Positions 1-64,000 of a stretch of DNA of 64,000 nt are shown piece by piece; the stretch's first letter is position 1, and each line of letters starts with the position of its first letter. The DNA comes from Anolis carolinensis. Taxonomy: Eukaryota. The notes under the pieces are model-generated. The model was not told where the DNA came from. It searched no databases and saw nothing but the letters and a program-made list of their open reading frames with translations. Where the stretch lies: assembly GCF_035594765.1 (NCBI RefSeq), contig NC_085846.1, forward strand, positions 20,633,190 through 20,697,189. The letters are read 5' to 3'. Both the position numbers and the translations under genes were made by a program.

Positions 1-973
1 CTGTATTTACAAATTTACCACTAAAATATCACAATGAATTTAAAACACTGACTACAAAAACATTGATTATGAAAAGGCAGACTGCGTTGGATAATCCAGA
101 ACATTGTATAAGCGAATGTTGGATAAGTGAGATTCTTCTTTAATATGAAATAATTACTGGGATAGAATAATGCAGAACAATATAATCTCTAAAACCAGGA
201 CAGTAAATAAACAGGGGAATTCCACACAGGAAACAATCAGGGCCAGCTAACACCTCCCAACAAAGTATTCCCATAATCAAAGTCTGGCAAATCCTCTGTT
301 TTCTCAGGGCCACAGACAGTAGAAGCACATAAAATATCGCAAACACCACCACTCTGAAACACAAGGGAATTCCAGACAGGAAACAATCAGGGCCAGCTAA
401 CACCTCCCAATAAAAAATTCACTCAGGGAGGAAACAGCCAGGCTTTAAAGCTGCAAGGCCATTACATCCTAATCATTTTTCCTAATTGCAGCATTCATAC
501 TTGCCTCCAACAAACAAAAAAAACCAATCAGAAATATTGTATATTCACAACCTTTAGGAAATAATATCCCCTGATGGCGCAGCGTGTTAAAGCGCTGAGC
601 TGCTGAACTTCTGGACCGAAAGGCCACAGGTTTGAATTGGGGGAGCGGAGAGAGCCCCCACTGTTAGCCCCAGCTTCTGCCAACCCAGAAGTTCGAAAAC
701 ATGCAGATGTGAGTGCTTCAATAGGTACTGCTCCAGCGGGAAGGTAACGCTGCTCCATGTAGTCATCCCACATGACCTTGGAGGAGTCTACGGACAACGC
801 CGGCTCTTCGGCTTAGAAATGGAGATGAGCACCAACCTCCAGAGTAAGACACAACTGGACTTAATGTCTGGGGAAAACCTTTACCCTTGACCTTAACTAC
901 CACCAATTCCTCAATACTTTATTTCCCATACCACCATACTTCGCCACAGCACCGCGTGGCCGGGCACAGCTAG
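1..973 (+). mobile_element. Non-autonomous Helitron, 3' portion (5' end outside window), mosaic of captured TE fragments
   Basis: Ends in hairpin GCCAC-agcaccgc-GTGGC (943-960), then CTAG (970-973) followed by T, the Helitron 3' signature. Interior: mariner-MITE-like piece (1-135), 46-bp direct repeat (215-260/365-410), Sauria SINE. Confidence 0.75.
575..895 (+). mobile_element. Sauria SINE (inside Helitron)
   Basis: tRNA-like head GGCGCAGCGTGTTAAAGCGCTGAGCTGCTGAAC, body homologous to 47840-48172, ACCTTT-type tail. Confidence 0.85.
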
Positions 974-1650
974 TATTTTTATATTCCTTACTTACACAAA
1001 TGAATTTCCCAACCTACCTTAATTATGGAATATGCTGATGCAGTTTCTAAATGCAATTGTAGGCAGACTGTTAGGAAGATGTTTGTTGCAAAACCATTAG
1101 AGATATTAGTTACAGATATATTCCTAATGTCAGAATTAACCCCTCTCACATGTGTAATGGAAAGAGCACATATACATACCACTTCCCAGATCTTGTACTA
1201 ATGCGATATTGATGTAAAAATTCCGGCTCTGTCATACAGGATGCCAAGCAAGATGTGACGTAAAGGAAGTTTTGTTGATGGGGCCTTTAATGGTAAATTA
1301 AATAAGCCTAGAGAAAGGTGACAATTTTTAAGTAACTGAAAGTAGTTTTAAAGATGGATTGCTAGTTTTGATATACACATGTACACAATGTTTCACCTGG
1401 TAAACAAGTTGAATAGTCTGAAGTATCCAAAAAATGCAAGGGAAAATATCAGTGTACATTACAGTTAACAAACACTTCTCATTCTAAATTTAGCTTACTA
1501 ATTACAACAAAATACCCTGTGTGTATGTGGGGAGGTGTGGTGAAATAATATAATAATTATTCAAGAGAATCTTACCTTTTGTACCATAAGAAAAATGACT
1601 AGATAACCAGAGAGATCCCTGATAGGTTGATCTACAAACAGAATTCAGAT

Positions 1651-1984
1651 CATAGAATCATAGAACTATAGAGTTGGAAGAGACCTAATGGGCCATCCAG
1701 TCCAACCCCCTGCCAAGAAGCAGGAACATTGCATTCAAAGCACCCCCGAAAGATGGCCATCCAGCATCTGCTTAAAAGCCTCCAAAGAAGGAGCCTCCAC
1801 CACACTCTGGGGCAGAGAGTTCCACTGCTGAACAGCTCTCACAATGAGGAAGTTCTTCCTGATGTTTCGGGTCAAATCTCCTTTCCTGTATTCTGAAGCC
1901 ATTGTCCCACATCCTAGTCTCCAGGACAGGAGAAAACAAGCCTGCTCCCTCACATACTTCCCCTCCCTATGACTTCCCCTCACA
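1651..1984 (-). mobile_element. CR1 LINE 3' end, 5'-truncated
   Basis: CATAGAAT repeats (reverse complement of ATTCTATG tail); minus-strand ORF NIRKNFLIVRAVQQWNSLPQSVVEAPSLEAFKQMLDGHLSGVL is CR1 ORF2 C-terminus. Confidence 0.9.
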
Positions 1985-2309
1985 GATCACCTTTCTTTAG
2001 TTAAACTGACAACACATATTTGGAGTTATGGCACATTTTTTTCCCCTGACAAGAATTTCATATCACTGTACAGGGATCACACTATCCTTCATATATGCAC
2101 TAGGAATATGGATAGATAGGGTAAGTCACAAATTATACAGTTAGTGTTCTTTGGTTATACCTCAAGATTATCATGTATCACTCAGTTTCTGAAACATTAC
2201 AACAAGAAAGAAAAATGTTATTTTACTTTAACAATTCTAATTTTTGTACTGATTTGTACTTGAATGAGAGACCAACAAATCTGAGATACTGTAGGATATA
2301 GACCAGCAG

Positions 2310-2400
2310 GCCACCTCTGATTGTTCCTTTCCTAATAAAACTATAAAATTCATGGGGTTTCCATAAGCCAGCAGGTAACTTGAAAGCATGCACACACACA
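2310..2400 (+). mobile_element. Old squamate SINE 3' fragment (same family as 14203-14392)
   Basis: CCACCTCTGA...AAATTCATGGGGTTTCCATAAG...ACTTGAAAGCATGCACACA, similar to the tail at 14300-14392. Confidence 0.5.
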
Positions 2401-3438
2401 TATGTATGCACACACACACTCAACCTGTCAGTCTTTATAGAATGTAAATGTTGAGCAAACTGGTTACTTCTTTACTGAGAATAATATAAAAGAATTCTAC
2501 TTACATCTGTGTTCTCCTGGACTATTACGTTGACAATAGGCTTCTGTATGGGCTTCTCTGAAGAGATAATAGAGGAAGAATTCACATCCTCTGTTGTCTG
2601 TGGTGATAACCCTTCAGTGGAAAATAAAAACTCTCTCTCTCTGCCAAAATACAAGTCTGGTCATTCCATTGATCCTATTCTTCCATTTACTATTTCATTG
2701 TTTGTTCAGAGTAGAAATCCTGAGCAAATGGGTTCCATCTTTTTTCCAGGAGATTTTCTAAGAAAGTGATCCTTGTGCTTCTTGGAAGACAGGAATATTG
2801 AGTGTCAATGAAGACAGATTATGTGCATTTTGAAGAGTCATAAGTGAAAGTGCTTATATTATTTCCATTTTCTCTGGTGTTTCAGGGAATCAGTCCTTGG
2901 AGAATATCACAGATCCTATGAGGAAAAGCCCAATTTAAAAAATAAAGATGTCACACAGCACCCAAATTTTCCTTCTTTATTTTTCTCAACACATAAATAT
3001 TCAACCTTAATTCCCAGATGGTTACAGTGATCAGTTGATATGAGCAACTGATTACCGAGATAATTTGCTTCATTCACCTTCCTTACTCCATAATATGTCA
3101 GACTGCTGCCCAAATTAAGTTCTAAAACAGTTTTCTTAATTGACACCAAATAATGTGAATTATTTGGCTTTGAGACGAGCAGTTATTTGGAAATATTGAC
3201 ATCATTTTAAGTGAGATCTTTTTTAGCGGCTGTATATCATAAATTATATTTCATTAGGGTTAGTGAGGCAAATGATGGTGATTGTAAAATTCTTGTAGCT
3301 TTGAAGATTGGACAGAATGCTTAGGAGATTTCAGTATGTCCCTTGTTCACCTTTAACTGCGTGAAAATTCAGGTAATTCTACATTGTGACTGGCAGTTAG
3401 GGTTCAAAAACTGTATTATGCCTTTATTCTATGTTTGC

Positions 3439-3439
<1 letters not shown>

Positions 3440-3491
<52 letters not shown>

Positions 3492-3512
3492 ATTATTAAC
3501 AACAACAACAAC
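3440..3512. repeat. (ATT)n then (ACA)n microsatellite at L2 tail
   Basis: Direct reading; source of the poly-Leu/poly-Thr ORF 3343-3591. Confidence 0.95.
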
Positions 3513-3519
3513 AAAATCT

Positions 3520-4118
3520 TTATTTCTATTCTGCCTCATCTCCCCGAAAGGACGCGGGGTGGCTCACAACATCAATAAATACAATACATAGTATATCAAA
3601 ATAAATAACAAATTAATAACAAGGAAACAAATAACATAAAACAAATATACAAATTAAACTGTAAACAGCAAAAACGTTAATTAAAACATATCTAAAACAG
3701 TGTTTCCACTAGATTGAAAACTAGATAAAAGCCAAGATACCTGAGTTTCCTTAGAACAAAGACCTTGTCCACATTAAGGGGAATATTGTTCATCATTTTC
3801 AAAGGCTTGCTTAAGTAACCACATATCTTTAACTCCTTCTTAAAGGTCACGAGGGTAGTTGCTTGTCTGATCTCCTTGGGGAGGGTGTTCCAGAACCAGG
3901 GAGCCACTATTGAGAAGGCCCTCTCCCTCACCACCACCAGCCTTGCTTGCGATCAAGAGGAGGGCCTCCCTAGATGACCTTAAAGCCCAGACACATTCAT
4001 AAAGGGAGATGCGGTCGTGTACATAGGCAGGACCTGAACCGTATAGGGCTTTATAGCTAATAACCTGCGTTTTGAATTGGGCCCAAAAGCAAATAGGCAA
4101 CCAATGAAGTCGCTTCAA
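3520..4118 (-). mobile_element. L2 LINE 3' fragment, frameshifted
   Basis: Minus-strand peptides LHWLPICFWAQFKTQVISYKALYGSGPAY and RAFSIVAPWFWNTLPKEIRQATTLVTFKKELK; L2 3' stem at 3520-3570. Confidence 0.9.
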
Positions 4119-4836
4119 GAGTTGTTCTCAACAACTCATATATATTAAACTGGTATTTTAATGATTTCAGAATACTGTACAAAATCAGATAACATATAAT
4201 AATGTATGAAATTCATATGCATTGTCTGTGTTATCCAAAATATGATATGAATGATGAGCTGAACTACAATAGGAAGGTGTGCAAAAAATGTTTCTTCAAT
4301 ATGTGTGAAAAACACATCAATGGTAATAGTTGGGGCACATCTAAAATCATGGGTAAAAATGAACTGCACTGCCCGCAAACCTGCAAATTAACAAACAACA
4401 AAATATGTGCACTGTACAGCACAGCAGAGAAAAATGCCAACGGAAAAGTTTGCCCAAAGAACTTGGAAGACTGAATAGAAGGTGACTTCACTGTTAACAT
4501 GGTTCTCTAGCCTTTGTAAGATGATTCAAAAGGTTGAGGTCAAGATTTTACAAACTTTTAGCAGTGTCTAGATACTCAGCAGACTAGTTACCTTGGATTC
4601 CACAGCTTCTAGTTGTGTAAAAGGGTTCAAAGTCATTGGGTTCACCGCTGTGCTACAAATCAAAAGTTGGAACATGCTTATTCTGAGAAAGTGGAATCAA
4701 TTGTTCAACTACTTTCAGCCTAGTTTAGTGTTCTTATAGAATTATAACCCAGATCTTATATGGTCCCCAAAAGAAACACAATGTAGTAGAAGTATTTTTA
4801 TCTCTTCCACACATGTGTGAAAGATCATCCCATTTG

Positions 4837-5139
4837 GAAGCTGAGAACTGGGAAGCCCTGGCCCTTGAGCGCTCTAATCGGAGGTCAGCTGTGAACAGCA
4901 GTGCTGCAGAGTTCAAAGAGGCACAAATGGAGGGCTTAAGGGAGAAACAGGCCAAGAGGAAGGAGCGTCAAGCCAACCCTGACCAGGACCACCTTCCACC
5001 TGGAAACCAGTGTCCTCACTGCGGGAGAACATGCGGATCAAAAATAGGTCTCTTCAGCCACCTACGGACACACCCCCAAGACTTCACAAATGGAGGACCA
5101 TCATCCTTAACCTACGAGGAATCGCCTAAGTAAGTAAGT
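4837..5139 (+). mobile_element. RTE-clade LINE 3' end
   Basis: WEALALERSNRRSAV...CPHCGRTCGSKIGLFSHLRTH C-terminal zinc finger; (TAAG)n tail. Confidence 0.85.
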
Positions 5140-5169
5140 ACAGCAACATTCTCAAACAAGTGGCAGACT

Positions 5170-5324
5170 TGCTGTAAAACATGATGTTTTGGTGCTTAAT
5201 TTGTAAAATCATAACGTAATTTGACGTTTAATAGACTTTTCCTTAATCCCTCCTTATTATCCAACATTTTTTCTTATTCAACATTCTGCAAGCCCATTTA
5301 TGTTGGATAAGCAAGACTCTACTG
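5170..5324. mobile_element. Tc1/mariner MITE, truncated copy of the CAGTAGAGTCTC family
   Basis: Matches the right half of 7465-7787; ends GACTCTACTG followed by TA. Confidence 0.85.
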
Positions 5325-5503
5325 TATTTGGGATATGTGGCCAACAACTAAATTGATTTAATCAGAACTCATTTCTCTATAATTGTGGCCTGGATAAACT
5401 GACATTTTTTGTCTGGTGCCTCGATGTGGCTCAGAAAGGAGTCAATAATGAAATATACACACAATGCAAAATGACAGGGTTTTTATATCTCCCACTCTGA
5501 AAT

Positions 5504-6044
5504 TGTTTAGGAAATATGGAGCCAACCTATCCAATTTTGGAAATAACTTGTTTCTTGGTGATGTGCAAAGGAGGTAAAATATTCTGTGCGAAATAGGGAC
5601 TAAGCAGAGTCTTCTGCCCTAGCTGTGCTAATGTATTTTAGGGGGGCAGGGATATAAATTGGTGAGCATCCTCTGGCATATTTAGTGTGTGTTTGTGAAC
5701 TATAGGTGAAGGATGGGAATTTGGAGCCCTAGCATATCATATGTTCAAGAGATTGGGTATAAATTTTCTGTCCTTGGGCTGCTTTCTGGATCTTTTCCCT
5801 CACCAAGGACCAGGTGGCTTGAGGTTTTCCACCTTCTGGTCAGCCTTTTCCAGTGTCTGGTCTGGGTGAAACTTACTCCTCCTGCTGCTACAAACCAATT
5901 TTTCTCTCCCATATCTGGCTTTGTATATCATCAATAAAAACATATATAGGTAACAATTAACATTAATTAGGTAACAATTAATAAAGTTGCCATTATTAAC
6001 CCATATCTTGTGTCTGGTCTCTTTATTTCTTTCGTGGGACAGCA
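5504..6044 (+). mobile_element. Candidate solo LTR
   Basis: TG...CA ends, TATAAA-like boxes, AATAAA at 5933 and 5980 followed by TGTGTCTGGTCTC U5-like tract; AAATTG overlaps both junctions but no clean TSD. Confidence 0.35.
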
Positions 6045-6054
6045 AATTGCTGTA

Positions 6055-6208
6055 TTCTCCAGGGAAAAATGTTTATTTCTAGAAATGTTTCCAGACAAGC
6101 AAGGAAAATGAAGAAAACCTCACAAGCACTATTTACATTTAAATCACAAATTCTCTTTTCAAAAGCTGCACACTAATACCCGAGAGATTTTTATGGTCTC
6201 ATTAAAAA
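6055..6208 (+). promoter_or_regulatory. Candidate promoter of OR at 7975 (O/E-Ebf and homeodomain sites)
   Basis: TTCTCCAGGGAA (6055-6066, O/E-like), ACCCGAGAGA near 6178, TCATTAAAAA (6199-6208, extended homeodomain site TTTTTAATGA on minus strand). Motif-only evidence. Confidence 0.35.
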
Positions 6209-7464
6209 TAAACTTGGTTATTGCTTTTATTAGTGCATGAGATATCCACCTTGGCAGTGTTTCTTTGAAGAAACAGGCTAACAATTGCACACAAGTTGCA
6301 GTATCAACTATCATGACAACAACGTGTCTCATTTTTGATCCACTAAATGAAATAGAAGCTTGATCTTGGACATAGAGTAAGGTATTTGTTGCACGTTTTG
6401 GAACATGCTATGCATGAATATTACAGTCTTTGAGTTTGTGTATATATAGTGGGCAAGATCAAATCAAAGTGATATATGGATCTAAGTTTTCCCACTGGGT
6501 TCATGGGACTTTAATAGTTTCCTTTTAACCAGATAGTGCACTTTAGGAATGAGATGTTTTTACTGAGAAGTAAAATATATGAATACCAAAAGTTGCTTAG
6601 ATATCAGAACTATTTTTAAAAGGAAGTACTTAGAAATGTACCCTTGGAATTTTATTGTGAAAAACCAAAAATATATATAGGTACTTGACTGAGTTGTGTA
6701 AAACAAATTCTGAATTTAGACAATGTGGTAAAATGGAATTCAAGAGATATCAGAAGAACAGCACAGTCCTATATTTGCACATTTGATAGTCCAGTTCAGT
6801 TAAGTAAAACTTCGTTCCAGCTAAAAGCATAGGGGATTATAACCTTCTTTGGATTACCCTCTACTAGTGCCTAATGTCCCACTTATGGAAAGTATGAAAT
6901 TCAGAAATTTCCCAGATTTTTCTCCACGTTAAATGTACAGGTTTGTTGTGCCACAGAGAATGAAAATATAATCTGTTTTTATATTGGCAGACGTGGATAT
7001 TGACTTTATATGGTGTTTTTTTTAAGAAAACAACAACAAAAAACTCTTGCCTAGCTATGATTTTTTTTTCTTTATGAACCAATGCATCTTCCTTTTTATG
7101 AATCTTGGAGAATTAAGATCAGGGGGATAAGGTCATAAACAGAAAGGTCTACACAATGATGAAGTCTATACAATGAAGATGAGGTTTATTACTTGCTTCT
7201 AATTCTAGGTAGAATTTAATCTTATATGCTGTTGTACTTGATCCAATTGACTTTATGATCTTCTATTCTTTCACTTACCATATAACTAATAATTATTAAT
7301 ATACTATAGAAATAGTGAGTTCTAGCCTGATTTTCTCTCCCTCACACTTTCTACTCCAACCACTCCCTTTTTGCTTTATAAATAGCCCTGAAAATTTGCT
7401 CACTCTTCACAGTTAAAATACAGATTTTAGAAATTTGCTTATGGACCAGAATCCCATCATTTTA

Positions 7465-7787
7465 CAGTAGAGTCTCACTTATCCAACTCTCACTTATCCA
7501 ACGTTCTGGATTATCCAACACATTTTTATAGTCAATGTTTTCAATACATCGTGATATTTTGGTGCTAAATTCGTAAATACAGTAATTACTACATAGCATT
7601 ACTGCATATTGAACTACTTTTTCTGTCAAATTTGTTGTTAAACATGATGTTTTGGTGCTTAATTTGTAAAATCATAACCTAATTTGATGTGTAATAGGCT
7701 TTTCCTTAATCCCTCCTTATTATCCAACATATTTGATTATCCAACATTCTGCCAGCCCGTTTATGTTGGATAAGTGAGACTCTACTG
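7465..7787. mobile_element. Tc1/mariner-superfamily MITE, full length (323 bp)
   Basis: TIR CAGTAGAGTCTCACTTATCCAAC at both ends, TA target duplication. Confidence 0.95.
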
Positions 7788-7974
7788 TATTTTCATTTGA
7801 GACAATTCAGAACTGTCAACTGCAGTTTATCATGTTTCCAGTCTCCCAAAGAAACTAAGCAATTCTGGACATTGTAAAAAGACAATTATATTGAAATATA
7901 GCAGTAGAAGAAGTGATACTGGAGAAATGAAACTGTTCTTTTCCATTTCCAGGTAACTGTCACAATATAATTAA

Positions 7975-8916
7975 ATGGATGTGAATAACTTCACAACTGG
8001 AGTTACAAAATTTGTCTTCATGGGGATTTCACAAAATCGAGAATTGGAACTTTTTCTCTTTGTTTTCTTCTTGATGGTATACATGAGTACATGGTTAGGA
8101 AATGTCATCATCATTGTTACTGTAATATTTGATCATCACCTACACATGCCAATGTATTTCTTTCTGGCCAACTTGGCTTTTTTAGATGTTAGTGAATCCT
8201 CAGTTACTGCTCCTAAATTGCTGCAAGTCCTCTTTTCTATGCAGAAAACCATCTCCTTCCATGGATGCTTGACCCAGATGTTCTTTTTTCACTTTATTGG
8301 AGGCACTGTTGTTTTTTTCCTTACGGTGATGGCAGCAGATCGCTTCCTGGCTATTACTAAACCTTTGCAATACACAATCATTATGAAAAAAAATGCATGT
8401 CTAGGGTTCATCATGGGTGCTTGGCTGGGTGGTTTTGTTCATTCCATTGTTCAGTTGGCATTGATAATACAGTTACCATTTTGTGGTCCCAACATATTGG
8501 ATAATTTTTATTGTGATGTTCCACAGGTGGTGAAGTTGGCCTGCACGGACATCTATACAGTTGAGCTCCTTATGGTATCCAACAATGGACTTGTTACCAC
8601 AGGAACATTCATTGTTTTGCTAATTTCATACAGCATTATTCTGTTTAAGATTCGGAACCATGTCTCACAAGGGAAACATAAAGCTCTTTCAACATGTGCT
8701 GCCCAAATGACAGTAGTGAGTTTACACTTTATCCCATGCATCTTTATTTATGACCGTCCTTTTAAGAAATTTAGAGGAGATAAAGCAGTGTCCATTCTCT
8801 ATACGGTTATCACACCAATGCTAAATCCCATCATCTACACACTGAGAAATACAGAGATGAAAAATGCTATTAAAAGGTTAGTGGGCAAAGTGCTGACAAT
8901 TTATCAGAAGGGATGA
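7975..8916 (+). CDS. Olfactory receptor, family 4 (OR4D-like), 313 aa
   Basis: NFT glycosylation site, GN, LHMPMYFFLANL, MAADRFLAITKPL, FYCDVPQVVKLAC, SY, KALSTC, PMLNPIIYTLRN; acceptor TTTTCCATTTCCAG with AG at 7951-7952. Confidence 0.97.
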   Translation: MDVNNFTTGVTKFVFMGISQNRELELFLFVFFLMVYMSTWLGNVIIIVTVIFDHHLHMPMYFFLANLAFLDVSESSVTAPKLLQVLFSMQKTISFHGCLTQMFFFHFIGGTVVFFLTVMAADRFLAITKPLQYTIIMKKNACLGFIMGAWLGGFVHSIVQLALIIQLPFCGPNILDNFYCDVPQVVKLACTDIYTVELLMVSNNGLVTTGTFIVLLISYSIILFKIRNHVSQGKHKALSTCAAQMTVVSLHFIPCIFIYDRPFKKFRGDKAVSILYTVITPMLNPIIYTLRNTEMKNAIKRLVGKVLTIYQKG

Positions 8917-9019
8917 AAACTGTAATTAGGTTTAAAATTGGGATGTGCTTTGATTTTGTAGACTAAGAAATCTGATTTCTTATTAACTTGCTATAATCAT
9001 ATTAGAAATGTGAAAGGTG

Positions 9020-9076
9020 CCTGCTATAGATGCAGGCAAAATGTCAGGAAAGAATGCTTCGGGAATATTGCCATAC
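9020..9076 (+). mobile_element. 57-bp Penelope 3'-end fragment with 13-bp TSD
   Basis: Homologous to 27402-27458; flanked by AATGTGAAAGGTG at 9007-9019 and 9077-9089. Confidence 0.75.
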
Positions 9077-9187
9077 AATGTGAAAGGTGTCTTTAAGAAT
9101 AGCTATCTTCTGTTAAACTGTTTTGTAACCAAACATATTTCTGTGCTACAGACCAGATAAGTTGTAACTATCTATCCGACACATATA

Positions 9188-9520
9188 TAGGCTGAGCCTG
9201 CATTATTCACTATTCCAAAATACTCCAAAATCGAAAATTGTTTACATGGGTGGCCCACACAGTGATACTTTTGCTTTCTGAAGGTTCCAAGTATACAAAC
9301 CTCATTTTATAAACATATAAAAGTATAAAAATATTGTGTTTAAAATTACCTTTAGGTCAGAGATAAGGTGTCTATGAAACATAAATGTATTTATTTTGTA
9401 TTTAGATTTGGATGCCATTGCCAAGATAGCTCATTATGCAAATATTACATAATCTGAAAAAAATCTGAAAAATTGGATTATTTTGATCTCAAGCAGTTCA
9501 AACAAGGGATGCACAATCTG
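9188..9520. mobile_element. Tigger-like MITE, diverged
   Basis: Degenerate TIRs TAGGCTGAGC.../...GGGATGCACAATCTG, TA flanks, internal TCCAAAA/TCTGAAAA repeats. Confidence 0.6.
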
Positions 9521-9772
9521 TACAATCTGTGACCCATCCAACCAAAATACTCCCTAACTTAAAGGGATGACTAACATTTTATAAATTATTCCTCGAACCT
9601 GAAAGTAATTGGCAAGTAATATTAGGCTGGTTCTCTGTTTTTGTCCTTCTATAGAAAGACAAATACATTTTTATCCAAACAGACTTCTAAGTTAAGTTAG
9701 TGTACTCTGGAAATCAGTCTACCTGGTTGGGTGCTCTTTCATTTTGGTGTTTTTCATGTCTTTGTTTTATTT

Positions 9773-10685
9773 AGAATTCTTGCTTTTAGTCTATATCTTA
9801 CTAGTGTTGGATGTGCTGAAGAACCAGGCTGTAGCGCAGCTGGCTGGTAACCAGCTGCAATAAATCTCTACTGACCGAGAGGTCATGAGTTCGAAACCCA
9901 GGTCGGGTTAAGCCCTCGACCATTAAATAGCCCGGCTTGCTGTTGACCTATGCAGCCCTGAAAGACAGTTTAATCTGTCAAGTAGGGAAATTTAGGTACG
10001 CTTTATGCGGGAGGCTAATTTAACTAATTTACAATATCATAAAACTGCCAGCAAAACACGAGGAAAGGAATGAGGAAGTACAGCCACTAGTGGATAGTGA
10101 AGCAACAACTCCCCCTGTGGCCGGAATCGTGAAGCTGGAAAAAAATGTTAAATGCCTCTGTGTCTGTCTATATATGTTGTTTGTCTGTTGGCATTGAATG
10201 TTTGCCATATATGTGTTCATTGTAATCCGCCCTGAGTCCCCGTTGGGGTGAGAAGGGCGGAATATAAATACTGTAAATAAATAAATAAATAAATAAAGAA
10301 CATCTTCATTGAAAGGGAGAATAACAATTGACAAAAAATAAAATAAAATACATTTTCTGTACATACTGTTTCTCCTGCACTGCAAAATGCTTGCGGTGGA
10401 GTGTGTTTTTGAATTAAAATGAAAAGTTTATTTGAAGAATGTTGTCCTTAATCAAACTTTCTGGTTGTCAGGATCAAGCTCCCAAGCAATTCCCACATGG
10501 GCTTTTTTTTGGTTTAATACTTGTTTAAAGAATTCTTGCTTTTAGTCTATATCTTACTAGTGTTAGATGTGCTGAAGAACATCTTCATTGAAAGGCAGAA
10601 TAACAATTGACAATAAATAAAATAAAATACATTTTCTGTACACACTGTTTCTCCTGTACTGCAAAATGCTTGCGGTGGAGTGTGT
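9773..10685. repeat. Local duplication of about 157 bp; copy A (9773-10406) interrupted by SINE, copy B (10529-10685) empty
   Basis: AGAATTCTTGCTTTTAGTC...GCGGTGGAGTGTGT present twice with only a few substitutions. Confidence 0.95.
9825..10295 (+). mobile_element. tRNA-headed SINE with L2-derived tail (AnolisSINE2-like)
   Basis: Pol III A/B-box-like head (GTAGCGCAGCTGG; GAGTTCGAAACC), L2 3' stem CCGCCCTGAGTCCCC...GGGCGG, (TAAA)n tail, TSD AAGAAC at 9819-9824 and 10296-10301. Confidence 0.9.
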
Positions 10686-10979
10686 CTGTGTCTAGCACTG
10701 AGATACAATGCGGGGGAAACTCATGTCTGAGGATGCCAGTCCTTTTTTCTTGTCTTGCTTCCTCCTTGTGATATATCACAATTGAATTTCTAATATCTGC
10801 TTGAATTTGGCATGTTGTATAACTTTATGATAAATGTAGAGGGGAGGAAAGTGTTACACTTTTAAAATAGGAGTAGCACTCAATCGAAAGAGGGGAAGAA
10901 AGTATTTAGATCATATCTGGTAGTTGGTTGTGACTTGTGAGCTGGCCACAATAAGGATTGACCCCCCATCAGACTGCTG

Positions 10980-11048
10980 TTCAGAATGGATCAAATATTA
11001 TCCATTCTGAATATTTGATCCATTCAGAATGGATCAAATATTATCCAT
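10980..11048. repeat. Direct plus inverted micro-repeat (fold-back)
   Basis: TTCAGAATGGATCAAATATTATCCAT at 10980-11005 and 11023-11048, separated by inverted copies of its own parts. Confidence 0.9.
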
Positions 11049-22946: not shown

Positions 22947-25188
22947 ATCTATAACAACTAATCTGATAAAGTTGTTTTGATAATGGTCAACTTGTTCTTT
23001 AGAACAAATATTACGGACAGTAGAATGAAAAAAAAGATCAATGCAAGACAATGCAATAAGAAAATCACAAAATCCTATCCACCCTTCAAAAACAAATGAA
23101 CATTGTGACTCATATTTTTTTTTTGGTATTGGCAGGAGTAAGTTTTACTTTACATTCAATTTTCGATGAGATTCTTACACCACTTTCGCAGCAAGTAGGA
23201 CAGATGAAGTAAGATATTTAACTCAGTTTACGTCAAACCTTTAGAAAAGTAACCTTCCCCAATTTAGCATCTTTCATAAAACTTGCTCACAAATTCTAAA
23301 CTAATCCTGCAGAGACAATGTGCTCTCCTGTTTAATTTCAAGAAAGAAAGCAGAGCTATATATTTCTATTTATTAATTTATTAATTGATTTTGGACTTTA
23401 ATTGATTGCTATCATAAAACCATGGACATGATTCACAACTATCAAGAAACCATACAAATAATAACTGTATTAAATTTTTCTCCATAAATATCAAAATCCA
23501 ACTTTAAACTTCCAGAAAAAACCCAAACCTTTGAAGACAGTTTTCTCCATCCCTATGATTCATATTCTTTGAGTATTTGATAGGTAAGAGTAGCTTGTAA
23601 AGAGAATTGCATGCTGAATATGAAAATCTTAGAATTGCAAAGTCACTTTTATGTATGCTAGCGAAGTGTAAACACTAAACAGCATCTAAATAAAGTACCA
23701 AATCACAGTGATGTTTAATCCAGCTATTCCTTCTGCTTTTCTTCAAACCAGAGATGGGAATATCCTGATTGTAGCAAGCAGAAAGGGAGATATATCTATT
23801 TTACAAACTGCAATGGCAGCATAGATTTCTTTCCAATTAACTATCAACCTTATCAGATGGGCATAGAATTGGTGGCATACTGCACTTTATCTTCTCTTTA
23901 AGTACAGAGCCCACTGGCTCCCATTACATGACACACAGGTACTTCTGGCGGGGCTCCATGTTTAAAGTGAAGACAAGGTGGAGCATGCTACCATGAGAGC
24001 AACATGGGAGGTTTCCCATGTTCCACCAGGAATAATGGGGGGAAACCGGGTGGACGATGCTTCCCCCTGTGGGATGGTAACTTGGGTAAGTCAGACGATA
24101 CAGGGCATGGGGTGATTGGTTCTCCATGCCCCCAAATATGCACCATTGGAATCATCACAATGCATGGTGATTCCAGCAACCTCTAGGATGTCCTATTTTC
24201 CTGTAACCTTAGTGGTAAATTTTCACTGACATCTGTAATGAACAATGATACATGGTGATCACAGCTAGGAAAAAATAAAGTGTGCACCACGGTTTGCATT
24301 AAATGCCACATGTTTGTATTTAAAGAAAAATTAGCATACTTGGACATGAGCGATAGCCTATGGTGGATTAAAGACAAGCAGAGGCTGTTGCTCTGTGCTA
24401 CTGAAGAAGGGAAACAGAAGTCTATTCTCTAGATTAAAGCTAGAATACTGGAAGGACAAGGTTTGAGTTCCCATTCAACCACTGAAACCTACTAGGTAAA
24501 GGTAGTCCTATGATATGCTCACCATAAGTCAGAGTCATCTTTACAGCACAAACAACAAACTCACCTAAGAAATTATTAGAGTTGTCTTGTAAAAGGAAAT
24601 CTAGAAGAGTCGTCTGATTATCAAAAGGATTCCATCTCAGTGCAAACATAGGTATGAATTTGATCACCAGAAACTAGAGCAACAAATAGAACAAGGTAAG
24701 ACTTATTTGGCCTTCTGCTGCCCAAGCTTTTTGCTTCTAGCAAAGGAGGTAGACCTACCAAGACTTTTCAAGACTTGGGAAACACCCAAGGGGTATAATT
24801 TGCATGGTTACTGGGGAATTTCCAGTTGATTATGTAGAAAATAAATTCCCTGATTTTATGCACTAATGAAAGCACCATATCCAGAGCCTCTAACAATGGG
24901 GGAAACACAAAGCTAATACAATAGCTCGTGACCTGAACAGTTCTGAAAAATCATAGAACTGCATAACCCCTAGAAAGAGGATATGGTTTGTATTATGTCA
25001 CCAAACCACAAGTATTGCAGAAGATAGTTTTCTAGGGTGGTCTAGGGATGCAGAGTATTCCTTTTTGTTTGGCTTCCCATCTGAAAAGGGGGCACTTTTT
25101 TTGCTTAGGAAATTACCTCCAAAAAGCTCAGTAGGACTCTTCACAATTTGTAGTCTTCTGAATATTAATATATTCATAAATGTAAGTA

Positions 25189-25511
25189 CAGTAGAGTCTC
25201 ACTTATCCAACATAAACGGGCCGGCAGAACATTGGATAAGCGAATATGTTGGATAATAAGGAGAGATTAAGAAAAAGCCTATTAAACATCAACATAGGTT
25301 ATGATTTTACAAATTAAGCACCAAAACATCATGTTAGACAACAAATTTGACAGAAAAAGTAGTTCAATATGCAGTAATGTTATGTTGTAATTACTGTATT
25401 AACAAAATTAGCACCAAAATATCACGTTATATTAAAAACATTGACTACAAAAATGTGTTGGATAATCCAGAACGTTGGATAAGCGAGTGTTGGATAAGTG
25501 AGACTCTACTG
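25189..25511. mobile_element. Tc1/mariner MITE, full length
   Basis: Same TIRs as 7465-7787, opposite orientation, TA TSD. Confidence 0.95.
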
Positions 25512-25908
25512 TATATGTATTTGTAATGAAATCATTATTTTTTGTAGACTTGTTTTCTGAAAACTATTTTTAAAGGTTTTGTTAACAGTTAATTAAATAA
25601 AGCATCCATAAATTTAGATTTCTTTCTAGTTCATCAACACGATGATGAATCAAAGTAGTTAACATGCAAATATGTTACAACTTACAAGTGTTAAAGACAA
25701 TACTTCTCATCATGCTTTTTCCTGAAGGAGAATTGTGGTTCATACTATGTTACTAGTTGAGTCTCCAACTTCCAGAAATCCAAACTTTGCAACACTGACC
25801 ACTATCATAAATTTCACTAGTGGAAAGCAAAGAAGGAGGAATTGACTTATACAGAGACCCCGTTAAAAAAACAACAACAGATGATCAGGAGAGGGGAAAA
25901 TCCAAGTA

Positions 25909-26228
25909 CAGTAGAGTCTCACTTATCCAACTTAAACAGGCTGGCAGAATGTTGGATAAGCAAATATGTTGGATAATAAGGAGGCATTAAGGAAAAGCCT
26001 ATTAAACATCAAATTAGGTTATGATTTTACAAATGAAGCACCAAAACATCATGTTAGACAACAAATTTGGCAGAAAAAGTAGTTCAATACGCAGTAATGC
26101 TATGTAGTAATTACTGTATTTATGAATTTAGCACCAAAATATGATATATTGAAAACATTGACTCCAAAAATGCGTTGGATAATCCAGAACATTGGATAAG
26201 CGAGTGTTGGATAAGTGAGACTCTACTG
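25909..26228. mobile_element. Tc1/mariner MITE, full length
   Basis: Same TIRs, TA TSD. Confidence 0.95.
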
Positions 26229-26230
26229 TA

Positions 26231-26331
26231 GCACCAAAATATCATGATGTATTGAAAACATTGACTACAAAAATGTGTTGGATAATCCAGAACGTTGGAT
26301 AAGCGAATGTTGGATAAGTGAGACTCTACTG
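26231..26331. mobile_element. Additional terminal 101 bp of the same MITE family
   Basis: GCACCAAAATATC...GAGACTCTACTG followed by TA, directly after the full copy. Confidence 0.9.
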
Positions 26332-26796
26332 TACATATGCTACCATAAACATGGGAAATATTTGAATGCTGGCTCTATGCTTTTTATGGGATTCTCAAAT
26401 CTAGCTTCATGAAGGAGAGTATTAACTCAGCAAAATATTCCTCTCAAAAAGGTTTAGCAGAACCTTTCATTCATAATTGGGAAAATTAATTAAGATTCTT
26501 GAGTCTTCAATAGAATTGACCAAAATGGCATTCAAAGTTAGGGTGTTACTCACATGATGTGTTCATGCTTAGTTGTAACCTATGCTGATTTCAGGGTTGA
26601 AGCCTCCAAGACATATAGATATAGATAAAGATACAGATATAGATATATTTATCTCAAGAGGAGGAAAGCCATTTCTAGAGAAGAGCTCCAAAAGCTATAT
26701 TAGCTGTCGGAATTTAAAAATCAACTAAAGACTTATCTCAGCCAGTTTTAAGCATGGATTTTAAACTCATGTCTTGTGTTTAATCTCAGAAAAGAA

Positions 26797-27483
26797 AAGA
26801 AAATCCAACAAATGCTACGATCAGCGAAGGACAAGAGGGATCCTCTCTCTTCTGCAGGAGTCTACCGGATACCATGCAGCTGTGGACAAGTATACAAAGG
26901 GACCACCAAACGCAGCGCCCAAACAAGAGTCAAAGAACATGAAAGGCACTGCAGACTAATTCAACCAGAGAAATCAGCCATAGCAGAGCATTTGATGAAC
27001 CAGCCTGGACACAGGATATTATTTGAGAACACAAAAATGCTGGACCATTCCAACAACTATCATGTCAGACTACACAGAGAAGCCATTGAAATCCACAAGC
27101 ATGTGGACAACTTCAACAGAAAGGAAGAAACCATGAAAATGAACAAAATCTGGCTACCAGTATTACAAAACTCCAAAATCAAAACAGTAGATGGGAACCA
27201 AAACTCTGAGGGCTTGACTGAACAAAGGATGCCCCCAGGCAAGAGACAAAACATTTCCAATGCTAATTAGGGTGATTAACTGAAACATTAATGCTGGCTT
27301 CCCAGTGACAAAGGACTCTTGCCACACCCTGGACTCTACACAGATATATATTCTTTCCTTTCCTTACTTAGTTTATCCATACCTCACAACCTCTGAGGAT
27401 GCCTGCCATAGATGTGGGCGAAACGTCAGGAGAGAATACTTCTGGAACATGGCCACACAGCCCGAAAGACATACAACAACCCT
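26797..27483 (+). mobile_element. Penelope-like (Poseidon-type) retroelement, 5'-truncated: GIY-YIG endonuclease plus 3' UTR
   Basis: GVYRIPCSCGQVYKGTTKR...RVKEH...SAIAEH...REAIEI...FNRKEE (ORF ends 27270); YIG altered to YKG; 3' region shared with 13636, 39296 and 45363 copies. Confidence 0.92.
27383..27434 (+). ncRNA. Minimal type I hammerhead ribozyme, intact core
   Basis: CCT (27390-92), CTGAGGA (27393-99), T, GCCTGC-catagat-GTGGGC helix II, GAAAC GTC (predicted cleavage after C27427), AGG (27428-30) closing helix I. Confidence 0.85.
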
Positions 27484-27899
27484 ACCATCAAATAGCTCAC
27501 CCCAAAACTGCAGAAATGAGACCAAAAAAGTGTGCTTGAAAAAGTTTGAAAGTTATGCAAACTGAAATACAGAATTAGCCATGACCTTTAAAAAAGGCTT
27601 TTCACCTGATGAACTTTCAACATTTATTATTTTTAATGGACAGTAGTAGATCAGCTTGTATAGGTTTAGGGTTGTACATGGTCCCTTAACCAACTGAGCA
27701 AGCATCACTTTCTGTACATATCAGATTTGTGCTAAGGATTGAAAAGACAAGTTATTCTTGCTAAACTAAGTAGTCAGTTCTTCTCATGGTACAATCCTAT
27801 ATTTTTCAGAAACAATGATGCTCTAAGCAATTGAAAACATAGTTCATGTTTTCTTTTTAAAAAACAGGACTTTCCGTATGATTTGATTATGATTCTATT

Positions 27900-28062
27900 G
27901 ACTATGAAAGTCTTCTGGGAATTTTACTTGCATAGGAAAACTCTTGAGGTATAAATTCTCAAAGGTACATTAGCATACATTTTAAAATGAAATGTGAAAT
28001 CAATGCACAGTACACTGCAAATGTAAGAGCATGAAAGAAGATAGGTCCCTTTACAGGTAAGG
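27900..28062 (+). promoter_or_regulatory. Candidate promoter and 5' non-coding exon of OR5V1-like gene
   Basis: Degenerate O/E-like sites (TCTTCTGGGA, ACTCTTGAGG, TCTCAAAGGT); donor CAG|GTAAGG at 28056/28057 that could pair with acceptor at 29385-29386. Confidence 0.45.
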
Positions 28063-28165
28063 AAGGGAATATTTTATGACTGGACTATACTATTATTTCA
28101 GATTGAAGCAATGAGTCATATGAATAAACAACTGTAATAATAATGCTTACCCTTGTTGCATTGTA

Positions 28166-28169
<4 letters not shown>

Positions 28170-28208
<39 letters not shown>
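28170..28208. repeat. (TG)n microsatellite
   Basis: Direct reading. Confidence 0.95.
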
Positions 28209-28211
<3 letters not shown>

Positions 28212-29424
28212 ATTTAAATAAGCTTTACTCCCCTCTATGATATCCTATCCAGAGTTTTAATTCACATATATTGAGATACTTTTATTTATGTTTGACTGGT
28301 TGTATTTAATTTCCATTGAAATGTAAGAGATGTAATACATGATTTACTTGTCTCACAGTCCCATTATATGATAATGTAAACCATTATCATATAGTTTTTC
28401 CCATTGAAGTCAGTGGGGCATTTCTGCATATGCTGATATAGTACTGTCTTGCCAATCTGGATCCAACATGACTTTTTAATTGCTTCTTTCCTGTCTTCCA
28501 TCCTTATCTGTAAGCAATGCCAACAGCACAACAGAGCAATGGGATGAATGTTGTGCAAAAGGCTGCAGAATAACACATTGTTCTCAATCCAAAAAGAGAT
28601 GCATATATAAACTGCACTTACAAATGCATGTGCCATGCATATAATTCTGTCAAACTGCTCCAAATACACTATTTTAAGGGGTATGGGCATGGGCATGTAA
28701 AGAACTGGTGACATTCAATATATGCTTCATAAATTGTGAAACTAAGTGAGAGACCTGGGTGTTAGGTTCAGATTGTGTACAATCGATAACAGAACAATAC
28801 ACTAGACAAGCCATATTATGGGTGTGACCACATAAAGCATCTTCCCTTGCCTCACCGTGGTACATTTTGGAAAGAAAGCTCCCATCATGCTGGGTTATTT
28901 GCCATGCTGGTTGGAGTTGTTGGGAATTGTAGGCTTATGAAATCATCCTGAAAATAAGATTTTAGTCACTCTTGAGGGAAAAGACCCAAACAGCCACAAT
29001 GAATCAATGTCTCTAGCAACTTCTGTAGAATATTCTTCCAAATTGATCTCAACTGCGATACAAAGCTGCAAAATATGAAGTACTGAACTGTGTGTTATGT
29101 TCTTTCATGTATTTACAAATTATGGTGAGGCTTTGGTATATTCCTGCAGCACTGAGAGACACTGGCAAAACTTAGTGCACTAAATCTAACTTATATTACT
29201 ATTATGTATGGATTCAGCTCTTTCTGTTTGCTACAGTGCCTATCAGAACAAAGAGCAATAAATACTTGCAAGCAAACTTTTTGTGGCAAAATTACCCCAA
29301 TCCTTTAATTGATAGCAGCCTGCAGGATTTATGGAGTATCTGATAATTTTGAGACTACTTTGATGTATTGTATCTTTTTCTTACAGACAAAAAAAAAAAT
29401 CTGACAGCTGGTTGGGGATTAGAT

Positions 29425-30351
29425 ATGAAGGTACATAACCAAACAGTATTTTCTGAGTTCATCATTCTTGGCTTTCAAGATCTGCAGGAGCTACACCTCT
29501 TACTCTTCAGTGGATTCTTGACCATTTATTTATTCACAGTGCTGTGGAATGCCTTCATTATCACAATGGCCACATTGGATCAGCGACTCAGAACTCCCAT
29601 GTACTTCTTTCTTGGGAACCTCTCTGTTCTTGATATCTGCTACACTACTACTACTATTCCTCCGATGATGAGTCTCCTTCTCACACAGAGAAACAGCATC
29701 TCTTATATAGGTTGTCTGCTTCAACTGTATTTCTTTTTTTCCTTTGTAGGCACTGAATGCCTGCTTCTGGCAGTTATGGCCTTTGACCGATATGTTGCCA
29801 TTTGCAAACCTTTGCATTATCCACTGGTTATCAGAAGAAAATTTTGCCTTCAGCTAGCTACTCTATGTTGGGCTAGCGGTTTCTTCAACTCTGCAATACA
29901 CACATGTTTTGCCTTCAGGTTACCTTTCTGTAATGACAATCGCCTTGATGCTTTCTACTGTGACATCCCTCCTCTGCTAAAACTGTCCTGTGGAGACATT
30001 ACCCTCAATCAAAGGCTTTTGCTATTCATTGGCCTGTTCATAGCTTGGACACCCCTTTTTTGTATTCTTCTATCATATGCTTACATCATTTCAACTGTCT
30101 TGAAAATACGCTCCACAGAAGGGAGACAAAAAGCTTTCTCCACCTGCTCTTCTCATCTCACTGTGGTTCTCTTGTATTATGGCAGTTGCATTTTCACATA
30201 TTTAAGACCAATTTCTTCTCAGTCATCAGTGAATGCAAAGCTCATCCCACTAATGTATAGTATCTTGACACCTTTGTTAAATCCAGTCATATATACCTTG
30301 CGCAACAAGGATGTGAAGAAAGCTTTCCAAAGTGCAATGGGAAAAATTTGA
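29425..30351 (+). CDS. OR5V1: Olfactory receptor, OR5V1-like, 308 aa
   Basis: ATG at 29425 (MKVHNQT; ORF-track TTG at 29368 lies upstream of acceptor AG 29385-29386). EFIILGF, FVGTECLLLA, CWASGFFNS, CDIPPLLKLSCG, FIAWTP, IFTYLRPIS, TLRNKD match remembered human OR5V1. Confidence 0.93.
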   Translation: MKVHNQTVFSEFIILGFQDLQELHLLLFSGFLTIYLFTVLWNAFIITMATLDQRLRTPMYFFLGNLSVLDICYTTTTIPPMMSLLLTQRNSISYIGCLLQLYFFFSFVGTECLLLAVMAFDRYVAICKPLHYPLVIRRKFCLQLATLCWASGFFNSAIHTCFAFRLPFCNDNRLDAFYCDIPPLLKLSCGDITLNQRLLLFIGLFIAWTPLFCILLSYAYIISTVLKIRSTEGRQKAFSTCSSHLTVVLLYYGSCIFTYLRPISSQSSVNAKLIPLMYSILTPLLNPVIYTLRNKDVKKAFQSAMGKI

Positions 30352-30356
30352 AGACT

Positions 30357-30436
30357 TTATATAATAAATCTTACCATGTAAGATTTATTATATAAGTTCA
30401 TTAAGATCCTTATATATTAAGGATCTTAATAAACTT
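30357..30436 (+). repeat. Two back-to-back inverted repeats directly after OR stop codon
   Basis: Perfect 18-bp stem 30357-30374/30378-30395; 18-of-19 stem 30394-30412/30418-30436. Confidence 0.95.
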
Positions 30437-31934
30437 TGTACTAAAATAACATTTAATCCCAGCACAGGGAGACATTATTATTAAATCAAACAAGAAAATA
30501 AAAATGTTGTGACACATTCTTAAAATAAATACAAATATCATTTGTGGGGAGAGCAATATCCAAACAAAGAGAGATGTGTCATTGTGGTTTCATCATGATC
30601 CATCTTTATGAATTTCCTGTTCTTGTGCATTACGGATGTGATTCTTCCCTAAATTTCTTCTTCAAGGAAGCAATTTTAACATTTTTTCCTTTGAAGGTGA
30701 AAATATTTTCAAAAACTGCACAGCATTTGAAGATTATTACAATTCAAGTCTTCTGTGCAAAATTCACCTGTGTATTCATTTGTGCAGGAAGAAGAATTTT
30801 TCTGTGCAGAAAATCATGTTTTTGAGCAAAAATAATATGCCCAAATGCTGTTTTCAGCATAATACAACTATGGCAGATTTTTCCTAGAATGTGTATCCTG
30901 TTGATTGCATCCTCCACTCATCAGGATTTCTCGGCACATTTTAAAATATTTTTTATCTTTTCATTCTAGTATTTTCCCTGCCCTTGCTATACATATGCTG
31001 TCCCTTTTAATTAGATTAATAATTGTGTGGTTATGATATAACAAGATTTATTGAAGTTTTTTTGAAAGCTAGTTTAAAACTGAAGTTATGCTATCAAATT
31101 CTGGCTTCTGCTCCAGAAGACAAGGAAACTAGAGAGAAAACAGATGTCTTAACAGATCAGAAAGTTGTGGTAGAAATGAACTAATAGAAATGCAGAAACA
31201 AGCAGATTTTCTGGGAGATAAAATGGTGGACACATTCTTAAAAAATAGAAACGTTCTATTAAAATACATGGTATCCATAAAGTCTCTTTACCATCTTAAT
31301 GGTAAAGAAACTTTAAATGGTAAAGAGACTTCATGGACACCCTGTATATCTGAGGTAGAACAAAGGCCTTTACATGCAGGTTTGGAGATATAAACTGTTG
31401 GGATATTCATTCGTTAATGTAAAAACAAGCATAAGGAGGAGGAAAATTGTTAAACTATAGAGAAAGAGACAAAGAGAAGTAGGAAATTCTCTTTTAAAAT
31501 TATGTTTATATTTTCGAGTTATATGGGGCTGTATGTTGTAAGAGAAATAAAATAGTTGGTTATGTAGTAATTAAGTATGTATGTAAATATGTATAAGCAT
31601 TATTGTTTTCTTTATTTGTGTGTTATATAAAACATTTGAATTAAAAGTGGGAAAAAGAAGTTGGTAGATTTCTCACTTAAAATAGTCCTTTCATGTATAA
31701 GTTCCCTAGTTTTGCAACCACAAATTCAGGTGAGATAGATAGAGCAAAGATGTTCTAGTCCTCTATTAATTTATGAGCATTATTGTAGAGCTAGAGGAAT
31801 TGTGCTTGAATTGGACTGTGTCTATATCATTGAATACAGACTGTAACATCTCAATACCCTGAAATGGAAACACATTATTATTTTTATTATATTTATTTAT
31901 ACCCCACTTTATCTCGCCGCCTCAAGCAAACCTG

Positions 31935-31982
31935 AATTAATCCCTAGTAAACTGGGATTTACCAGTTTACTATGGATTAATT
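31935..31982. repeat. 21-bp inverted repeat, 6-nt loop
   Basis: AATTAATCCCTAGTAAACTGG-gattta-CCAGTTTACTATGGATTAATT, 20 of 21 paired. Confidence 0.9.
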
Positions 31983-32346
31983 AAACACCAGAAAAGATCT
32001 GGAGCTTAATGTAATCTTTCCAGGTGATGGTTTTTGTGATCCCAGGGGTCAATCCCCACTGTGATCCCAGCTTTTTGGTCTCAAGGGCTCCAAAGGAGTA
32101 GAATGGTGACCCCACCTTCCCCTCTCATCCTCCATTTAGTCCTAGACTTTACCTGAGATGCTGGGCTGCATGAAATCCCTCCCCCCCTCAACATGTCATT
32201 TTGACATGTCAGGAATTTTTGGCGGAGGTACCTGAGCATGTAAGGCCCTTCAGTTAATTTTGGGGGTCAATGGAGGGCTGGGAGCTGGCTCCATGGTCTC
32301 CTGAGTCTGGAAGGGCCCTTAGAAAGACAAGGAGAGATTAATAAGA

Positions 32347-33056
32347 TTTACTTGTGAGTAGACCAGCCTTACGCTTCTGGTCCTGGAGATGTGTAGTATA
32401 ATCCAACCAGCTGGTCTATTCAGAATAAAGCCTCTGGACTTAGCCTTCTGTACTTTTAAAGTAAAAATTCTAAATTTAGAATTCTACAGATGTACAAGAC
32501 TTACTTCTGAGTCTATTTAGGAGTGTATTGTTAAGGCAGGAGAACAACAGAATTTTACAGATCTAGGAGACCAAATTACAAGAGGAAGCTCATCTGAAGT
32601 TTACTACAAATACAGATAATTATATATTCAACTCTTTTCTGCTCTGTCTGAAAACTAGCTGATATTTTTCTCAGTAGTGCCCTAGAAATCAATCGACATG
32701 AGTGGGTGGGGAGACTTCAGCATGCACGTAGGCACCGCCTTTTTATCCTAAGCACACTTGTGGGGTAGGTCAAGCTAAAAGAGTGCAATTGGATCATGGT
32801 AAGTGCATGGACTTCACAGGGACATTAAAATTTGAACCTTATAATTCCATCCTATAGTCCTCCTGACCCTAACAATATATCTTAAATATGTCTGCTCAGA
32901 AATACGTCTTGTAAATCTGTGTGATCCTAAATTTAGAATTGTGGACTTAAAGGTGCACAAGGAAAAGTCTAGGGACTTTCGTCTGAGTAGACCAGTGGTT
33001 TGTCTTGCAGCTCATATTTCTGGGAGCAGATGCTGAAGCCAGTCTATGCAAGTAAA
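32347..33056. mobile_element. Old foldback element with about 195-bp terminal inverted repeats
   Basis: 32347-32542 aligns colinearly with the reverse complement of 32860-33056 (shared blocks TTTACTTG, CTGGTCTA.TCAGA, AATTCTAAATTTAG, ACAGAT.TACAAGAC, TATTGTTA, CAGGAG). Confidence 0.8.
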
Positions 33057-34567
33057 GGCACATTTATTTACACTGATGTATAATGCAGCTTGAATCTGTT
33101 TGGGAGTAACCAGTTTTGTTACACAAGTGATTAGATGTACAGATCTGGAATCAGCTTGAGGCCAGGTAGGTGATTTTATTAACCATGGATTCTGGCCTCA
33201 AACTGCTCTGCCCTCACTCCTATTTTTAGGAGAAATGTGGACCAGCACTACCGAGGCATAGGAAGTGAAAGAAGGGAAATGGAAAGTTAAAATCAGGTGT
33301 GGAGGCAGTCACTTACTTGTCCCAGGAGGTCAGTTAGCCCCCTGCTAACCAGCCAAGTCCTTGGGGTATTTTTTTCTGTAGCCCTCTCACCCCCTCATTC
33401 CAAATCCTTCAACATGCTTCAGCAAGGATGTGTGTCTACAATGAACTCTATATTCTGTGAATCCAATTTTTGTCCTGGAATTGGGCATATATAGAGATCT
33501 TCTGAAGTATATTAAAGGGCTTAACTTGGATTTCCCTGTGGCTTTTCAGTGCATTGTGCATCCTTAAATGCATGCTGCCACCACAGTTAAGAAGTCGAAT
33601 TAAATCATCAGTGTAGATGAGCCCTTAATTTCACAGAGTGCAATTCAACTTAGTTCCCAGTTAATTGTGGATAAGATTGCAATGATTCCTATAAATGTGA
33701 CCTAAGGTATTGATGTGGAAATGAGTATCAGATCCTCAATGTTTTGAGGGAAACTGTTTCCCATTGCAAGAAATTTCACTTTAAGCCACAGTTGCACAAA
33801 CTAATACACACACACATACAGAAATCAATTTCGACACGCAAAAAGAAAGATGTGTGTGTATTCACAATAAATAGTAAATAGCACCATTAAGTGCAATGGC
33901 ATTTATCTGAATGTTAAGTGAAGATTAGGTTCTAATCCTCCCTATACATAAATAGTAAGAAGTAAGCCCATGAAGTCTTCTTGGAGCTAACAATGTAATC
34001 ACAAGTAGATCAACTCAGAGGTAGATCTTTAGTTTGATAAACTAAGTCCTGTAATTCTGCAGGATTCTTTTTATAGAACTGTGGCATTAACGTTTGGAAA
34101 AGATCTATGGCAAAATATCTAGATTTGGGGGACTGGCTGGCTTGTGTCTCCTCTACACACTTCAAAAATTAAATTATGCACAACCCACCCCATTGTTTAC
34201 CCATGGTATTCTGTTTCTGTATTGTGTAAAAAAATAGACACCTCCTCCCGTTTCATTGTCAATGGAATGCCCATATCACAAGGTTTTATTTTTTTTAAAA
34301 AGAAGTGCAATTGCAGAATTTCAAAGGTTTAGAATTGCAGTTACAGGAGGATTGATGTGTGATGTGGAGTATGTGCATGGTTTAACTAGAAATTGATAGA
34401 GGTGTATTCTATGTGATTCGGGAATAAATGTGCTGCCTTCTTTCAAGACAGAATGCTATGGAAGAGGACAGAAAGAGGATGCTACCACCTGCTTTCACCT
34501 CTGATGTGATGAGGTCCTTAAGGTCTCAAACATTTAGAAATTCAACGAAATTTACATGTACTACCTA

Positions 34568-34885
34568 GAGCAAAAACCACGGTCCATTTCCATCTCTTTT
34601 TAAAATTAACATGGCCGGGAAGGTGGGGGGGGGGCTGAGAGAGAACGAATTGTCACCCAACAGTGCAGGCAGCAGGATGTATTGTGAACATATATTTCAT
34701 ATATGACTTGTATTAATTCTCCAAATAACCAAACCATTTCCTTAGAGGAAATAATTTCTCACAGGACAACTCACAAAGAATAATGATCACATCCAGAAGT
34801 TGTATCTCTTTGTCTATCATATGGTTTTAATGCCAGAAAAGTAACAATACAAACACTATCAAACTACATCAGATTTTCCAGTGAA
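34568..34885 (-). repeat. Non-coding paralog of the promoter-like block at 45085-45615 (orphan copy)
   Basis: Colinear similarity including ATTTCCATCTCTTTTTAAAATTA, AATAATGATCACAT, AAAGTAACAATACAAACACTAT, CATCAGATTTTCCA. Confidence 0.9.
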
Positions 34886-35530
34886 TACTGGTTGAAATGA
34901 CTGAAATTCAAAAAGAGGGAGGTAGAATGAATGTAATATAAATTAGTAATTCCTCTCCTGCAAATTGGCAGGGAAAGCATGTATTTTCTACATTATCTTC
35001 ATACAAAATCTAAAATACCATTACTTTATGGGAGTGATGAAATATTCTTCATCATCATTTTGTAAGATGATTTGGATAGCTTTTTAAAAATGTATAAAAT
35101 AATATAGGAAAATTTTACATGACATAGAGATGTTTGTATTTATCCATTTGTTGATAGTGGTGAACAATTTATTAAATAAGGATTTACTTTTTAATACATG
35201 TAATTTTCCTCAGAAGATCCACTCTCCTGCTCCACTTTATTTACCAAAACTATTATATTCCTAATGACAGTATGCTGGATCAGGCCTAGATGTCATCATA
35301 CATATAGTAGTTCTACTACAATATAAATAAATCAAATTAGTCATATCTAACTTTTTTTGCATTGACTTTAATAGGCTTACCTAGCATCAAGATATAATAC
35401 AACAAACATCAAGGCTACAGTCTTACACTGCATTTCTTGGGGACATAGATTTCTGAGTAAACATGAATACACTCAAGCTTTCAAAAGCTAAAATACAATA
35501 TATCCTAGTGCATGGAATGTGTTCATTTTA

Positions 35531-35531
<1 letters not shown>

Positions 35532-35584
<53 letters not shown>
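35532..35584. repeat. (GAT)n microsatellite abutting an L2-type 3' tail (minus, to about 35640)
   Basis: Direct reading; TTTATTTATACCCCGCC...GGGACTCGGG L2 stem follows. Confidence 0.9.
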
Positions 35585-35900
35585 AAACTTTATTTATACC
35601 CCGCCACCATTTCCCTGAGGGACTCGGGCTGTCTCACTCAAGGTGCAACACATAAAATACAAAAAGTGCAAATACAATAACACAGAAGCAATAACAACCA
35701 ACATAAACATCATAAAACCCCCTGGTTAAGATCAATAAAATGCATCAATAGCTGCAGTTATAAAACAATTGCAATCAATATCAGTCTATTAAAGTGCATG
35801 ATGATATAATCTCTAGTTGTATTATTTTTGCTTGTCATTGTATTTTCATGTACATGTTCTTCTTTTAGAGCACCTCAGTCTTCTCTATGAGACTAAATAA

Positions 35901-36842
35901 TTACTTCAGCTCTTCAAGGTTTCTACAGAAAACATTTCTAAGGGCCTTTTTAACCTCCTTGTTCCGGAGGCTGTATATAATAGGATTTAAGAGTGGAGTG
36001 ACCAGGCAGTAGAACACAGCAACTAAATGGTCCATGTTGAAGGAGAGATTTCTGGTTGGTCTTACATATATGAACATCATTGTCCCATAAAAAATACAAA
36101 CCACTGTCAAATGGGAAGCAAAGGTAGAGAAGGCCTTTTTACGTCCCTTTGAAGAAGGAATGCCCAGAACAGTGATCAGAATTGCAGCATAAGAAATCAT
36201 CGTTAGTGTGAATGAGCCAACAAGAATAAATGTACAGATGAAAAAGCTCAACATCTCATTGAGTTGAGTCCTATTGCAAACCAGCCTCAGCAAAGGTAAG
36301 ATGTCACAGAAGAAGTGATCTACCACATTGCTTCCACAATAATTTAGCTGAGATATGAGAATTACTGGCACCAATGGTAATACCAATCCAATGGCCCAAG
36401 ACCAGGCAGCAAGCTGACCATAGACAAAACTACTCATAATGATGCTGTATCTTAGAGGAGAACGGATAGCCACATATCTGTCATATGCCATAGCAGCTAA
36501 AAGAAGGCATTCGATTCCACCAAGAGCATGAAAGAAATATATTTGGACAAGACAGTTGGTGAAGGATACAACATTGTGTTCCCGGACAAGATTAACCAGT
36601 ATTGTTGGGACAGTGACTGAAGTAAAACAAATCTCCAACAAAGAAAAGTTACCCAGGAAGAAGTACATAGGGGTGTGGAGAGAAACTTCATATCGGGTGA
36701 TGAAGATTATGATCATATTTCCTGTCACTGTCAATATGTAGACAATTAAAATCAGAACAAACACTGGAATTCTGTTCTGTTGCAGGATAGGAAACCCTGC
36801 AATAACAAATTCACTCACAGTTGTATGGTTTGAAAGATCCAT
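35901..36842 (-). CDS. Olfactory receptor, family 6-like, 313 aa
   Basis: NHT site, EFVIAGFP, GN, LHTPMYFFLGNFSLLEI, QIYFFHALG, MAYDRYVAI, HFFCD, PLLNPIIYSLRN; acceptor AG at 36863-36862. Confidence 0.95.
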   Translation of the reverse strand: MDLSNHTTVSEFVIAGFPILQQNRIPVFVLILIVYILTVTGNMIIIFITRYEVSLHTPMYFFLGNFSLLEICFTSVTVPTILVNLVREHNVVSFTNCLVQIYFFHALGGIECLLLAAMAYDRYVAIRSPLRYSIIMSSFVYGQLAAWSWAIGLVLPLVPVILISQLNYCGSNVVDHFFCDILPLLRLVCNRTQLNEMLSFFICTFILVGSFTLTMISYAAILITVLGIPSSKGRKKAFSTFASHLTVVCIFYGTMMFIYVRPTRNLSFNMDHLVAVFYCLVTPLLNPIIYSLRNKEVKKALRNVFCRNLEELK

Positions 36843-38471
36843 CTCAAGACTGGCTCTTCCTCTGTTAGATGAAAAAAGTAAGCTACCATTATTGTCCCAA
36901 ACTATATGAGTTTTTTTACATATGCCACATTTTTGAAGCTGTATCTTTAAAAATTATGTGAATAAATTAATACAATATTTTATACATGAATCACTTTCAA
37001 TGAATAAATGACCATCAAAAGAAGAAAAACCCACATCCACAAGAATTTATACCCCATAAGGATCACAACTGAAAACTGTCTTAATTTGATTACATATATT
37101 CATGCCATGGATCAGGTGCCATCCAACAAAAGGTTGTTGTGAAAGAGGTATCTTTTTCATAAAGAAAATGAAAAGATAAAGCAACAGAGCAGACTACATC
37201 ATATAAAACTTCCAAGTGGATGTCCACCCAAGGCATTTGATCTTAATGAAAATAATAATAATGTGAAAGAGAAATTTTAAATTGTGAGGGCTGTATTTCA
37301 GGCAACTTAAAAAACAAAACAGATAAAAGCAGGACAAAATATTATTTCTATGAAAGAAGAATATACATAATATATAATACAGTAGTATGGTTATACTCAC
37401 ACTGATGAAAACCATAAATCTGAAAGTAGATGGTTTCTTTAAAACTGCTATGAGTAGCATGGCGAAAAGGATAACAAAACAAATAAAGATGGGTGTATTA
37501 AAAAGGAATGGCACAGGTTTCTGATGCATTCTCAAGTGTTGTGTTTTGGTCTCCTGACTTTTTTATATATAGAACTTGTTTAACATTAATATATCTTCTG
37601 AAAATGGATCCATTTCCTGATCATATCTAAACCCTGGGGAACATGGTCTCCAAAGGATCAAACTCCAGGGTTTAAATCTGGTTAAACAAGAGCCTGCTTT
37701 CCAGCATTTGTCTCATTGTTAGTATCCAACTCTGCAAACTGAGTTGATGAAACTAAAAAACAAATCTTTAATTGGCCTGATAGGTCCATCTGAATCCAAA
37801 AAGACTGCTAAAGACTAATTAATGAGATGGCTTGCCACCATTTGATTAATGAAAAGTTGACTCCAATGAAATGGATCAACATACTTCTTAGTTACAGAAA
37901 GATTAAAAACCAACCTATTGTTCCCTCAATGATAAGTTATAAAGCCATAGATATTCCTACAATCACATATATATTATATAGTCTGCAATAAAGGTGGAAA
38001 GTTGGAGTGAAAAATTATGCATATGGAATGTATTTGCAGACATGAAGGGGCATATTTCTGACATTAAGACTTTTTTAGAGTACCAAATGGGAGATACAGC
38101 CATATATCAAAGTCTGCATTGACTTGGATTCTGTGAGTCTACATTGCCATAAAATGTAGTTCAATGCACTTAAACTGCATTCAGATACTGTATTATATGG
38201 GCAGTGTGGATAAGGCCAGTCTGAACTTTAAAGGAACTGTTCAGAATGCTAAACAACATTATCAAAAAAAGGAGAAAGTAGGTTTCTGATGGTTTTAAAA
38301 CTTCAACTTTGTCCCAATTTGCAATATAAACCAGCAGATGTAGTCACATAGCACTTTTTTGTCATGCTCAGATGAAACAAAGCACACCTGTATTTTAATT
38401 CTCAGCAAGTTTGACTTATTTTCTAATGGTAACATCAAAACACTGGTTTAAAAGAAATCCTAGGTAATTGA

Positions 38472-38578
38472 GGCCCCCTTCCACACAGCGGAATAAGATC
38501 CCACATTATCTGCTTTGAACTGGAATATATGGACTCAGATAACCCAGTTCAATGCAGATATTCTGGGTGGAAGGGCCC
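38472..38578. mobile_element. Harbinger-like MITE
   Basis: TIRs GGCCCCCTTCCACACAG / CTGGGTGGAAGGGCCC with palindromic interior. Confidence 0.65.
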
Positions 38579-39295
38579 GGAGTCTAATATTTATTGTTTT
38601 ATGACTGTCTTTTATTTTTTGATGTCAAAAATCATACAGCACACCAAATCTACTACAAGGAACAACAGGGCCTTTAAAGTTCTCCTGGACATGGGTCTGA
38701 GAACATAAATAGGTCACATGGTTAGAGTTATGTTCATTATTGTGAGATGTCCTGGGATATATGTCCACATACTATAATGTTTCTTACCGCCATAGACTTC
38801 CTGTAATGTTGAAAAAGTTTTCTTGGGATTTTCCAAGTGTGGAATCTCAGGACTTCACCCTGAGAATTAGTCTAATGGAAAAGTGATAGTTCAGGGGGGC
38901 AGGGGGAGGGGCTATCCAGATTAGAGCTTGAAAAGATACTTAAAAGATTTAATGCAATGGCTGCAAATATCAGTTTTTACTATTACAATTGTTCAAAAGT
39001 AACATTTATTCTGTTCCTCACTTTAGTTACTTCTGAAAAAAACTCCTCAGGAAGTAGCACAAATATAGCATGTGCTTGTTTTTCAACTGTGTGATATTTA
39101 TCCACCACCAATCAGTGCAGCCACAAAATCGTGGCAATAAAATTAGGTAAAAGTCAAAGATGCATTGCAAAAGGAACAAAGTTCTTTTCTCTCAACCACT
39201 ATCATTTAACTTAGCTGTACCTTTGCCATTGCAAGAGGAAATTAATTGCTCCCAAGCTATTCCTATGGCACAATCCATCAAACTGTTGGTCACAG

Positions 39296-39412
39296 GGTTG
39301 TTGTATGTCTTTCGGGCTGTGTGGCCATGTTCCAGAAGTATTCATGGCCACAGAGCCCGAAAGACATACAAGAACCCTGTGATCCCGGCCATGAAAGCCT
39401 TCGACAACACAT
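39296..39412. mobile_element. Short palindromic Penelope 3'-end insertion
   Basis: About 40-bp inverted arms around TTCCAGAAGTATT; flanked by TGTTGGTCACAG at 39284-39295 and 39413-39424. Confidence 0.85.
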
Positions 39413-39452
39413 TGTTGGTCACAGATTCTCATGCCAACTTTGAATTTGTCTT

Positions 39453-39531
39453 CTCAACTAAAAGACCCAAAGGGGATATTTAAAGAGAACCTCCTCAACT
39501 AGAAGACCCAAAGGAGATATTTAAAGAGAAC
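39453..39531. repeat. Tandem duplication of a 38-bp unit
   Basis: CTCAACTA(A/G)AAGACCCAAAGG(G/A)GATATTTAAAGAGAAC at 39453-39490 and 39494-39531. Confidence 0.95.
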
Positions 39532-39662
39532 ATCTCCTTAGTCAGACTATTCTGCTGTATGCCTAAGATATAATGTTCCACAAACAGCATCCATTCTGTC
39601 AGGATCATGGGGCAAGATGAGGATGATGGAGAGGAGGGTTTCCTCCCAGCAGCAGTCTCTGA

Positions 39663-39804
39663 GGGCCCTTCCAGACAGGCCCTATATCCCAGGATCTGAA
39701 CCCAGGTTTTTTGTTTATCCCAGATTATCTGGCAGTGGGGACTCATATAATGCAGTTTAAAGCAGAAATCTTGGAATCAGATCCTGGGATATAGGGTCTG
39801 TCTG
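39663..39804. mobile_element. Harbinger-like palindromic MITE
   Basis: CAGACAGGCCCTATATCCCAGGATCTGA ... TCAGATCCTGGGATATAGGGTCTGTCTG inverted arms; left end GGGCCCTTCCAGACAG. Confidence 0.75.
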
Positions 39805-42800
39805 AGCTCCAGGAAGAGGAGCAGCCTTATACTACTAAGGCTGAGCAGGAGCAGGACCTTTCAGGAATGGAAGTGCCAGGGCTGGAGGAGGAGAAAAAGT
39901 AGGCATTGACTCGCCCTATCTGGCTCCAGCTCAAGCTTGATGCCATCCAGCTGAGAAGGTCCAAAAGGTTGATTTAAAAGAGAAATACACAGCTGTAAAG
40001 ACTTGTCAGGAGCGCATAAAGGAACAGGCATTTGGAATAGTTTACTCCTGGAAGCAAATGTTGGCTTGGTGCCTCAGCAATGAATAATTGGCGACCTTAC
40101 GCCTTGAACCATACTTTTAAATATTGGATTGGGACTTGTTGGTGAAACTCTATGCATTTAGATCTCTTAGGGAAGACACTGGAATTGGCTTGTTCACTTC
40201 TGTTTTTTTATTGACTATGGCTTTAAATCCTGGACTGCCTCGACTACACTTAAGAAGAAAGACTGTGTGTACACCATAATACATTCTGCAGTGCAACAAA
40301 AGCATAAGGAAAGTTGTGCTACTTTGTATCTAAATACATACTAGATTATTTTCTGCTTAAACTTGAGGCAAAGGCTCTGTTAGAAAATATTAAATTCAGA
40401 CTAGAGATAAGGCATAGGGCAGAATTTTGTGGGATAAGCATGTGCCATATCTGCAGAATCAAAAAACCACCAGAGCACAACAAATATATTCTGCTGATAG
40501 CAGCAGAAATGGAATTGCACATTGACCATAATTGTATCTAGAAGACCAAAAAGGAGGTGAAAAATTGTGATGGGTTGTACTGTAAGTGTGGTTAGTATGT
40601 TGGATATTGTAGACATTATAAAAATAATTCTAAGGTTTTCAAATCAGTTTGCAAACATATGTATGAATGGTACAGCAAAGGGCATAACAAAGAAAAAATA
40701 CAAACAGAAGATCCTCAGAGGAACATAGTCTCAATATTTGTTCCCTGTACTATTAAACCAAACCAATTCTACAATTCCTTTTACCACTATCTCTATGGGA
40801 CATATAAGATGGCTTTGCATGATTAAACTTCCTTGTTCTCTTTAGAATCTTTATTTTCAACAAGACAATCACACACTTGCTTTCTCTTTATTATTGCAAG
40901 ATGATTTAAATATTTAGATATTGAGTAGGGCTACCATTGAAATGTGTAAAAATCCAATTCCTTCAAGAAATGTGGTGTTTTAATGCACTATCATTTGTTC
41001 CAAATTGGTATTACACTGGTCATAGTCATATTTGCAAGACCAAGGAGCAGATGGGAAATTTTGGTAAGCAGATCTGAAAACCTTACTCCAATAAGAATAA
41101 ATCCCTTTGCTGCTAATTTATCTTGCAGGCAGAAATGAACTCGATACTTTCCCCTAGGGATATCTAAAGATGTATTCTCCAATACTCTAACTAACCATGA
41201 AAACAAAACCTCAGTGAAAAAAAAGACTTCTTAAATTCTTTGATTTAATTACAAATAATGCAGTCAATATTTAAAGGTGATAATAGGAGAAATAAATCAA
41301 CAACAGACATTGCATTTTTTATTGATCATAATAATGTACAGTATGAGAATATATATTCATAATTAAATCAATATATTTGAAAATGGCAAAAAATAAAAAA
41401 TACAATGAATCCATCCATTTGAATTATAGTAACCTGATGAGGTCATATAGCTAATTGGGAAAGCATAGACCTTGTGTGAGGAAGATTCAGCTTCCCTGGC
41501 ATTTCCAAAAAGAAAAGCCTGGAAAGTATTTCTCTAACAGTTTGGAGAAATATATGCTTCTTCTATGAGCAGACATATACAATCTATGCAAAAGGTCTGA
41601 AGTTAAATGCCTGTTACCAGTGTTTTGTTAAACTATTCATTCCTGCAAAGCAGAGTGAATAATGGAGTCTATTTTCTCATTACTTACAGACATCTTTGAA
41701 TACTGTGTAGTTTTTGAAGCAACTTTGTATATGCATGTATGTATATGTCAGTGGGTTTCTCTACCAGCCTATCCCCTCATGACTTTGGAAGCGTGAGTTG
41801 GAACTGTTGCTCACCATGGGACATCAAAAGGGTATGGGGAGACAGAAAAAGATCTGAAGGTTATAGTCTTCCAAGAATCATTCCTGGCAGCCATTCACAT
41901 AGTTGTTATGCAACTTCAGGAAGATAGGAAAAGAGGGTGTGCATTCAATTTCTTGCTTCTTCAACCCACACTTTATTTAGCATGGTCCATTCTTTAACAT
42001 GGTCCACTCTTCCTCTCCCCATTTGAGACCAATAGGGAATGGGGAAAGCGATGAAGGATTTGTAGCACTACGGGATCCTTTCCTGACATTTCTGCACATT
42101 TTCTGTGATATGAGGAGGTGAGACACTTTGAGGAAGGGGCTAAAACTGGATTCCCCTCAATAGGGATTCTGATGTCTGAAAAGCTATTTTTTTACACACA
42201 CCTCTTAAGGAATTTAAATATTCTTTCCATCCTTTCCATCTGTTATTAATAAAATGTTGAATTAGTATGTTATGGTACATAACTTTTAGAGATGCAGGAG
42301 AGCTCCTGGAATTGAATGTAGACAACACTGAACTACATTGAACAATGTTGTGATTTGCAAAAGAGAAGTTTTTAATGTTCATGTTGTCATTAGTACTTAC
42401 TAGTTTAGATGGAAAAGTGACATTACTGTGATTGTCAATGTATGATATAATAATGTATATAATGTGGGCTATACTTCCACAACAACTTTCCAACATAAAC
42501 TTGGACTTGTTTAGAATATTTTTTTCCTCAGAGGATGATAGAAGTGATGAAATTCTACAGCAGCATGTACACACAACTGATGATGCTAAGAGTCTATAAA
42601 AATCGTGACTAAAATATGCTTACATTTGATGTACCCTGGGATGCTAAATGATACTAACATGATTAGCCTGTCTTCAAATTTCTTGCTGTGATTCAGAATG
42701 CAATGAAACTACTTCTCAAAAAGAGTAAATGACCACTCTTATGAGAGATCTAAGAAATTTGAAAAAAGGGGATATAGATTTGGATCTACTAAACATGATG

Positions 42801-42847
42801 CTCTAAACATAGAGCAGGGGTAGAAAGAATAAACCAGGCCTTTTATG

Positions 42848-43025
42848 GTATCTCCTCTATAGAATTAATGCAGTTTGATACCAACTGCTAGGTCTCAATG
42901 CTATGGAACTGTGGGAGCTGTAATTTTGAAAGGTCTTCAGCCTTCTCTGCCAAAGAGTGTTAGTACCTCACCAAACTGCAAAGCCTATTAGTTATTGCAT
43001 TAATTCTACAGTGGAGATACATCCT
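42848..43025. mobile_element. Harbinger-like MITE, diverged (related copy 60787-60985, opposite orientation)
   Basis: TAGAATTAATGCA ... TGCATTAATTCTACAGTGGAGAT inverted ends. Confidence 0.6.
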
Positions 43026-43104
43026 TAGATATAACTCATATGTCACTAATTTAAATTATTGTATTCTGTATAACACTATGATAATTTAAGAACATAAATT
43101 ACAT

Positions 43105-44025
43105 TTATTTTTTCCCAAATAGTTTCCCAAGTGCTCTCTTCACTTCTTTATTTTTCAAACTGTAAATAATTGGATTCAGCATAGGAGTCAAAATGCTATA
43201 CTGAACAGAAAAAAGTTCATCCACCACTACTGAAGAGATGCTGCTGGGTTTCATGTACTGGGACATTCCTGTCATATAGAGTAAACCAACCACGGTCAGG
43301 TGAGAACTACAGGTAGAGAAAGCTTTGCTTCGTCCCTCTGTTGAGCGGATCTTCAAAATGGTGGAAATGATGTGAATGTAGGAGATCAAGGTTGGTAGAA
43401 AGGAACCAAGCCCAAAAATTACAACAGAGGAATAAAGGATTATATTATTGAGGAAGGTGTCAGAACAAGATATTTTCAACAATGGCGGGAGTTCACAGCT
43501 GAAGTGCCTGATTTCATGAAAGCCACAGAACTGTACTTTGAATATAGGCACTGCATTTATTACTGCAAAAGACAAGCCCATTAGCCATGAGCCCATCAGC
43601 AGGTAACTGCATACTGATTTGCTCATGACCACTACATAGTGAAGTGGATGACACACAGCAGTGTATCTGTCATAAGCCATTGCTGAAAGGATAAACACTT
43701 CTGTAACACTCAAGAGAAGGCTGAAAAACATCTGTGTAAGGCAGCCAGTGGAGGAGATAGTCTTTTGCTTCATAAGCAAGTTTGCCAACATCTTAGGAAC
43801 AATATCAGTAGAATAACAGATGTCAACAAAAGACAAATGAGAGAGAAAATAATACATTGGTGAGTAAAGAGAAGGGTCTGTTTTAATCACTAGGATGATT
43901 GTGATGTTTCCGGAGAGTGTTATGAAATAAATGGTAAAAAATATTACAAAGAAAAAGATCTGCAGCTGAGGATCACTAGAAAGTCCCAAGAAAATAAACT
44001 CTGATCTATCAGTTTGGTTTTCCAT
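43105..44025 (-). CDS. Olfactory receptor, OR8S1/OR5BS-like, 306 aa
   Basis: NQT, GN, PMYYFLSHLSFVD, LSAMAYDRY, HFSCELP, GRSKAFSTCSSHL, diagnostic FSVQY and YSLKNKEVK; acceptor AG at 44041-44040. Confidence 0.95.
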   Translation of the reverse strand: MENQTDRSEFIFLGLSSDPQLQIFFFVIFFTIYFITLSGNITIILVIKTDPSLYSPMYYFLSHLSFVDICYSTDIVPKMLANLLMKQKTISSTGCLTQMFFSLLLSVTEVFILSAMAYDRYTAVCHPLHYVVVMSKSVCSYLLMGSWLMGLSFAVINAVPIFKVQFCGFHEIRHFSCELPPLLKISCSDTFLNNIILYSSVVIFGLGSFLPTLISYIHIISTILKIRSTEGRSKAFSTCSSHLTVVGLLYMTGMSQYMKPSSISSVVVDELFSVQYSILTPMLNPIIYSLKNKEVKRALGKLFGKK

Positions 44026-45007
44026 TTCTCCTTAATGATCTGTGGGGAAAAAACAAAAATAACAAGCAGGGCACAATTAATCCAAAATGTTTACTTGAAT
44101 CTTTCTTATACAGTTTGAGCATATTTAATCATCACTGTTGGTGTCTGTGTCTATACTTACATGTTAATACAAAAATTCATATGCATGTTGCATAAAAAGG
44201 TCTGAAATGTGTAACATTTGTAAATGACATAGTCAGCATGACAAAATGTTCTTGGAAATAATTCTGCACAGAAATACAATTATGTTTTCTGCATAAAAAC
44301 AAATCTTCTGCTCAGGAAATCATGTTTAGAGTGTAGAAATATTTTTTTGCTCAGCTGAAAAAGACAGATAAGAATACTGATATCTGCGTAAAACAAAAAA
44401 TATGAATTTTGCACAAGAAAACCATATATTTTTCTACACAGAATAATTCCTCAGAACACCATTGGATCTGAAAACATTAGAGATAATGCTGCACAACATT
44501 TGCTTTTCCTTACAACAAGTTAAAAACTGCAGGAATTATTTACCTTTACACAAGAGATTGAAACAGGAAAATATTTGCATCCCTACTGCAGACTGAACAA
44601 ATCCACCAAGAAAATTAATGGAAATAGCATATACCAATTTCTCACACGTGTAGGTGAAATCACATTGAATTTGAGCTCATGGATGTAAGACCTGAAATGC
44701 TTACAGAAGGGACTGTGTAAACCAAAATTTAGCATTAAATATGGAAGAAATTTAAAAGATGAAAATCCACATCATACAATTTCAACAGCTAGTCAGCTAC
44801 CTGAATTTCTTCCTCAAAATCCTAACAATAATTGAATGCTCGTAAGGATCTCCTAAATTAGCATTGTTAAGAATGGAAAATACTGTACTGAGATTTTATG
44901 GAAGATTAGCAGTTCCTATCAAAGTCTATGTTTCTGAAAATAAAATTGAAATAGTCTGTGTGATACGACAGCATGCCTCACTGTAAAGATTTTTCAAAAG
45001 CTGATCA

Positions 45008-45360
45008 ACTCACCTGATACGATCAAAATCAATGGCATAACAGAATAGAACTTGTCCTCTGTAGTTAACATTTTAAGATGCAGTGAGCAAAAACATGATT
45101 AATTTCCATCTCTTTTTAAAATTAGTTGGGAGGGGAATTCTCACCAAAAAGTGCAAACAGCAGAATGTATTATGAGCATGGATTTAGTACGTTTCATATA
45201 AGGTTTGTATTAATCACCCAAATAAGCAAACAATTTCCTTAGGGAAAGGATTTCTCACTGGGAAACTCAAAGGAAATAATGATCACATTCAGAAATGGTA
45301 CCTCTTTGCCTATTGTATGGTTTTAATACCAGGAAAGTAACAATACAAACACTATTAAGA
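45008..45360 (-). promoter_or_regulatory. Candidate promoter and 5' non-coding exon of OR at 43105-44025
   Basis: Consensus donor CAG|GTGAGT (45016-45008), O/E site TTCCTTAGGGAA (45235-45246), TAATGA homeodomain core, block conserved in paralog at 34568-34885. Confidence 0.6.
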
Positions 45361-45362
45361 AC

Positions 45363-45574
45363 ATTAATACATTAAACATTAAACATTAATGCTGGCTCCC
45401 AGTGACAAAGAACTCTTGCCACACCTTGGACTATACACAGATATATATTCTTTCCTTTCCTTACTTAATTTATCCATACCTCACAACCTCTGAGGATGCC
45501 TGCCATAGATGTGGGTGAAACGTCAGGAGAGAATGCTTCTGGAACATGGCCACACAGCCCGAAAGACATACAAC
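45363..45574 (+). mobile_element. Penelope 3'-end fragment with 15-bp TSD
   Basis: Near-identical to 27284-27480; TSD AACACTATTAAGAAC at 45348-45362 and 45575-45589; (ACATTAA)n slippage at 5' junction. Confidence 0.92.
45480..45531 (+). ncRNA. Hammerhead ribozyme motif (Penelope-borne), G-U at base of helix II
   Basis: CCT CTGAGGA (45490-96) T GCCTGC catagat GTGGGT GAAAC GTC (45522-24) AGG. Confidence 0.7.
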
Positions 45575-45699
45575 AACACTATTAAGAACTATTCTGCATC
45601 AGATTTTCCAATGAAAATGTATAGCCCCACGGGTGGGGTTACACATATTTTGAGTATCTTGCATGAGTATTCTCCTTATTGTTGAATTTCAATCAATTT

Positions 45700-46310
45700 A
45701 TTGATCTTTAATTTATTGTTTGTTTTCAATAAGCCATTATTGGCATGTATGTACGTATATCAAGATAGTGTAAAATGCAGAGTATATTATACAATAGAAA
45801 AACTTCATGTTTGTCAAACATTCAATTTGCAGACTTTGTTTAGAAACCTTGCCACTGTGAGGTAGCAGTTAAAATCTTGGGAATTTCAAAGCATGATTAC
45901 TTTGTTTGGTTCTGACTGGTGTTTCATAAAATCTACAGCCTGCAGTAGCAAGTTAGATCTTAGTTCCTGGTTGAGTGGGCAGTGGAAAAGAATATGTGGG
46001 ATGGAGTCCAGCTGTCCTGAGCTGCAGATACAGAACCTCTTGTCACTTGGTAATCCGTTGAGCCTTCCTCTATGTAGCGGAGATGGCATAGTGTTGAATC
46101 TGGCCAGCATATAGGCTCTCCTGCATATGGGATTAGTGAGTGCTGTAATATAATAGGCAGGATTTTCCTGAGTAAATGGAATTGCCATGTTCATTGGCGA
46201 ACAAGATTTATTGGCCAAGCTCTGCAGTTGTTGGTGGTTCATTGCTAGCAGCCTCTTTTTAATGAGGATAAAAGTCTCAGTGAAAGCATATTTAAGTAGT
46301 CGCTATCATA
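45700..46310 (-). mobile_element. Non-LTR retrotransposon ORF2 C-terminus (RTEX/L1-like CCHC domain)
   Basis: RRAYMLARFNTMPS...KRFCICSSGQLDSIPHILFHCPL zinc-knuckle. Confidence 0.8.
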
Positions 46311-47029
46311 GGCCAGTTTCTTTATCTTTGCTAGGACTGTTGTGCACCATTTTGAGTGGTGGAGTTTGCTCAACATGAGTTGGGTCAATGACTCAGGGGA
46401 GCTATGGAAGTGGATATGTAACCAAAATTTTATGATCGTTAACCAAATGGTGGTTTATTGTAAACCCGAGGCAGAATTTCACCTCAAGAGCCCAGGTGAG
46501 GCATGATCAATGTAAACTAAATGAATTAACCACAGATTTTAGATTATCAGTATATATTCTGATCTAAAATGGGAGATGGCCAATTGTTCCCAAACCAACA
46601 TGTAAGTGCGGGTTAAACTATGGGCAACTTTTATTAAATGTTAACAATTGATCTCTATGTCACCTGCCAATCAATTTTAAGGGCATGACCTTGATGTGTA
46701 AATGTACCAAGGCAGTGGCCATCCAAGACCTACTCCTCATATATCAAGGCCGAGCAGGCTCCCCGGCTGCAATTAACCGCTCAGGGAAACAGATGGAGAA
46801 TTCTGTCCCAATTCCAGAGGACATTGAAACCAGAAATCTCACTGCTTGAGGCCATTACTGTTCACAATCACCTTGGTTCTTTTAACCGCAGATGAGGATT
46901 CCCATTCATGGCCTACACCACAAGGGGCGGGGGGGGGGGCAGGCCTTAGGTGCACAGCGATATGTAAACCTATCCCTGTTTTCCCACATGATAGCCTATT
47001 TAAAGCCCACTCACTCAATTAGCCCTGAC

Positions 47030-47150
47030 TGAACAGTGTAGAGTAGGCAAAAACCACCCCTAGAACATACGGTAGAAATTACTAACCCACTGGTGACCCT
47101 TAAAGTACACTGTTAAAGGGTGGGAGGGTGGGTCAATGCCAAAACTGGAA
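47030..47150 (-). repeat. Dispersed repeat, inverted homolog of 50545-50668 (possibly DIRS/Ngaro-derived)
   Basis: Shared blocks TGACCCACCC, AACAGTGTACTTTA, GGTCACCA.TGGGT, TATGTTCT.GGGGT, CTACACTGTT. Confidence 0.7.
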
Positions 47151-47839
47151 TAGAGAGCAGGGCAGACACATATCCTTGTACTGGCCCCACTCCTTAGAAG
47201 TCCCAACCAGGACTATTTTCTAAGCTCTCCCTTTGGTGAAAGAGAACAAAATGCCCTTCTCCCTCTCCTTATGAGGGTAAGAAATTAATGCTAGGTATCA
47301 GTTTCTTATTCTGAAAAATATCTTACAACACCTATATTGAGAATTCCATGGTGGATATAATCCTTTGAAATTCATGAGATCACCATAAGTCAACAGACAA
47401 CTTAAAGGTGCACATCCCCATACACATATCACACACATTCAGTTCATTTGTGACCCTTCTTAATTCATGGCTTAAGGCTTCATCACTAGAAGGAGACATC
47501 ATTGCTGACCTGCCTCACTGCAATTAATTCATTTCCTTCTATTGATGAGAAAAAAAAACATCAACAGCTGCCAATCCTATCTTGTATGATGGGGCCATGT
47601 CAGGTCATGGAATTTTCCTGTTCTTTCCTCTGATCTTACTATTTCAGAAATTGTTTTTTTAAAAAACCTTACAATAATTTGGGCATATTTTTAGTCAACC
47701 ACTGTTGGAAAGTTTTTTTAAAAGATAGATCTGGAATAGTGAGTAAGGAGGGGGAGGAAGTGAAATAGCCAGGAAAAACAGAGAAATATTTTTTCCTTCA
47801 TTTTTAGACTTTATTATTTGAATGATATTGTCAGAACAA

Positions 47840-48172
47840 GGAGCCTCAGTAGTGCAGCGAGTTAAACCACTGAGCTGCTGAACTTGCTGACTGAAAGGTC
47901 ACTGGTTCAAATCTGGGAAGCAGGGTGAGCTCGCGCTATTAGCCCCAGCTTCTGCCAACCTAGCAGTTTGACATCATGCAAATGTGAGTAGATCAATAGG
48001 TATTGCTCCAGTGGGAAGGTAGCAGTGCTCCGTGCAGTCATGCCGGCCACATGACCTTGGAGGTGTCTATGGACAACACTGACTCTTCAGCTTAGAAATG
48101 GAGATGAGCACCCATCCCCCCAGAGTTGGACACAACAGGACTTAATGTCAGGGGAAAATCTTTACCTGTAGT
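47840..48172 (+). mobile_element. Sauria SINE, full length
   Basis: Canonical head and body; 14-bp TSD TATTGTCAGAACAA (47826-47839, 48173-48186). Confidence 0.95.
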
Positions 48173-48376
48173 TATTGTCAGAACAAATATGACTGATATT
48201 GAATAAATCATACTTAATCATATTATCAGCCCCTGCTCTTGGTGACAGCACTTAAGGGGTGCCTATAGGTCTTAGCAGGTTATCACCCTGAAATCTCTGT
48301 TTGTGATTATCCTAGTCTGGTAATGCTAGTAGACATACGCAACACTGCACAGATGTGTGTGTGCTCAGCACACATA

Positions 48377-48699
48377 CAGTAGAGTCTCACTTATCCAACA
48401 CTCACTTATCCAACGTTCTGGATTATCCAACGCATTTTTGTAGTCAATGTTTTCAATATATCGTGATATTTTGATGCTAAATTCGTAAATACAGTAATTA
48501 CTACGTAGCGTTACTGTGTATTGAACTACTTTTTCTATCAAATTTGTTGTATAACATGATGTTTTGGTGCTTAATTTGTAAAATCATAACCTAATTTAAT
48601 GTTTAATAGGCTTTTCCTTAACCTCTCCTTATTATCCAACATATTCGCTTATCCAACGTTCTCCTGGCCCGTTTATGTTGGATAAGTGAGACTGTACTG
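48377..48699. mobile_element. Tc1/mariner MITE, full length
   Basis: Same TIRs (one mismatch), TA TSD. Confidence 0.95.
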
Positions 48700-50544
48700 T
48701 ATATCAACATTTCTTTTGATGTTTTAATTTTCTCTGTGGGGAATTTTGTATTCTTTTTCTCAAGAGACTATACTAGCTCTGTTTTTTTCAATATTTTCAG
48801 AGTTAGTTCAGTTAGAACATCATTTCTCATCAGATCACTGGTCTCAGGCTTTATGGCTGTTCACATTTTGTGGCTATTTCTTCGATTCTGAAATCTGGTC
48901 TTTCCCAGTTGGACTGTTCACTTGTCTTCCAAGAACTGGAGTTCTTGGTGGAAACAAGAAACCATAGAACAACATCTTAGATCTAGAAGAGCTAATTTAA
49001 TGAGCATTCATTACATCTGTCACTAGGCAGAGGAAATCTGGAGTGTGAAGTTCCCTGATTCAAAGACCAGTGTCTGCAGACTTTCTTCCAGGCATCAGAA
49101 GATTCCAGTGTGTGCCTGTAAATATTCAGTCATCTGACCAAGTTCCAAGAAGCTACTGAAACCATAACTGAAGTTCAGATAAAGGTATTTCTATCTTTTC
49201 ATACTTTTTAAAAACATTGTTACATACTATATTCTGTTTCAAAGAGAACAATTCATGCTTTCACATAATAACTGAAATAGCAATACCTAAGAAAACAAAC
49301 AACAAACGTACACTTTTATAGCCAAGGGCAGAATAATCTCATTACACCTTGAGATATAAATTTAAGACTAGCAGGTATTTGTTATGTCTGATATTGCACT
49401 TTTTTAATTTTAAGAATGGGAAAGTACAATACAAACTTAGCATCTGCTTTGAATGGGGTTACTGGATAAATTGTTGAGATAAAAATGCAACCCTGAGTTA
49501 ATTTGTGCTTTTAGCAGTGCTCTTTCAGATTGAGACACAAGATCTAAACTTTCTTTGAATTAATGGGGATCATAATGGATAATATTTAGGCTGAAAATAT
49601 CACAATAATTAGAATGTCTAATGTTTCAATGGGAAGCAGAATAAATATAAGATAAGTATGGGCAATTAAGGGGTATTTCTGCTCATCTATATCATTTCAG
49701 TTAACAATAACATGCATAATAGCATGTGGGATCCAAAGAGCATATTGACCTGATCTGAGCCATGTAAGAAATTTAGTCTCCTGAGAATTTTTAAATGGGA
49801 TTCTCTTACCTGTAATTCCCCAAATGTGGTCACAATTTGCTACCAGGAATTAGATTAATAGTAACTACTTCCATGTAGTAGATTGAGTAACATATAAAAC
49901 ATTTCCACAAAGTGGTTAATGAACAATGCTTTTTAAATTAATTAAAAACAGAAATTTCAAACAATCCAAAATGGTTAAAACAGCTCTGCCAGGCAAAAAT
50001 GCACATCATATGTTTCAAGGATCATTGCATTGCTACTGAGAATAACCTCCTCATATTGTTAAATCATATTGTCTCTGTTAAGAATCAGCAGACCCTGCTG
50101 GTCCCGTATGTCTCTTTTTATTTACTCCAGTTGAAAAAAAAATAGATTTGGAAACATTGTAATGGACTCTGTGCTAACATCCAAAACTGAGAATGTAAAC
50201 GAGATCTAAGCAGTTTAACTTTCACACTTTTACAAATATGCCATACATTAGCCATACATTAAAGGATCTGTGAGGAGATGGTTTTTCTCTCAATTCATTT
50301 CCATGTACTTTCTACACGAGTGGGACAGAAATGAAAAAAAAAAACCCTCCTCAAGTTATACATTTTGAAATATGCCTCTTGATCAATGTGCGTCCAAAAT
50401 TCCTTTCTCGCTCCCAGCATGAGGGCAGGGAAACACTTTGCTCCCTTACAGTGAAGAGAGAGACAGGTAAAAACGTCCCAACCAGGACTTGTTTGTGGAC
50501 GGGGTCAGAGATAGTGCTCTCCCTACTCAGCTCATTCCTTTGAC

Positions 50545-50668
50545 AACACTGACCCACCCACTCGCCTCCTCAACAGTGTACTTTACAAAGGTCACCACTG
50601 GGTCCAGGTAGGAATTTTTCCTCCCTATGTTCTCGGGGTTTTTTTTGTCAACCCTACACTGTTTAATC
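50545..50668 (+). repeat. Dispersed repeat, inverted homolog of 47030-47150
   Basis: See partner feature at 47030-47150. Confidence 0.7.
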
Positions 50669-50889
50669 TATGACAAATTGGGTAATTTGCACAGTTTTCT
50701 AGGCAGAAATGGACCATACTGCAGGTGGGAGGGTGGGTTGTAATTTCGAACAAAGATATAAATGGGCAGAACATGCTTAAATAAACTCAGAGCAATGTCC
50801 CCTGCATTTCAGAGAGTCTAGATAGGCCAAAATGGTTTGGCCCCACTGATCATTTACCTTTATAATAAGAATAATATACTTTATTTCTT

Positions 50890-51770
50890 TATTTATTTAT
50901 TATTACAATATTTATATCCCACCCTTCTCACCCAACAGGGGACTCAGGGCAGCTTACAATAAAACACACATATAAAAATTGTACAATACACTATAAAACA
51001 GTTAAAAATTATTAACTTACATCGGACATACATAAAACACATTCTAAAATACAGATGGGCGTGTTCAAGTTTAAAGGACTGGGTCTGTCGGTTGAGTTCC
51101 ACCGTACATAATAATAATTAGCACTGCTAATTGTTATTCGAAACTCTTCCCCTGGTCCAAACGATGTTATTTGGTTTACTAGTTTTCTGTTCTAGATTGG
51201 CATCCTTTCACACCGTTCCCTCCCCCCACCCTGCAGTCCCCCCACTCCAGCCTTCCCCACCCCCCTCCAACAATACAAAATGCAAATGCAGTTGCAAAGT
51301 GCAGAGAGTGCATGAGCAGCATAGGTATAGGGGTCTGAGCTAACTAAAGTGCAAGCAGGCGGTGGTGAACTAATTAAATATGGTGCAATATGGTTTTATA
51401 AAGTGCCAAGGCAGGACCAATTAAAGATGATAAATTTGGTAAGTTAATCAGGGGGACCAGGCTTCACAGCACATAATAGTTGTTATAAAAGCATTTAAAG
51501 GTTGTTATAGCAGCAATATATAAGCAAGGAGTGAAACTCAGTAAGACAGACTCTCAGTTCAGGTATAACCTTGGTTGTTATGTTAAGTCAGGAAAGGGGA
51601 TCAGGAAGAGAGGACATTCAGAACATCTGCGACTTGCTGGTATTTTCTGGTATTTGTTTGTTGGTATTATCCCAGCCTCAGTTGACACCAAAAGTTCTAG
51701 CAGCAGCCAAATAGGCCCAAACAGCTCACGGCGCAGAGCAGCCCTCTCTGCCGGCCACAACCATTACCCT
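50890..51770 (-). mobile_element. Non-coding L2-tailed retroelement
   Basis: L2 3' stem (CCCACCCTTCTCACCC...GGGGACTCAGGGC) at left end; CpG-containing presumed 5' end near 51770; interior not recognised. Confidence 0.5.
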
Positions 51771-51822
51771 AAGGTTTCCACTATTATAATAAGAATAGTG
51801 GAAACCTAATTATAATAAGAAT

Positions 51823-52690
51823 AGTGGAAACGGGTGGGAGGGAGATCCAGCTGCCTACCCTGGATGGTGAGACACTACATCCGTCATCTTCGGTAAAAAG
51901 TCTTGGTGTCTTATTGGACCCTCTGCTCACAATGGAGGCCCAGGTCTTTGCTGTGAGCAGATCTGCGTTTTTCCATCTACGTCAGGCTAGGCGACTGGCT
52001 CCCTACCTATCTAGGAACGACCTGGCGACGGTGATCCAGGCGACGGTCATCTCGAGGCTCGACTACTGAAACGCCCTCTACATTGGCCTTCCTCTGTCAG
52101 TGATCCGGAAACTGAAGCTGGTGCAAAACGCTGCGGCTCGTCTTCTCGCCGGGGTGCCGGCGAGGTGGCGTATCACCCCAATTCTTCAACAGCTGCACTG
52201 GCTACCAATTGAGTACCGGATTACTTTCAAGATACCGGTACTAACTTTCAAGGCCTTACATGGTCTGGGGCCAGCGTACCTGAGGGCCCGCTTATCACCC
52301 TACCAACCCCAGAGATTACTTCGGTCCGAAGACCAAAATTTGCTTGAAGTCCCTAACATACGGACTTATCATTTGTCTTCCACTAGGCAGAGAGCCTTCT
52401 CGATTGTAGCCCCTCAATTATGGAATGCCTTGCCAGTGGAAACTCGAACCACCCGAGACTTACTTGCCTTTCGGAAAGCCTGCAAAACCTTGCTCTTCCG
52501 ACAAGCGTTCAATGGGTGAAAGACTCGGGGCTATGTCTGTTTTTATTGTTGCTTTTATTGTTGCTTTTATTGTTTTTATTGTTATTTTAAAGCCAAGTGT
52601 ATTGTTTTAATCTATTTTTGTAAACCGCTCTGAGCCAAACCGGGAGTAGCGGTATATAAGTTTAATAATAAATAAAATAAAAATAAATAA
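51823..52690 (+). mobile_element. L2 LINE, 5'-truncated, ORF2 C-terminus with premature stop
   Basis: VKSLGVLLD...ISRLDY*NALY...KLVQNAAARLL...LHWLP...LWNALP; CpG-rich (young); (AATAA)n tail. Confidence 0.95.
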
Positions 52691-53114
52691 ATATTCTGCT
52701 CTTTCTCCCCAAGGGGACTCAGAGTGGATTACAGGTACACATATAGCAAATATTCAGTACCGTTATATAATTGATAAGGACAGACAGTACATACACAGAG
52801 GCAAGACATCACTCTTTTCATCTCTGCTGTGCTCGACTCAGCCATAGGGAGATGCTGTTGTTTCATTTTCCATGCTGAGGACACATGGACACCTTTCCTG
52901 GTCGGATTTTGCTGGCATGTTTTTCAGTGTGCCTTTTACCTTCCCATCAAAGTGGTATCAATTTATCTACTTACATCGTTGTTTTCATACTACTAGATGA
53001 GCAGAAACTGGGCTGATGGCAGGAGCTCACCCCGACTCGGGTTTGAACTACCAACCTTCCCGTCAGTAGGATCTTCTTTAGCTGGCAGTTTAACCCTCTG
53101 TGCTAGCCTGGCCC
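52691..53114 (-). mobile_element. Older L2-tailed tRNA SINE related to 9825-10295
   Basis: GGGGACTCAGAGTGGATTACA..., ACACAGAGGCA, GGGTTTGAACT B-box on minus strand. Confidence 0.7.
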
Positions 53115-53724
53115 ATTTACCTATTCTGTTGTTTCTGTCACTGCAGCATCTAGCCAGAGAGCCATTACCAGATGCTTGACTTCACCAAAGGTGGTCACTA
53201 ATAGCAAGGAGCTATCTGGACCTCTCCAACAAACCTTCATGCTGATGGGAACAACATGGCCCCAATCTATGACAAATGCAGAGAATAGGGATGGCACCAC
53301 TACCCCAAATAGCTAGCCGAGCACTTCATTTTGGAACTGGTACACTGTTCACACTCAACCTGACATTTGAAGTTCAGTCCAGTTTACCTCACATTAAAAA
53401 TCAGACATCCTGGGAAACCACTTAGACTTCCAGGTTTGACTTCTGGAGCATTTTGGGTAAAGGGAGAGTGTTAACAAGCCCCTGGTTCTCTATTGAAAGT
53501 GAACTGCAATAGTCACAAAATGAGCTGATATGTGCTATTTTATGAATTTTTATATTTTAGCAGTCATTTATAATCTATCCTTCTTCTCTAAAGGGTTTGA
53601 ATTATTTGATTGATTTGCTGATTTTGTTTTAATTCATCAAATAACTGTTCCTTCCATATATATAACAACTTAAATAAAAGGAGTCAAATTTATGACTCAT
53701 CCTACGAAAAGCATCTATTAAAAC

Positions 53725-53741
53725 ATCTATCTATCCATCTG

Positions 53742-53809
<68 letters not shown>
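53725..53809. repeat. (ATCT)n microsatellite
   Basis: Direct reading. Confidence 0.95.
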
Positions 53810-55620
53810 CATAAAGAGCTGTTTAAAAAACTAGGGATTATTTCAAAAGGAAAATCATCCAAACAGTGAACAATTTGTAACACTTTCACGCAATTCTGGA
53901 AATTGAGCTAGGAGATTTCAGACTCTTAAGTCCAGAGAGACATTCAGGTAAGGAGATTTTCTGAATCATTCCTAATTTTCAAGACATTTCTGACTCTGTA
54001 GATTCCCCCCCCCCCCCCCATGGACCAATTAAGAATTCCAATCACATTTTCACATTTTTCTCCAAAACATATACAAAAAAATCTTAATTGGTCTGTAGCT
54101 CCAATGAACAAATAGCAGCCATAAGGAATTCATAGACTGAATAACAGATAAAGGGAGCATGAGTCCTAATTCTTATTAGGCTGTATGCCTCTCTGTTCCT
54201 TTATTTGTTAAAAAAAAGTATTTTCAGGTGCAGAACAGCAAAGAAGAACAAGGTATGAGCCATTTTTCTCTTATCTGCACTAAAATTATGACTTAAAAAG
54301 GACAAGAATTCTTTTTTTTGTAATTTATGGTCTTGATAAACTCTTCAGGTGAGTTCAACTTGGTTACTTGTGCTTAATAGCAAAAATATAGATGATGAAT
54401 AGGATATCTTTGAAAATCTCTGATCATGTTTTCAATTTGTACAGTAAAGATAAGGCTAACTTGTTTTTTCTTTCATAAAATGCATAAGTTCAATGAAGTA
54501 AATATGGGCATTATACATTAATGTTATTTTAATGCTATTCATAATGTATAAAATGAAACTTTTACTATAGGTTTGCAAAGTTTACAGCCCTCCAGAAGTT
54601 TTACTACAAGTACCATAAGTCCAATAAATATAATTTATGATAGCTTCCTAACATACTCCAACTAGAAAAAGTGAGTTGATTGTAATATGATAATTTCTTT
54701 GTGCACCCTAATTATTAGCATTTAGTGTCATTTACAGTGATTATAGTAAATGGCACTAAGTGATTTCAAATATAGTGTATTTTATTATATTCTTATCTGT
54801 ATATTTGCAAACTGATATAGTAGTAGTCTTTATATTTTAAAAGACTTTATGAAGAAAATGGAAAATTAGGAGCAAGTGCAAGTATAAAAAGTTGCACGTG
54901 GCATAGTACTAAAGGTTGATCACCCCTTACCCAGAATTCTTAAATGTAAAATACTTTGAAATTCCCCCCTTCCATGTTCCTTCGGTATTTTATCTTGTTA
55001 GGAGCCTGTTTACTTCTGGCACAGTTGTAATTTGGAAAAGGATAAGGGCACATTGCTAGGGAGTTTGAGGGTGGAATTTACAGGGAGGAAATTGTGTGTT
55101 TTAAAATGCATTTAATTGTATTTGTTGTATTTAACCTAACACACAGTACTGTTTAACTGTTGTTGTTTTTAATTTTCGTATTTGCTTTATTTTAAATTGA
55201 AAAAAGTATGTTGCTGCTAGTCATCTTGAGTCCTTTTGCGGAGGAAGGTGGGATATAAATAAATATAACAACAACAACAAAAACAAGAACAATAAATTAT
55301 TTAGGTTAAATTAAGCATTATGTTTTCAAAAGAGCTTTTTTCTGCCCTTATTCCAAACCAGTAATGGGAATATTACTCCCTTCAAATGTTTCAAAGTGCA
55401 ATTCCAACTACCAGAATTTAGCTATGTTGGTTTCTGGGAGTTTAGATCCAAAATATCTTTAGAGTTTTCCTACAGAAACTCTATGATTCAGATTGAATGC
55501 TCGCACTCAAACACATCCTCCAATTTGGATTACCTGGATTATTTGTATTCTTTTGTTTTGAAATGAATAATTTATTTCTTTTTTTCTTCTCAGATTCCGT
55601 GTGTTACCACTGAACTATCA

Positions 55621-56568
55621 ATGGGAAACCAAACACATCAACCTCATTTTTACCTTACTGGACTCTCCAATAATATGCAGCTTCAGATTCTTTTCTTTCT
55701 TCTTTTCTTGATCATTTATTTACTAACCCTGCTGGGGAACTCTTTGATCATGCTGGCTGTAAGAACCAATTGTCATCTTCAGAATCCCATGTACTTCCTC
55801 CTGAGCCACCTCTCTTTCCTTGATGTGTGTTTCTCGTCAGCCACTGTCCCAGAGATGTTGAAAACCATCATTGCAAAGCAGAAGACCATATCCATTGGGG
55901 GCTGCTTCATACAAGCCTTTTTTATCATGATGTCAGCTACTACTGAGGTTTTCATCCTGTCATCCATGGCATATGACAGGTATTCTGCTATATGCAAACC
56001 TCTGCATTACATTGAAATAATGAATGCAACTTTCTGCCAAAAACTAGTGGCTACAGCATGGATGGTTGGCTTCTTTTACGCAGCAGCAAACATATTACCA
56101 TTGTTAGCATTACAGTTCTGTGGATCACATGTCATAAAGCATTTCACTTGCGAGTTGCCTTCCATCCTCTCTCTTTCGTGCAATGATACATACGCCAACA
56201 AAATACTGTTTTTTATTACTGGAAGTACAGTTGGGCTGTTCTCCCTGTTCCTCACCATTCTGTCCTACAGTCACATTATCTCTACTGTCCTCAAAATTAC
56301 CTCCACTGAAGGGAGGCATAAAACTTTTTCTACTTGTACCTCACATCTCATTGTTGTGATTCTTTTCTATGGAACTGGTTATTTCCGCTATTTGAGGCCA
56401 ACTTCCATTTCATCTGTAGTTTTGGATGAAATACTTTCCATACAGTACTGTGTCTTTACATCTTTTCTAAATCCCATCATCTATAGCTTAAAGAACAAGG
56501 AGGTGAAAGCAGCATCTAAAAAGCTTCTGAAAGAAGCATTTAAAAATTTGTTTCACCTAAAAACCTGA
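55621..56568 (+). CDS. Olfactory receptor, OR8S1/OR5BS-like, 315 aa
   Basis: NQT, GN, PMYFLLSHLSFLD, MAYDRYSAICKPL, HFTCELP, KTFSTCTSHL, SIQY, LNPIIYSLKNKEVK; acceptor AG at 55592-55593. Confidence 0.95.
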   Translation: MGNQTHQPHFYLTGLSNNMQLQILFFLLFLIIYLLTLLGNSLIMLAVRTNCHLQNPMYFLLSHLSFLDVCFSSATVPEMLKTIIAKQKTISIGGCFIQAFFIMMSATTEVFILSSMAYDRYSAICKPLHYIEIMNATFCQKLVATAWMVGFFYAAANILPLLALQFCGSHVIKHFTCELPSILSLSCNDTYANKILFFITGSTVGLFSLFLTILSYSHIISTVLKITSTEGRHKTFSTCTSHLIVVILFYGTGYFRYLRPTSISSVVLDEILSIQYCVFTSFLNPIIYSLKNKEVKAASKKLLKEAFKNLFHLKT

Positions 56569-57617
56569 AATTCTGATTTTTTTAAAAAAAACGTTTTTTT
56601 TTAAAGCATGTAATGAAGAAAGTACATTTCATTTGGCTATACAGCTACAGTTCTGCCCTGCCAGTAATTCTTTTCGCCCAGCAAAACTGAGAGGATTACT
56701 TTCAGACTTCTCAATAGTTTTGTGGAAAAGAGTTGTTTGTTATGCTTGTAAATAGTGTGTGTGTGTGTGTATTATTAAGCAATATTTAAAGGTCCTTGTG
56801 TTAGGAGAGATTCTTACAAAACTGTATATAGACATTCATTTATACTTTTCTTCATTTTAAATAAATTGCTATCATATAGCCCTCCAAAAGCCATGAGATT
56901 GCATCTTCCAGCATTCTTTCTCTTTGATTTTGCTGGCTAGGACCAATTAGCATTGCAGGCCAACATATTGGGACTGAATGATTCCCACTAACAACTGCAG
57001 ATATAGTGGAGAAAGATGTCCCATTATCAGTACTGAAGAAACCTTAACTAACTACCTATCCACTTGCTTTGTATTTTGTTCTTCATCCTAGGCAGCAAAA
57101 TGTTATGGGTTAACCTGAACTTTTACCAAGTGTTTGTTCAGAACTCATCCATAGCTTCTCAAACATTATTCTTATTTTTCATTGTTTCTTTACCTTCCTA
57201 TGATCCTTCAAGGATGGCAGAGACTTAAATTTCCATTTTGTTATATATCCTCACATCTTCTTGATAAAATATCGACCATAATTCTCATGTGGGTGCCTTC
57301 TTTCCAGAGCACGATGAAACTCAGTTGATGCAGATAGTTGGCAATCTACCCCAACTATTTTTAATTTTTTACAGTTAGTCTTTCAAAACAGAAACATTCA
57401 TGTAAATGCTTCTTATAAACAGAAAATTGAGCTATAGTGTCTACAATAAGCATTACCCCCTAGTTAGGTCTACTGTGAAAAATCAAAATTGCAACAGGAC
57501 CAACTTTAATTGTAAGGTTCAGTTGTAATCAGACCTGTCTAGAAACCAAATGTGCCAATAGCCATTTGCTGCTATTATACCCCAACATTAATAATCGTAA
57601 CAATGTGGCATTCAAAT

Positions 57618-58012
57618 AAATTAGTTAAGTGAGGCGATCCCTTGTAGTTCGAGGATGATGGTCTTCCAGTAATTTTTCTTGGAAGACACCTGTGCGTGAT
57701 TTTTTTTAATGTGTGCATGGCCGGTCAACACACAGTCTTCACAGAGTGAGGTTCCAGTAGTGGTGTGATTACACAACAAGAGTGGCTTCTCAGTCTGTTG
57801 CAGCCTTCTTCCGCCTTCACAGCCGTTGTAACATGTACCATGTTATCCTCCGTCTGCTCCGCCGTTGAGGTCTTTGGGTCTTCGGATTGTTCTTGGTCTG
57901 GATCCTCCCCTGTGGCCATTACTGGGGGTGCTTGACTCCGGTGGTTGTGCCCGCAGGTTCATTGGAACATGCAAGCCCCCTCACCACGTCAAGGTGACAA
58001 TCCGTTGAGGGG
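57618..58012 (-). mobile_element. Internally deleted RTE-derived element (RTE 5' UTR joined to short 3' end)
   Basis: Minus strand begins with RTE-type 5' motif TCACCTTGACGTGGTGAGGGGGCTTGC and ends GACCATCATCCTCGAACTACAAGGGATCGCCT, like the RTE end at 5096-5127; TSD GGCATTCAAAT (57607-57617, 58013-58023). Confidence 0.8.
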
Positions 58013-58514
58013 GGCATTCAAATGGCAATGTTCTATATAGCCAGAATAAATCATATCCATTAACATGCATGTTAATTTTTAAAAAATCTTCTCCTAGATA
58101 CTTAGCTACATATTATCTTAAATGCAGAGGATGAGCTAGTTCTTGGTGTTTGATTGGACTATCCTAATTTTCAACTGTACTACCAAAGTAAGGGAGATGT
58201 GAATTATCCTTCTTCAAGCTTGCTCTGGTACTGGTAAAATTGTCTGAGAGCTGCAATTAGTTTTAGAATGTTTGGAGTTTGATCTTAAGATGGAAGATCT
58301 TACCAATCACATTTAACCAAATTTTCATAGTTAATTATTTACTGTGTGAAAAATGTAATTTAGCTAAAAGGTATCTATTGACAATCAAGAATATTCTTAT
58401 TTTATTTTGTTATCTGTACCTGTTATGTTAGTAAAAATGCATATTTTACTAATAAATAAATGTTATAACATATCAAAATTACACTCTCCAAAGGACAGAA
58501 TGTTAACTCTTGTC

Positions 58515-58541
58515 TGTTGTTGTTGTTGTTGTTGTTGTTGT
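58515..58541. repeat. (TTG)n microsatellite
   Basis: Direct reading. Confidence 0.95.
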
Positions 58542-60189
58542 GTATCATTTTTTCTTTCATAATTGGAAAATTGTAATTGCTGTTTGTGAAAGATGGTTAC
58601 TTATTCTATTCTTTTTCATCATGACTTGGTCTTATTACAAGAATTTCACTTTGTTTTTAAAGTGACTTTTCACATTTCAGAATCCAGATAACCTTTTCAC
58701 CAAGGATTTTCTATGCAAAAAAAGAGCTTGCTTTAGGAGAAACTATAATGTATTTGTTCAAAGAAGAATTCTCAGAACATGAATTTTTCCACAGAGCTCA
58801 TTTTGAACAAAATACATTGTATATTTAAGTTTAACACCTCCCAGATCCTTTATTTTTCTGGAATGACTGTATCCCCCCCCCCTCACCTTGAGAAAAAAGA
58901 AAAATAAATGAAAAGAGAAATACACACTAGTCTTTACTTTTCCACAAATTGATATTTTAATATCTTTCGTACAATCAGAAAAAAAGAACCAATGCCTGAA
59001 TACTGTGTGAAGATCATCAAAAGACTGTGATACTTTTATCAGTTGCACTTCTATTTTTGGCAGCTTCTTTTTAAAAGAAAACTTCTTCAGTCCCCTGGGA
59101 GTTGAAGGCTAAAACATCTGGGGTCCACAGGTTGAGTACCAGTGTTCTAGAGGCCATCCCATCAGTACAATTTGATAGACACCTCTTCTTAAACTTACAT
59201 GTAAAATAATATACTTTTGCAGTCAAGTTCTCCAGTTTGTTAGACAGAGGTGGGATCTTGTCTTGATGGGCCACAGTAGGATAGAATAGCCCCATTGTAG
59301 CCCACAAGTCAGTATCCCTAAAGGTATACTTGGAGTCACCAAAAGGAAGACTCCAAGTGGTCCTATGTTCCAGTCAGCAAGTGATCCAAGACTCCTGTAG
59401 TTTGAGTATAAGAGCTCTCAAGGAGTTAGTTCAATCCAGGTCAATCACAGTGTATTCAGCAGGATGAAGGAAGAAGCAACATAATGGATGTCAGCTGGTC
59501 TTGAAGTTGTCCAGATAAACAAAGACAACAAATATTGAAACAGAGCAGCATGAAGTAGGCAATAAAATTCCCATGTTATCCCAAATATGGTATTTGAAAT
59601 ATAAATGGTCACCCTACAATCTTCAAGGAGTAGTCCTTCACCTTGCTGATCATATGTTAATGGACAGAAGTTCAAAATGGTTTAGAGGCCAAAAATCTTT
59701 CTTTGGGCTACATGTAGTCAACAGGGTACACACCAATACTTTAATGATTACATTGTACATCTATTGTCACAAAGTGCACCCCTGTACTTCTCCAAGCTGC
59801 ACTGTGCAACCACCTGCTCTAATTATACTTCACATATTTTTTCTCATGGGAAATCATACATAATATAAGGTCTAGAAACTAGAATATGATTCAAACGAGT
59901 TTCTTTGCCACCCAGTGCAAATATGGCACAAATAAAACAGGGCTTTGAGGAGGTTATCTAGATATCCTATTCAACAAAAATATTCAAATTCTGACCTCCT
60001 AACACAGATACTGCAGGATATATATGGAATCAGAATAGCAATTGCTACTGCTGAGATCTGTACAGCACAACTAGTCTTTAAAGAAAGTACTTTCTGCTCT
60101 GTTTGTCTGACCATAAGAAGTTTTGCAGAGAGACACATCATGTGCTGGCATGGATTGAGCTGAACTGAGATTCTTGATTTTTTTTTCAG

Positions 60190-60261
60190 GATTGTATCAT
60201 GCTTACCATTTATAGGGTTGATTCCTCACTATTCAACAAGATGAAATGAGCTGAATGCAAG
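60190..60261 (+). other. Candidate internal 5' non-coding exon of OR at 61941
   Basis: T-tract CAG acceptor (AG 60188-60189) and AAG|GTAATT donor. Confidence 0.4.
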
Positions 60262-61940
60262 GTAATTGGTTCCAGTATGATAGCTGTGTTGTTATTTTAC
60301 TTTCCCCTGTCCAAGGTGGTTGATTAAGACTTTTCATTTCTTGATTCAAGGATGGTAGTTAAAATTGATACTGTGTTTTACTGATATTTATGTAGGGAAG
60401 GAAGACAAGCTTCCATAAAGAGGGTGACATCAACTTCTCCTAAATCACCGATTTAAGTGGGAATATTCTTTCTGAGGCTTGATCTACAATGACCATTTGA
60501 TGAAGTTTGAAGTTAACTGTGGCAGCCAGATAACCAACTCCTGCAAAATTACATGAAAGAAAACCACTAATATGCTTTAGTGCTTCAAACTAATTCCAGG
60601 ATTTCATTGTAATCATCTGAACAGAAAAACCATTTTCTTCAATACCAGTTTGAAACTGCATTAAATGATCAGTGTAAAATCTGGTATCTTAGACCACTAA
60701 AAGTGAGTAAATTCTCTGTAGAATCTTTTAGGTTGCTACTGTTGCTACCCTTGTATTCTTTTCACTTCTACACAACTGCAGTTCAGAGTGCATCTATGCT
60801 GTAGAATTATTACAGTTTCATGTCACTTTAACAGCCATGGTTCAGTGCTATGCAACCATGGGAACTCTAGGCACCAGAATTATTTGGCAGAAAAATCTAA
60901 AGACCTGGAATTATGATTCCATAGAATTGAGCCATGGCAGTTAAAATGATGGCAAACTGCATTAAGCCTACTATTTAGATGCAAACTAAAATACTCCTCA
61001 CAAGATTCCAGCTCCATTTGTAATGCATATTGAATGACTCCTTGTTGCATCATTTGTAGGCTAGAGTAGTTTATATTATTTTGCTTTATTTACTAGCAAA
61101 ACTACCTAGTTATTCATTTCACTTTCATCCTACCCCAGTGCATATTTTGTAAGTGTATGATAGTCTTTCCTTTTTTCTCTGTATCTCCCTCTTCCAATTC
61201 TCATTGATCCTACACCATAGACCCTATACCACCTACATAGGCGTCTGCATCCACACTGCAAAAGTCTGTGGAATGCACAATGGCAATCAAGACAGTTGTG
61301 TTTGGCTTCAATTGGGAAATTAACCCAACTGTCCTCACTGGCATTACATTTGAGAGAGATTGGGTAAATTGGGGCATGACTGCATTCAGGTGACTTAATC
61401 TTGGATTACTCCAGGGTAGCATAAAGCCACCATAGGACTGATTTTTATCTATACAGACTTAAATGGTTAATGTAGATGTGCCCTAAGTTTCAAGGCAGTA
61501 AACAACAAGATTAATTGCACTGCAAAGAAATAACAAGTGAATACAATTCACTACTTTTTAAGAAAACTACTTTTGACTTTATATGGGCATTTTGACTTTA
61601 TCTTCCACAGCTGTTCTGACTACTATGTGATTTTTGCAGGTGCTGAATTATATTCCTTCACATGTTTTGTACCCAATACATCTCATAAACTATTCAGAAG
61701 ACTGTGGTAGGACATGCACTAAAACCAAGATGTTTTGACACTGGCATTGGATTCAGAGACCACCAGCGCTTGTGATATATCCTTCCATCTCCACTCACCC
61801 TCCACAGTAATACATGCTACTTCAAGTCACTATAGTCATATAATTGGATTTCATCTTATTGCAATGTATAATACTTCTCTTGCTTCACTTAACAGTTTCT
61901 ATGCTTTTAATTGTTGCTTCTGCCTTTGCTAGAAATAGAA

Positions 61941-62867
61941 ATGGACAAACAAAACCAGACCTCCATTGTAACATATTTTGTCCTCTTAAGATTTTCAAAT
62001 TACACAGCAATGCAGGTTTTCCTATTCTTGGTATTTTTCTCTGTGTATGGCATAACCTTGCTGGGGAATTTTACAATTATTATAGTAATAAAGTGTAACA
62101 ATCACCTCAGTACTCCAATGTATTTTTTCCTTAGTTATCTGGCGTTTCTAGATATCTGTTTTTCTTCAGTCACTGTGCCAAAGCTGCTAGAGATTTTGTT
62201 TGTGAGCCAGAAAATTTCATATAATGGCTGTCTCATTCAGATGTTTTGTCTTTGCCTCACAGCAGGCACTGAAACATTCCTTCTGTCAGCAATGGCTTAT
62301 GACCGATTTGTTGCCATTTGCAAGCCTCTGTATTATGTACAAATCATGAATAGAGCATTTTGTAGACAGTTAGTAGGTGGTGCATGGACAATAGGGACTG
62401 GATATGCTATGACAAATACGTTGTCTGTATTGAAACTAGTCTTCTGTGAATCAAATATTATCAGTAACTTCAGCTGTGAGTTTCCATCTCTCCTGGCCCT
62501 ATCCTGCACAGACACTTCCCTGAATGCAATGATACTTTTTATAACTGGTGGTACAGTTGGGGTTTCTTCATTCTTTATTATTATCTTGTCCTACAGTTAT
62601 ATTATCTCTACTATCCTGAAAATACATTCAGCAGAAGCCAAAAGAAAAACTTTCTCCACATGTAGTTCTCATTTAATTGTTGTAATTTTATACTATAGCA
62701 TGGGGTCATTTAGGTACCTGAGGCCTGAAACAGCTTCTTCAATAGTTATAGATACACTCTTTTCTATCCAATATAACATTGCAACATCCATGTTAAACCC
62801 CATTATCTACAGCTTGAAGACCAGAGAAGTGAAGGAGGGCATCAAGAAGCTAATGGGATATAAATAA
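61941..62867 (+). CDS. Olfactory receptor, OR8S1/OR5BS-like, 308 aa
   Basis: ATG at 61941 (MDKQNQTS; ORF-track TTG at 61911 precedes acceptor AG 61931-61932). GN, PMYFFL, TAGTE, MAYDRFVAICKPL, KTFSTCSSHL, FSIQY, LNPIIYSLK. Confidence 0.93.
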   Translation: MDKQNQTSIVTYFVLLRFSNYTAMQVFLFLVFFSVYGITLLGNFTIIIVIKCNNHLSTPMYFFLSYLAFLDICFSSVTVPKLLEILFVSQKISYNGCLIQMFCLCLTAGTETFLLSAMAYDRFVAICKPLYYVQIMNRAFCRQLVGGAWTIGTGYAMTNTLSVLKLVFCESNIISNFSCEFPSLLALSCTDTSLNAMILFITGGTVGVSSFFIIILSYSYIISTILKIHSAEAKRKTFSTCSSHLIVVILYYSMGSFRYLRPETASSIVIDTLFSIQYNIATSMLNPIIYSLKTREVKEGIKKLMGYK

Positions 62868-62887
62868 TTGATTTTATCTAGAGCATA

Positions 62888-63190
62888 AAATGTTCCCCCG
62901 CTACTTTGCGGTTCGGTTTTCATGGACCCGCTGATTCACGGATTTTCTAGAGGCTTCTGGAACGTGGCCATACAGCCCACACAAAAGGGCCTCAGCTGAG
63001 GCGCCTGGCCTGGCCTGGCTCCAAGGGCTCACAATGGCCCGCCACGGCTTTGAGCAGTACATTAAAAGTGGTATGGAGAGAGGGAGGGATGCTATATTTA
63101 TTAAAATAAATATAGCATCCCTACTTCACGGATTTTCACTTTCACGGGTGGTCCTGAAACATAACCCCCACGATAAGTGAGGGAACACTG
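62888..63190. mobile_element. Tigger-like MITE 20 bp after OR stop codon
   Basis: Right TIR GATAAGTGAGGGAACACTG followed by TA, degenerate left TIR AAATGTTCCCCCGC after TA; repeated TTCACGGATTTTC. Confidence 0.75.
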
Positions 63191-63362
63191 TAATGTAATT
63201 TGATCATCGGTCAATGAATTGGCTCACTATCTAGTTAACAAGCCAATATAGTAGGTTTTCCATGCACACAGTTAATAAAACTATTTTGCCACAGTGAATA
63301 TATTGAAATAAATTGATAATATGGCTAATTTCACTGATTCATGGACCTCACTTTGTCTAGAG

Positions 63363-63485
63363 CAGTGGTTCTCAACCTGTGGGTCCCCAGGTGTGGTGTC
63401 CTACAGCTCCCAGAAATCTTAGCCCGTTCACCAGCTGTTAGGGTTTCTGGAAGTTGAAGGCCAAAACACAAGTTGAGAACCACTG
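63363..63485. mobile_element. hAT (Charlie-like) MITE
   Basis: TIR CAGTGGTTCTCAAC / GTTGAGAACCACTG; perfect 8-bp TSD GTCTAGAG; partial relative at about 59095-59144. Confidence 0.92.
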
Positions 63486-64000
63486 GTCTAGAGTCACCTC
63501 ATGAGAAATAAAAAGTAATATTGGTTTTAATTATAATGAAATGAGCTTGATTTATTTTGCTTAGATAATGGTCTTCAACTTTTAGCAGTCTTATTGCTTT
63601 GTGAGCTCTGCATCATGAAATGTTTTCTGTACTAACTGAACCCTCATTTCAGTAATTTGACCTTCAGATATTCTAGTTTATGTGGATTTACTATAGTGTA
63701 ATATAGTGTTTCAATGAGGAGAATCCAACATGGACTTTGTATTGTTAGAGTGTTTATTGTTGTTTTACTTTTTATTGTAGGAAACAATCTACAACAAAAT
63801 ACAATAAAGTGCTCTAACATGAAATCAAATTCTTAAAGAGCAAAAACAGAATACTAGCAATGTATAATTTTATAAGTATAATAAATTCCTATGTGGATTT
63901 GTATTCGTAATAATGTTTATAGTCAAGAATGAGTAAATGATAACAAAATGGGAATCTGAGCCACCTTCAATGGCAAGTTGGCAACTGCATGTGGAATGCA

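What the first reader, a model, noticed from the sequence alone, without database searches (positions are those of the whole stretch)
27383..27434. Intact hammerhead ribozyme core about 0.5 kb upstream of an OR promoter candidate, same strand
Seen: all conserved hammerhead nucleotides (CUGAGGA, GAAA, GUC), a 6-bp helix II, CCU/AGG helix I extendable by CUC/GAG, and a vestigial palindromic helix III (ACGU). Established: Penelope-like elements carry minimal type I hammerheads, which generally cleave best as dimers. Inference: a self-cleaving RNA spread through an OR cluster could cut read-through transcripts entering the OR5V1-like promoter, and copies could pair in trans.
Basis: partly seen in the sequence, partly recalled or inferred. 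Interest (0 to 1): 0.7.

Follow-up and report, generated by a model that had tools for sequence, protein, structure and literature searches.

The report
Known lizard retrotransposon hammerhead, passenger copy
The self-cutting RNA motif is real, but it is the end of a truncated copy of a known lizard jumping gene with about 8,700 identical copies in this genome, and it is likely a silent passenger beside the smell-receptor gene, not a regulator of it.

Summary
The hammerhead core is present as described at 27383-27434. It lies in the 3' pseudo-LTR of a 687-bp, 5'-truncated Penelope-like element (26797-27483). It matches a full-length genomic copy at 57 of 57 bases and, by eye, the tested hammerhead of Poseidon_Ac/PAc (PMC11167929). 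That paper found no cleavage without the element's protein, and no RNA-seq reads ending at the cut site.

The 53-mer occurs 8,726 times exactly in this genome. The olfactory-receptor (OR) cluster is not enriched: 4 exact 22-mers in 464 kb against 10.1 expected. Orientation to ORs is 14 sense to 13 antisense, and 3 of 4 full-core sense copies upstream of ORs are broken.

The adjacent upstream gene points away, so there is no obvious read-through to cut. The copy stops at +85 of the element's ORF, short of the 172 nt where protein binding is proposed. Its core is predicted to be locked in a rival hairpin.

Verdict: real, already known, likely inert here. Expression could not be tested. The scan noted this family earlier elsewhere in this genome.

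The parts
26797..27483 (+). 5'-truncated Poseidon (PAc-type) Penelope-like retroelement copy, 687 bp, tail-less 3' end at +85 of the element ORF
   Evidence: blastn against 30 genomic copies and alignment to full-length copy L083; no target-site duplication at the junctions
26797..27270 (+). C-terminal remnant of the RT-endonuclease ORF (GIY-YIG region; ORF from an internal Met at 26812); second motif reads YKG where intact copies read YIG
   Evidence: 363 of 369 nt identical to L083 over 26797-27165; Pfam finds RVT_1 in the 846-aa L083 protein (E 1.7e-13) and no family in this fragment, so the GIY-YIG label rests on the motif and on PMC11167929
27255..27483 (+). 3' pseudo-LTR (start approximate); its upstream part is a subfamily variant
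   Evidence: 69 of 82 aligned bases identical to L083 over 27271-27377, against 57 of 57 over 27378-27434 and 48 of 49 over 27435-27483
27383..27434 (+). Minimal type I hammerhead (the finding); predicted cut after C27427
   Evidence: identical by eye to the PAc RNA template printed in PMC11167929
27399..27401 (+). ATG that starts the element's ORF in tandem copies; it overlaps A9 of the catalytic core
   Evidence: L083 ORF starts at the homologous ATG, 846 aa; PMC11167929
27382..27398 (+). Predicted rival hairpin that pairs U4-G8 of the core with the distal helix I strand
   Evidence: pair probability 0.77-0.97 in three longer contexts (146-601 nt), 0.05 in the 63-nt minimal fold; MFE
27911..28056 (+). 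OR promoter and first non-coding exon candidate (TATAAA at 27950, predicted donor at 28057); sequence-only
   Evidence: motifs recalled; the strict O/E pattern had 0 matches
29425..30351 (+). Intact olfactory receptor ORF, 308 aa
   Evidence: Pfam 7tm_4 E 2.2e-50
20926..21864 (-). Nearest OR on the upstream side, transcribed away from the finding (divergent pair)

Best explanation
This is the hammerhead in the 3' pseudo-LTR of a young, 5'-truncated Poseidon (PAc-type) Penelope-like retrotransposon copy that likely landed beside the OR gene by chance and is likely inactive there. Shown: element identity, boundaries, copy number, and lack of enrichment or orientation bias in the OR cluster. How it arose (inferred from PMC11167929): the element's protein nicked AT-rich DNA and began reverse transcription inside its own RNA, at the first of two AC-rich start sites (+85 here). 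It copied back through the hammerhead, the pseudo-LTR and the end of the endonuclease sequence, then stopped after 687 nt. Almost every insertion therefore carries the hammerhead, which explains the tens of thousands of copies. How the ribozyme works: in full-length element RNA it is a minimal hammerhead that cut in vitro only with the element's protein present (published). In this copy the core is predicted to be sequestered. The copy lacks +86 to +172 of the region where the authors propose the protein binds, and it has no tandem partner. Its perfect sequence likely reflects youth, not selection.
For: 57 of 57 nt identical to full-length L083, whose 846-aa ORF has an RT domain. L083 from the hammerhead to +235 reads the same, by eye, as the RNA template in PMC11167929. 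40,218 exact 22-mers (20,190 forward, 20,028 reverse; control 0) and 8,726 exact 53-mers genome-wide. 3 in the window against 1.39 expected, P=0.16; 4 in 464 kb with 52 OR loci against 10.1 expected, P(<=4)=0.028. At that density 1.2 of 52 ORs would have a same-strand 22-mer within 2.1 kb upstream by chance. Of 27 homologous pieces in the cluster, 14 are sense and 13 antisense to the nearest OR; 4 of 14 that span the whole core keep it intact; 3 of 4 sense, upstream, full-core copies are broken. Among the first 50 copies on C1 that hold the 22-mer, 22 are intact and G12 is changed to A, at a CpG, in 10. Their 3' ends cluster at +82 to +87 (19 of 50) and +116 to +123 (16 of 50); none passes +123. 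Nearest relatives are 97.4-98.8% identical. Active-like monomer fold costs 5.9-13.3 kcal/mol. No cleavage without protein, and no RNA-seq ends at the cut site, for PAc.
Against: This copy's core is perfect and it is the only intact, sense, 5' copy among the 52 OR loci. The 172-nt requirement in the paper was measured for the insertion reaction, not for hammerhead cleavage, and the binding site is the authors' hypothesis, so a +85 copy could still be cut. Nearest-neighbour folding ignores tertiary contacts, Mg2+ and chaperones, and it would also call the protein-assisted parent inactive. The 50-copy sample is the first 50 on one contig and was chosen for an exact 5' half. The depletion P value is modest and compares one cluster with a genome mean. 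One paper reports that RNA downstream of an efficient hammerhead cut is degraded by 5'-3' exonucleases. Transcription across this site was not measured.
Confidence: 0.9

Rival explanations
1. One reading: the hammerhead has been co-opted to cut read-through RNA entering the OR promoter, as a monomer or by pairing in trans with other copies.
For: Intact core, sense to the OR, 523 nt before a TATA candidate. A nested active dimer can be drawn and is stable against unfolded strands (-19.9 kcal/mol). Dimers of a Schistosoma minimal hammerhead showed low activity. RNA downstream of a hammerhead cut can be degraded 5'-3'.
Against: No enrichment or orientation bias. The nearest upstream same-strand OR ends at 8916, 18.5 kb away, behind two opposite-strand ORs. 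The nearest same-strand copy with an intact core is 18 kb downstream, beyond the OR. The inactive dimer is 13.7 kcal/mol more stable than the active one. The identical ribozyme needs protein. Polymerase II passed two cleaving hammerheads and expressed the downstream reporter, induced 56-fold.
Confidence: 0.03
2. The element affects the OR, if at all, as a sense-oriented promoter: its pseudo-LTR would start RNA that runs through the hammerhead toward the OR promoter, making it a source of read-through and not a block.
For: [quoted passage not shown] The copy keeps the whole pLTR in sense orientation.
Against: CpG decay across the family suggests methylation and silencing (inference). Nothing here shows a start site.
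Confidence: 0.06
3. The motif is a chance match or an assembly artefact.
For: Rfam does not call it.
Against: 0.02 expected by chance; 8,726 identical copies; tested catalytic mutants C3G and G8C in the parent element.
Confidence: 0.01

Closest known systems
PAc hammerhead, Poseidon_Ac of Anolis carolinensis (Frangieh et al. 2024, PMC11167929; read parts 1-3 of 4; supplement text searched with 0 hits, figure S2 and the GenBank file not readable)
   Same: Hammerhead letters identical by eye; ORF ATG at the start of stem II; cut site 26 nt after the start codon; 3' end at an AC-rich site one tail-length before the +111-118 RT start; endonuclease DNA 363 of 369 identical to an intact genomic copy
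   Different: This copy is a 687-bp 5'-truncated single unit with no RT; it ends at +85 (tested RNA ran -126 to +235); the upstream pseudo-LTR and ORF tail belong to a variant subfamily; YIG reads YKG
Minimal type I hammerheads of metazoan PLE pseudo-LTRs (Cervera and De la Pena 2014, PMC4209133; read parts 1-2 of 4)
   Same: Long helix II, short helix I, extra base between 9 and 10.1, G10.1-C11.1 pair, palindromic 15.2-16.2; most copies are single and tied to truncated elements; reported in reptiles
   Different: Nothing structural; that paper tested Schistosoma, Drosophila and fungal motifs, not this one
Human OR4K15 ribozyme (PMC11620745; passages only)
   Same: A self-cleaving motif at an olfactory receptor locus, with no shown function
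   Different: Twister-sister-like fold, antisense within the OR coding region, 4 homologues; here a hammerhead, sense, upstream, inside a high-copy transposon
Non-LTR retrozymes (bioRxiv 10.64898/2026.07.22.740005; abstract only)
   Same: Hammerhead-bearing derivatives of PLE pseudo-LTRs in vertebrates
   Different: Retrozymes are tandem arrays that allow dimers in cis; this copy is single and keeps endonuclease sequence

Membership tests
Type I minimal hammerhead ribozyme | Conserved core C3-A9, G12-A15.1, U16.1 and H17 with helices I and II | tested here: met
Type I minimal hammerhead ribozyme | Extra base at 9/10.1, G10.1-C11.1 pair, palindromic vestigial helix III | tested here: met
   U27400, G27401-C27419, ACGU 27423-27426; features as listed in PMC4209133
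Type I minimal hammerhead ribozyme | Self-cleavage after H17 | not testable with these tools
   Published for the identical core in a -126/+235 RNA, only with protein; untested for this truncated copy
Rfam hammerhead families | Covariance-model score at the gathering threshold | tested here: not met
   0 hits at gathering; no hammerhead at E<=10. It is not a member of a curated Rfam family by score, likely because helix III is missing
Penelope-like element, Poseidon/PAc family | Single ORF with RT and C-terminal GIY-YIG endonuclease in full-length relatives | tested here: met
   867-codon open frames at 2,664-bp tandem spacing in L083; RVT_1 E 1.7e-13. GIY-YIG seen as a motif only; Pfam did not call it
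Penelope-like element, Poseidon/PAc family | Tandem or inverted pseudo-LTRs holding the hammerhead | tested here: met
   13 identical hammerheads at unit ends in L083-L086, in tandem and inverted
Penelope-like element, Poseidon/PAc family | Two 3' end classes, with and without the 30-40 bp tail | tested here: met
   19 of 50 copies end at +82 to +87, 16 of 50 at +116 to +123, 15 elsewhere, some through indels in an ungapped comparison; this copy ends at +85
Penelope-like element, Poseidon/PAc family | Sequence identity to Poseidon_Ac | tested here: met
   By-eye comparison; not computed, because the paper's sequence was not held as a locus
Autonomous, active PLE copy | Full ORF flanked by pseudo-LTRs | tested here: not met
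   Only the last 687 bp are present
Non-LTR retrozyme | Tandem hammerhead-bearing monomers | tested here: not met
   Single copy; the next copies with an intact core are 13.7 kb and 18.1 kb away
Host-domesticated regulatory ribozyme | Enrichment, orientation bias or selective retention at target genes | tested here: not met
Host-domesticated regulatory ribozyme | Conserved at the orthologous site across species, transcribed and cleaved in vivo | not testable with these tools
   No relatives' genomes are held; no raw RNA reads were available

The most novel reading that the evidence does not exclude
Because the PAc hammerhead is switched on by the element's own protein, the roughly 8,700 identical genomic copies could act as protein-gated cut sites in host RNA whenever Poseidon is expressed. 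This copy would then cut RNA approaching the OR promoter and tie receptor expression to transposon activity.
Probability: 0.03. Interest if true: 0.7.

Novelty: already known. Interest (0 to 1): 0.07.

Why it matters
As it stands it matters little: it is one of thousands of identical copies of a ribozyme already described and tested. It is a useful warning that 'intact ribozyme near gene X' is the null expectation in this genome, with one exact 22-mer every 46 kb. If truncated copies proved cleavable by the element's protein in trans, a transposon protein would control thousands of cut sites in host transcripts. That would be new and testable, though nothing singles out this locus.

Tried and rejected
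Rfam: no hammerhead call; the four weak hits (SCARNA7 on a TG repeat, IS009, mir-9437, MS2) are far below their gathering scores and were rejected.

Pfam on the endonuclease fragment: 0 families.

Expression: no RNA holder listed. Four runs guessed to be RNA (X17-X20, contigs only) gave patchy low-depth pieces over predicted intron and exon alike, and no joints. One X17 piece spans 27461-27679 with only 23 letters inside the element, under the 31 needed. No conclusion on transcription, splicing or cleavage.

Presence or absence of the insertion: in four runs of four studies (X2, X3, X12, X14) the right-flank contig begins at 27464, only 20 letters inside the element. None of the 15 joints shown (of 135) skips the element. 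Inconclusive.

Target-site duplication: the longest word shared by the two flanks is a 6-mer 28 nt from the 3' junction; rejected.

Co-duplication with OR paralogues, which could have given an empty site: the tested flank stretches are unique in 464 kb and the closest OR there is 48% identical.

Two fold-back copies lying 0.7-0.8 kb behind OR stop codons share no flank, so they are independent insertions.

Paper searches were for context. One search (self-cleaving ribozyme + olfactory receptor + retrotransposon) listed 3 papers; none has a title or abstract start about PLE hammerheads at OR genes. This is a limited search of an open-access library.

The search of earlier findings near this place: nothing.

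Full report
Observation. There is also an extra U at 27400. A hammerhead pattern matches 3 times in the window against 0.02 expected from 100 shuffles. Rfam does not call it, and the 81-nt region is not unusually stable (z -0.84). The OR ORF on the same strand starts at 29425. A TATAAA at 27950, a donor at 28057 and an acceptor at 29386 make a plausible but unconfirmed promoter and 5' intron (motifs recalled).

What it is. An ORF at 26812-27270 just upstream is the C-terminal end of a retroelement protein. A search of the own genome gave 29,940 candidates; the 150 scored are 99-100% identical, several in 867-codon frames. Four such regions (L083-L086) show tandem and inverted units with 13 identical hammerheads at their ends. 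The 846-aa protein from L083 has an RT domain. The window copy aligns to L083 from 26797 to 27483: 363 of 369 over the endonuclease part, 69 of 82 aligned bases over the upstream pseudo-LTR, 57 of 57 over the hammerhead, and 48 of 49 after it. Blastn against 30 genomic copies gives the same limits. L083 from the hammerhead to +235 reads the same, by eye, as the RNA template of PAc (Poseidon_Ac, green anole) printed in PMC11167929; upstream it differs by one substitution and a 3-nt gap. The genome is therefore likely an anole's (inference). The finding is the hammerhead of a 687-bp 5'-truncated PAc-type copy.

What is published for this ribozyme. In PMC11167929 (parts 1-3 of 4 read) the ORF begins at stem II and the cut lies 26 nt after the start codon, which is C27427 here. 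C3G and G8C mutants abolish cleavage. There is no cleavage without PAc protein. Cleavage is not needed for insertion in vitro. No RNA-seq reads began or ended at the site. Reverse transcription starts at two internal sites, which bound an optional 30-40 bp tail. The insertion reaction needs the first 172 nt of the ORF, where the authors suppose the protein binds. PMC4209133 (parts 1-2 of 4) describes the same minimal architecture across metazoan PLEs, mostly as single copies tied to truncated elements; a Schistosoma monomer was inactive and its dimers weakly active. The supplements of PMC11167929 gave no usable text; figure S2 and the consensus file could refine the end positions.

Is it special to ORs? 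No. The 22-mer 27393-27414 occurs 40,218 times in 1.85 Gb with no strand bias (P=0.42). The 53-mer 27382-27434 occurs 8,726 times. Three in 64 kb is within chance (1.39 expected, P=0.16). In the 464 kb around the window, with 52 OR loci, there are 4 where 10.1 are expected. By chance 1.2 of 52 ORs would have a same-strand copy within 2.1 kb upstream. Of 27 homologous pieces there, 14 are sense and 13 antisense to the nearest OR. Fourteen span the full core and 4 keep it. Of the four sense, upstream, full-core copies (2.0-2.5 kb from an OR start), only this one is intact.

Why is this copy perfect? It is young: its nearest relatives among the fetched copies are 97.4-98.8% identical. The family decays at its CpGs. 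Among the first 50 copies on C1 that hold the 22-mer, 22 are intact, G12 is A in 10 and the palindrome is kept in 34. Summed contig depth in four runs shows the same four CpG positions changed in 12-33%. This looks like decay after insertion (inference). The 3' ends of the 50 cluster at +82 to +87 (19) and +116 to +123 (16), fitting two RT start sites; the other 15 end elsewhere, partly an effect of the ungapped comparison; none passes +123. This copy ends at +85.

Could it cut here? ViennaRNA puts the active-like monomer 5.9 kcal/mol above the ensemble in a 63-nt fragment and 9.9-13.3 above in 146-601 nt contexts, where a hairpin at 27382-27398 ties up the core with probability 0.77-0.97. The active dimer scores -19.9 against -33.6 for the best dimer and -28.8 for two monomers. 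These are secondary-structure estimates and cannot model protein help. There is no tandem partner in cis. The upstream neighbour (20926-21864) is on the minus strand and points away; the nearest upstream plus-strand OR ends at 8916. A cut would also not obviously stop a polymerase. A reporter downstream of two cleaving hammerheads was still induced 56-fold (PMC2702688, passages).

What stays open. Transcription across the site, the promoter, the presence of the insertion in other individuals and species, and cleavage of a copy truncated at +85 are all untested. The paper's 172-nt limit was for insertion, not for cleavage.

Verdict. The regulatory inference is not supported. It is an already known ribozyme in an ordinary truncated insertion. 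Earlier notes of this scan reached the same reading for other copies in this genome; I had found the paper and the counts before seeing them, and they are not independent support. Interest 0.07.

Noticed in passing
window 13635-13850; and about 95.5-95.7 kb upstream of the window start (G000:C6 near 20,537,500): Two independent fold-back Poseidon stubs, each with a core-intact hammerhead in sense orientation 0.7-0.8 kb behind an OR stop codon, possibly within 3' UTRs. The one at 13635-13740 has a weakened helix II (5 of 6 pairs). These would be better placed than the finding to cut an OR mRNA, but fold-back pairing likely locks them.
   Followed up: partly
window 45381-45581 (+): Another pseudo-LTR copy, 96% identical to the finding's, with C11.1 changed to U; antisense and 1.5 kb upstream of the OR at 43105-44025.
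   Followed up: partly
window 39290-39414: Tiny head-to-head Poseidon stub that lacks the hammerhead.
   Followed up: partly
window 9018-9077 (+): Old, decayed partial hammerhead homologue about 100 bp behind the stop of the OR at 7975-8916.
   Followed up: no
G000:C1:1063388-1063880 (L112), G000:C1:2664324-2664884, and L011 2118-3205: Head-to-tail arrays of short hammerhead-bearing units (periods 220, 173 and about 150 bp). These retrozyme-like arrays could form dimers in cis and are better candidates for real cleavage than single copies.
   Followed up: no
window 27166-27377 against L083: The ORF tail and upstream pseudo-LTR differ strongly between subfamilies, with several gaps, while the endonuclease part (98%) and hammerhead (100%) are nearly the same. 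This suggests element-level constraint or recombination between subfamilies; the hammerhead's overlap with the ORF start confounds the two.
   Followed up: partly
window 26000-26341, with relatives at 5161-5233, 7463-7696, 25280-25516 and 48367-48608: A different dispersed repeat with an internal duplication of about 105 bp; not identified.
   Followed up: no
G000:C6:20,433,190-20,897,189: The window lies in a cluster of at least 52 OR loci in 464 kb; the OR at 29425 has no close paralogue there (best 48% identity).
   Followed up: partly
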